The notes beneath the pieces are model-generated. The model saw nothing but the letters and a program-made list of their open reading frames with translations. It was not told the origin of the DNA and made no database searches. A stretch of DNA of 64,000 bases, from assembly GCA_001949185.1 (NCBI GenBank), contig BDGG01000002.1:7616448-7680447 (forward strand). Direction: 5' to 3'. Below, one piece after another: positions 1 through 64,000 of this stretch. Source of the DNA: Ramazzottius varieornatus (Eukaryota; Animalia; Tardigrada). A program made the position numbers and the translations under genes. Position 1 is the stretch's first letter. The number at the start of each line of letters is the position of its first letter.

Positions 1-3000
1 GAACCGGAAGTGCTGGTCGGAACAACCTGTGGCAAAAACTCAATCATATTGAAATCCGACTGGATGTCACTTTGACGACGTGGAAGGAATGCTTACGTGT
101 TCGACAAGGTTATTCGAAGAGTTGAAAAGTCGATGTTGGGGCTGAAGCGAGCTCGAATGGTTCCTGCTACTTGTGGACCGACATTTGCCTGACCGTTACA
201 CTGCGTCACCCTGCAAAGCACATCATCGTCAAACCAAGTCGAACTTACTATTAATGGCCGTACAGTACTGCGGTACCTGAAAGACGTGTCGCCGATGAAA
301 GACACGCTTGCCGGACTTCCACCCGGTCCCGAAGGTGGCGTTACATCCCGGATGGTCGCCGGCGAGACTGTACTCGCTGCTGACGAAGCACTGCAGCTCT
401 TCAAGTACGCCGGAGTTAAGAATACCACGACGGTGAGGTTGCCTTGCACCACCGCAGTCGTCGCACCATTGCTCACAGCCCGAACGGTCATAATCTCTTG
501 CATGGGACTGGTCGTCGGGCAGTAGCCACTCTTCAACGTCACCACTCCGCTGCTGGGGTCCACCGTGAAGGACGGACTGCCACTCAAGACAAACTGTACC
601 GAAGCGCCATCCGCAGCACTCAAGGATCCGACTTGCGTAGCTTGTCCGGCATAGTTTGGCACGAAGAAGGACCAATTCATGGTAGAAGACGCCGTTGGGG
701 TGTCGTCGGAAGCGAAAGACGCGGGTGCCGGAAATGGAGTTCGGATCACGGGGGCGCCACCGCCGATCGTTCCACCGATAGTGCCAATAGGAAGGGTAGG
801 TTGGGAAGGAGTTACCTGAAGTGGTGCAGACTGAGACGAGACCGACACTAGAGACCCTGATGGAGCAGGAAGACAAACCAAGGGAGCAGAAGGAGCCGGA
901 GCAGCGAAGCCACCATACGAAGAGCCGGCCGAAACCAAGTTGCCGTTCGTAGGTGAGCTGGATGCGTACCCGTCACTATAGTAAGCGGGAGACGATACTA
1001 GGTTGCTGCTGGAACTACCACCGTAACTTCCCCCGGTTGGATAAGGTGCTGGCGTCGCCACAAGATTACTCGACGAAGAGCTACCGTACGTATTTCCGGA
1101 CGAAACGAGGTTAGAGCTGGAACCGTAAGAGCTACCATAGGGCGCCGGAGTGGCCACCAAGTTGCTGCTAGAACTGCCACCGTAATTTCCTCCGGTTGAG
1201 TAAGGTGCTGGAGTGACGACCAGATTACCAGATGAAGGACCACCGTACGAATTACCAGCTGAAGCGACCAAATTGGAGCTGGGACCGTAGTTACCACCAT
1301 AAGGTACAGAAGTGGCTACCAGGTTGCTGCTAGAAGTGCCGCCGTAACTTCCACCGGTTGAGTAAGGTGCCGGAGTGGCGACTAGGTTTGCAGAAGAGGA
1401 ACTTCCATATGAGCTACCACTGGAAGACACCAGGTTGGAGCTTGTGCCATAGTTGGCAATATACGGTGCAGGTGTCGCCACGAAGTTGCTGCTGGAACTA
1501 CCACCGTAGCTACCGAAAGAGACAGGGGCTGGAGCAGCGAGCAGGTTTCCCGAACTACTTCCGTAGCTGCTACTGCCACTGTACGATGCAGGGGCAGGCG
1601 TAGCTACGAGGTTTCCGCTGGATACGCTTCCGTAACCACCACCGTTGTAGGGAGCAGGTGTCGCGACCAGGTTGCTGGACGAACCGCCGCTGTAACTTCC
1701 GCCTGTCGAGTAAGGTGCTGGCGTAGCGACGAGATTGCTTGAAGAACTGCCGTAGGAGTTGCTGGCGTATGGAGTCGGTGTCGCCGCGAGGTTACTTGAA
1801 CTGCTACCAGCTACAAAAATAAAGATGACTATTCCCGCACTGATATCTATTGCTGGAGCAGACCCACCATTACCGTAGCTTCCTCCTATGGGATAAGGAG
1901 CTGGTGTAGCGACCAGATTGCTGGAACTTCCGGAGCTTCCGCCATTGTTGTACGACACCGGAGCAGGGGTGGCCACCAGGTTCCCGCTTGAAGGACTACC
2001 GTACGAGTTGCTGTATGGAGCTGGTGTGGCCACAAGGTTGCTGGAACTACCACCGTAACTTCCACCTGTGGAATATGGTTCGGGTGCAGCAACCACATTG
2101 CTCGAGCTGCTTCCGTAGCTATTGCTCCCAGTGGAATACGGAGCCGGTGTTGCCACGAGGTTACTAGAGCTACTGCTGTAGCTGGAGCCTCCGCTTGAGT
2201 ACGGTGCTGGTGCGGCAACCAGATTTCCACTGGAACTTCCGCCATAGTTGTTTCCATTGCCGTATGCGATGAGCGGCGCTGCTGTCACGGAAGTCTTGGT
2301 AAAATCAATGCGGACATTCGTATTGCAAACCTGCAAACAAAGAACATTTTTTTACCTGATAGGCCAAATGAAACGTCGGCAAATGATTCCGCCCAGACTG
2401 ATTCTCAAGTGGCGCGCACGTTTCTATTGTCAATTTTTAAGCGCGGGCACGACTTTGGTGGCTGATCTGGGTGGATTCTCAATCATTGGGGGATGGGCGT
2501 ATGTATACTTGGTTTTGTGTGTTGGAAGCTTGGACAGTAAACTCAATCGCGTCCGCAAAGTTAACCAAGTTGGAGGCAACGGATATTTGTCCAGTCTGCG
2601 AGTCGATGACGAAGCTACCCATTACGGGATCGATAATCTGGTACTGGACTGGAAGACCTTGAGGGTCCACAGCCAGAATTCTCCGGACCACGGTACCAAC
2701 TGGCGTGCTGTCCGGCATGGTTGTGTTGAAGGTGTTGATACTGCACACCGGTGCTCGAACCGGAGCCGGTGTCGCCACCAGCGAAGCCGAAGAACTTCCA
2801 TACGACGATCCACCTACACCAAACAAAATGCCGATAATATTATTCTTTTTGAACAAAAGAACGTCGAGCAATCGCGTGTGGCAAAATAAAATTTCTCAGA
2901 AAGGATGGAAAACAAACCTGTTGCGACAAGGGCGCTGTTGGATGGGCCATACGAAGCGGAGTAAGAATAGGATTGCTGAGTGGGTGCTGATGTGACCGAG

Positions 3001-3812
3001 ACAACCTGTTGGACGATTTGTGCCGAGGTTGCTGGCGCAGCAGGTCCATAGTTTGTCAGGGAAGAACTCTGGCTTTGACTGGAATAGCTGTTGAAGCCAC
3101 CGTATGATGTGGCGCCTCCTGATGAGTAGATGGGGGCAGGAGCTGCTGTCAAGGCGCCGTTGGTCGAGCCGTAAGAACTGACCAGTTGACCAGCAGCCGG
3201 GCTGGAGAAGGCGCTGGTGTTGAAGATGAGGACGTTGTTCAGGTTGTTATTGGCGTTGCTTGAGGAACCGGGATACTGCTGGTAAACAGAATACCCGTAT
3301 GGTGCAGAAGTCAGGGTTCCGGAAGTGGGAGAGGAATAACTGTTGCTGTATTGTGTGTACTGGGAAGAAGGCGCGGAGTACTGCCTGTACGCGGCTGGCT
3401 TACGAAGTACCGCAGGTGGGTTGACAAGTCCGAATCCACTAGCTTGAACTTGAAACATCGGGGAACCATCTTCAGCGGCCTGCAAAGACTTGAACGTTAA
3501 GAACGCTGATGGGACATTGTCGAATGAATTCGCCCAGATCGTTTCACTGAGTGGCGCACGTCCTCAGCCAATAACAACGATAGCATGCGCCACTTAAGAT
3601 GACGATCTGCGTCAGATCCTTCTGCGACGTCCCAAGAGGATAATTCTGGTTTCGACACAGATGCCAGAATTGTGCTGGATGAATTTACTCTCATCTGAAT
3701 GATTCTTAATTAGTACCTGCGCAATGAGGACTTCGGAGAAAGCGACTAGGAAAGTGGGGAATATTCCGATGGGGATCCGTAATGAGAAAGCACAGACAGC
3801 GAACCTCCACAT
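1..3812 (-). CDS. Secreted/extracellular cadherin-domain protein with a long Ser/Gly/Tyr/Pro tandem-repeat region (multi-exon, runs off the left edge)
   Basis: Cadherin-like segments in ORF 2479..2871 (PDSTPVGTVVRRILAVDPQG..VQYQI...FVIDSQTGQI) and ORF 93..2336 (QVGSLSAADG..VQFVL..FTVDPSSGVV); many SSSNLVATPAPY repeats; hydrophobic putative first exon 3717-3812 followed by a GT donor. Confidence 0.7.
950..2260 (-). repeat. Coding tandem repeat, ~20-aa unit GGSSSSNLVATPAPYSTGGSY
   Basis: More than 15 degenerate units visible in the translation of ORF 93..2336. Confidence 0.9.
2409..2453. repeat. Palindromic family A core (degenerate), intron of the cadherin-like gene
   Basis: CTCAAGTGGCGCGCAC-N25-GGGCACGACTTTG...GATCTGG. 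Confidence 0.6.
3551..3593. repeat. Palindromic family A core, intron of the cadherin-like gene
   Basis: GTGGCGCAC-N25-ATGCGCCAC with CAGATCGT/ACGATCTG outer arms. Confidence 0.85.
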
Positions 3813-4721
3813 GATGGACAGTAGACAAAGTTGTCAGGGTCAACAATGAAATGTCGGTCGGAGTGCGGAGGAATGTTCGTTAGGTATTAATGAAGGTAAA
3901 GACAAAGGGAAGAACTCGGGTACGGACGCGCGCACGAGGAACAACCCGACCGGCAGGCGTCCTTTGTTGCTGTTGCTTCCCTAAAAGGCCGCACTCTACG
4001 TTCGTACAACTACTGTCAAGCCATGCGAGAGGTAGCAATGTCGACACCGGAAGCTTAAATAACGCTTTAACGCGGTATCTGCTCGCGTTGATATTGGCAT
4101 TCATACTCAAACAAACATGGCATCTCGACACCGGGAGCTCCGTAATCGAGCCGGATATTCACACACACAGCCCGCCATTCGTCATCGCCAGACGCGCGTA
4201 CTTTCCTCCCCATTGTTTCTTTTCAACAAAAGCCACTCCGCACAATCTGATGAGCTTTGAGAAAAACTATCTAAATCCTGTGGTTGTTGAATAGAATGAC
4301 GGCCAGCTAAACCTTAGCTCAGTAGCCAAGTCGGCGGAAGTTGGTCCTCGCGATCAACATAGTGACTCACCCGCATTGTCCCAATCCCTACAAACGTACT
4401 TCGTTAAGATACTAACTCAAACTTCTCGTACAAATTTTTAAACAAAGTATTGTAGCTCTGCCTCATGGAACGTCTGCTTCATTTTATGGATGGAAAGGAA
4501 CAAGCATTACGCAGTTAGCGATTAGTCGCAAAATAATCTACAAGCTATTATGGCTAGTCAGCATTTATTAGATGATAACCGCAGAACGATACTCGACAAT
4601 CTAAAATGAAACATACCAATGCGCAGATGAAACATAGAGACAAAAATTAATAGCCACGGCGTTTTACCTCCGTTGTTTTGAAGTCTTTGGGCGGCGGAAT
4701 ACTTGCGAAAGTAAGAAGACC

Positions 4722-5622
4722 TCATCGATTCGCGAACGTGATATTTAGTGGATTGGTTGGCGTAATTTTGAAACCTGCAAAGAGCAGTGTGAATAGTCGA
4801 GAGTTGCTGGAACGAGTGAAGGTTGATCGCGTACGGAAAGAAGGCTTACCGTTAAGGGAATCTCGTGCAGCAGCAGCTGATGCTTCGTGGTCAAACTCCA
4901 CGAACGCAATGTCGTTCCGTCCCGGTACCAACCGCACTTCTTTGAAGCCACTGTGCTGACTGAAAAGGGAGGAGATCATTTCCGTGTCTTCGGTGTAGGA
5001 CGGCGGAAGGTCTGTCAGGAAAAGAATTCTGTTTGGTGCAGCTTCTGCGTCGCCGTTAGTTATGGACGACGACTCAGCGAACGACGCTGCAAAATGCTCC
5101 ATTCCGTTAACAGCTTCGTCCCCAGTCTTTTTCTTCTTCTTTGCAGCAGCGTCCTTATTCCCCGCGTCTGGTTTCCTCATCTTGAAGGTTCCCTTCATCT
5201 TTTGCGTTGCTTCCGATTCAGTCTGCAAACACAGATGAAAGCTATGTATGGATAAAATGCCGATCAATCAAGTAAACAACCAACCAGAGCAAAGTCAATC
5301 TTCATGTTCTTGTTGTAGAATGGTGTGCCTTGAAGGGAACGTAATGCGGCTGTTGCATGGCCAATGTCCTTAAAGACAATAAACGCCTGACCACGCATCT
5401 TAATGGTTTTTAAAGCGACGATATCTGCACAGATGAAACATAAAGCAATCATGGACAATCGTAATTCAAGGCTGAACCGGCCTCCATTTTGCATATATAA
5501 TGTGACTTACCTAGAACTGACCCGAACTGCGAGAAGAGGTGATACAGCGACTTCTTCAGCTCCTCTTTTTTCACCTTCTCGTTCAGGTTGTTAACGTACA
5601 AGGTACTGTTGGGTTGTGCCAT
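4722..5622 (-). CDS. snf: U2 snRNP B''/U1A family two-RRM protein (SNF-like), multi-exon
   Basis: [32 protein letters not shown]; [18 protein letters not shown] (SNF/U2B''-type loop); second RRM PNRILFL...[19 protein letters not shown]...[14 protein letters not shown]. Confidence 0.93.
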
Positions 5623-5907
5623 CTTGGGGAGCAAGAGTCGACGCGGAGAAAATGAGACGATCGGATAAATTATTTTTTCGAGGAAAACGCATAAGAGAAA
5701 TGTGGGGGTATGGCCCACCAGAACTATTCATGACGACACGACGGTTCTGGATCGATCAATCAAGACTTTGGCCGTGTTGATCAATCAAGCAACACCGATC
5801 CGCTATTTTTCTTTCGGGGTTTTCACTTTTGTTCGAAAATCGAAACTCCACCTTCCTAGCGATTACTCTTGTGCTTCTTTTCAAGTGGGAACCCATCTCC
5901 GGCAAGG

Positions 5908-7449
5908 ATGGCTCGACGAAGGAACCGGGACCCTAGTTCAGAAGAAGCGAGTGAAGATGACCAAGACACCCCGATGGAGGTTGACGAGAAAGCACCTCAG
6001 ACAACGATTTTGTTTCGTGATAGCGAGCTGTCCATGTTAGAGACGCTGTTCAGCTCCGCATCGCTGAGAACTGCAGTATTCGTCAACGGCGGGAGAGGAT
6101 GCGGGAAATCAAGCATTTTGCATCAAGTAACTTGCCGATGCAAGGATCCGGTCGTTTATGTTAATTGTCGATTCCATGAAACAGAAGCGCAGCTGACGGC
6201 GGACATCTACGCAAAGCTATCGTCTTTCCCCTCGCTGGCGCCTAATTTCAACAAAGCATCGCCGTGGAAGAAAGTCCCAGACATGCAGCGGAGTCTCAAG
6301 CAGTGGCCTGCAGTTTCTTTGGTCGTTGTTTTAGACGGGATAGAGTGCGTGGCGAAAGCGACCGATTTCCTACCTGGGCTGATACATCCGTCGTCCACTT
6401 CACCTGTTGCTCTTCGTTTAGTCCTTGTCAGCCGACATCCATGGCAGAGCTTCATGTTCGCGAACAGCAAAATGCCCGAAGTGATCGAAATCCCTCTGCG
6501 AAGTTATACGAAAGACGAGCTAGTACAGCTTGTCCTCCAGGTACGGGCCGTTATGTGAACTCGCTTCCAGTTCCGGTCGCGCATTATGTCATCATTAGTA
6601 CCGCAGATGTCGCTACGCAGCAAAGCTTTTCTGACGGCATGCGCGACGGGAAGTGGACAGTAGGCGATACACCGTTAGGTCGACTGTTAAATGTGCAACA
6701 ATCTCTTTGCACGTGAGAATAAAACTTAGTGGTTGTTTCCCAACGTCCGGTAGATTTTCGATATGGAAGAAGCGGACAACGAAGAAAAAGAACTGCTCAA
6801 GAGCTTTTCTACGCTAATCGTTCAGACATACTTCCCCATCACCAAAGACGTCCGAGAATTTCGAGCTCATGCCCAGCGCCACTTCCCCCGCTTCACCTCC
6901 CCCATAACGGAGGGTACAGCAAAGGCTAATCAGTCGAACATTCTTTACCAGAAGTTCCTTCCTGTGATAACGGCAGAACTCCGTTCGAATCCCGCTGACC
7001 AAGCTAAAAGCTCCTCCATGGCGGAAAGCATGCCATTGCTCATGCGATACCTTCTTGTCGCATGCTACCTGTGTTCCTTCAACCCAAGCAAAGCAGACGC
7101 TAGAATGGTGTCCAAACGTCACGAGAAAGTGCGGAAGGAAACTGGGCCTTCTGCGAGGAAGAAAGCCAAAGATAAACGGCTGACGGTGTTGGGTCCGCAG
7201 AACTTCAGCCTGGAAAGACTTTGCAGTAACTTCTTTTCGCTTACTGCGGAGCTGGAAATTAAATTCACCATGGGGCAGATTCTCTCCGGCTTGAGGACCT
7301 TATGTGGTTTGCAGCTGATATTGAGGGTCAGTGCTGAGGAGAACATAAATTTTCCAAAGTTTAGGTGTATCTGTGAGAAGAGTCGAGCAGTGCAAGCAGC
7401 GACATCTCTCGGGCTGGAACTAAATCGTTATCTAATTGATTTGGTTTGA
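5908..7449 (+). CDS. ORC5: Origin recognition complex subunit 5 (2 exons: 5908-6540, 6754-7449)
   Basis: AAA+ Walker A GGRGCGKS; C-terminal ORC5 signature YLLVACYLCSFNPSKADARM...LGPQNFSLERL...LRTLCGLQLI..PKFRC; GT donor at 6541, AG acceptor ending at 6753. Confidence 0.9.
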
Positions 7450-7533
7450 TTTATGCTTGCCCCGCTGGTTTTTTGTATTGCCATCATAAAACGCCAGGCC
7501 TTCCGCTCAGTAAAACTCTAACGAGTGGATCTG

Positions 7534-8275
7534 CTGACGAGGGGATTATGCCTGTCCTCCGCCTTCCCGAAATATTCTGGTATGATAGAATGGTAGAGAA
7601 GAGTCTGCTCCATCATCTGAAACTGGCGTAGACTGCCGAATGAAATCCTGGAAGCCTATACAGGAACCGGAAGTGACGTCAAAATCTGGGCGGTACATAG
7701 TTAGTCAATCAAGCGGTTTGATTTCCATGTGGTTGATTCGTTGCTGATTGACAGAGCTACATCGTGCTTCAGCATGCAAGCTCATCACTTCTGTTATTGA
7801 GAATCCCTTTCTCCTCTTCTTCTCCTTCCGATAGCACCATGGATCCAGTAACTACTGCAGTAACTACTGCAGTCGGACTACGAGCAACATTCTCAACTGA
7901 GCGACCCTCCGATCGAATCTGAGAACGTCCAGTGGCTGTATGTGGCCTGTGCCTTTGGACGGTATCGTATTTCCCGCCAGGTCGATCTGGACGTCTAAGT
8001 ACAAGATCAAGCCTGAGACATGCTTTAAAATAGCGATATAACGGTGAAAGTTTACAGTACCCTTGATGAATGTCTTTAACATTCTGTCAAATTCGCTCGG
8101 AGGGTCGCTCAGTTGAAAATGTTGCTCGTAGTCGGACTGCAGTAGTTTCAAAATGTTGAAGGGGTTAACTGGATCCATGGTGCTATCGGAAGAAGAAGAA
8201 GAGGAGAAAGGGATTCTCAATAGCAGAAGTGATTAGCTTGCATGCTAAAGCACGATGTAGCTCTGTCAATCAGCA
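7534..8275. repeat. Fold-back element, copy 1 (right arm cut by the N gap)
   Basis: Near-identical to 8531-9471; ~380-bp arm, ~185-bp loop, then the reverse-complement arm until the Ns. Confidence 0.85.
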
Positions 8276-8325
8276 NNNNNNNNNNNNNNNNNNNNNNNNN
8301 NNNNNNNNNNNNNNNNNNNNNNNNN
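8276..8325. other. Assembly gap (N run)
   Basis: Run of n characters. Confidence 0.99.
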
Positions 8326-8530
8326 TTTCGCCATTGTGCACGTGCTGAATGACAAAGAGATCCAGAAGAAGTCATCAGAATCAGATTCTATCCGGCTTCC
8401 TGCCGATGAAATCGGATGGGAACTGGGAAGGCTGGAAACTGTCTCGCCCCCGGCCTACGGCTCGCGGTGCGAACCATTCTTTTCTGCTGAAATTCGGCGA
8501 GGAACGGAAGAAGCGGGTTCAGACGACTTA

Positions 8531-9471
8531 CTGACGAGGGGATTATGCCTGTCCTCCGCCTTCCCGGAATATTCTGGTATGATAGAATGGTAGAGAAGAG
8601 TCTGCTCCATCATCTGAAACTGGCGTAGACTGCCGAATGAAATCCTGGAAGCCTATACAGGAACCGGAAGTGACGTCAAAATCTGGGCGGTACATAGTTA
8701 GTCAATCAAGCGGTTTGATTTCCATGTGGTTGATTCGTTGCTGATTGACAGAGCTACATCGTGCTTTAGCATGCAAGCTAATCACTTCTGCTATTGAGAA
8801 TCCCTTTCTCCTCTTCTTCTCCTTCCGATAGCACCATGGATCCAGTAACTACTGCAGTAACTACTGCAGTCGGACTACGAGCAACATTCTCAACTGAGCG
8901 ACCCTCCGATCGAATCTGAGAACGTCCAGTGGCTGTATGTGGCTTGTGCCTTTGAGCGGTATCGTATTTCCCGCCAGGTCGATCTGGACGTCTAAGTACA
9001 AGATCAAGCCTGAGACATGCTTTAAAATAGCGATATAACGGTGAAAGTTTACAGTACCCTTGATGAATGTCTTTAACATTCTGTCAAATTCGCTCGGAGG
9101 GTCGCTCAGTTGAGAATGTTGCTCGTAGTCCGACTGCAGTAGTTACTGCAGTAGTTACTGGATCCATGGTGCTATCGGAAGGAGAAGAAGAGGAGAAAGG
9201 GATTCTCAATAACAGAAGTGATGAGCTTGCATGCTGAAGCACGATGTAGCTCTGTCAATCAGCAACGAATCAACCACATGGAAATCAAACCGCTTGATTG
9301 ACTAACTATGTACCGCCCAGATTTTGACGTCACTTCCGGTTCCTGTATAGGCTTCCAGGATTTCATTCGGCAGTCTACGCCAGTTTCAGATGATGGAGCA
9401 GACTCTTCTCTACCATTCTATCATACCAGAATATTTCGGGAAGGCGAAGGACAGGCATAACCCCTCGTCAG
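8531..9471. repeat. Fold-back element, copy 2: ~380-bp inverted arms (8531-8909 / 9094-9471) around a ~185-bp loop
   Basis: Begins CTGACGAGGGG and ends CCCCTCGTCAG; arms are reverse complements with few mismatches; no clear TSD. Confidence 0.9.
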
Positions 9472-10192
9472 CCCTATCACCTTATTGAACACTGGGCTAT
9501 CACATAGGCGAGGATCACGGAGGAGTGGAAGTCGAGCGGGAAAGTGAGTAAGCGAAACAGTCTAGCTTATTATCAAGCCACATGTACATCGTTGTCACAC
9601 TCATTCTGTTGTGATCTAATCTAGTCTTATTCCTTCAGCAGCCAGCAGAATTTTAGAAAAGGTTTGTGGGTTCCAGCGTTGCCGAAGGTGAAAGAAGAGG
9701 CGGGGCGGGAGTAGTGAGAGAAGTGACGGGAGCGCTCTGACGACTTGCATTCCGGACACGTTTCGTGGACTTGGATAGGCTAATCAAGGCCTAATTACAA
9801 TACTCACCAGTCTCGGACAGTTTTACTCCATCCTCCGAAGTGGTTCCGCCGAGATTATTATTCGGAATGAGGACGGGCGAGGGATCTTGCCAAATGCGTG
9901 GCAGGTTAGATCGACCAACGAGGTAATGGTATTCTTGGAGTGAATCAACTTTACACTGTCTCAGTCTATCTGACATGTTTCCGGTTGAGAACTGGTCCTC
10001 TTCAGCTATTTTTCTATCTTTAGCTCCTGTTGACTTAAATCAGGATCGTACCAACACCTGACAGTTTACGCATATGCTCACAAGGCCAACCATATCACTT
10101 TTGGATCAACGCAACAGTATCGGACGATATCAGAGATCATTCCGAATGTGAAGCCTGATCAACAGGTGCCCGTGTTTTACTGAGGCGAAAAA

Positions 10193-11578
10193 ATGGCCCG
10201 ATCCTTTTTCGAGTCTGTTTCCCTGGCGGAAGTATGCGCACGTATATTCACCGGGATCGTTATTGTCGCACAATGCTGTCTGCTGGACTATTTCATAATC
10301 ACCGGTCAGCGAGTATGGTTCAGATATCATCAACAATCGTTGATTCTCATCAGTCGTGTTTCTTCCCCGTGTAGGTTCGAACATGTACAGCTTAGGCTGG
10401 ATCGCAGCAGACATCCTAACCCTCGCAGCCTACGTTTATTTCAACGTGAAAGCCATCAAGTATTTCGTGACCATGTACAGCATCGAACCATCACCCACCC
10501 CGAAGAAAGAGATTGGTCTCCTTCCCTACGCGTTCATGACTTGGCTCGTCTACAGCATCTTCCTGGTAGCCAAGGTCGCCGCCATGTTCAAGTCATTCGC
10601 CAGAGAACTCCCGGCCGAAGGCTGGATGGGCACTAACATGATGAAAGTGGCCGTCGGTCTTGCAGCTGCCATTTTCGCGCTGTTGATTGCTGGACACCAC
10701 AGGAGCAAAGCCAGCGAACGACACAAATTCTGCCTGAAGTGGATGCAGGTTCTTGACGCGCTTCTGCATTGTATGGTCCGTCCGGTGTCGCTGTTGACAG
10801 TAATACTTCTCTTTCCTCCGTAGACTCATGTTGTTTTTGAATTGCTGGACACGGTTGAGTTCCTGAGCATCTTATTCATCAATGAGGACCAACTTCTAGT
10901 ATCGTTCGACGTTGAAAATGTGATCATAGCATACGCGTGCATCAACTTGATAATGCCGACCGTAGCGCTCTTTCAGGTAAGAAAAGCCAGCTCTGACGAG
11001 CTTCAGACGCACATTTTGGTTAATAACATTCCAGAATTTGTCTCAGTATGTGGGAGCTCGGAAAATATACTCGCCGAGATTATTCTTTCAAGTGACGCGG
11101 ACCGTCAGGCACTAGTGATGAAAACGTGCGCCACTTGGGACCACTTTTGTGGGGTTTGTTCGCCGAGCTCCCAATTAATTTAGTACACATTTGTTTCTGT
11201 TTGCAGATGAGTAGTGTGAACTTCGCGCGGACCAAGCCAAAAGAGGACTTTACGTTGATCCAGACAACTCTCTCCACGGTACTCGTTAACATCCCGTACG
11301 TGGTTATCCGGATCTACCTATGGCACACCGAGAACTTCACTACAGCTCTGTTCCTTATGAAGAACTTCATAGCCATTGTCAGCAATTTCTGGGAATTAAG
11401 GATTCTCGTTAAGTGCTGTGGGAGAAGGATAAAGCCGGAAAAACCGGATTACAAAGACGACGCCACGGAGACTGCTGACGTCGAGATGGAACAACTTCGG
11501 CAAAGACCGGCAAGAATTGCGGCAAACGGAACTTCGCTAGAACCTAAACAGGAACCTGACTTCATTATCCATGTATGA
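10193..11578 (+). CDS. TMEM121/CECR6-like multipass membrane protein (multi-exon)
   Basis: GWIAADIL, GLLPYAFMTWLVYSIFLVAKVA, LDTVEFLSILF, INLIMPTVALF, VNIPYVVIRIYLWH..LFLMKN motifs typical of the TMEM121 family. Confidence 0.75.
11092..11134. repeat. Palindromic family A core, TMEM121-like intron
   Basis: GTGACGCGG-N25-GTGCGCCAC. Confidence 0.75.
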
Positions 11579-11691
11579 CGTCGTTTTATCGTTTGATTTC
11601 GTCACTGTACGTGTACGCATTATAACTTGAAATACTCGAAAAGTTTAGTGGACCAATTGTAAGCACGGCAAATGGAGGCGGGTTTTACCAA

Positions 11692-11734
11692 GTGGCGCAC
11701 AGCCGCAGCAAATAACAACGCTGATGTGCGCCAC
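11692..11734. repeat. Palindromic family A core, intergenic/3'
   Basis: GTGGCGCAC-N25-GTGCGCCAC. Confidence 0.85.
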
Positions 11735-12148
11735 TTTGGATTACGATATGCTTTACTGTTTGCCCACGTCCCAAGTGTTCGTATTCAAATTGTAAAGTTG
11801 TTGAGATTTGCTATGCGTTGCAGCTGCACCTGTTTTTTCTTGATACGTAGAGTTGTCTGAACGAAGCGTGTGATGCCTTGCAAAAAAATGGAGTTTCAAG
11901 TGGAAACGTGTTGTCAAAATTGCTGAATATCTCGGCTTGGCTCCTGCTGACCACAGTTTTTTGCATTGACAAGTGGCCGTCAATGCGAATTCCCTCGAAT
12001 CTGCATTGGCGACCACTTGACGAAAGGGAAATAGCAAATTGTTTCTCGAAGGCCTGGTAATCGTAACAAACTCTTGCGAGCTGGACGAATCCAGCAAAGG
12101 TCCACATTACCCACTCTGAGGAAACTGATCTTGTTTCTCCGGGATAAG

Positions 12149-14348
12149 ATGTTTTCCCTTCGTCAGCTGTTTCTTTCGGTGTTGGTCAGTTTGTTAGCTG
12201 ACCTTTCAATAGGCAAATGTCCCTCTGCGGATCTGTCGCTGTGCAAATGCGCAGAGGAAGCAGCCAGACCCAACCAGTTGATCGTTACCTGCGATGGTAT
12301 GGCTACCGTACCAGATCTGGTAAGTCTACCATTTACTTTCCGCATAACCAAATGGGGATGATGATTTCTTTTATGATGACAATTTTGTTATAGAAATATC
12401 AGTTGGATGCCTTTGACTGGAAGGAAATCTCTGAACTGGCCGTCCTTAGACAGAAAAGCTTCGCGGGTCTTCGCCCTGATTTCTTCAATCAGATGCCCAA
12501 CTTGGTCAGATTGAGCTTGGCTGCTAATCCCAACAGTAACTTCAAGCCTCCGGTTGGGCTTTTCGACAAACTTGGGCCTAAGCTGTCAGTGCTCGATATG
12601 TCGACGTCCAACTTGACGGAGAAGGAACTGTCTCCGGAACTCTTCGCACCGCTTGTCAACCTCAAGGTAAGTATTCCATTCAACGGAAAATCCATCGTTA
12701 GATTTCTTCACTTTTCTCTTATCCAGGAGCTCGACCTCAGCTACAACCAGATTACTCAGCTCCGCCCAACAGTGTTCCAGTCTTTGGCGAAACTTCGAGT
12801 AAGCCGCGCTTTCTTCATCACCGCAGTCTTTTGTTCGGTCATGAAAAAATGCGTGTATTTAGGTTCTCGATCTGGGTGACAACAAGTTGACAGTTCTTCC
12901 GCCCTTCATGCTGGCGAAGAACAAGAGACTGAAGATGTTGGACTTGAATGACAATCTGCTTACCGAACTGGTAAGTGGACTTTCCTTCCGCATACTTTGC
13001 TCGGATGAGATGCTTTTTTAAAGTTGATGTCTTCCACAGCCAATGGATCTGTTTGACGATGAGCAGAAAGAAATGAAGATTCTTGACATTGGCGGCAACA
13101 GAATCACCAAGTTGACGGCGGACCATCTGGTGCTCATGCCCAACTTGACGGTCCTCGACGCTCGTCGCAACATGATCAACCCCCTTCCTTCCAACTTGTT
13201 CTCAAAGTCTCCACAACTTCAAAGTAAAACACATTACCTTCGGGGAAATTTGTGTAACATGATCAGGTTTATCGTCAACCTTCTTTTTCCATGCAGGAAT
13301 CAGTCTGGACGGAGTCACGGCACCAGGTAATGCTGACACTTGAATGAATAAAACATCGTTATAATCCCAAGTGGCGCACGGGGTACCCCGATATCAATGA
13401 CAACTTGCGCCACTTGGAATAACGATAGCGAACGTCTCGCTTGCCGATTTCCCATGCGGTGATGTGAGGATCCATTGAAAGATTTACTGTGTATAGTGGT
13501 ACCGGCGAGCTTATTCAACGGACTTCCTCTGGAATCCTTGGATCTCAGCGATGCTGTCAATGTTCGAGTCAGTTAGAAATCTCACATGCTCTCGTTCTCC
13601 AATTTCGGCTAACTTAGTCCTAGTCTAATTGTTGTTTACCGCCTAGAGCTTACCAGAGGACTTGCTGGCGCCGGTGGGCAAGACCCTGAAGGAACTCCAT
13701 CTGGACGATAACCAGAAGCTCTTCTCTCTACCGCCCAATTTCTTCAGAGGTCTCGACGCCCTGGAGATGCTGGACCTGTCGAATACCGGTCTGGACCTCC
13801 TGCCGACTTCCTTCTTCAGCGACCTCAAAAGCCTACGCAGACTGAAGATCAGCGACAATCAATACCTCATCTCCCTCCCGCCGCCAAAGGACTACTCACC
13901 AAACCTCAAGAGCATCGACGCCAAGAATTGCCCGAAACTCCCACCGGTCGTCACCAAGTGGATCAACACCAACTTTGATACCAAGCCCCAGATGATGGAC
14001 TTCCCCATCAACATCTACCGTTCGGCTAACAAAGGTAAAATAATCGTCAAACCCTATTGCAGAAAACATCAGAGGGCCTTTTCGATGAAGTGATCCATCT
14101 TCTTTGTATTTTCAGACATGATGCTTCGAATGGCCGCAGCCACCTCAACAGGCCCGGCCGCAACGACTTCACGACCAACGCAACCATCCAACCAGTACAA
14201 CGGAAACGGACGAGGAAATGGAAACAATGGGTGGAACAACAAGGACAATGAAGGCTGGGCGGCTGATGGTGACAACGGTAACAGCAATAATAATAATAAC
14301 TACAACAATAACTACAACAGCGGAGGCTGGGGAGGATGGAGACGCTAA
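12149..14348 (+). CDS. Secreted leucine-rich-repeat protein with an Asn/Gly/Trp-rich C-terminal tail (multi-exon)
   Basis: Signal peptide MFSLRQLFLSVLVSLLADLSIG, LRRNT-type Cys cap (CPS...CKC...VTC), many LxxLxLxxNxL repeats, terminal exon GNGRGNGNNGWNN...GGWGGWRR. Confidence 0.8.
13371..13413. repeat. Palindromic family A core, LRR gene intron
   Basis: CCAAGTGGCGCAC-N25-TTGCGCCACTTGG. Confidence 0.85.
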
Positions 14349-14504
14349 CCATCGAAAGAACTGTCAGAGTTTAGTGCACCATTAGAATCAATTGAATAAG
14401 ATTTTTACGCATCTTTTTGAAAACCATCCTTCTGCCTCGCATCAAATAACTGTAAAAAAATAAAAAATAAAAATTCAACCTGAAGGATTCCGAGAGGAGA
14501 TCTG

Positions 14505-15680
14505 TCAGTCATCTTCGCAAGCAACAGGTACCGCGATCTTGCTCTCTTTCCGAGAGTTCCACACAGCGAGGAGCCAATGATGCAGTTCCCACAGGTTGGT
14601 AAGGATACCATAAACATTTTTGATAATGAAAATGAAACTACTCTCCGTAAACTGATGTTCCGTGAACAGGTAGATTCGGATGACTAAGAAGGGAATGATG
14701 CCAAAGACCATGCCGAGAAACTGCTGAAGGACGCTCTAATACGCCGGTGGGTTCTCATGGGCAAAGTTCGTGGCGCTCAACTGGTACAGTCCGACAGAGG
14801 GTAGCAGCAGCTGTATAGTCACGAAGGCCAGAATGGTGCTCTTGACACACTCGGGAATTTTCCTGTGACTCTCGGCAGAGTTTTCGTAAAGGAACTCTAG
14901 CATTTCGACAGAGTCTAACATGTCGAGCATAACATGGTTCTGCATCCAGCGTATGACCGGTTTTTGATGGGTCTTTTTAAGGGCCTTTTTGTGGCTGCTA
15001 ACGACCAGAGCGAACACTACGGCGGTACTGGCGAAGGCGAGTTCCAGCATCTTCGAGCCGAAGAAACAGCTGAGATAAGCTAAGGGCAGTGAGCCTAGCT
15101 TGTACTTTTTCCGGATTGTCCCTACGTCCAGGCTCCTGACTCGGTTGTCCTCTTCATCCCAGTCCAATGCTGAATCCTGTCGCCGTACATCTTTAAGAAA
15201 AACCCGTGCTGATGGTAATCTAGGATGCGAAACGACGGCAAAAGAATTCACCCAAATCGCTGTTTCAAACGGCGCACGCTCTCGACCAACAATAATGAGT
15301 AGGTGCGTCATTCGAGAGAAAGATCTTGGTGAAATCATTCGCCGATGCTCTAAATAGTGAACGATTGTTGTCTTTTCTTTTTGAACCTTTTTCATTGCTG
15401 TTGATGTTGATTTCTAGTTCGTCCAACTCTGTTTCCGGTTGGGAAGAGGCTCCGTTAGAATGGTCGGTCTTCGCGTTCTTTCGTCTGTGGTGGCGTTTAC
15501 GACGGGTAGAAGTTCCATCTGCTCGAGGTGGAACCTGTCGTTTCTCCTACCGGTTTTGTTGGAAGCAGAAATCGGCGAAGAGGTAAGAAATAACGTACAA
15601 TATTAGCACAACGATGTCGGCGACTATCCATCCATAAGCAGCTTTGTTTTAAGCAGCCAGTAAAGCAGCCTGAAGACCCA
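14505..15680 (-). CDS. Second, diverged TMEM121/CECR6-like protein (start not resolved)
   Basis: YGWIVADIVVLIL, LGSLPLAYLS, MLDMLDSVEMLEFL, LLLPSVGLYQLS, IIPFLVIRIYLF..FIIKN; parallels the gene at 10193-11578. Confidence 0.65.
15269..15311. repeat. Palindromic family A core, intron of the TMEM121-like paralogue
   Basis: ACGGCGCAC-N25-GTGCGTCAT with CGGCAAAAGAATTCACC / GGTGAAATCATTCGCCG outer arms. Confidence 0.75.
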
Positions 15681-17593
15681 GAAAAATTAGACTAAGCACT
15701 CGGAAGAGAACTCCCATCCACATTTTCACCAAGCGAGGGTTCCTCAAACACACCAAAAGTCATCGAAATAAAGCAAAGACACAGGTGCACCCACAATAAC
15801 AAACTGACGCTTTCCCCATGCCATTCAGAATCGATTTCTGTGCGCAAAGAGATATAAAGAGAGGACGACACGTCATTTTGCTCGACCCTCCACATCGATC
15901 GGCGACAAAGACTAGCACCTCGATCTTATGCACGGATGACTGTCTTTACCATCTTGCAGGTATCAAAGAGTCGAGCTGGCTTTCTTGAATCAAGCTATAG
16001 TCTGCGGAATGCACAATGAAACTGCACCGGCGGTACCCCGGAAACCGGTTCGTGATGTGCTCTTTATTGTACTGTACCGCGCGTACAGGTAGAAGTTGTA
16101 CAATTTATAACCTCGAACAATATAGCTACTCTGTGAATTTAAAAATCGAGCATGATGCAAAAGAAACCATTTTCGAAGAAATCGTCTGTCGGCGAGCCAT
16201 CAGAACGAGGATGGAGGGTCCGTCTGGATACGGACAGGCCTTTGAATGCGTGCGAATGGTGCTGCTTAATAAAAGAAAGACCCGTTCTTCGAAGGCGGAA
16301 GTCTTGGGCCCCCAGCAAAAGTGCCTATGTTCGCACAGTCTACAGTATTGCAATTAGTGAAAGCTGGTTGTAGCATAGATTTTGGGACTTCGGGCATCCT
16401 CTACGGCGTGTCACAGATCGAAGTATCCACAGGAACCATCTTTTTGATATATTTCCATCCGTGCATGCTATCTGTTGCACTAACCTGTACGCACGCGTCC
16501 TGTTCAGTGATTAAAGAACAGAAGTCACACCTCCAAAGTCTCAGCTATAAGACAAGCAAAGCCCGTAGACTTCGAAGTCGAACACTGTTTGTCTACCAGT
16601 ACTCGTACAGTAGTTAGTTTCCCACTTAGAACAGAACAGCTGGAGGCATATCACTAACTCTCAGGCTGGTGCATTCTGAGTGTCCTTCGTTTTGGATTCA
16701 TTGTTGTTATTTTCTCGCGACTAGAAGCCGCATCATTTTTTACCATGGTACGATCCTATTCTTTTCCCTGCTATGGACCAGCTGAAGCGGCTACTGGGCG
16801 AAGACAGAGTATCTACATCCCCAGCGAGTACGATGGGCAGGTCCAGATTTATCCCACTTCCGTCCCAACACGTATGTAAAATTTCCGTACAGTTCTTGGA
16901 TATTGTCATTTATTGATACTTTTTCTGACTGAATGTAAAACTGTACGACATCGGACGTCGGCAAATGAACTCACAAAATCACCTTCCTACGTGACGCACG
17001 TTCTCAGTTTATAACATCGAAGACGTGACTTGACACTCTGCGGACGACCATCCTCTTTGTGTGTACAATCACTCAGTTTTGTTCACCTCCCAGTTTTAGC
17101 TTTTGGTCTTTCGGGTCTGGGTCTTTTTGTTTGCATGTACCTCGGTCTCCTCACCAAAGCAACACTAATGACCAGCGGTCAGCAAAACCCCAGCACGCTG
17201 GAAATTTTTTCTACGGTTTCGGGTGGTTTTTGTGAAATTTAGTGTTTCGTCTCTTCGCGCGAGACACGTGCACGGTATAGAAAAAAACTGGAGCACTGGG
17301 GACAGTCTTATCTATCGAAGCCGAGCCTGGGATAAATTTTGTAGTCATCACTGCGGTCAGAAGAAAATCAAGACGACCGGTTCTCCCTCTTGAGATTTGG
17401 CGCTCATGGCCTGCCAATTAATTTTGAAATTTCGAAAATTGCTTATTGGTTAGACCAGCCTACGCAACACGGTATCAGCCAATAAAATTCCTGTATAAAA
17501 AGAGGACGGTAGTATTCTGCGAACATGAAAACGATCGTGCTGAAAGTGTGAAACCATTTGCCGACGTTTGTTGTGGTTCTTACTTTTCTTGCT

Positions 17594-17798
17594 CTGTATT
17601 CCCTCGATAGTTCTACGAATCACGTGACTATTGTGCCAAATATCACCCGGCGGGACAAAGATGGTATTTATACCTTCAATCGAATATCACCCGCCAATCA
17701 ATCGTAATGATATGTGACAATCAAACAATCAGTGGTATCAGTGCGGATGTTATTTACTGACGTGATGACGCGATCGCGGAACTATCGAGGGAATACAG
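17594..17798. mobile_element. 205-bp MITE, hAT-like
   Basis: Perfect 20-bp TIR CTGTATTCCCTCGATAGTTC / GAACTATCGAGGGAATACAG; 8-bp flanks TTCTTGCT and TTCTTCCT (7/8 match, degenerate TSD). Confidence 0.7.
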
Positions 17799-18699
17799 TT
17801 CTTCCTTCTTGATGAATTTATTCTTCTATCTTAAGGTTTGTTGAACCATTATTTTTTGTTTTCTGCACAGGTGCTTCCATATGCACGTCGTTGATCAGGG
17901 ATGACGCGAACTTCGTGCCCAGCCATGCCGGCAAAGTTACCTGCCCGTGTTCTGTTCGTATCTGGACTCCTCGCATCGCTCACCGGACACACAAATGTAC
18001 CTGGGTCTAGGTCTCACAGTTTGGTGGTGGACTGGTCGAAGGAGATAGCATCAATTGCAAACTGACCGTCAAGGACCGCTGTTGCGCTTTGTACGTCACT
18101 GTTGGACACAATGAGGTACACTGCGGGTAAAAAAGTGGCGGATAAGTTTCCGGTGATAAATAAATTGTTCACAGTGATAACCACAGGTCTTCTCTTGAAT
18201 TATGTTCAGTTGCGCTGAAGGAATAGAAAGCATGCAGCGGTTCGACTACAACGTTGGTAACGATGCCTGCTTACTCGTGCTTCCCGAACCGACCACACTG
18301 CAGAAAAACGCTGACTTATCACAAACACAGGTATCAAAAAGCTCGACTTCACAATGTAACCATGTACTGTATAGAACCAGGAAAAACTTTGATTAATATT
18401 GAGCACCAAAAACTTGGAATAGTTTTGGACTGTATAGTTATTACTAGTATTTGTTGTTTGTTGTTACTGGGGTATGGGGAAAGTATGGGCGGGAGTTCAA
18501 CTCAGAACTGACTACGGAATTTTCCACGTCATGTCGTGCTACGGAATCACTAAGGAAAGACGGAATCTGTTTACAGGAAGTGAAAATGACGCAGACGAGC
18601 AGTTTAGTCCTCCTTGACTGGTACACCGCGGTCCGCGGGACGAAAGGCGCTGGGCGAACACTGGGATTTTAGAAAGTGCGTATTTTTCTGTGGGGTCTT

Positions 18700-20350
18700 T
18701 CCTACAATAAGGGATTTCAAAGACAGACCTGGGTCTGGTGGTGTAATTATCCTGTCTGCTCTGGTGGATACCCCCATAAATCAAACAGACCAGAGCCCCC
18801 TAATCTTCTGACTTTGAACACCCCGTTTTGCCACCGCACAGCGAGCAGTTGTAGTTTTAGGCAAGTGCTCGATTTCTGTTCTTTAGTATTATGTATATGT
18901 ATCTGCCCCTCTTTTTATGTTCTTCGACACCATGCCGCAAACAAAACTCCTACCATTCTCTTAAGAATCTGGATCGCAGGATGGAGTTGTCTCGTGTCGG
19001 TTGCAGTTTATTCGGCAAGCAGACGAACCCTGAAGTGTTTATGTAGCCGTGAACTAGAACATAAGACGAAAAGCCTTCTTGAACAAGTCGATAACGTCTT
19101 TTATAAGAGACGGAAGCCTTGTTGGAAGTGTCTAGCAATCATAACCGAACTGGTTTTGATAAAGACAGATCTGAAATCTTCAGCCGCGTCACAACCATCT
19201 TCTTCCCGATGGCGGTGCTAAACTTGGCATCGGTGTCCGTCCACTTGCTATTATCAGTGTCAATGGTTAGAAGTAATGGACGTTTCCGAAAGGGACATGT
19301 CCATCCACATTAACTGGGAACAAGACACGGTATTCTAGACAGGTGAAATGGAAAATGGTGAAACTTGGATTTTTAAACGAGGTGAGTCTAAAAGTGGTGG
19401 AAAAATCTAACTTTCTTAACTTGACATTACCTACCAACAAACCAACTATCAACAACGAACAACCATTTTTCAGTAGACAAGTTGATTGTCTGATGACACT
19501 GACCAGGCTTTTTCCATAGGAAGGCCTGGTCACGTCTTGGTGTCTTGGGTACCTCTGAATTTGCTAGTTCAGACCGAATAGGCAGTGAAGTAGAGATCAC
19601 AATTCGGTCATCAGAAAGGAAAGATAAGACAGAAGTAAAGAAGGGAAGATTTAGCAAGGGACGAGGTTCACCGAGATGACTCTGGCAAAGCGAAATAGAA
19701 ACTGAAAATTTCGACAGCTGGTGGGATTACGAGTCGGTCCCGAGTAGGTCGTAATTACACCGAAGAAACGGTGAAATTTCGTTTTCGGTGGAACCAACAG
19801 CCCAATCGTGTCGTGAAGGTGGAGCCAGTTACACCAGCGCTGTAATCCTACCAGCGGTGTACTTTAAAGTGCCAATGGCTTACAAAGCCTAAGGTGGCTT
19901 GGTGGTGTAATTACAACAGATACTTTGGTGGATACGCCCAGAACACTTTTTTGACCAGTTAGGAAAGCGGTGTGACGGCTTGCTTTGAAAGCCCCGCACT
20001 ACAGGTAAGTACGATCGGAGGAGTATGAGATCTTTGATGTCGGAGGAACCACCATACACTCACCAGTAGGACGAGTAGTGAGAAACTTCGTCATGGAAGG
20101 GAGATTCGAAGGTTTGGAGGGGAGCACTCAGGATGTTGATTGCATCTGGTGTAATTGCGAGTCATTCCGGAGCGACTCGTAATTACACCGAAAGTGTAAT
20201 GTCTGGTGGAATAAATAGGCCGATCGCAAGGGTGTGGGTGGAGCGAATTACACCAGCGTTGTAATTCCACCAGCGGTGTAATCTATCTTTGTAAGCCCTT
20301 ATTAGGGGCTTACAAAGATAGATTACGCGGGACAGGTTTGGGTCCGGGTG
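18700..20350. repeat. Degenerate dispersed repeat copies (GTAATTACACC-rich) in the enlarged ureD intron
   Basis: 19720-19860 resembles 20148-20285 (CGTAATTACACCGAA...TTACACCAGCG.TGTAAT...ACCAGCGGTGTA); 18735-18775 resembles 19900-19940 (GGTGGTGTAATTA...TGGTGGATAC). Confidence 0.55.
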
Positions 20351-20594
20351 CGTGTAAAAAGACCGCGCGGATGGTGGGTGAAATATCTGGTCAACGTGTG
20401 TATCGATCAGCTGATCGCTATCGCTGATCGCTACACATAGCAGCCAAAACGGCGTGTACCGGGGAGATTCTTTACGCGGACCCGGACCATTCTTGTCCCA
20501 ATTCATTGGCACTTTAAAGTAATCAGTCTTTGAAGGCCCTTAATATCTCATCAGCATCACTCACGGTCACGGACTGATGCAGTAGCACGAGGCT

Positions 20595-21233
20595 TAGTGC
20601 TGGGATAAATACGATATATCGTATCTTATCGAAATATATCACATCACAGTGATTCGATATGACAAAAATATCATATCGATATGGACGGAATATCGCTGAG
20701 CGGAATATGATGAATGAAAATATCATATCGCTGTACATCGATATATTTCTGATACATCGATAAATCGCAAACCCGCACTTGAGAATCGGAACTTCGCAAG
20801 TCAATACTCCGGTTCGGTACCGCGCAGGCAGCGCAGCCTCGCCCGTAATGTATCGCGCATATGCATCCAAGTTGACTTCGGAGAAGTGAACAGTCATCGT
20901 ACTTAGGTGCGTAACGACAGACCTTGATAGATTAAGCAACGAACACACTCGCGTACACGAAGACATCTGACCTTTGTTCTGACTCGAACGTAGTGAACGA
21001 CAGCCGTTTGGTTTCTCTTTGGCTCTTTCTTGATTTCGATAGTTTTCAACATGGTACTGGCTTGATATATCGATATATCACTGCAATAAAATTCGATATA
21101 TCAACAATAAAATATCAGAAACGTATCATATCGAAATATCGGTACGTGGTTAATATCTAAAACGAAATATAAATATTGAAAGATATTTATCAGAAAATAT
21201 CAATCGTATTTTATCGTATTTATCCCAGCACTA
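20595..21233. mobile_element. 639-bp non-autonomous hAT-like element
   Basis: 22-bp TIR TAGTGCTGGGATAAATACGATA / TATCGTATTTATCCCAGCACTA; dense subterminal CGATAT/ATATCG repeats; flanks ACGAGGCT vs ACGtcgAGGCT resemble a degenerate 8-bp TSD. Confidence 0.75.
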
Positions 21234-21944
21234 ACGTCGAGGCTTATCAGATGTTGCTCTACTTGCAGGTTACGGACGTGCAATGTGGTCAGCAGAGCCG
21301 ACGAGGAAATCTACCGGGATGTAGTTATCTTCAACGACGACACTTCACCAGAGCTGCGCAAAGTCAGTATGGGAGCCTACCAGGTACCAAGCTCGACATT
21401 GCGCTTTCGGTTCTGAAACCCATCGCTCAAACCATTCTCTCGCTCTATTGGTGTAGGTTTTTGGAAGCTGTGTGATCATCGGGAAAATGGTTGCCGACCG
21501 AATGGCTGACACAATCAGAGAGGCTTTCTACCGGAGTATCTTATGGTATGTGTCTATTTTGTTGTTTCGTCCGCCAGATCAGAAATAGTGTGGACTAACT
21601 GATGGCTTCTGCTGATAGGTAAAAGTGCTTCTGCCGATCAGATCATGACCAGCAGTTCACTCTACACCGACCTTGAGGATAAGAATCTGTGCGGACATGT
21701 TCTTCTCTTCTGCTTTACCTCCACCATTGAGGTATTTTGCTCTTACTCGATGAATGTTTCAAACATCAGACTTTAGTCTTGATCATGCCATGTAACTACA
21801 GGCGTATGAAACCATCTCAGAGGTCCTCAAGCCAATTATGGAGCTTGGGGGAGGCAATCCGTTCGAACGCAGCTTTTAGACACAGCAGAAGCCCGAAAGT
21901 ACAGCCCAGTTGTAGATAGAGAATAACGTAGGATGAAACATTTT

Positions 21945-24900
21945 CTTCTAAAATAGTATCTTTGTGCTAACGGTACGATTTCCGTCGGTGGCGACGTCAG
22001 GTACGTCTTCTCTATTTTTCCGTCTTGTTCTTTCACCAGGTAGACTTTGTGATTGCTGGGATTCACTGCAATAAGCCCGGTAAAATTAAGTTCAATATTT
22101 ACTGACATTTATCCATTTAATTCTTATCGATTCATCCTTGTGTTTGGGAATCGATGTACATTATGATGAATAACAGAAAAATTAATACCTTCAAGCTTGG
22201 GCGTGGCATGGTTGAGAACCATGTCCGCTCTGGTAACACTGCTGCAGTTCCGCACGGCGTACTTCGCCTTCTTGGTCCTAAAGTCCTTGTCCACTCCAGC
22301 CTGCAAAGCGAGAAGCGATCGCATAAAAGAACCAAGAGAAGTCAAGTCGCGTGTTAGCGTATAGAAGTTCTTACTTTAGATGTGAAGAGGATGGAGTTTC
22401 GGGTCGGGCACAAACCGTAAGCGCCGAACATCTTTCTTTGCTGGGCTGGCTCTACTGTCGGAATGGATGCATTAGGCATCCCCATTTGCGCCCAGGCCAC
22501 CTGCAAAAGCCAGCCTGAAACGTAAAGGGACACTTCAAAGCTTCGGGACGGTTTACTTGTCCACCCTTCAGAATCATCTTCGGCTTGGTACCGAAAAAGG
22601 CGGGTTCCCATAGGAAAATATCCGCGAATTTTCCAACCTGAATTCAATCGAACAGTTATTTTATTTCAAACTTCATCGTACCGCTATTTCAATCTTGGAA
22701 TTCATGGCGAACCTCGAGGGAGCCAACTACGCATCCAATGCCAGAGACGATAGCCGGATCGATGGTATACTTGTAATTCGAAGTTGCTTTAATGTATGAA
22801 ATCTAAGGTGCCAAAGGGGCTAAATGTAAGGTGCCAAAGTAAGGTCAAAGGTAACCTTGGCCAAATTTTGCTTGATGGGCTCAAAGTATCCAGCTGTCTT
22901 TTACGTGGAGATCACTCTAAGATCTTACTTTGCTAGTAGCGCTTGGCCCGGAAATTTTCGTTATCACCCTATAAAATACGCCGCGTCAGTCGTACAGGAC
23001 AGAAGTTTCATCCGCCACCATCAAGCTTTTGATGACTCACATGACGCGATCTTACCGTCTCTTCCGGTCATTGCTTTCGAAGAGTCTTCATTTGTCGATT
23101 CATGATTTAGACGCATGACTCGTGATTCGGGAAGTTTGATGCTTTCTTGCTGACTCGTGCGTTGAAGCTCCGGCACAGCTTACCTGAGAATCCGAGCTGA
23201 TGATGGAAATTGCTCCCAGGACGTGGAGAATGTCTTCAGCGGCAATCGTCTCGGCCCGAATACGGCTTCCGGCCAGCGCCGCGTCTTCCATTATGTTTCT
23301 ATCAAAGTCCAATGAAAGAAACACCTGACAAAGACCTATCATGTTAATAAAAGTAACTATTATTTTTACTTGGTCAGATGATGGCAAACCATCAACATGT
23401 CCTGCAACAAAAACAACCCGACTCCGACAACTTTGATGATATCCTAGTGGCACAAACGTAAGATTAAGCCATTGGTTAAGGGAAAACACCCAGGAGAATA
23501 TTGGAGACACAAGACAAAGGCACTAATGGGTGCGTGGCCGCCGCCGGCTCCTTCCGTGTGATAGGCATGGATGGATCGACCATTGACAGCCCGAATCGTA
23601 TCTTCCACACAGGACGATCCTTAATGGTGTCCGTATGGATTGTAATCTATAGTGAAGCCTTATTATTCGCATGTGAACTACTTATGTACAAATTTGACCG
23701 ACAGGATGTACTTATCGGTACCTGGACATCGTACTTGGTGGCCACTTCGAGAGCAGTGTTGATGGTGGCAGGTGTCGTTCCCCAGTCCTCGTGCAACTTC
23801 AAGCTGGAAGCAGAACTGGTGTCAGAGTAGCTGCATGAGATCTTAACAATCATGGACTCAGTTTACCCACCCGATTGCGCCTCCTTCGATCTGCTCGATC
23901 AGCTCCGGAGCCAGTTTGCCCGGCGTGGAACTAGTGTTACCTTTGCCGGTGAACCCGACGTTCGTAGGGAAATTGTCGGTAGCTTGCACCATCATCATAG
24001 AAGAAAAGGGAGAGCTACAAGAACCTACGAGTCAAAACAGAAACCTAGTAAAATTACAACCCAGTTCTCGACCGGAGTGAACGAACAAAAAATCTTTTTC
24101 GCGTTGAGCTTTCTACGGAATCGACCGATTTTTGGCTCTCTATTGACGTACCTTAGATGTTGTGGTCCCGGCGTACATGTTGTTGCGCATGTTCCCGATG
24201 CAGGGCCCTGTGTAAAAGAACCCCGGAGTTAAGTATCGGACCTTGAGTGGGGAATGGAACAACTGTTCTAGGTCTTGCTTACAGTGCCGCCACCTATCAT
24301 AGTGGTTGACCCTGCGGCGATAGCTTCCTTTATTAGCTGCGGGCAGATGAAATGGACATGACAGTCCAGAGCTCCGGCCGTAACTATTTGTCCACCTGCG
24401 GATATGACTTCGGTTCCACACCCCACAATGAGGTGTTCCGATACGCCTTCCATGGCGTCTGGGTTCCCGGCTTTGCCCAAACCGACGATATAGCCATCCT
24501 ACGAGAACGAGAGACGTAGCTAAGGCACCTCAACATGACACTATAAGGAAAAGATGATATACATACCTTGATCCCAATGTCGCACTTGACAATCCCAGTA
24601 ACCGCATCAAAGACCAGTGCGTTGATAATGACAGTGTCCAGCGTCGAAGGTTCGTCCTTCTTTTTGACGCCGACAACACCGACAGCTTGGCCCATTCCAT
24701 CCCGAATAACCTACAAACAGATATGATGGGTTTCTTCTGCCTGAAAAATCCTTGCTACGTTTATGTGGGCAACGGCTAATGATTCACCAGGAGCCTTATC
24801 TCAAGTGGCGCACTTTCTAATTGTCATTGGCTCAGAGTGTGCGCCACTAGAGGCAACGATCTGGTTGAATTCATGAGTCGGCGTCCCGTTTATCAGATTA

Positions 24901-26450
24901 GAAAGACCATGACTTTTGCTGTCATACTGTACTTTGCCAGAGCCGAACATGCATCCGTCTGCGTAGGCGCCCAAATCTTTCTCCACCTCGATGAGAAGTC
25001 CAATGTCACCCAGCCTGATTTTGTCCCCAACCGTCGGTCCAGATGAAGCGGCGTAAAGTTCGCGAGGCATGGTGGCTGCCTTGACAGCATACTCTTCTGC
25101 CTGTGCTAAATGTCGAAAGCCATGTTTCTTCAGCTTTGAAGGAGAATAAAACACCAAAGTCAAGCGGTACACAAATATTGAGCTCAGTAAGTTCTGCGAC
25201 GGAAAACCGGCGGATTGTACCTACCTTACGAAGAACGCGGTGGACGTTTTCCTTCTCGACCGGTCCATCGCACATTCCGTTTCCTCCACGAATAATTTGA
25301 GTTCCGCCGATCTCTGTGAGAGGAACTCGTCTTTGCCCACCAGGTTCAAAGCGTATAGCAGTGCCTGCTGGGATGTCGAGGCGCATTCCATATGCGCGAG
25401 CTCGGTCGAACTCCAGGGCTCGGTTGGCTTCGATGAAGTGGTAATGACTTCCAATCTGTATCGGTCTAAAAACAAGCAACAAAAACAAGCTGTCTTTCCA
25501 ACAACGTCATCCCCCACCGATACATTAGAAATGATACTCACACCGATCACAGTGGCTCTGGACTACAAGGATGTCTTTCCGCCGGTTGACGTTCACCTCG
25601 ATGGGCGGCGCGTCAGCCAGGACGAATTCACCCGGGTAGTGAGCATCTAGGTCTTCTTCGTCGTCTTCCTCGAAATGTTCCTGCAACGGGAAAAGAGCAG
25701 CGTATATTTTCTTAAGGGTGAAGTCCTACGTCAGAGCTATGGCGTTACGATGCTGCCATCTTTATGTACGCCCTGTTGGAAGACCGCTAAGTCAGGAACC
25801 GGCAGGAAACTGCCGTAGAGGGCCAGATCGAGGTCGCCGTCGAGGAGACTAATAGGGTTGTGGACGGTAATCAACTTGGTCCCATCAGGAAAAGTTGCTT
25901 CAATCTGCACTTCGGCGATCATCTGGGGCACGCCTTGCATTACTTGGTTCACGCCTGCGGAACAGAGAAACAGTCTGACAGAGAGAAAAATGACAACAAT
26001 TCTTCCAAGGCCAAAGAGTCCCAGAACTCACGCAGAGACTGTAACGATCTGTACTCTTCAGTCCTTACCCAGCATTGTCCCGCCAATTCCCATAATCTGG
26101 GCCAGGGTTTTCTTTCCATCCCGTACCAGCTCTTGCAGCTGCAGGTAAGAATCAATAATATCTACAGTATATCTTCCCAGTCTGACGCCATCAAGTTTTA
26201 CTTCGCTCTCCGACATGCAGAACTATCAATGCATCTTCACTGGGAACAAATAGCCACTCCGGAAAGACCGGATGCGGTGTTTCTAAAACCGGACCAGGAG
26301 TGCTTAGTTACCTGTGATGCTATAGGGACGACCGCTTCTGGGTGGTTCAACTTGCATCCTGTGCTAAACCTGCGAAAGCTACTAAGAACTAGAAACGCCA
26401 AGTCTCACCTTCTGCTGGTGAGTCCAACGATACCGTTTACGCTTTGTTCG
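21945..26450 (-). pseudogene. ure: Urease, single-chain eukaryotic type (gamma-beta-alpha fusion), many exons, disrupted
   Basis: Gamma: [27 protein letters not shown]. Beta: [32 protein letters not shown]. Alpha: [113 protein letters not shown]. Frameshift near 23618 and missing conserved blocks. Confidence 0.9.
24805..24847. repeat. Palindromic family A core, urease intron
   Basis: GTGGCGCAC-N25-GTGCGCCAC. Confidence 0.85.
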
Positions 26451-26990
26451 CCTGCTGCAAACAAGTCTCGCGACCAGTTAGCACTCTGACGTTACATCTG
26501 ATGGAGCTTCCGTGAAATTGGCCGCCGTTGGCAATTGGGTGGTACTAGTTCTAGTGAAATCAGGACAACATCCTCGTTCGGTCTGCCCTTTGTACCGTAA
26601 TTCCGCTAAGGAAGGTAGGGTAAGACGCAGCGGGCTTTAGTGTATCAGCCAATGTCCCTTAAAGTGCTTCATTTCAGAAGGTTCTGATTGGTGGACTGGT
26701 CGATATCGTCACGCTATCCGCCCGTGCATCAAATCCACCGAATTACGGTTACGAAGGTCATCTAGTCCACAATCTCAATTTCTCATATGTTTCAACGAGA
26801 TAAGCGAAAGACTGCCTTGAGTGGGACCAGCTTGTGTACACGCCTGCAAGACTGCAATTCCAGCTAAGGTTCTGACGGTCAACCGCCCCAACCATTCGAC
26901 TGTGAGATTTGTTCTGGGCCGTTCGGGATCCGCAGTGCAATGGGACAAAGCGGCAATGTTGCCCGTTTCGAGAAAGGTACGTCTGTTTCC

Positions 26991-28304
26991 ATGTCGGGTA
27001 AACCTACCTGACAGCTTACGCCTTTCTGTTGAATCATTGCCATTTGCAGGAGGCAGTGGCTGAAAGCTACCCTTCTGTTGTGCAAAGTTTACACGTGAGT
27101 TTTAAAACCGGTTTTCTTAGATCATCATCACGAACATGGCCACGGTGGCGAGCACGGCCACACCCATGAGATTCTTGGAGGACCCGGAAACTACGACCAA
27201 CGGGAAATGCCAAATGTTGGTCGCAGTGACTGGTCAGAGGTATGAGTACTCCACGTGACACTGTCTAAAGACTGAGACTGGCTTGTGGAAAATAATTCTG
27301 TATTGGTTTCAGAGAGCGTTCACCGCTGGGATTGGAGGACCAGTTGGATCGGGCAAGACCGCCATGGTATTGGCTCTTTGCCGATATTTGCGGGAACGGC
27401 AGAACTTATGCGTCGTGACCAACGACATTTTCACACGGTACACACAGTTTCCTCGATTTTAGATGTGTTCTCTACTGCTGGCTTTCACTTACCAATTCGC
27501 AGGAAAGACTGAGAGTTCCTGGTCCGCAACGAAGCTTTACCCGTCGAGCGTATGCGAGCCGTGGAGACTGGTGGATGTCCACATGCCGCAGTTCGAGAGG
27601 TACGTGCACGTGAGTCTTTTCCGTCAAGTTTCACGCCCTGAAAGGAAGCAAAAGAGCTTGTTCGATTTTTTAGGATTACTCGCTAAATATGGAATCCGTG
27701 AAAGAACTAACCAAGAAATTCAAACCGGAAATCGTTCTTCTCGAATCCGGAGGTGACAACCTGGCCGCCAACTTCAGTCGCGAGCTGGCTGATTACATCA
27801 TCTACATCCTCGATGTTACCGGTACTAAATACTTTTCATACCACTTACTGCATTCTGACATCAAAAGGAAATAGCAAAGAAATAGGGGAGCTGGGCAAGC
27901 GGATGAGACCAGATCGTTCGCCCGAGGTGGCGCACGTTTCCGGCCAATAACAGCGAAAACGTGCGCCACTAGAGGAAACGATGTGGTTCAATTTCGTTTC
28001 TCACGTCCTGTTTCTTGAAGGTGGCGACAAAATTCCGCGAAAAGTAGGACCTGGGATAACTCAAAGCGACTTGTTAATCATCAATAAGACCGACCTAGCT
28101 GAGGCTGTCGGAGCTAGTCTGGAAGTGATGAGTCCTGACGCTGGGATCATGCGCCAAAACGGACCCACCATTTTTGCTCAAGTCAAAAACATGATTGGTA
28201 TCCCTGAAACTGCCAATTTAATTCTTGACGCGGCCAAAGCAGTTAAAATTCATACTACTGTTCAAAAAATACTCCTGCTCAAATTCACTGATACTGTTAA
28301 TTAA
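26991..28304 (+). pseudogene. ureG: Urease accessory GTPase UreG (eukaryotic His-rich N-terminus), with an in-frame stop
   Basis: HHHEHGHGGEHGHTHEILGGPG..REMP...[24 protein letters not shown]; KD*EFL (TGA 27510-27512); [13 protein letters not shown]; ESGGDNLAANFSRELADY; GGDKIPRKVGPGITQSDLLIINKTD. Confidence 0.9.
27927..27969. repeat. Palindromic family A core, ureG intron
   Basis: GTGGCGCAC-N25-GTGCGCCAC. Confidence 0.85.
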
Positions 28305-28366
28305 TAATTTTGCAATCAAAAGGTATGAAACTAATGATAAATATTGAATAAATATTAAATAAGATA

Positions 28367-31300
28367 TTAAATGGTATTTTCGGGTTCTTCGTTCACGACC
28401 GAGTCAATGTCAATGTAGCGAGGCGGATGAGGGTGAAAGCCCATGCGCTTCTTGAAATGCTCGATATCTTGGACAGGCTCGCATTTGTTACCGGTGTTTA
28501 TAGCTTTGATGTCTTCGGCTTTCGTTTCTTGTGGTGTTTCCTGGATCTGTTCTTCTTGAGAATGCGCACCGTCTTCCTCTTCGCCGCTTTCTCCCTCTTC
28601 TTCGTACTCCTCATCCGACATGTCACCTCCGTCACCGACCTCACGGCGTTCTCGGCCAGGAGCGCCAGCTGGCACAGTCGACGTGATATGAATAGTGAAC
28701 TTCTTTCGCTTTGAACCCCCTTGGCCTAGATATTCCTGGAGAAAAAACAAAAAACTTGTTCACTATCCATGAACATCATTGAATTCAGCTAGGAAAAACT
28801 TGACAACATGGCAGGTCAGCAAAAGCGAGATACGCAAGCTCGTTGCTTCAAGTGGCGCACGTTTCCGAAATTATTCACCAAAAGCGTGCGCCACGTGGAA
28901 AAACGATCTTGAACGTTTCGTCTGCCGACCTCTCGGATATTACCGAAACGAATTCAATGAGGTCTTGCTTGGTCAACTTCCTCAGTTCGGCCACCTCGAT
29001 TTCATCGCGGACGAAGTTGTACTGCCGGCAGTAGATCTCGTTCCAGAGTTTGGCAGCTTGCTGGTCAATCGTCTTCGGCTTCTCTAACCGCCGAACAGCC
29101 AAAGCTTCTACGTGCGTCTTAAACTCGGTTTCCGGTAGATGGGTCACGAATTTCTGGAAGAAAGAACACCTCAGTGAGATATATGGTAAAGTTGCTTGGT
29201 TCTGAAGCTCAACAGATTTCCACCTGCATCTCCGTCAAAAAGTTCTCGATACGCTGATCGCAGTGAGCCGGTGACTTATGCGACTGTACCAGAACCTGCA
29301 GACCCAAAACGCCGCTCACATTCTTCACCGAACTGAAGACGATGTAACCTAAAAAGGGCAATACTTCATAAGAAACAATGGAGCTCGGCAATGAGCTTGA
29401 GAAGGGTATTTTCCAAGAGGCGCACGTGTTCGGTGTTAATGGCTGAAAATGTGCGCCAGTTGGGAAAACCATCTTGTTGAGATTCTCCGAGGCTTCGAAT
29501 AGTCTCAACAGAATGGGGGATGACTGGTGTAGAACTTACCGAGTTGTTCTTTCGTTCTGAGGATATCGAAACACGGCTCGTTCACAATCTGCTCAAAGAG
29601 TTCCAGCAGCATGTTCAACCGCGGATTCTCGAACGCACATTGATAGTACGTTGTGACGGAGGAACTCTTGTGGACGTCGTTTTCCCGATGGTAAACCAAG
29701 TCGGAGCCTTGAGATAAGTGTGAGTTAGCGTACTGATGGAACAGTACGTAGAGCTAAGATGTTACCTTCAGCGATGTTGACAAGACGTTGTCGGTCGGTC
29801 TTCGATGCCGGTTTGGCTTGAACACTGGTCAAGGCGGTCTCGACGATGTCCATCATCAGGGCGGCTTTCTGCCGACTGGCATTTCCAAAGACGAAGCCTT
29901 CCACGTAGACTTCCTTGAACAGGTCGGGAACCATGGACATCATACGCTCGTAAGTCAGACTGCCCAGCGCGGCCATCAAGTCTTCCTTCGGGTAGCAGAC
30001 TTCGCTCATCAGGACATTCCAGTACCACATGCTTTGCTTGTTCGGCTCCGACGCAAAAAAGTTCTTCAATTGCCTTCCATACTACTCGGAGAAAAAGGCG
30101 ATTAGCGATACATAAGGTTCATGCAAACTAGCGACGATGAACAGAGAAGCAAAGTAAGCAAAATACGCTGTAACTCACGTACCTACATACAAACACACCG
30201 TTTCCGATGGTCATTACGTTGTATGTAGGTGTTTGAAATACCAATACACCCGCATAAGAGCTTACCACTTCTTTTAGCACGTCGAAGCGTTTCGGATCCG
30301 GTTTAAACTGAACCAGCTTATCCACTAACATTCTCAGAAGAATGTGGATCTTGTCGTCGTATCCTCGAACGGATAACTGAAACAAAATTTCAGACGGTCA
30401 TGATCAATCTCGAACCACAAAGAAGGAAGTTTACCGTGATGCCGTATTTGGACTGCTCGATGACGAATCTCATCCCGGCCAGCTCGGCCATGTAGATGAT
30501 CTCATTGATGGAGTCTCTGTAGAGCTCCACAAAGAGGTGAGCCATGTTGGTGTGCTCAGGGTCTTTATACACCGCGGGGCTACACAGTTCGAAGAAACCA
30601 CAAGCCTTGGGCAATTTATGCTCCACGTCTTGCATATACCACAACCGGGAAAACTGCGTCTTGCGGATCAAAACAGGAACCTTTTGCGCCTGTCAAGAGA
30701 TTGGCTAGGAATTGAAGCGGACATTAAACTTCGATATGAAGACAGACGAATAGAATTACGTACAGTTTTCGGTGAATTAAGGAGGTCGAATCGTTCTGGA
30801 ATAAACTCGTTAGGCGGCGGAAGTGCCGTTTCCTTGCTGAGGTCTCCGCTTGACCATTTCTTGATGGTATCTTCGGGAATTTTTTCCAAGTGGTACTCGA
30901 TCCCGTAAATGGGTTCTTTTGCCGTCGCGACATCCTTGAAAGATTTCGACAAAATGGCAATCCTGCATAATAAGAATAACGTTTGCTCGTCTATCATTCT
31001 ATCACAACTTCCGGTTCATGCTTAGTCCGTTACAAGACGGCCGCACCTCATGTTCTGAGGCGTAAGATAATCCAACAGCTTCGATATGACGGCGGAATCG
31101 TACTGAGTATAGAGGACAGGGCCAGTAAGCACTTCGTCGATGGGGTATTTCTACAGACAGATATTAAGTTGGTATACTGTAGTTCCACAAATATTAAAAC
31201 GAACGACCGTTACACATGACGGAGAGATATTTCAACCTGCATTGCAGCTGCGAGGGAGCGAGCATAGCTCAGCGGTTTTCCCTTATCGCGGAACTGGAAC

Positions 31301-32974
31301 TTGATCTCTTGGATCATCTTTTCCTCATGCCAAATGCGATCCTGCGGTCCGGCTTTTCGCAGCATGTTGAGGTACTCAAAGACCATTTGCACGATTTCGT
31401 CCGTGTGCTCTGCAAAGCACGTAACATTACTGACCAGCATACGTGTGCAGTCAAGGGCAACGAAGTCTGACATACTCAAGCCTTCCTCAGTCAAGTCAGC
31501 GCCCAACATAAAGAACTGGAATCCCTCGGCACCTTCATCTTCTCCAGCATGAAGCGTATTGGACCATCCTGAAATGGCAAAGGATGAAGCTAAGTCGAAG
31601 ACACAGGATATTATAGTGGTTTTACCCTTTGCTTTCAAGGCGCTAAGAAGACTTCCGGGTCCCTCATGTCCCACCAGTCCACCCAAGTAACTTCCTGGTT
31701 TGGTGTGATAGTACTGATGAAGGTCTGGAATGGGCCATACGAGATTCAGCGAACGCACGTCCTTGACCGGAACCACTTTCAGCTGACACTGAAGATGTTC
31801 GGCCGAGAACGGTGGTTCTTTCCAGTGGGGAATCGTTACGTTGTAATTCGGCACTTCCGCAAACATGCCGAACACCATATTCGTCAAGACATCCAAATTC
31901 TCTACAACGACAAATATCGTTAACTACTTTCCACGTCAAGAGTGTAGCACTGAATGGGGATCATTACCTTTTCCCAGAACGACCAGGGAGATGATGTTGG
32001 AAGAGTAATAAGTGTCGTGGAACTTTAACAGTTCGTCACGGACCGCGATGCCTTCTTTCTTGGGGTTGTTCCACAAGGTGTCTTTGCTACCAGTGCCGAA
32101 CTTGTTGAAGTCATGTTTGGGGTTTCCGGTGACTCGGTTAATGTGGTCCAAGCGACGGCTATCGCTGGTCAAGTTGTTCTCGTGCTCAGAATTGACTGCG
32201 TTCACTTCGCGTTCCGTACCCGACTGAGTCAGCAGCGGGCTAATGAAGAACTGGGCGAAGCGATCCAAACTAGGCTCCAGATAGTCTGTAAACCAACCAG
32301 CCATTACAATCCATTTTTGGTTATGTTGGATCACAGAAGTAGCAAGATCAGGGCAGCGAAATGATAACTTACCGGCGGCAACATCGAAATGGTAGTTGGT
32401 ATGTTCCTCGCAAGTATAGGCGTTATACTGCCCGCCATGTTCCGAAACAAACTGGAAAAAGAATCACCGCGGACGTCAACAGCGTGAATAATCATCACCG
32501 TATAGAAATATATGAGTGAGTTATGACGACGAGTCGGTGACGGTAGAAGGTGATGATGCATGAACGTTCAACGAAGCAGTAAACGCACCTTCTCGAAGGC
32601 GTTCTCTTCCGGGTACTTCTTCGTCCCAAGAAACAGCATATGCTCCAAGAAGTGAGCCAGTCCTTGAAGATGCCATGGATCCGACATGCATCCTGCAAGA
32701 CGAAGATGCACGCAATCATTAACTACACATATGTGCGCATTCATGCTCCAACCCTGACTTCCGGTCGAAGATCTACCCAAACATGCGTTACACCGTTACC
32801 TATATTCACATCCAAAGCGACGCCAGCCTTCTCGGTAGCAGGATCGGATATCACGATGGCCTTCAGATCGTTAGGCAGAACAAGACCGCGGTAAGAGCGA
32901 TTGTCTTGAGGTGACTTGTGGATGTTATCCACAACAGCTTTGAAGCTGGTGGGAGAACGCTCGGCTTGAACCAT
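28367..32974 (-). CDS. IDE: Insulin-degrading enzyme (M16A insulysin), multi-exon
   Basis: [39 protein letters not shown] (inverted zinc motif HxxEH), [51 protein letters not shown]. Confidence 0.95.
28852..28894. repeat. Palindromic family A core, IDE intron
   Basis: GTGGCGCAC-N25-GTGCGCCAC. Confidence 0.85.
29417..29459. repeat. Palindromic family A core, IDE intron
   Basis: GAGGCGCAC-N25-GTGCGCCAG. Confidence 0.8.
30181..30230. repeat. Palindromic family B copy (ACCTRCATAC-N30-GTATGYAGGT), IDE intron
   Basis: ACCTACATAC 30181-30190 / GTATGTAGGT 30221-30230. Confidence 0.55.
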
Positions 32975-33604
32975 GCTACAACAAAGAAAACAATAATTTC
33001 ACTGAAGCTATATACGACCGGTGGTCATCCCAAGCTATCCAGCTCGGCTAACAGTTTGATTTGCATTAGTTGTCAGAGAAAGGTACCTGACTAGTCTTTG
33101 AGAAGAACGGAACGTTTGAGATGTTGATCGTGCTAAGCGGAGCCAAAACCGCATACCATACGAGTATCACAGATAGGAGCACCGGTCCCTTCGCCCGATG
33201 AATCCAGCAGACGCTATTCCAAGCCGCGTGCACAACGATAACTCCAACTCCTGGTAGCTCGAAAGCTTGAGAGCTGAGAATGACAAAGATGTTAAGAGTT
33301 CTAAGTTCCAAGCAAACGTCCGGTGTAAACTTCAAGGAAACACCGAAGTTCGAAACCAAAAATCTGTGAACTCACAGAAAAAACTAACACTGATAACGCA
33401 ATTGCGAAAGACAGCACCAACACCTTGTGACTGGACGCAACCGGCTTCGCCCTCAACAACCAGAATTATCGCAGTTTACTCATCCATTTCAGTTACATGT
33501 AATTCACACAGTAATTGGACAGAGAATCCTTTTTGACAGGTTGTTGCTCACTTGTGCCTCTCTCGTTGCAGGTAACAGGTGCAGCGAAGCGGCTATAGGG
33601 TATA

Positions 33605-34909
33605 ATGGCGCTGAGAAGAGCAGATTGTGTTTCCGCATGCGGCCGGCTCTACGGAATACCAAACTGTGGGAGCAGAACCGGGATTATGAGAGCCACTTCC
33701 GGTGGACAGAACGGAATCCAGTCATTACTTCCTACGTTCTTTGGTGCCCGCTCCTTCATCAGTCCTGCGCCGCAGAGTACCAACACGCCACCTGAAGATG
33801 CTAGCATGGAAGTGTTCATTGATAATCTCCATTTGAAGCACAAGATCCGGAGCGACACCAAGGCGAAGATCGACAGCAGGATGAGCGACGACCGAAGAGC
33901 TGCTGATGACCACCGCCTGGCGAAGCTGCAGAAGTCCCGAAATCCGTTCAAGAGTGTGGATACAAAGTCTGTTAGCGCTTTGTTTGTCAAAGAGGATGTA
34001 AGGCGCCGGCCATCTGTTCCAGTTAAGCCACAACGTCTAAAGAGCCCCGAGGAGGAATACCGAAAGTTGCAAGAATGGGACAAGGAAGGAGTGTCCCTGC
34101 CCGAAAAAGAACTCATGTACGCCGTCGGATTCTTCGCGACAGTGGGGCATGTCGAAGGTGTCCGACTAGTCCAGAAGCTTCTCAAGGAGCATCATGAAGA
34201 CCTCTACCGAAGCGAAATACGGTTGGAGCATTACTTAGCCAATGCCCTGGCTAACGCCAAAGAATACTCCGCGTCCTGCGAGCTGTTCAAGCGCTTGTTC
34301 TACGACTATCCCGTCAAGAGGCAGAAGCTGTCCAACATGTTCAGGTTTACGATAGTGCGAGTGCTGAATGAATATCCGGCTATCGATACCTTACCGTTGA
34401 TATACAATTTCGTTGAATTCGCCATGAAGCTGAACGAATTCATGCCAGCTTTGCACTTCTGGCAAGCTCTCTTTCAGCACTCTTCTCCTGCGGCCAACAC
34501 GGAAGCTAACCAGCTTCTGGAGCAGTATCACAGGTTGAAAAAGATGGTGCGTTTGAAGCTGGATAGTTTGATGATAAAGTCGCGAGAAGTGAAAGACACT
34601 ACGTTTCTCTTCCGGCTCTTGACGCTGTTGGACAGTCTGGACCTACCGGAGAAGGACCTGAAGCATTTTACGGGATGTTTGTATGATGCAATTATGGATG
34701 TCTACTGCTCACACGAGGACCTTGTGGGCGCGAAGCAGCTGATTAAGCTTGCGGAAGACCGAGCAAAGATTTCGGGGAAGGTTTCCATGTGGCCGGATAC
34801 GATGAAAAGATACGTGAAAGCTTCGGGTCTTGTGAAGGTCGCTGTAGCTACCGCTGATTGGCGCTCAGGAACTAACCCTGCAGAGCGTGTTGTTAAGTTC
34901 AAGTTTTGA
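33605..34909 (+). CDS. Uncharacterised 434-aa protein, probably mitochondrial, helical-repeat-like
   Basis: Long uninterrupted ORF; Arg-rich, acid-poor N-terminus resembling a transit peptide; divergent from IDE. Confidence 0.65.
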   Translation: MALRRADCVSACGRLYGIPNCGSRTGIMRATSGGQNGIQSLLPTFFGARSFISPAPQSTNTPPEDASMEVFIDNLHLKHKIRSDTKAKIDSRMSDDRRAADDHRLAKLQKSRNPFKSVDTKSVSALFVKEDVRRRPSVPVKPQRLKSPEEEYRKLQEWDKEGVSLPEKELMYAVGFFATVGHVEGVRLVQKLLKEHHEDLYRSEIRLEHYLANALANAKEYSASCELFKRLFYDYPVKRQKLSNMFRFTIVRVLNEYPAIDTLPLIYNFVEFAMKLNEFMPALHFWQALFQHSSPAANTEANQLLEQYHRLKKMVRLKLDSLMIKSREVKDTTFLFRLLTLLDSLDLPEKDLKHFTGCLYDAIMDVYCSHEDLVGAKQLIKLAEDRAKISGKVSMWPDTMKRYVKASGLVKVAVATADWRSGTNPAERVVKFKF

Positions 34910-35167
34910 ATGGTGAAATAGTTACGCGTCATTTGATTCGAGATCGTATGTTTATTACGGTATCAGGCACTGCCGGTATCATCTTCGTTCGGTAAATTTG
35001 ATGAATGCAAGGACATCACTTCTCAAATCGCAGAAGAAAACAGAAAAGCGTTTTGGCGACCTGTAACCGACTAACAACAGTCGACGAAAGGTACAGTGTC
35101 ATCAAAGAACTTTCCGAACCAGCTTGTTCAGAAATACACTTTATAGTCATACATACATCGTGAAGAG

Positions 35168-35274
35168 TACTTTAAAGTTCCGATCATTTACACCGTGGGC
35201 CATACATAGTGTATACCTGTATGGCTACGGTACAAATTCTAGCAAGTTGTCCGAGAAGATCGGAACTTGAAGTA
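35168..35274. repeat. Small nested inverted repeat
   Basis: TACTTTAAAGTTCCGATC / GATCGGAACTTGAAGTA with an inner pair ACCGTGGGCCATACA / TGTATGGCTACGGT. Confidence 0.5.
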
Positions 35275-36569
35275 TTTTTTGAAAGCTGACGGCTCTTTAT
35301 GAAGAACGCCCAGTCTTTCGCTTCTCCACATCTTTCTCCTAACCTGCAGTCTTCCGAAAACTACGTCCCCCGCACTCAGCTTCTCTTCATCTTCTCCGTT
35401 CTCCTCATCCACCTTCCCCAGTTTTCTCTTCTTCCTTGCCTGTAAAAACGATCAAAGCAAAGGAAACCTTTCCCCAGCGATCCTCCATTCGGCGTAAAGC
35501 TACCGTTCCAACACGATCATGCACCAAACCATCCCCATCACTAGTCACTGGTTCCAACAAGGCTTCAGACCAGGTGGTCTTTCAGAATTGTAGCTTTGTA
35601 TGTACATCACCCCGAAATGATTGTCAAAGTGGTACGCAGCTACGCAGAGCTCCAGAAAACGGCGCGATGTCTCTAAACCTGTTTTCGTATCGACGATTCT
35701 TCTCCTCCTCCTCCCCGTCTTCTTCTGCATATTTTTCGCGACAGCGCTCACATTTGCCGCAGCCACATTCCACATACTACTTACTCTTCAACGATCCCTT
35801 GTTCGGTTGCTGCTCAGAAAATCTTCACTTAGAAGAAAAACCCCAACTTCGTCAACTCAAGCGCCGACAGAGAAGATCCACTGCTTTCCGTCGCCCACCC
35901 CATCCTGCAACGACAGCTCGATTATCAGAGAGATAGTCCACAAGCAGTCAAGATGCGAAGTGCAGTGGATATCACCGCATCGGGTGTTTCATAGCAGAAG
36001 CCGACAAACAAAACGTGCAAGATCGTCGTCATAAGCGGCGCACTTCTCGCTGAAACGTGCGACTGTGAACGTGCGTCGCTTCGCAACAAGTCCTAATTCA
36101 GGCTTAGCCTGGAAAATCCAAACAAAAGTTAAAAGTGTAGACCATACTGCGCTATTCTTATTTCGGGCTCATAAGTAGGTTAACACTTATTCATTCACTC
36201 ATAATCCTCAAAGATGTGTTTTAAAAGTATGTTTTCCAGCTTTAAATTCCGTCATAGGTGCGTGACGGAGTTACAGAGCAAGAAACAGTTCGACATTAGT
36301 GTAGTGGTCGCAATGGCACCCGGAACTTGGTAAAGTTGGCAAACATGACAGACTAAGACTTAGTAAGGCGTGGGACTTGAAATCAGAAACGGATTTACAA
36401 ATCGACGAGCTGACTTTGGGACAAACGGTAAGCATCAATCCGGAGCTAACCCTATTGTCTGTAATGCTACCGTCGGGGAAATCTGATATCAGAAGCTTAG
36501 AGTATGTAGCAAATCTCGAGAATGCACGGCCAGCAAGCAATCACATGGCTTTCGCCTTACTACTTAGTT

Positions 36570-37046
36570 ACGCTCACCAATCTGAGCAGGTGCTTCAGCA
36601 AGTTGGGATGGTGTCATCAGAGGTAAGCGGATGTGTAGAAGGCCGCTCCAAGAGCAACGCGAAGGTCGTTACAGGTCTTTCTCTTCTGGCTGGCCATGGT
36701 TTCTGTCGTTTTTACCGCCGCCCATTTGCCAAACAGCACAATTACTGTCTAAGAAAACAGAAAACGCGTGATTTATTTATACTTTCATCTTTCGCGTAGT
36801 TTCGGTCGGAATATTAATTCAATACTAGTCTTGAAGCAATTGAAATGTCGACGTACCGGCGAGCTGCGATGTTAATCCCTATCTCATCCGATGCTTCGAT
36901 CTTCAGTTCGGCCCTCTACGGAATTTCCGCCAGCAATGCCCTGTCAATAACGATGAACGAGGGACTAGAGACGACTTGTAGAGTCTTTTCGCCCACCATA
37001 TCCATTGCTAGTCGACTAATCTCCGGTTCATCCAAAGCCCGAGCCT
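36570..37046 (-). pseudogene. BTBD1/2/3/6-like BACK-domain gene remnant
   Basis: Hand translation ARALDEPEISRLAMDMVGEKTLQVVSSPSFIVIDRALLAEIP*RAEL..E and LRVALGAAFY/IRLPLMTPSQLAEAPAQIG; contains a TAG stop and a frameshift. Confidence 0.65.
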
Positions 37047-38453
37047 GCAGAGTACCAACAATACAAATAAGAATTCGAACGCAGACAGAAGCTGATCAGG
37101 TTCTGTAGTACTTCGGTCGGATACTTATTCGGCGTTCCTTTAGATAGCACTGTGTCACTAGCATAACCATGTCCATGTCACCATTTACTCGCCAGCCCTT
37201 GTCCCACAAAGGATTGGCCAGTTCAGGGATGCCGTACTGTAGAGCGCATTCCGTCCACAGTTTCTCCATCCCTTTCAAAACTGAAATGTACATCCGACGG
37301 CACCGGCATGTTCTTCAGTAGGTATTCTCCGCGCTTCCGCCACTTTCTTGTTCGTCTTGCCATCCCCGGTCCACTTTCCTCATGATGAAAGTAAGGCTGT
37401 TGATCCTTTGGGGAGACGCGCGGAATGGGGGAGTGTCCCGTCTGGGGGGCTCCAGTTGACTATTCATTTGCAGGTCAAGACTTAACCATTTGCGGTTCTT
37501 GCAGAGCACCCGATATCATTGATGTTGTGCAGATGGTCAACCCAAGGACGAATACAACTCAAGTCCTAGCGCTGGTCTTTCGACCCAGAATCCGGAATTC
37601 CGAACGGAGGTTCAGTTGTAGGGATTATTCAGGTGCGTATACTCCGAGTTTGGACCTGAGTCGAGAACCGCGCATCAAGATTTGAATCAAAGCTCCACCT
37701 TAGCCGCATTGGGACTGGTCGGACGCCGTTAAGCTGCCATCTTCAGCGGCTACCGCAACTTGAACACGGCCCTACAGAAATAAAATCGCAAACTCGTTGT
37801 TGGCAACTTGGCACTGTTAGTAAAATTTCGTTCCTGACTTCCGGTTCCGTCTCGATCACTTCGATGAAGTTCGATCTCACAATATCTCGATCGCCAACGG
37901 AGATATCTTCCTTTCGTTTTTGGGATCTAAGTTCTTCTTACTTATGTGGAAACGTGGTGGCTTTTGCAGCTGGCTCTGCTGTGTTGTCGCCCGTAAATTC
38001 TTGCCCGCAGACGACAGGCTGATGGGACGGATGGGAGTTAACTGAGTTGTTCTGCTGCACGGATTAATCATCGATCGCAATCACGGCTGCCCTTATCATA
38101 TCTTCACCCACTGGCATTACTGCTGACGGAAACGTTTGTAGGATTGTATAACCACATCGAAGCTCCCATCATGTTGGTACAAAGCCTCCGTTTGTTCTCC
38201 TTGAGAACGGGAACGAGTTACGACGCGACTTACACTATGTGAGAGGCCGATAAGAAGCGCTGTTTTATTAGGTAATGCTCATTTGCTTTTCTTGCTGAAC
38301 GTGTTGCCATCGGTGGTGGAAACTTGCTGACACGTATTTTGTTTCGTCTTCAGATGAGTGCAGTGTTGCTGAGAAAGCTAATGAAAACTAATTAACCTGC
38401 GAGCCATCTGACATCTGTTGTCTCAGAGTGGGGCAATTAGCACCGCTTCAATC

Positions 38454-40603
38454 ATGGTCATTATCGATTCGGGAGCGCACAACAAGCTGTCGACGAAGCG
38501 CAGCTCCAACATCCACTTTTCCCCGAGCCAACCCTCACCTGCCTTCGACAACTCGTCACCTGAACCGGAAAGCACTGTTGGCAGTATGTCCTCAAGATCA
38601 CAAGAACCTCACACTATCCTGATTCGGAAGTCTGAGACGGGATTCGGGTTCAATGTTCGCGGACAAGTTGGCGAAGGCGGACCGATGAAGAGCATTAACG
38701 GTAAGCTAGCTCAGATTATGCTAATATTCATACGAGGACAGAATCAGATCGTTGTCTCAAGTGGCGCACAGTTCCATTGTTATTGACCAAAAGTGTGCGG
38801 CACTTTGGAAAACAATCTGGCTGGAATTTTTTTCGCCCACGCGACTATCAAGTGATCACACGGAGTCTTCCCGCAGGGGAGTTGTACGCACCGTTGCAGC
38901 ATGTAAGTGCAGTGCTGGAAGATGGGGCTGCGGAACGAGCAGGGCTTCATAAAGGAGACAGAATCTTGGAGGTGAATGGGATCAGTGTGGAAGGTGTCAC
39001 TCATAAGCAGGTAGTCGACTTGATACGCTCCGGTGGACACACGTTATCCTTGACCGTGATATCGGTTACTCAAGAAGACGCCGAACGCCTCGAGCCACAA
39101 GAAGAGTCAACGAACCTTACCGTTGATTATACAGGTAAATCAGAAACTCATCTGCCAGTTTATGAACTTTGCAAGCCATGTACCGTGAAATGTGAATATC
39201 ATCATTCATCAAAGAACGTTCATTTCCAATCGACGATGCGTAATTTCGCGGTCACGTGATGACGTTGAAAAGTACTTTTACCGGCTTCCGAATAGACAGG
39301 AGTTCGGTAAACAGACTCGATCAGACCGTTTTCCCAAGTGGTGCATGCAGCCGGTGATATTGGCTGAAAGCGTGCGCCACTTGAGAAAACGATCTGGTCG
39401 AGTTTACCTACTGAGCTTCCCGCCGACTCTGGATTTATTGTTCGAGTGTTTTGTCTAGAACGTCGCTCACTGCCGATCAGCATTCCTGAATACAAGACAA
39501 TCCAGAATCCTAGAACCGGTGAGAAGTTCACCGTGTTCTGCATACACATGGCCGGACGCCATCTTTGCTCGCGAAGGTATAAGCAGTTTGACGAGCTGCA
39601 GAACTCGTTGAAGCGCGAGTTCCAAGACTTCACATTCCCAAAGTTCCCGGCGAAATGGCCCTTCTCGCTGTCTGAACAACAAACAGACTCTCGCAGGAGG
39701 AAGCTGGAACAGTGGCTAGAGCGAATATGCTCAGTCCGAGCCATCGCTGACTCGGAAATCGTACAGGACTTCCTCAACAGCGCAGACACTTTATCAAACT
39801 CAGACTCACTTTCCGATGTTGAAATCAAAATCTTGCTTCCTGATAAACTAACAATCACACTGAACATTGACAAACAGTTACATACGCCAGTGGTGTACAA
39901 AATGTGCGCGGAACGAATTTCTTTCCCTAAAGACCTCCTCCCATACTTCGCGCTGTTCGAACTAGTCGAGTATTCCTTCGAAAGGAAACTGCGCGACGAT
40001 GAACGTCCACACGACATTTACATTCACAACTACACAACAGCCACCAATACCTGCATAACATTCGGGCGATGGTTGTTCTCTCCCAGAAGAGAACTGGAAC
40101 TAACGAAGCGCTATGACATCATCGCGAGGTATTTCTTCCATCAAGCGGTGGATGAAGTCAACCGTGGGCATATCCAAGCTGGTAACTGTCTTCATGAACT
40201 GAAGGCACTGCAGGATGACTCGAGAAGATCGGAATACCTTCAGATGTGTCGTACCCTACCAGGATATGCCCAGTGTTCTTTTCCGCCTTGCCCAAGTGAC
40301 GCGCGGAAACCACGACAACTTCTTGTGATACCTATCGTGGCTTTCGCCCAGTTCAAATTATCGGCCTGTACTGCAGAAGGCGTTCCGGAAGGACAGGTGA
40401 TCCAGTTCGACTGGGGAGACATTTCGGGGTGGTCGGTGCGTCGAGCGGACGAAGAGGAAACTTCAAGCTTCTCTTTCGACTACGCCAGACCGGAGAAGTC
40501 GGTGAGGACCGTCAAGATCTTCACACTGTTCCCGACGTTTCTGAAAGAATGCTTCGATCGTGTCAAAGCGGAACGGGAGGACGACGAGATAACTCTGTCG
40601 TAA
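38454..40603 (+). CDS. SNX27: Sorting nexin 27 (PDZ-PX-FERM-like), 3 exons
   Basis: [22 protein letters not shown] / [13 protein letters not shown] (PDZ); [10 protein letters not shown]...[24 protein letters not shown] (PX); [15 protein letters not shown] (FERM-like). Confidence 0.95.
38761..38803. repeat. Palindromic family A core, SNX27 intron 1
   Basis: GTGGCGCAC-N25-GTGCGGCAC. Confidence 0.85.
39338..39380. repeat. Palindromic family A core, SNX27 intron 2
   Basis: GTGGTGCAT-N25-GTGCGCCAC. Confidence 0.85.
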
Positions 40604-41445
40604 AAATCGAAGAACCTTTTCTGTACAAAAGTGTGATTTTTTCGTGATAATCAAAATTGGTTGGAACGTCTTTGCTCTTGAGCCTCTTCTTGTCGTGTTT
40701 CCTCTGTCGTTGATCAGGTACTGTTTTTATCTGTCCTGTTTATACCGTATTGCTGTTTTGAATATTCTATTTGTATCCCCGTTTTACTAAACCCGTGCTT
40801 TCTGGACTACACTTTTTAGTATGCTGCTACTTCCCTGCTTTCTTCGAACATGATCATGCTCATTAGTGTTTGTCAACGACTAGTCTAATCATAATTCGGC
40901 TCTGTTCTTCTGTTGCATGCGTGATACCGCACCCTTTTTCGTGCTCGTTTGACGTCAGACAGTAAACTGATATTGTTATGAATCACCAAGTCGCTGGAAA
41001 TCAGTCTGGTGCTTTATTTAACTTTCAACTAATAAACAAACAGCCAGAAAATAGGAAACAGTATGTATGTGCGGCAAACTACCAGATGCCGGCTACTGAC
41101 AGTAATGACGGGAACGAAACTATACAGAAGCCGTAAAGAACCCAGTCGTCGTCGTAGTGAACGCATACAGCTGGCATCTTGACTTCCGCTTCCCCATACA
41201 GCTCGAACACGAGACCCGAAATTTTAAAATAGTCGCTACTAATTGGGACGAAGAAGGGACCATTAGTAGGCAATTGTGCATGAATCATTTGGCTCTGAGT
41301 GCCTGGATTTCATTTTTTGCTACCGCTGAGCACGGACTGTACGGTAGTTCCCGAATATCGTGCAGCATTAACCGAATTCACGTAGCTGTTTTTCGGTATT
41401 TCCATCCCCCAAAGAATTCGTGAAGGGGTCCCTCGGAGGCAAAGC

Positions 41446-43368
41446 ATGGACTTCAATGTTGGAGACATTATTTTCCAGTGTGATCCTTGGGTCTTCACTG
41501 TTAGTGCGGAAGAAGCTGATAACTTTTGCCATAGATGTCTTCTAGAACTGGCCTTTGTCGCCGACGCGCCCAGCTTGACCAGTTGTTCGGGGTGCAACTT
41601 CGCCAAGTACTGTTCCAAAACCTGTCAGGTAAAGCCTGTGAAACACGTTCTGAACGTTTGGAATTGATCTAATGCCATGCCAGGGTGATAATGAATTAAT
41701 GAGGGAAAATTGTAGGAAAAGGACTGGAGAGGCCAACATCGGCTGGAGTGCCTTTCCTTTGCATCTTTGCGCGGCAGTGCGTTTCTGGATATCATACCCA
41801 CCGATGCTCTTCTTACACTGAAAACAATAATAAAACTCCAGGTAACTCATCAGAGTGTTGGGTCGTCGACCGGTTCGTAAGACTCAACCGTCTGAGGACT
41901 GGACGGCCCGGTCCGGGTGGGTGTGTGATGATGTGATCGTTGAGCGGAGAACCGGAAGTCCTTTCACCGGATAGTGCAAGTTTGTCAGTCTTTAGTTTAT
42001 GTATCCGTTTTTGTCTACAGGACCAGGATGGATGGGAAGAAGAATGCGGTACGACGCATCGAACTTTCCGGTCACTGATTTCGCATCAAGAAGAGATCGA
42101 AGAAAACCAAGAGCTCATGGATAAGCTCCTCCTGTTCTACGAGGTCCTGATCGGGGACAACGACAGCATTCAGCCTATTTCTTTCAACACTTTCGTCGAG
42201 ATCTCCGGCAAGTTGCAATCTAACGCATTCGGGATAGTCAATGACACTTTCTTGAACGTGGGAGAAGGAGTCTATCTGGGACCCAGCATCATGGACCATT
42301 CTTGCGATCGGAACGCCACCTATCACTTCGACGGACCCAGGATCACAGTCGTCGCTATCAAGCCTATCCTCCGTCTCCAGGAGGCCCGTAATTCGCTCTG
42401 AAACATCAAAGTCTCAGATAAACTTGACAGGATGTTCTTTTCTCTAGGTGCGAGTCTCGTACGTGGATTGCTTCGTCCCTCGTTCGATCCGTCGGAAGAA
42501 GCTCGAGGAAAGGTGTAAGGCTCGATAACAGTATCTGTTATTTTGCGCTTCCGTTGATACGATTTCTTCCGCAGATTACTTCACATGCGACTGCCGCTTG
42601 TGCTCGGAACCTTCTTTGGTATCTTTACATTTTGGCCGATCGCAATATGTACCATAAATTTGTTATGTTTATCCACAGGCAGAGCAACTCGCCACTTCCT
42701 GTGCAAATACTCGTTGCGCCTGCGCAGTTCCGTGGGATGAAAGAGGGAACCTGCCTTGCGAAAACTGCGGTCTGGTGAACGCCCCTACCCCTCATTCTGA
42801 AAAGGCAACAGAAGTATTGAAGAAGCTTTCCATGTTGCACGAGGAGCGGCTCTTGGCGGAAGACGAGTCAAATCACAGCCTCCCAAAAGCGTCGATGCAC
42901 TCGGGATCAGAAGTGTGTGGGGTGAACGGAGCACTACATGAAGTAGCCAGGTACCTGCACCCCCAGAATATGCTCCTTGGCTTGACATACGAACTCGCAG
43001 CAAGGATAAAATTGGACCAACAGAACTTGGAGTCAAAGAAGGACCGGAAAGTTCTGGAAGAAGTAGTCTCACATACAACCGCGTCACTTCCGTCTTTGCG
43101 GTACGAGTACGGACTGCTGTCCTCGGTTCTTTGGACTTTTCATTCCCCTCCTGACGAAGGTATCGGTTGCAGGTTCTTCTATTCTTCGTTCGACATCGTC
43201 ATTGGAATGACGCTTCTCACAATTGGCGACTTCCAACATCAGCTCGGAAAATACGATGAAGCTAAAGCCAGCTTGAAAGAAGCCAGAGACATTTTTGGTT
43301 TGATCGATGGTCGAACTCGTCCACTGTACAAAACCGCCACGAACTTATTAGCGAACTGTGCTGAATAG
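41446..43368 (+). CDS. SET and MYND domain lysine methyltransferase (SMYD2/3-like), multi-exon
   Basis: GDIIF..PW, MYND CHRC...CSGCNFAKYCSKTCQ..DW..HRLEC, NAFGI..GVYLGPSIMDHSC..NA, YFTCDCRLC, C-terminal TPR-like helices. Confidence 0.85.
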
Positions 43369-43704
43369 TGAGCTCTGTTACGACTGTCATGATGAAATTA
43401 TCTTTAGCCAGCAAAACAACAGGAAAGTAAGAAGTAAAGCGCCAACAATATACAGGAAAATATTATAGCCAAAAATCTCACAGACGGCCAGTGTGGACCC
43501 AAACCGGTTATGTCGGACATGTACAGCGCTGTTATGAGAAATCAAACGTGACATCTAACGGAATGTCTCTCTACAGAGGACAAAAAGATCGTAAACATTT
43601 GAATGTATGGCTCTTGGCAGAAAATTAAGCGTAAAAGAGCGAGAGAAACCGCGTTCCAGAGAGTCTTTTGTTAAAACGTGAGTAAGAACAATCAATACAA
43701 TCAA

Positions 43705-45685
43705 TTAATTAACTTCATCCAGTCCCTCTTTCTGTCTCCGAGTACTCTTCACCACAGCATTTGGCCCATGCTTCCTCGAATATTTAATATTCAGAATATC
43801 CCCGACTTCATCGGTGGCTTGAATGACTCGGTCGAGCATCTCTTTCGTATGTGCGGCTGACAGGCAAAACCTGGCCCTACCCAGTTTTACCGGCGTGGCC
43901 GGGAAGCCAACCACGACCACTGCAATGCCTCTCTGTAACATGAATCTTCCAAAAGTGGCAATCTTCGTAGGGTAAAATAAGAGTAAGGGGACGACAGGTG
44001 AGTCTTTATGACCATAAATTATGAAGCCGCGTTTCTTCAACTCTGCGCGAAAGTATCGAGTGTTCTCGGCTAGCTGGCGAATGCGCCGCATGCCTTCGCC
44101 AGTGCCGTCTTCGCCCATGATGATGCGCATCGACGTCAGGATCTGTTGAGCAACTGCCGAAGGCATGGCAGCCGAGTAGATCATGCCGCCGGATGTATGT
44201 TTCAGGAAAGTGATGAGTTCGCGACTGCCAGCGATGTAGCCTCCGGCCGAACCGAAGCTCTTAGTGAAAGTCCCCATCATGATGTCCACGTCGCGCGGGT
44301 TCAGGCCGAAGAAGTCAACGACGCCGCGACCTCGCGGTCCTAAGGCACCGATACTGTGGGCTTCGTCCAGGAAAAGGTAGGCTTTGTATTTCTTCTTCAG
44401 TGCAATAATTTCGGGAAGCTTACATATCGAACCTTCCATGCTATAAACTCCTTCCACGATGATCAAAATCTGCAAAAGGAAAAACAGCCATGTAAAATCA
44501 CTGGACGGTTCCCAAGCACCAACCCATCATCTTTTTATTGTATTTTGCCTGGATAGTATTAATTTTCGGTTGGACAAACCTTCTGGAAAGGGCGTCTTGT
44601 TCGCGGATGTCCAGCAATGACCAACTCCTTCAGCTTATCCTCCAAATCCTTCATATCGTTATGTTTGAAAGTCTTGACGAACGCTCCGGACAACCTAACC
44701 CCCGTGATCAGCGAGCAATGGTTCAACGAATCACTCAACACGGCGCAATGCCGATCGACCAGTGCAGGTATATTAGCGCTGTTGGTGGCGAAGCCCATAC
44801 CGAACGTCACCGCCGCTTCACAGCCCACGAATCTGGCCACCAGTTCCTCCAGTTCCAAATGCATAGCCGTGGTGCCCACATCCTCTCTTGCACTACATCC
44901 CGCCACACCGTACTTGTCAATAGCAGCTATGGAGTTGTCAGCGCACGGACCAAAGCATTCAGCAAAGCCCAGATAGTTATACGAGCCCATGTTGATGCAC
45001 TCGATGGTGTTGCCTGTCATACTGAAAGCCCAACCAAAGCTGGGAGTTGATCGTTCTAGCAACTTTATTCTTTCGCCAGGCACGGAACATATCGGTCTGT
45101 TCCAGCAATCACGAATACGAATGTAAACGTTCCTGGTGTAGAAGTCTTCCCAGCTGCTGTACAGTGGAACGAAACCTTCGTTGCCTTTCTCCTTCGCCAC
45201 TAAACTCTTCTCTATCCTCCATCGACGCAAAAAGTCTCGTAGGTACCCGAATCTACGATGAAAATACGCTTAGGTACAGGCCACAATTACGCGGATGGAG
45301 AAACTTACAGCTGCAGAGTGACATAACCACCAATAGTAAAGACATCGACATAAGACGCAGCAGCTTCAAATTCTTCGTCCTCCATTTTACACTCATCGCG
45401 ATGTTCTGAGCCCGTGTCATATCCCTCAACTGACTGCTTGTCCTTGGAAGACAAATCAATGGCTACTATCTCGGATAGTGAGTCTGTGGAGCAGGAAGGA
45501 GTCAAGAGTTCACTGCCGGAGTCCAGTCCGGATCCAGCGTCACCATTAGCTTTCTCCAGACGTCCATTCGACAGCGTGGTCTGGCCGTTATGAGAGACCG
45601 TCCGTCGATGCTTGACGAATCCATTCTTCGGACGGTGTATTACCCCGTTGAGTCCATCTTTCAGCTGCCCGTCCATCATGGTCAT
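43705..45685 (-). CDS. SPTLC2: Serine palmitoyltransferase subunit 2 (LCB2), 3 exons
   Basis: [54 protein letters not shown] lysine motif [28 protein letters not shown]. Confidence 0.96.
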
Positions 45686-46619
45686 TGTGAAATCACAAAA
45701 CAGAACAACGGAAGGAACCTTTGAGTTCGAGAATCAAGGAATGTAGAACTTCAATGCGGAATTTTTCGAAACTTGGAAAATGACCTGCAGGGCAAATTGG
45801 ATGTCAGGGTTCGGCTTGTAGGAGTTAGTCATCTGAACCGAGTCGCCCGCCTGGTTCTTTCTTACCAACATTCGACACTACGAATGCGACGCGGTTTACG
45901 GTCTTGGTCTCGTTCCGGCTGCTCAAGCCGGTTCTTGCCGAACAGTTAAAACAGATAATGTTGTATGCATTTCCGTGAGACACGCGCTGCACGCTTCCCT
46001 GTGCTAGTGCACTGCGCAAGCACGGAGGAATGGACGCCTTGGGATTTCCCATGAATCTCGTGCGCCACTCCCGCGCATCTCGATAATGTTCTGCTGTGCT
46101 GTTTCGACGTTCGACAATCAATTGAGTTATAACTTTGCAGAATCGTTTAAAACAAGAAAACGCCGGAAGCTATGAGCTATCTCATATTTTGTCTGCACTC
46201 GTGGTGAACGTAGTTGGGATCTGACATTAAATATTGGTGACGGCTGATGCGGAAGTGCAGAATCGTGCTGAATTCGACCATCTGTAACAATCTTTCTCAT
46301 TCACCGCGCTGTCAAACGGCGCTGTGGTGTTGCGAAATGCTCAGGATCCCGGAGAACCTGAGCAGCGAACCAGGAAACCAACGAACACAAAGGAAAGCGA
46401 CGAAGTAGGTTCTTTGTCCACACCATGCGAGTTGATTCATCCTCGATTTTAGACTAACGTAAGTTAACTAGTCACGATAGAAAAAATATTACACTGTGAG
46501 TTTAGTCATCAATCAAACTCATTAGCATGCAAATTAAAATTTATAGAAAATTGGAATTTCCTAGCATCTAGAGTGCCAAGAACTTGATTGAATTGGAGTA
46601 CGGTTTGGGCGCGGTTGCA

Positions 46620-47619
46620 ATGATCGAAATGATCCCCTCCCTTAACGCCTCTGTCGCACGAATTCCACCGAAAACGCGTATCATTATTATGGCCATTACC
46701 GGCGCGGTTCTCGCTTTGGGCGTCGCGGGGGGATTTCTGCAAAAGAGAGTCTTATTCGATGAGAAAGTCCATTATGGGCTTGACGTCAAACCTGGTCACC
46801 ATATTGAAAATTACGTGACTATTTTGATAAAATGGCGCAATGATAGCTTACGATGAACGGCGCGAGCCAATTTCGATCCCAATTTTCCGCTTGGTTTCTG
46901 GTTCGCCACTCCCAGCACTTCACCAGTCCAGAATAAAGTGGAGAAATTAAATCATCGACTTAAGACGGGAACTATATAAGAGCCACAGCGGCGTCGCCTA
47001 CTTCCAAATTTCGTCAGACCGACGCCAGTAATCTTTTACTGCGCCACCCTGAAGTGGCAAGGCAGGAACCGAAGAACCCGATGACCTTTTCCACAACCAA
47101 TCTTTCCAAAATTGATATTTTTTCGACGTTCCATTACCACTTTGGCCTTCAGTCCTGAGATCAGCGTACCCTATTCCCGTCGAAATGTGTACAGCGAGTC
47201 TGTGGTTTGTTTTCCTGGTCCTTTGTGTGGCGACCTGCCTCGCGATACCGTTCGCCGATCCTCGTCTTCCAAGCCGTCCGCTGGGTGAGCTCCCTGAAAA
47301 CGTATCTCACGGTGTTGTGTGTAAGTGTGTAGACAGCTGAATAGAACAAACTTTAAATTATTATTTTATCGCAGATGATATGGCGTTCGCTGGCTACTTA
47401 CAGCTGCCGGACAAGAGGCGTCCCATGGCGAAACGCCGATGGCTCTTCCCCACGCAGAACAGTCAGAAGAACCCGCTGGCTGCTCTTTATCCCAGCGGAG
47501 ACTGCGGAGATGAGTTCGGTAACATGCTCAACCAGTTCAGGCGGTTACCGAAGGGAAAAGGAAGGGATGACATGGTGGCCGCGCTTTTCTCCTACTGTAC
47601 CGGAAGACCCGTCAAGTAG
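46620..47619 (+). CDS. Possible small single-pass membrane protein of unknown function (spliced; structure uncertain)
   Basis: Hydrophobic RIIIMAITGAVLALGVAGGFL segment and a terminal exon after the acceptor TTTTATCGCAG (47374) ending at 47619. Confidence 0.3.
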
Positions 47620-48260
47620 CCATATCCAAGAAACTCCACGACCTACGAGAAGAAATGTCTAGTTGACATAAAGTGCTTCTCATTACCGATATCTCCTAGA
47701 GTATTTGACATTATGGCAGACCTTGGTTGCCAGCCAGCTTGTATCCTTAAAGCTTCCGCGTTCCTTGCAGCAGAACCTCGGTGAGGTCCCAGACTCAACG
47801 TTCCCCATGTGCATACGTACACTTTGCTCGGTCTCTCCATGAGCACTTCGTGATCCGCAGTTTTCAATTCAAATTCCGCATTTTACTTGATTGGTTCTGT
47901 ACAGTACTCTTTCTCCTGCTAAGAGAAGGGAACTTCTGAAAGTATAAATTTTAGCCATCTTGTTTTCCGGAGCAAGTGCTTCTCACCTACCCTGGTCACT
48001 GAAGCTGGTCCGATCAATCGGATCCGAAAAAGTTTACCGCACACGCTTGCAGATTCCTTGACCGTGTCGTGTCACTCCCAAGTCCAAATCGTTTTGTGGG
48101 TCTCTGTGAGCCTTTCTTCACTCGTAGCCTCAATGCAGAATTTCCTGAATTTTTCTGAATGAAGAAGCAGTCACCTTATCGTCTTGAAGTTCAATTATGA
48201 TAATACCTATGTTAAATAATCAAACTTTCGGCAACTGTGACGGAGTTCAGGAGTACTGTA

Positions 48261-49389
48261 CACTGAGCCCGATAAGTAGAGTATCTGTCCACCCTATATT
48301 TTCATTCAAAATTCATAACTTCCTTCACTCTCACGCGATTTTGATAATTCGAACGTCTTTGTAAAGACCAGAGTTTTATCTTCCCGACCACGTGACTTTC
48401 TTATGACCAAATCAGCAAATCAACTGACTGTATTCAGCCCTACGAACCTCAAAATACCTCTGTTTTCGGCTCCGTGTTGCGAAAGTCAGACAGTAGCTGG
48501 CAGAACGCGCTTGTAATCGTGACGTGGCGTCAACATCGGGCTTTCGAACAAGCCCATGTGAGAATTTTTCGGAGCTCTGTAATAAGATTTTCGTTTACTC
48601 GCCGGTATAGGTTTTTTGCCGCCTGAAGTACGCTGCGTCTCGCAAAGCTGCCCGTATCTGGGCTCTGGGCAGAGCTCCTCAGAAGTCTGGGGTCACGGCG
48701 TAGAGACATGATTGATGAAATTTAGACAAGGGCTACCCTTAAGCTACGGGTAGCTCAAGGGTAGGGGCGGGCTTGCCATGTGGAGGCCAAGAATTTTCAA
48801 GAACGACCTGAAACCCTCCATTGCCCTTGTTAAATTTCATCAGGTGTGCCTCGACCCCATGACCCCAGACTCCTGAGGAACCTTGCCCACAGCCCATCTT
48901 CCATTTCGACTGACTAAACGACCCAAACCACGAAGTCTGGTAGCTTTCATGAAAATGGTTACCATTTGAAGGTAACTTGGCTGCAAGGATAACGAAGACA
49001 TAGCGTCAGCAGTACCCAATACCAAGAAAAAACAAGAAAGCTTTCTGGTTGGCGTGTTAACGAAAACTTCTTTACAGCGCTCCGAAAAAATTCTCACATG
49101 GGCTTGTTCGAAAGCCTAATGTTGACCCCATGTCACGATTACAAGCGCGTTCTGCTAGCTACTGTCTGACTTTCGCAACACGGAGCCGAAAACAAGGGTA
49201 TTTTGAGGTTCGTAGGGCTGAACACAGCCAGGTGATTCACTAATTTGGTCAAAACAACGTCACGTGGTCGAGAAGATAAAACTCTGGTCTTTACACAGAC
49301 GTTCGAATTATCAAAATCGCGTGAGAACGAAGGAAGTTATGAATTTTGAAGGGAATTACAGGGTGGACAGATACTCATGGGGCTCAGTG
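48261..49389. mobile_element. 1.13-kb non-autonomous fold-back element, Tc1/mariner-like
   Basis: TA|CACTGAGCCC ... GGGCTCAGTG|TA; arms 48261-~48595 and ~49060-49389 align as reverse complements, and inner segments 48657-48735 / 48820-48897 also pair. Confidence 0.85.
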
Positions 49390-49869
49390 TACTGTCTGTA
49401 AAACAAGCAGTTCAGTCCGACAAAAAGCGAGCAGGGGAGTTCGAACCCGCACTGAAAGCGTTCGAACGCACGGCATTACTCAGTATAGAAGCGTGCGAGC
49501 ATGATGTAAATTTTATAGGTGCGTTTGGTGCGCCATGAGGCCATTCTGACCGCATTTTCGTGTCATTCTTCATTCTTTAGTCTTCATTCCGTGTGAGATG
49601 AATCAGATGATGATCTCGTTCTCCACACAGTCGTCAACCTTCACTTAGAATCCGGGAATCTGGAAGTCTGTCTTAGAAACCCAGGGCTACCGGAGACCAA
49701 AAAGAAACTTCCTGTTGCAGAACAAAAATCCCATCGCTGTCCCCCACGCGAAACGTTCTCCATAACGGAGCCCTGCTGATCGGATCTGACTCATCTGAAT
49801 ACCTTCTCGTAATCAAGAGTTCGGGACCAACACCATCCGCGGTCGGGAAGCGAGGAGGAGCTCGGGAGA

Positions 49870-51099
49870 ATGGACGCCATCAGCAAGACTGGAAATACCG
49901 GAGCGCATATGCAGCCAAATATCGTCATACGAGTGCTAGATAACTCCAATGCAAAGAAGCGGACAGTGCCCGCTCGGGCCGAACTTCATCGCATGAATTT
50001 CCTCTTACAGGTATAATTTATCACTGATATACTAATGACAACAGAGATTCATGCTCCATGTTTGAACGGCAAGCCTTTCTATAATAGATTCCTAGAACAT
50101 TATTTATTTTGAGCAGAGGAGGTAAGCTGGATAAACGTCTTGATTTTTTCGACCAATGGGAAGAAAAAGTTGGATTCTTCCGGTTCCTTCAACGCAGTTC
50201 GATGCTTCATGACGTTCTTCCCGATACTTTGTAGAGTGCTAAGGGCCTCAACTATCACAAAGAAGCATTGGTTTCGTGATTGGCGAGTGACATGGTCTGA
50301 AGGGTCCCTCGTAAGACAGATTTCGCGCTTCACCAGTCGTCAGAATGTGGTCAGTCATCGAAGTGTACTCAACCGTCAGATCGGCTTGACATTTTTCCTA
50401 CACCCCTGCAATCATGTACCATAGAACTGCGTTGAAGGAACCGGAAGAATCCAACTTTTTCTTCCCATTGGTCGAAAAAATCAAGACGTTTATCCAGCTT
50501 ACCTCCTCTGCTCAAAATAAATAATGTTCTGGGAATCCAGAAATTCTATTGTGTGGTGTAGGCATCAACTCTGATGTTACGTCAGACTAGATCGCCTGCT
50601 TCAACAGCTCTTCCACCTGACCAGTCCGAAGCCGCTCAAGTTCCCGCCATCACGAAACCCGGCAGGATGACAAGAGCAGAGAAACGGGCCGCGAAGAAGG
50701 GGACGAAACTGAAGCCTGTCCGTATGGAATTGAAGGATCAAATGCCGAGCGCGTCGCTGTCAAGGATATTAGCTCAGCAAGCACGACAAGTTGGCAAGAA
50801 GGCAGTGCTGCGAATGTGAGTTCCCGTCCTAAATCTAGGCATTAACGTAACGTTTTTTCACGAACCTGACTTCAGTGACATGTTGTTTTAGGGCACCGGA
50901 AACCAAGCAAAGGATCTGCACTCGTTGCTCATTACAGCTGGAGCCTGACGTCACTTCCACTGTTCGCTTCCGCCGCAACAAAAGCAAGGTTCTCTTCAAA
51001 GTGACCACCTGTCTCTCCTGCAAGACCGTCTCGCGGATCCGCATGGACCCGAAGTACGAACCGAAAGGCGCGGCTCTACCTGCAGAAGAAGTCAGCTGA
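49870..51099 (+). CDS. RPP21: RNase P protein subunit p21 (Rpr2/RPP21), 3 exons
   Basis: ELHRMNFLLQ|AS (intron 50011-50561), VGKKAVLRM|APETKQRICTRC...VTTCLSC zinc ribbon. Confidence 0.85.
50087..50537. mobile_element. MITE-like element with ~115-bp near-perfect inverted arms inside RPP21 intron 1
   Basis: 50087-50203 is the reverse complement of 50421-50537. Confidence 0.85.
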
Positions 51100-51232
51100 A
51101 GCAGGTGAGAAAGGAAAAGCTATCATAAATGTTTCATTTGTAAAATTCTCGAGCCAGCGAAAAAGTAAGGACTGACATCGATCAAAAATATTAAATGAGA
51201 TCTATCAAAAACATATTCTAACGGAGGATTGC

Positions 51233-52070
51233 TCATATAGTTTGAGGTGTGACTGTCTGGTTTTTGGTGTTGACCAGAAATGCGATAAGACGCATGAGGT
51301 TACTCCCAAAAACTGTCAAGTGTTGCAGTTCCGACTTGCGGCAGGCGTTATGTTCCACCGAGGTGTGCACACCTCCTGAGAAAGCCTTGTTGTGTCCATT
51401 TTCAGAAGAATGTCCACGAGGAAGTCCAAACAGCGCACTGATTTCCGGCATGACTTTAGCCATCGGGCTCTTCGGGTCCATGTCTTTCAGAGCTCTCTCG
51501 ATAGCTATAGCTAGGTCTGACGGCTTGTCGTCTTGATGCTGTCGAACAAAGGCAGGCATGGACTCTGCAATTCCATGGTTTTCTCTTGTAGTGTTCTTGG
51601 CGAAAAAGCGAGGGAACTGCCGACGTCGGGGCTTTGGTAGTGTCTGGACAGTGCGGTCGGTGGTTGACATGGATCGTGTCGTGGGGCGTTCCATCCGTAC
51701 TTCCGGTTGACGGAGTTGGTGTGAAGTGAAGGGTGTCGTTGAAGCGAAGGTTATTCCAGGAGGTACCGTAGCTTCTAAGGTCCATGTGTCGGGAAGCTGG
51801 GTTATGGCTGCTATGCTTGGGGGTGAGTCTGTGGCGGTGGTTTCGTTTACGGTCCGTAATGGTGGCGGTATTCCGAAGAATGTTTGAACAGGCTTCATCA
51901 CAGGGACCGGTTTCGCCGTGGCTGAGGTCTCGAGCCACGCTGGAAATTGTATTCAAAGTTTGTCTGTTTCTTAGGTTAGAAATCTGGAGGGAAAGAAAGT
52001 AACTTCAACTAGCTGTACCTAATATCAGAAGAAGACAGGAAGTCCAGGGATGAAAGAAGAAGACAATCAT
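51233..52070 (-). CDS. Putative secreted Thr/Pro-rich protein of unknown function (2 exons)
   Basis: Hydrophobic leader MIVFFFHPWTSCLLLILG followed by a GT donor; 222-aa ORF 51233..51901. Confidence 0.55.
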
Positions 52071-52674
52071 TGTGGGACAATGTTCCCTCCAGAAGACTTG
52101 TGATGTCGAGCCAGGAGGAAGTGAGAATGATCAAGGTGGATACGCGAGAAAAGAAAATGTGTTAGAGAAATTGCTTGGTTCTGATACTGTGAATGTAGGA
52201 TGTTAGGGAGTGGAACTGATGGCTTTGAAGCTCAGTCTTACTCTTTTATGACTGCTGTAGTTTGCGCCGTTGTCTTTTGCGGTGCTCTGGTAATCAAGTT
52301 ATGGATACTTCCTGGTTCCAGCTGGTGGATCTCTTGTTGTGAAATGTTAATGTACCAGTGGCATTACCGACTTTCAGGAGATTCCGGTTGGAACTTACAA
52401 CGTTGACTTGGCTTGCATCTTTTGAATAATACAGTAGCATTGAGAATTTGCCTTTTTTTATTGTATGACAGTTCGCTGTGCAAACAGTTGACATAAACCG
52501 CCTCGTAAGAGTGTGTTATTGTATCATTTATTTACGCCGTCATTCACCGCCACAGACGGTACAATTTCACAAAGAAATTAGAAAAATAAACCGTCAGCTA
52601 ATTTTATTTTTCTTATGAATATTTCCATGTTGATTTTATGGAATTGGACAAGCTCGGCCAGATCGTTTTTCGAA

Positions 52675-52717
52675 GTGGCGGACGCTATCGGACTATAACA
52701 CTTAAAAAGTGCGCCAC
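52675..52717. repeat. Palindromic family A core, 3'/intergenic
   Basis: GTGGCGGAC-N25-GTGCGCCAC with AGCTCGGC / GCCGAGCT outer arms. Confidence 0.8.
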
Positions 52718-52775
52718 TGGGGAAAATGTTCTGGTCCTGTTTGTTTGCCGAGCTGCCAAACTGTGTTTAGATAAC

Positions 52776-53729
52776 TCAATTGTTCACTGATCGAAACATT
52801 ACTGAACCACCATTGTTGGATGGTTGAGCGATTCGAGCGAAACCATTAGCCATAAGGTCCGTCGAGGAGCCGACATTGATTCCGTCCAGCTGACTACCAG
52901 GTATCAAAGAACCCAGAGACGCTAAAGAGTTCGGGTTGAGTACGGTTTGTAGAGAAGACCCTGAAAAACCAGAAGAGCTCCCGGCGGACTGGAATCCACT
53001 CGGTAAACCTGACAATCCGTTCGATGCTTGTAATAAAGATACCAAATCATTGTTGTTCAGCAGCTGGCCGTTGGAGGATGGCCGGAACAGGTGAGCGCCC
53101 GGACTGCCCAGTCCGAAAGAGCCAAGAGTGTTGGTGTTACCCAAACCGAATACAGAAGTGAACGGGTTGGAGTTGGCTGCCGCGCTGAAGGGGTTGATGA
53201 AGGACTGCGCCGCTTGGGAAGCTAATCCGGTGGTGCCGAGGTAGTCTCCAAGACGTAGGCCGTAGTTGGTGTTGGCGAAAATGTCAGCCAGGATAGGAGA
53301 TAACAACGTGAGGTTCGTGGTAGGGGGCGCGGTGGTAATGGTGACTGTGTCGTTAACAAGGACGTTGGTTAGCAAGGTGATGAGGAGCTGTTGTTGCGCT
53401 GGTGTGAGAAAGATGGTCTGTCCGTTGACGGTGATGTTGGCGGTAGTGGTTGGGTTGAAGTTGAGGATTTGCCTGGCAGCGGGAATATCTGTTGATGAGG
53501 AAGCACCGGGGTCGATAGAGAGGGGCCTAGAAAAGACGTTCCCGTACGCAATGTCCCTTCGCATCGAAGTTCGTGATGGAGGAAACGCTGCAGATGTAGA
53601 AACACATGTGCAGAGGGAATTGGGTTATTGGCAATGGGACGTTATTCTCCGATGATTACCTGAGATGGCGTTGGAAGAAAGAACCAGCAGGCAGAGAGCC
53701 CTCATCGCGGCTGTTACGGAATCCGTCAT
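52776..53729 (-). CDS. Putative secreted low-complexity (S/G/N/L/T-rich) protein (2 exons)
   Basis: Leader MRALCLLVLSSNAIS followed by a GTAATC donor; 262-aa ORF 52776..53564. Confidence 0.55.
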
Positions 53730-54279
53730 CCCAGATCCATAATTTTTCCATCGGCATGTTCCCTCAGTATACAGACGAGGCATTTTCCTCGCGAAATAAT
53801 GATAATCTGCGGGCTCGAGAACCACCACTCGCTCAAATTGTATGAAATCAAATTTTCCGTAGCCTCGAAAACTAAAAAGGTTGAATATTACGTGCCTTGA
53901 AGTACCGAATGATTCAACAGGAAACAAAATGAGTGGTTCTCACGATGAAATTACCAAAATTTGAATGATTGGTCCGAAATGTTTTGTGAAAAGGAGGGCA
54001 ATGGACACTGATGTAACTTATGATTTTGATTAATGACTCTTTGTGCGCGCGTTCGTTAATTATGCCGACGGAAGTCAAAAGAGTGTTTAACTGTGTATAA
54101 CTGGATGGGCTCGCGCATTACGTCGTTGCAGGTCTGCGATGTATGCGCATTTCAACATGGGTAAATTGGATGGTTCGTGTTCGCCCATCGTTAAGGTTAA
54201 AAATAACTGATCATGACTACGAGTATGATTTGTTTTGGGTTCGCCGAAAGCTCAGTTATGATTGTAAGAAAGATCAAGA

Positions 54280-56170
54280 TCAGAAAGTGGTCGTGGAACG
54301 GCGTGAAGAGGCCAGATGTAGTTCGCGATTTTGTGCGGTTGTCATTAGCGAGGTGATTTTCGTCTCACTTCCTCGATAACGAAGGACCGGCTCCTCGGAC
54401 GGACGCCGGCACCAGGACACGCCCAGTATCCGTCCGGTGAAGGAGTTCTCCCCGCAGCACAGATAAAAGGCAAAGCCGAAAGCAAAGTACATGTTCACCA
54501 GGAAGTTCCGGAATGGGTCGTAGACTTGGATGAAACCATTCGTGATGTGGAAGAGACAGATGGGCGCTTGACTGAAGGCGACCAGGACCGACATGCCGAA
54601 GTCCAGGGACTGAGTCGTCAGGAAGAATAGGGAGTTCAGAATGAGGATCTTGTTGGCGGCGTTGGCCGAGTTGGTGCGTCGAATGATGGCGTGGTGGTTA
54701 GACAAGGTCCCGGAGATGACCACCAAGGAAGAACGGGGAATGTTGACGGTGACTTTCTGCCGTGAATGGTAGTCGGAATTTCGGAGACGGTTGATGATCA
54801 TCATGTTTAGTGTGGCTGTTCCTGTGTAAGCCATTAGCCGAACCACAACCTAAAAAGACTATTTGGTATTTCAGTGATAATGCAGTCTTCAGCAAACTCG
54901 ACAAGATCGCTTTTCCAAGTGGGGCACTCCTTCGGCCACCAACACTGAAGACGTGCGCCTGTTGGGAAACGATGCTACCGAGTTTGATTTTCTGGGCTCC
55001 TATTTTGCGAATAGTCTCTTTACACTTACTTCCCACCACATTTCGATGCGGCGCCAATGGCGGAACATAGCCGGAAGCTGCGGGATGACGCGTCCAGCTT
55101 GTAGCATACTGTTGTGCAGCATCCAGTAGTACGCGATGGGAATGTACAAAGCATTCACGGCGGAACCGGCGAATATGGCGGCCAAAGCCATGTAACTAAA
55201 CCGACGATACCTCGTGTGGTGATCAAGCGGAAATCCGATCGCCAGAAAACGATCGACACAGAAAGCTAATAATATCCTGCAAGAGAAACCGTAACACTGG
55301 ATGAAATTACGCATAAGTCGCTAAAGTTGTTCTAACATTAAGTTGCCAAAAGTCGAAGCAAGGCAAAGTCGAAAGAACTTCCGTCCAAGAATTCGTAACT
55401 CTAATATGAGAAGGAACTTCTTTCCTCGAATACTTGGGGTGGTGCATTGACTTTTTTCCGGAGGCCGGCAAACGAAAGGTGCAAGATGGTTGTTTTAAGT
55501 GGCGCACGCCCCTAAAGAACGAAACCGTGCGCCACTTGAGATAACCATCATACACGTTCTGTTTGCCGACCTCCTAGGATTTTGTTGCTCCGTCCGAGGT
55601 TCTTTTGCCGGTGAAACTGTAGTTAAAGTACCACATACCATTGCGAGGAAAAGAATAGGACAGATTCCAGGTACAGCCACACTCCCGCCGTATTCCGGTA
55701 AAAGTTCCCGTACAAGTCCCCTTTTCCTTGTGGCTCCACATCCCAGACCTCGGATCCCAAGAGGACCACCAGTCGATTCCACCTAAACGACAACCATAAA
55801 TGGATTATGATTTTTGATTGCCCATTTCCTCAACCAGCCCGACCAGTATGTCCCATCGAACCAGTCCTCATACTTACAGGAACCATAGGTCGGAAAAGAA
55901 CAACCCCAGTAAGAAGGTCCGCTTGGGTCCCCGTCTATCACTGTACACCGTCACGATAGCCAATGCGTTTCCGATGGTTCCCAAAATCAGGAATAGCGGG
56001 AATGAAATTCGAGTAATCCATATCCAGCTAGCGTATTCTCGGGTAAAGCTGAGAGTTCGAATAAATCCACAACCATCCTTGATCAGTAAAGAGTTCCTCG
56101 TATGGTTGATATGTGAGAATATCGTAAAATTCTCCGCGTCAATAATGACGCTCAGGTTCTCTTCCAACAT
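54280..56170 (-). CDS. Rhodopsin-like (class A) peptide-receptor-type GPCR, multi-exon
   Basis: TM1 ISFPLFLILGTIGNAL, TM2 LFFSDL, TM3 AFCVDRFLAIGFP, TM6/7 ANKILILNSLFFLTTQ...FAFGFAFYLC. Confidence 0.8.
54919..54961. repeat. Palindromic family A core, GPCR intron
   Basis: GTGGGGCAC-N25-GTGCGCCTG. Confidence 0.75.
55499..55535. repeat. Palindromic family A core (19-bp spacer), GPCR intron
   Basis: GTGGCGCAC-N19-GTGCGCCAC. Confidence 0.8.
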
Positions 56171-57214
56171 CTGCGGCAATCTGGTTGGTTACAGGTCAGT
56201 CAAAATATCAGAATAAAATACGAATGGATTCCGGTATAATAAGACGGAAGTACCGGTTGAAGTCAGACGGAATGAAAGGATACTAATAAGCTCACCCGGA
56301 TCAGATAACGCACTGAAAATCTAGAACGACTTGTTACACAACCCGCTAACGGCCACAATTACCGTAATAATAAGGGCATTTGCACAGTACTTCGTGAGTA
56401 TGCAGGTGCACCCTCAAGGATCTCTTCCCACACTCTTACCACCCACTCCTCTTCCGCTTGTCCCCAATCCGATTATGGCCTCACGGAATTTGATATCTCG
56501 ATCTAGAAAACCAGAGTACGGGGGCCGTTTTGAATTCCAGGCGGTCGACCTCGTTCTTCCTATCAGCAAGCTCGTTATACGGAAGACTGTACGCGAGGAA
56601 GATCATCCCGCAGTATCATCTCGCCAGAGAACGACTCGACCGTACAAGCTGAAGAGCAACAGAAGATTTTCGGTGTATGTATACTGTCATTTGTACGTTC
56701 TTCTTGCATAAGCTTTTCAGAAAGACAATCATCCAGTGCAGTGAAAAGTTACTGGACATCTGACCCGCATCATGATTCATGGGATCGATGGTCTCTTGCA
56801 TAATACTACTCTTGACGACAAGTGACAATCTTCCCTCTGACACCACTGACATCCGAGACATTCCCAGTTCATCTTTGCAAATTCCGCAACCACAACAATA
56901 TCGAAAACCTTCTAATGATGTCACGTATCAATCAAATCAGTCTAATGGGACTGCGCGAGAATTCAAAAGTCATCCCGTCACATTTTGAACTCTGAAGTGT
57001 CCAGGATCCCACCATCGCACAGTTTACTACAAACCATCCACTCAAACGCATGATCAATCAACGGGAAGGCGTCGTCAGAAAAGGGCATAGCACATATTTC
57101 CGTAACTTAAAAGTAAAAACAATACCCAACATGCTTGCTAAGCAGGAAAAGGAAAGACTAAGACTCGGAATCAAAAACGTTTCCGGTATCTTTATTACCG
57201 CAATTTATCAAGCT

Positions 57215-60200
57215 CTACAGTACGACCGAGTCATCGGTCATGACATCGTTAAAATCAGCGAAGTTCATGCCCGCCGGTAGCCGTACATTGAGATCCAAGT
57301 TCATAAGATCATCGTTATCATCTTCCCCTAGCATTGACTCTTTCTTACCGTTCTCGGCGCCTTCCGGCTGATTCGGGGCTTGCTCTTCAGTGGATGACGG
57401 CTCCGCTGAGGAGGAGGCGGTTTCGGGTTTGCTCGAAGAAATCTCTTGAACCTCCGGTTCCTCGGGCAGTCCGGTTGACAGGTTGATTACTACAGCAGGC
57501 TTCGACGGTGGCTTTGGTCTAATTTGAACCTGCTGAATGTATCGCCAAGCTTTTTCGATCAGTGCAGGCGGGACAGGGTGCTAAACACAAAAGGATAAGA
57601 TGATTGCGGATGGAGTTGTAAATTTCACTCTCAACGCAGAAGACCACTCAAGATTTTCTACAGGAAGCGATCGAGCAGCGGCTTAGAAATTTTCCTGTTC
57701 AAGAGTGCTCCCCTCCCCTGTTGTGAAACGGACCCTAGAAACTGGGAAGCCGACAAGTACAGTACTGTATAAGATCGCTAGCTCAATTGGCGCACACTTT
57801 CATTCTTTTTGGCTGAAAGCATGCGCCGCTTGAAACACCGGCCTCCCACAAATGATCAATTGACGATTACTGTGCAACATTTGCTCTATTCTTGAAGCAT
57901 GAACTAACCGGACAGTGAGCTTTATCCATTCCTTCAACGAGGCGCAAGTACCCTTGGGCCAACATCGTATTGGCCAGTTCGACGTTTCTTCCAGTGGTGT
58001 CTTCCTTCTTGGCGGTCTGCCACATCTTGAAGACTTCACGCAAGAATGCCACCCTGACATCTTCCGAACAGGTGTCCGTCTCGTAGTCTTCCATTCTGGC
58101 TATTACCGACAACAAGGCTGACTTCATGGCGTAGTTCGACAGGAAGTGGTAATCCACAACCCGAAGATACTTTCTGGAACGCAGGACGTTGCACAAGCCG
58201 GAACTTTTAACATAAAAGATAGAATGAACCTTACTTGCTATCGGCTTCCGGCGGTTTGGCTAACTGTTGCTGTATCTGTAGCAGGAGGAGATTCTCGCGC
58301 AAGGCAGCGGAGACGCTGATGAGAAGATGAACAGCACGGTACATGTGGGAAGCGAAGCTGAGACTTCGTTGGATCTCTTCCGATTTGATGTGCCATACAC
58401 CTCGGAAGAACATGGTGGGTTTCCGCTGCTGGAAGAGGCCGGCACACGGCATGTGGGGACAATCCTGCCAAGAAATGGACGGACCCAGGAGCAAATCTTT
58501 GGTCTTTTGTAGGTCCTGTAAATATCCATTCCATGTCACATAATTGCACAGGAAGGTGCTGAGATAGACTGGAATGCTGGCAAAATTGATAAATTCACTC
58601 ACATCGTCACCTCAAGTGGCGCGTTCTCTCATTGTTTTCATTCGAGATCGTGCGCCAGTTGAGAAGCGATCTGGATGAATTCTTCTGCCGACATGCCAAT
58701 GTTCTATCAATAACCGATAATGGCTAGAATTTCAGCGTTCATAGTAGAAAAGGTCGCACCCGAAGAGGAGGGAATTCATAGTAGAGCCTGGCCAGACGAT
58801 ACAACGACTTGTAATGCTCGGGGTACCGGTTCAGGCAGGTTTTCAACCCGGAGACACACCGCTGAACCAACTCCAATCGCCAGGCTTCCAGATCGGCCTT
58901 CTCCGCCATGTCGCGAAGCTCTAACCGGTCCAAAATTTGTGCGTTCATTATCGAGCGAGCGACAACCTCCCTGTAAAATAACAAACAATCGTGAAATTCA
59001 GTCAATTTTTCCGACGGTACGACAGAAGCCTACACTTACGGATCGTCAACTGATTCGGTGGAAGATCCCGAGTCATTTCTGTCCAGTTCCTTCCGGAAAG
59101 CCAGCGGACTTTTCTCCGCTTTATTCAAGTAATACTCGATGGCTTTAAAGGCTTCCACATGCTGGCCAATGTCGGGCATGGGACGCGTTAAGTACTTGAC
59201 CGAAGAAGCGAAGACCCTATAGAACATTTCTAAGGCTTCGACTGACAAGCGAGGTGCCTTGTAGTAAGCGATCTTTGGTGGGTACGTGGCTCCGTCAGCG
59301 TGCAGGCACTGCGCGGCAGCCGAGTACTGCGCCAGGTACTTCCAGGGCTTTTTCCGTTCCAGCTTCTCGTAGGTTTTACCCAGCATGTACTGACTTAGCC
59401 AGATCTCACTTCGGTCATCACAGTCTTCGGCTTTCGAGTAGGCCTTCTGGGCTAAGCGGAGAAGATACTCGCGCTCTTGGCGAAGCTTGGACCGTTCGGT
59501 TTGTTTCATCCGAAACTGTTCACTCTATAAACACATATATTGTCGACATTACTGGTCTGTACAATATTCGTGGTAAGCGTGGTAATGGTCTGCATACATA
59601 CTTGAGCTAACTGTCGCCCGAGGAAAGACGATAGCGGATAGACTATGTTTCCGCATTCGATCCACAGATGTTCCGAGTTGCTGTCGAGCTTACAGGCAAT
59701 GGCGAAACACTGGATAGCTTCGCTGGCTTCGATGAAGATCTCCTTACTCGGCTTCAGAGCAAACTTAAACGAAACAACAGTACAATCTTCACTTCCTGGT
59801 TTCCCTGTTGGTGTCCAGCTTAGCTGGGCGAAAAACTCCTACACCTGCATACATCAATACCGTATTGATACGGAGCTTAGTGTATGCAGGTTCATGAAAG
59901 AACGCTGGTCCACGAACCTGCATACTGCAGCCTCCTAGTGGATACAGGAACGAGTGTATGCAGGTGTACGAAAGCTGGCTGTATTCTCTTTACCGCCTTT
60001 CTCAGTTTCACTGACTTACCGATTTGAGTTTCTTCTCCACTTCCACACCTCTGTTTAATGCCAAGCCCGCCCAGGAATCTAATCTCGTCGGGTTGACTCT
60101 CAAGTCCGTCAGGAACAGTAGTCCAGCTCGGACATTCTCGGCGTTCTTAAAGTAATAGTCAGCTAACAGGTAGAAAAGGTTCTGGCTGATGATGTCTGTC

Positions 60201-63200
60201 TCGGCTGGAGGTGGTCGCTCTTTCGGCTCCGGAATGTCTGGTGTCTCGGTGATTGGGTCGAACCTTCGTATGAAGGACTGGATGTCTTCTTTCGACAGAA
60301 CGTACGGGACATTCGTGATGAGCGGACGAATCTTGGTGAAGACGTTGACGGTCTCTTGGGAGATGCAGTCCGCTTTGAACCCGTCAAAGCGGGGAAGCTC
60401 GGCCGGAAGGAAGAATGAGAATAGCGGAACTGCTCGGGGAAGAGTCAACTCGACCTGGAATTAGGCTCCCTAAAATCAATGTATAACGAGAATTAAACTT
60501 GAGTGTTCCATACCGTTTTAGCGTTGTGGTGTTGAAGATAACGATTCTTGCTTTTGGTTACACCGTAAAGACAGTGGAAGCACTGGTCCAGATCGTATTC
60601 GATATCTTCTCGGGGAATTTCGCTCTCGTCCTTCTTGCCTTCTTCCTTGATCAGCAGTTCTGCCAAGAACCGATCGACTGCCAGGTTCAAGAATGCTCCG
60701 TTGTTCAGCGTACACCACGAATGCCTAAAATACACATCGTCACGGAAATGTGTCGTCAGTTCAACGACTCTATTGGGAGGCTGATGGACAGTCTCGATGT
60801 GATCGTTATCTCAAGTAGCTCAACTATCGTTGTTACCGACTGAGAATTCGCGCCACTTAAAATAACGATCATCCCAAGATTGGTCATATCAGCCCAACAG
60901 AAGACTCTGCGCCTTACCCTCCAAGATACTCGTGGACTTGCTCCAAGTAATGGACGCTCGAATCGCCACTGTGAGGTTGGACGTTCCCTGCTGCCACTTC
61001 ACCTCTGTGGAGCACAAGACGAACTTATTGAGGAATATCCTTTGAGCAAGACTTAGTGACTTAGAGCATAGCCAGCGAAGAGTACAACTTACGCTCGTAA
61101 GACCAGGTACAAGATGGTCCACGCAGACAAAGACGAGGGGCGCCTAATGGATCCTTCCAGCGTATGAACCGAAAGAACGCAAACTTCCAGCAGTGAGAGA
61201 GCCCACATCTGTAGCGACTCTAAAGCGAGCTTGTCGAACTGAACTTGTTTGGCTATGATAAATCTGCAAAGAAAAGAGTAATATTTGCATTTCTCATTAA
61301 GCTCAGCAGACAGACCAAACGTACTTGAGAGCAGAGTCACAGATTTCCAGAAGGACCGCGCGTAGAGGAAGTCGCCTCTCGGTTTCGCTGTTCTCGCTAA
61401 CCCCGATGTACTGCGCTAAGATGTTCTGAATGACCCTCTGCGCTAGACTAACATAATTCTGCGGGTCAGGTGAGTATTCTGCAGCGGCCAGAACGATCTT
61501 CGCATGGTGCGGTGAAAACTCCACTGTTTGGTCGCCGTCTGTGAGAAGGTCCTCGGCGATATCCAGCACTTCCGCATACATCCGTTCCTTGTAGAGAGAT
61601 TCGACTTCCACCAGTCGTATGGCAGACTTTTTTCCTTCGGCCAGTTGTAGCAAAGCATCTGTAAACGAATGTCCCTTTCAGATCCCGATTATATATGTTC
61701 CTACCTACGCAAACGAGCTCAACAAGGTCATTTACCTAAGTGGCGCACGTTTGCGGCCAACGACGCTGGGAGTGCGCGCCTCTTGGGAAAACATAAACAC
61801 GACAAGTTCGTTTTCCCAGATGGCGCATGCTTTCAGCTGATAATGCAGAAAATGTGCGCTCATTTGTAAAAAGAGTCTCACCGAGTCTAAAGAGCTTACC
61901 TTTGCTGATGATAGGCTGAGTTGAAAGGTTCGGTAAGGCTATAATTATATCCGAGGTTAATCGGTCGGAAACTTCGTCCAAGAAGTACTTCGCCTTGTCC
62001 ATTTCGCCCTTCACGCCGTGCCATTTGTGCAGCAGCATCAAGATTCGAATCAGCATCAGCTGGTCTGACGCTTCTTTGAACACACCAGCGTACGGCCATA
62101 CCGCCAGCCAGTTCAGCTCCTTCTCAAAATTTCTAGGTCTAACACCAACACAAAACCTTACTAATAAGCTGCTGGATTCGGTGAATTATTGATAGCTTCG
62201 TTCTTACATATCGTCGACTTTTCCACACTGCGTCCAGTAGTCCACGACCAGTTCCAAAGCACACAACGTAAACAAGATGGCTTGTCTTGTGGTGCCTTCC
62301 ATCGCTGGGGTGTACTTTTCGTACTTTGGAAAGAATTCTTCGTGGGCAATTCGGTAGTACAAAGTGAGGTACGATTTCGTCAACGAAGCCGTCCTAATGG
62401 AAAAAAAAGAAACACGGGTCATGTCTATAAGACGTTCATCCGATTACAGGTAAGTATTCCGCTCACCATTTCTTGTCGGTCCGTTCTGCGAAAAACTGGA
62501 GGAACTTTCTGATCATCTGGTTGATCCGCAATTCTCCGCAGCCTCGAAGGAAGCCGACAATAGCGACTTCCTCATTCGTGGCTGCTGTGAACAGCTCTCC
62601 AGTGCTGTCCTTTCCCTTACCGTTGGAGTTCTTCTGGACGATACGAGAGCTGAACTGCAGCGACGCTTCGTCCAGCTTGTAGATCTCTCTGATAAACTTT
62701 GTCAGCATTTCACGAATCGTTCCTTCATCGCTTTTAATGACATCTCGACGCTGGAAAAGCCCCTGGTCAAACATTACTAGACACACTATTGATTGGCCGC
62801 ACAATGTTAGCTTACCCGTCCAGAGCGTCGCTTTTCCGCGTGTTCGAGACAGACTGGATCAATCTTCCTCTTATTGGTTACCCCGGTCAACGCTGTCGCA
62901 TCTCCGCTCATCGTAGAGTTATCTTGGCTGGCGCTAGAGATCAGGAGCTCAGGGACCGGTTTGGCGGCGGAGGTGTCGGGAGCTACGGAGGAAGCGGGAA
63001 CTTCCGGCTTAGTAACTATCAATATCGCGTTCCACAACTGCAACAGCAAACGAAATAAAAACCCGAAAATGTGCATTTGACGATCTAAGGTTTCAAAATC
63101 TACTTTTTTCGCGTCAAGGTCTTCGAATGTGTTCGCGAGCCTATCGGCCAAGTGTGGGAAGGTGTATTCCGTCGGTAATTGAAACGGCACTTGTTGCAGC

Positions 63201-64000
63201 TGCAACGCCGGGTTATTTTCCCCGCTGACTTCCGGTTTGAACCACTTCCTCTTCACAAACTCTGCTTCATCGATGAACCTCTTCGCGAACGGCTTCAACG
63301 GTTGCCCCACATTCTTTGAAACCTTTCTCAGTGGTTCATACCAGGTTTCTCTGAAATGTTCGAAATCATGGAATATTTTATGTACAAACGTTAGAGCTCG
63401 ATGGTGCGACGGTTCCATTTGCAGAGCCGAATAGCAACAAGTCAGGCAGGCCGGAAAGTAGTTGAGAGCGAAGGTGATTGTTATCAGGTTGTCTAAAGAC
63501 GGCCAGTGAGTTGGTCGGATGGCGAGTGCGTCTTGGAAGTAGCTCGCCGCCAAGGGGAAGTTGTCCATCTTAATGGCCAGATCGCCCATGTTGTGGATCA
63601 TCACAACGTCCGTGTAGTCTATCTCGGCCACCCTCCTCAGGTACTCCAGCGCCTTTTCGTAGTGCTTCTGACGCTGTAGTAGGTTGGACACGTTCTTCAA
63701 GACTGCGCATTTCAGAGCTTTCATCCGGTCGTTCTCTGTGTCACCTGAAAGTGTGAAAAGCACTAACTCGCATATGACATCACAAAACCTGACAGCAATG
63801 TACAGTGCAATACATTAGCCGACTATTACGTCATGTTAAAAAACTGGCACGGCCTTGTTCAGCTTCAGCATGTAATTATTGTAATAACTTTTGATCGGAT
63901 TTGGGCATTAAAAGTCACATTCTTACCAGGAATTTCTTGTAGAATGTCTTCAAACTTGTCCTGAGCTTTCACCAAAGCCCTGTCCTTCTTTTCTTGGCTC
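57215..64000 (-). CDS. CABIN1: Calcineurin-binding protein 1 (Cabin1/Hir3-like TPR protein), 5' end beyond the window
   Basis: N-terminal TPRs (EIDYTDVV..ALAIRPTHWPSLDNLIT), KRRSGRV, QCFHCLYG..YLQHH, LFYLLADYYFKN..DLRVNPTRLDSWAGLAL, EIWLSQYMLGK, CLNRYPEHYKSLYRLA, FFRGVWHI...SFASHMYR. Confidence 0.9.
57787..57829. repeat. Palindromic family A core, Cabin1 intron
   Basis: TTGGCGCAC-N25-ATGCGCCGC. Confidence 0.75.
58616..58658. repeat. Palindromic family A core, Cabin1 intron
   Basis: GTGGCGCGT-N25-GTGCGCCAG. Confidence 0.8.
59843..59965. repeat. Palindromic family B, two tandem copies, Cabin1 intron
   Basis: ACCTGCATAC-N29-GTATGCAGGT (59843-59891) and ACCTGCATAC-N30-GTATGCAGGT (59916-59965). 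Confidence 0.7.
60815..60856. repeat. Palindromic family A core (degenerate), Cabin1 intron
   Basis: GATCGTTATCTCAAGTAGCTCAA-N24-TCGCGCCACTTAAAATAACGATC. Confidence 0.7.
61740..61862. repeat. Palindromic family A, two tandem cores, Cabin1 intron
   Basis: GTGGCGCAC-N25-GCGCGCCTC (61740-61782) and ATGGCGCAT-N25-GTGCGCTCA (61820-61862). Confidence 0.75.

Follow-up and report, generated by a model that had tools for sequence, protein, structure and literature searches.

The window analysed here, a 64,000-nt stretch of the genome of the tardigrade Ramazzottius varieornatus, contains three genes of the urease pathway that adjoin one another in a span of 10.4 kb, uninterrupted by other genes. The gene ureD (approximately 17871-21879, plus strand) is convergent with a gene for a single-chain gamma-beta-alpha urease (approximately 21900-26502, minus strand), which lies head-to-head with ureG (26940-28304, plus strand, divergent from urease). 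To the left the cluster is bordered by CECR6/TMEM121 and to the right by an M16/IDE-like peptidase gene, both ordinary genes of animals. These positions and orientations had been proposed from a sequence-only reading and were reproduced by tblastn and by Pfam, NCBIfam and UreD HMM searches. With at least three non-homologous genes of one pathway side by side, the locus is a eukaryotic metabolic gene cluster. The operon-like, polycistronic unit suggested earlier was rejected: the genes lie on both strands (+, -, +), and the urease and ureG transcripts are separate, independently spliced and have their own 5' ends. The urease-ureG intergenic region (26503-26939) includes the ureG 5' UTR, is covered over 26676-26923 by a plus-strand RNA contig, and likely holds a putative shared or bidirectional promoter of the two genes.

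RNA contigs from four studies, dated 2016, 2017, 2021 and 2023, were compared over urease and ureG. The depths of these contigs are not readable as expression levels, rare isoforms are dropped from them, and one laboratory strain probably supplied the RNA and DNA data throughout. Of the spliced joints listed for the urease and ureG contigs, all 15 have GT..AG ends, as had been expected of the introns. Intron 5 of ureG (27822-28020, plus strand) carries a palindromic repeat with arms at 27927-27942 and 27954-27969, and the urease intron at 24711-24932 (minus strand) carries a related palindromic element with arms within 24782-24870. The ureG element is dispersed genome-wide, with at least 44 further copies of 74-88% identity on 13 other contigs and its own, so that the host palindromic element reported earlier in introns of both genes was recovered. 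Because the GT..AG joints recur in the contigs of four studies without sequence differences, the introns hold a host repeat and the flanks are animal, the cluster is host-integrated, has spliceosomal introns and is not contamination, as the first reading had also argued.

The urease of Hypsibius exemplaris (P0196) was matched by tblastn over residues 22-852, in colinear pieces running from 26374 down to 21953. Exons of the gene successively match Pfam Urease_gamma, Urease_beta, Urease_alpha and Amidohydro_1, and individual exons match NCBIfam urease alpha models; the single-chain gamma-beta-alpha order in one gene is therefore as first described. The locus has about 18 exons and 17 introns. 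Spliced RNA contigs of 1.8-2.3 kb were obtained from four runs (X4, X6, X7 and X16), with zero differing letters. The transcript has its 5' end near 26502, where a loose end of the X6 contig was read by us as template-switch oligo.

The urease mRNA has no translatable reading frame: a usable ATG is lacking, and frameshifts and stops lie in transcribed exons. Exon 1 (26312-26502, minus strand) is unspliced over its whole span, as judged by the length of the X6 contig, and has no usable start; the only upstream ATG (26497) directly precedes a TAA, a TGA lies in the coding frame at 26407-26405, and an N-terminal remnant, VLTGRE (HLSPRE in Hypsibius), is found in another frame. The donor of exon 4 (25542-25680, minus strand) contains GT twice in succession (CG GT GTGAGT). 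Splicing in the transcripts occurs at the second one, giving an exon of 139 nt that places exon 5 out of frame by +2, where the in-frame donor would yield 137 nt; this choice was deduced indirectly, by contig-coordinate arithmetic (139 letters between exons 3 and 5 in four runs). At the start of exon 10, an upstream acceptor adds 25 nt (24000-24024, minus strand), bringing in a TAG (24017-24015) and a +1 frameshift; the RNA joint 24022/24150 removes the intron 24025-24151 in four runs.

Three lesions are found in exon 12 (23370-23646, minus strand), which is a single 277-nt exon in RNA, the contigs of four runs being continuous over it with zero differing letters. The first is a 1-nt deletion at 23622-23615 (TI-K/GSSCVED). 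The second is an 84-nt former intron (23527-23444) that begins with AT instead of GT, stays unspliced and terminates in an in-frame TAG (23446-23444). In the third, 17 codons are gone and a 21-nt remnant (23422-23402) replaces the PSST.PTRP...NT..E block, whose loss is seen against an alignment of 28 eukaryotic ureases in which it is invariant. The length of the exon is incompatible with the frames at its two ends, and the sequence between the matches to NCBIfam positions 255-283 and 327-364 is too short. In exons 13-14 (22713-23298, minus strand), the transcript passes the old donor after ...SSDSQ (23183) and runs into stops, a block of about 24 codons (AMGRIGEV...) is either lost or degenerate, and a TAG at 22935-22933 follows GDNENFRAKRY. 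The RNA of this region includes a piece at 23055-23298, with 22967/23055 and 22634/22710 among the joints listed; additional joints may exist within exon 14, the evidence for whose structure is indirect. About 15 substitutions fall at columns invariant in the 28 eukaryotic ureases, where most panel members have 0-5, and against every outgroup this urease is 6-13 points less identical than the copies of Hypsibius or Paramacrobiotus. Judged from the alignments, the urease is shown to be under apparently relaxed constraint and to have diverged faster than in its tardigrade relatives. The decay is incomplete, because most catalytic and nickel-site motifs other than the deleted block are still intact. 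A minor transcript could use the in-frame donor of exon 4 or another acceptor of exon 10; such a form would still lack a start and the 17 codons and carry the 1-nt deletion, and the TGA of ureG would stand.

The ureG gene comprises six exons on the plus strand, the first ending at 26976 (ATG at 26940) and the others at 27121-27239, 27313-27437, 27503-27599, 27674-27821 and 28021-28304. Three runs contain the RNA joints 26974/27119, 27237/27311 and 27597/27672, all with GT..AG ends. Four exons match TIGR00101 positions 4-40, 45-73, 74-122 and 125-191 of 199 in order, each scoring below the whole-protein cut-off, as expected for pieces; the match to the UreG model is full-length, and the P-loop reads GPVGSGKT. 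The reading frame is broken by a TGA at 27510-27512, near model position 44, and one TGA inside the match was likewise reported by the whole-genome scan. At this site Mytilus UreG has Trp and a bacterial UreG has Gly, and reading of the sequence around the TGA revealed no alternative acceptor that restores the frame. The conserved RKGGPG is replaced by RKVGPG. Exons 4-6 are 74-86% identical to Mytilus UreG, with which they share the signature DYSLNME..V..LT.KF, and the exons are 57-83% identical to verrucomicrobial UreG. The N-terminus had been described as fungal-like, a description that is not supported, as verrucomicrobial UreG has the same His-rich N-terminus and it is a mussel protein that the comparable exons match at 74-86%.

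The ureD exon with the GGGLVEGD motif (17871-18126, plus strand) matches Pfam UreD over 18011-18127 (E 6.6e-6) and is interrupted by an in-frame TAG at 18008-18010, inside the continuous exon. When this TAG was read through as X, the alignment to a local HMM built from 21 bacterial UreDs extended upstream (SVRIWTPR...) and rose from 21.3 to 31.9 bits, a score reached by 2 of 200 shuffles of the upstream part, with the X aligned to a consensus Tyr. An additional upstream exon is presumed, because no start codon was found in frame of 17871-18126. Exon 2 (18210-18330, plus strand; CAEGIESMQRFDYNVGNDACLLVLPEPTTLQKNADLSQTQ) has AG and GT boundaries in the sequence and matches Pfam UreD positions 45-79 (E 2.5e-5) and positions 104-143 of the local bacterial UreD HMM. 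Exon 3 (18577-18675, plus strand) contains a 7-nt tandem duplication (CCGCGGT CCGCGGG at 18626-18639) that shifts the frame between ...LLDWYTA and SAGRKALGEHWDFRK. The two halves are read in different frames, with one base between them, and match HMM positions that adjoin and overlap (142-166 and 159-174); a bacterial UreD is continuous at the same point (LLDWFTSGRHGCGERWAF). The exon 3-4 junction, read from sequence, is in frame (AA|G TTA...). Downstream exons are inferred at approximately 21269-21383 (LRTCNVV...) and 21457-21545 (VFGSCVIIGK...), and in a last one including 21805-21876 (...GGGNPFERSF), all on the plus strand. Their HMM matches are weak (1.1, -0.1 and 3.6 bits) but ordered (HMM 174-212, 216-233 and 269-291), and place the C-terminus near 21876. 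The identity of ureD, for which a match to the UreD HMM had been set as the test, is supported by ordered plus-strand matches to the local HMM, with four pieces at 21.1, 14.8, 7.7 and 7.2 bits against a minus-strand best of 2.3. Pfam UreD (PF01774) gave 26.8 and 24.9 bits for two exons, just under the whole-protein cut-off of 27, and found nothing at E<=0.001 in the whole-genome scan. With the TAG and the 7-nt duplication, ureD has no intact frame.

No ureF lies in the 64,000-nt window, as the sequence-only reading had stated, and the genome holds a single copy on another contig (G000:C3). It matches PF01730 with 54.2 bits (cut-off 23.3) and has no intact frame: a TAG at G000:C3:3379065-3379067 is aligned to the invariant Glu of FAHSxGLE (profile fPtGgFAhSsGLE). 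A scan of the genome (55,842,812 bases in 200 contigs) found no second copy of urease, ureD, ureG or ureF. The disruption of every pathway gene had been overlooked in the first reading.

To our knowledge, the urease pathway is absent from vertebrate, fly and nematode models. The first reading implied that urease is exceptional in an animal, an impression corrected by annotations of single-chain urease in cnidarians, molluscs, annelids, brachiopods, echinoderms, hemichordates, amphioxus, priapulids, chelicerates and two other tardigrades. Eighteen animal ureases form one clade in the tree (support 96), in which cnidarians branch first and tardigrades group with chelicerates (support 95-96). The exons in the window are 65.1% identical to the Hypsibius urease and 63.6% to that of Paramacrobiotus over 668 aligned columns, and 52-59% identical to ureases of other animals, plants, fungi and protists. 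The sequence data favour a vertical origin from an animal ancestor. A horizontally acquired urease was rejected, as the gene is placed not inside a donor clade but in the animal clade (96), closest to tardigrades. Of the two origins first offered, ancestral retention agrees with this tree and horizontal acquisition is contradicted by it.

The locus is very probably a relic of an ordinary animal urease pathway that was inherited vertically and is being lost, and from which no active urease can be produced. Its structural gene is a single-chain urease, beside which the nickel-insertion chaperone genes ureD and ureG complete a cluster of 10 kb, and urease and ureG share the short upstream region from which they diverge. 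The pathway would have been abandoned in the R. varieornatus lineage, where stops, frameshifts or splice-site damage now affect all four genes. The promoters of urease and ureG and most splice sites remain active and yield spliced, untranslatable mRNAs, and active urease would no longer be made. We infer that urease died before its helpers, because it has at least eight lesions against one or two per helper gene, and that the cluster arrangement itself is ancestral. The wider proposal that ureD-urease-ureG, with divergent urease and ureG, is an ancient animal metabolic cluster conserved in other invertebrates is possible and rather unlikely; if it is true, this genome shows an ancient cluster under dismantling, the structural gene first and the chaperones after.

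Four other explanations were weighed against pathway loss. It is very unlikely that the transcripts have been kept for a new role, for instance as regulatory non-coding RNAs or for a truncated UreG P-loop peptide of about 95 residues. Premature stops normally invite nonsense-mediated decay, and despite such stops urease transcripts assemble from four studies and ureG transcripts from three; against this, nothing points to a new function, contig depths give no reading of expression, and persistent transcription is common in young unitary pseudogenes. Horizontal acquisition from a fungus, another microbial eukaryote or a bacterium, whether into R. varieornatus or into tardigrades as a group, has very little probability. 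Three adjoining pathway genes are reminiscent of a bacterial operon, ureG has the His-rich N-terminus and the identity to verrucomicrobial UreG given above, and such claims have a history in tardigrades (PMC5034306). However, the animal urease clade mirrors animal relationships, the urease is of the fused eukaryotic type with about 17 introns, and genes on different strands with separate transcripts form no operon. UreG is strongly conserved everywhere, and this ureG is at least as close to mollusc UreG. A working operon-like nickel/urea unit that yields active urease, as first envisaged, is hardly credible. Both urease and ureG are transcribed, with correct splicing of most introns, most urease catalytic motifs survive, and ureG is complete and ordered except for one codon; yet the urease mRNA has no usable start and, within one exon of the four-study RNA, lacks 1 nt at one site and 17 codons of an invariant block at another and retains a former intron with a TAG, ureG has its TGA, ureD its TAG and frameshift and the unlinked ureF its TAG, and there are no spare gene copies. 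That the lesions are assembly or sequencing errors in intact genes is scarcely to be believed: assembly errors typically include single-base deletions and small duplications, but the RNA contigs of four studies match the window letter for letter, without indels, over ureG exon 4 and the lesions of urease, four genes on two contigs carry over a dozen independent lesions of varied kinds, and invariant urease residues are substituted as well.

Urease is neither exotic nor foreign in an animal; many invertebrates have kept it as an ancestral enzyme, and on this point model animals mislead. A whole small pathway, an enzyme and its three chaperones, is disabled in this extremotolerant tardigrade, in whose relatives urease remains intact. 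The screen for lost genes published for R. varieornatus took model-organism genes as its reference, and the loss of urease was invisible to it for that reason (PMC5034306). Annotation calls for caution here, since automated pipelines may take pieces of these pseudogenes for genes on account of their transcription and splicing. Three pathway genes so tightly linked are unusual in an animal, and the locus offers a test case for the ancestry and break-up of such clusters.

Single-chain eukaryotic urease, EC 3.5.1.5, is of the jack bean type. The ureases of Hypsibius exemplaris (P0196) and Paramacrobiotus metropolitanus (P0216) have the same one-chain gamma-beta-alpha organization, are 65% and 64% identical to the copy in the window, and have in common with it the tardigrade-specific stretches KYTI.PAIVSGIG..VGS.EVGKFAD and NSILF; in contrast to them, the copy in the window has no start, at least three frameshifts, several in-frame stops, a 17-codon deletion and faster divergence. 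Urease accessory genes are usually unlinked in plants and fungi. The ureG of R. varieornatus has a eukaryote-style His-rich N-terminus, the family matches are ordered and, as in those organisms, no UreE was noticed alongside the other hits, whereas here ureD and ureG adjoin urease, ureF alone lies elsewhere, and each gene is nonsense- or frameshift-mutated. Bacterial ureDABCEFG operons, such as those of verrucomicrobia and planctomycetes, likewise have adjoining structural and accessory genes, and their UreG is 61-83% identical per exon; unlike them, the genes of R. varieornatus lie on both strands, give separate spliced transcripts, encode fused subunits, contain introns and have an animal phylogeny. 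GULO, whose loss accompanied that of vitamin C synthesis in primates, is an example of a unitary pseudogene. In such cases, too, one lineage loses the function of a single-copy ancestral gene that its relatives retain, and in pathway co-elimination dependent partners decay together while transcription continues. In contrast to a loss of the GULO type, all four members of the small urease pathway are found at different stages of decay, three of them in one cluster.

Matches found with tblastn, Pfam, NCBIfam and a UreD HMM bore out the ureD-urease-ureG layout where the sequence-only reading had put it. The single-chain urease lies on the minus strand (~26502 to 21900), and a tblastn search with P0196, the 854-aa urease of Hypsibius exemplaris, found colinear window pieces covering residues 22-852 of that protein. 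Single urease exons matched Pfam Urease_gamma, Urease_beta, Urease_alpha and Amidohydro_1 as well as NCBIfam urease-alpha models. Exons were compared one by one, in places with X standing for a single stop. To the right, ureG (+) has exons matching TIGR00101 in order (positions 4-40, 45-73, 74-122 and 125-191 of 199), and ureD (+) is located to the left of the urease. Tail to tail, ureD and urease end within ~25 bp of each other (window:21877-21902), and their transcripts may overlap at the 3' ends. The cluster is flanked on the left by CECR6/TMEM121 and on the right by an M16, insulin-degrading-enzyme-like peptidase. Two CECR6/TMEM121-family pieces in opposite orientation, window:11126-11578 (+) and window:14736-15395 (-), are possibly two TMEM121 paralogues, and a leucine-rich-repeat gene (12.4-14.1 kb) is found between them.

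Two origins had been left open for the cluster, ancestral retention and horizontal acquisition from a microbial eukaryote. Annotated full-length, single-chain ureases are on record for Priapulus, horseshoe crab, spiders, ticks, scallops, mussels, gastropods, Capitella, Lingula, crinoids, sea urchins, brittle stars, acorn worms, amphioxus, corals, Nematostella, Hypsibius and Paramacrobiotus. In a FastTree tree of 28 eukaryotic ureases, from which the window exons were left out as separate rows too short to place, the 18 animal ureases formed one clade (support 96), in which the cnidarians split off first and the tardigrades grouped with the chelicerates (95-96). The summed urease match of the window was 1043 bits for Hypsibius and 914 for Paramacrobiotus, versus 655-778 for eight other eukaryotes. 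The window exon peptides, compared over 668 aligned columns, were 65.1% identical to Hypsibius, 63.6% to Paramacrobiotus, 57-59% to other animals, 56% to a plant, 54% to an alveolate and 52% to a chytrid. With one animal clade and a window urease nearest to those of tardigrades, these sequence comparisons support vertical descent; ancestral retention is the favoured origin, and horizontal acquisition is not supported. The literature searched yielded no account of tardigrade urease or of animal urease genes lying side by side.

The UreG N-terminus had been described as fungal-like, an assignment that was not sustained. A UreG in a verrucomicrobial MAG (L002:7521-8237), 61-83% identical to the tardigrade ureG exon by exon, also has a His-rich N-terminus, which in the bacterial protein reads MHHHHHHGEHGHTHE...; His-rich UreG of the 'eukaryote type' therefore occurs outside eukaryotes too. 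A tardigrade UreG was sought with window peptides aligned to bacterial UreG, and among the matches listed one was an animal protein, from Mytilus edulis (P0396, 321 aa), the others being bacterial or environmental sequences. Exons 4-6 of ureG are 74-86% identical to the Mytilus UreG. In P0396 the P-loop N-terminus is missing and the C-terminal two thirds of UreG are doubled in tandem, a model that probably reflects an error of annotation or assembly. The closest bacterial matches were dominated by PVC-group bacteria.

Transcripts were taken from public data: 20 public runs of one organism contain the stretch, the smaller of which resemble transcriptomes, and RNA contigs of four runs from four studies were compared with 22350-28320 (urease and ureG). 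The joints listed include 12 in urease and 3 in ureG, all GT..AG, and over the compared interval the RNA contigs and the window had zero differing letters or indels. Nine further joints lie beyond this listing, so minor isoforms and additional joints within urease exon 14 may exist. In run X6, a loose end at 26502 is read as the reverse complement of a template-switch oligo, which places the urease 5' end there. CHHLT-K was spliced cleanly to NIMED (intron 23299-23369); this joint ruled out the reading of 'DFDR' before NIMED as coding, with a broken junction after CHHL. Run X4 contains two low-depth contigs (26112-26341 and 26312-26651) that read straight through urease intron 1 and extend upstream of the urease 5' end. 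Run X6 contains a plus-strand contig over 26676-26923 plus 80 letters that map elsewhere. It is possible that divergent urease and ureG transcription overlaps.

Lesions lie in several of the urease exons, which are numbered 5' to 3' on the minus strand. Exon 1 (26502-26312) is unspliced in RNA and its single upstream ATG (26497) is immediately followed by TAA, so that a start is absent; the exon also contains an in-frame TGA (26407-26405), and the remnant of the N-terminus sits in a different frame from the coding frame of exon 1. The donor sequence of exon 4 is CG-GT-GTGAGT, and by the contig coordinates the exon is 139 letters long in all four runs, which means that the second GT is used and that exon 5 is +2 out of frame. 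The acceptor of exon 10 precedes the homologous sequence by 25 nt; the extra stretch brings in a TAG at 24017-24015 and moves the frame by +1. Exon 12, a single 277-nt exon in RNA (23646-23370), has three lesions: a 1-nt deletion at 23622-23615, a retained 84-nt former intron (23527-23444) that starts with AT instead of GT and ends in an in-frame TAG, and a 17-codon gap where PSST.PTRP...NT..E is present in 28 of 28 compared ureases. In exon 13 the old donor after SSDSQ is bypassed in the transcript, which runs into stops, and ~24 codons (AMGRIGEV...) are lost or degenerate. Exon 14 has a TAG (22935-22933) behind GDNENFRAKRY. The C-terminus of the urease reads RYYF plus at least 17 further codons, versus the conserved RYFLF-stop. 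About 15 substitutions fall at panel-invariant columns, including D to V in LHDLGAIS and RLARG to RFSTG, versus 0-5 in most panel members (2 in Hypsibius, 0 in Paramacrobiotus). Two exon-sized ORFs, the closest urease fragments (P0001 and P0151, on ENA contigs of 59,983 and 15,358 bp), are 76% identical to urease exon 8 and continue beyond ...GGGT into VSEVFR..., which suggests the same intron position in a relative, with the exon intact there.

The helper genes are also damaged. The identification of ureD was supported by plus-strand pieces matching Pfam UreD in single-exon scans (two exons, E 6.6e-6 and 2.5e-5) and an HMM built from 21 bacterial UreDs. That HMM found four plus-strand pieces at 21.1, 14.8, 7.7 and 7.2 bits, with three further, weaker matches following in order and reaching the C-terminus near 21876; the best on the opposite strand scored 2.3. 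A whole-genome Pfam UreD scan at E<=0.001 returned nothing, the exons being too short to reach this threshold in a search space of that size. Within a continuous ureD exon a TAG occurs at 18008-18010; with X at this codon, which aligns with a consensus Tyr, the HMM alignment lengthens upstream and gains 10.6 bits, a gain equalled by 2 of 200 shuffles. Further on, a tandem duplication of 7 nt (18626-18639) shifts the frame between LLDWYTA and SAGRKALGEHWDF, where one bacterial UreD reads LLDWFTSGRHGCGERWAF. A tardigrade UreD was sought with window exon peptides aligned to bacterial UreD, and all 120 matches listed were bacterial or environmental. The large ureD intron contains a short open frame (GEMENGETWIFKRGESK; window:19339-19407, +) that resembles GR...GE.W.F of ureD exon 3 and scores 5.4 bits on the UreD HMM, versus the opposite-strand maximum of 2.3; it may be a degenerate copy of that exon, or the resemblance may be due to chance.

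In ureG, an RNA joint revealed one more exon on the 5' side, with its ATG at 26940 and its end at 26976, followed by a 144-nt intron and the His-rich exon, and thereby ruled out a start in the latter. A TGA at 27510-27512 (...TRKD*EFLVRN) stands where the Mytilus protein has Trp and a bacterial UreG has Gly; no acceptor restoring the frame was found near it. RKGGPG is changed to RKVGPG. As had been noted, the window holds no ureF; the ureF locus of the genome is on another contig (G000:C3), with a TAG at 3379065-3379067 aligned to Glu of the consensus fPtGgFAhSsGLE. Scans for urease alpha, UreG, UreF and UreD over 55,842,812 bases in 200 contigs returned no other loci. The proposal of a working nickel/urea cluster is therefore contradicted, with stops or frameshifts in urease, ureG, ureD and ureF and no second loci in the genome scans. 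A NicO family nickel transporter was not found by a weak exon-by-exon search, from which absence does not follow.

Palindromic elements occur in intron 27822-28020 of ureG and intron 24711-24932 of urease. They belong to a dispersed, MITE-like palindromic repeat of ~100 nt with the core GTGGCGCACGTTT...AAACGTGCGCCAC (window:27850-28015, window:24782-24870). The ureG-intron element has further copies at 74-88% identity on 13 other contigs and elsewhere on its own contig. Recurring ORF translations (...ARFR..P.ACATW...) suggest that introns of the adjacent peptidase and TMEM121 genes hold the repeat as well, and one copy is read through by the minus-strand CECR6/TMEM121-family ORF (14736-15395). 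Contamination, which had already been argued against, is excluded by spliced GT..AG RNA joints without mismatch and by a host repeat in the introns with at least 44 further genome copies.

Overall, it is highly probable that an ancestral animal urease pathway, clustered in the R. varieornatus lineage, has been abandoned, all data perhaps coming from one laboratory strain. Transcription of urease and ureG and most of their splicing persist in the RNA contigs. The many lesions in urease versus one or two each in ureD, ureG and ureF suggest, without proof, that the enzyme was lost before its chaperones, which would have drifted afterwards. Sequence comparison with other animals indicates relaxed constraint on the window urease: it is 6-13 points less identical to every outgroup than the Hypsibius or Paramacrobiotus enzyme, with 57.2% identity to Nematostella, versus 70.6% for Hypsibius and 68.6% for Paramacrobiotus.
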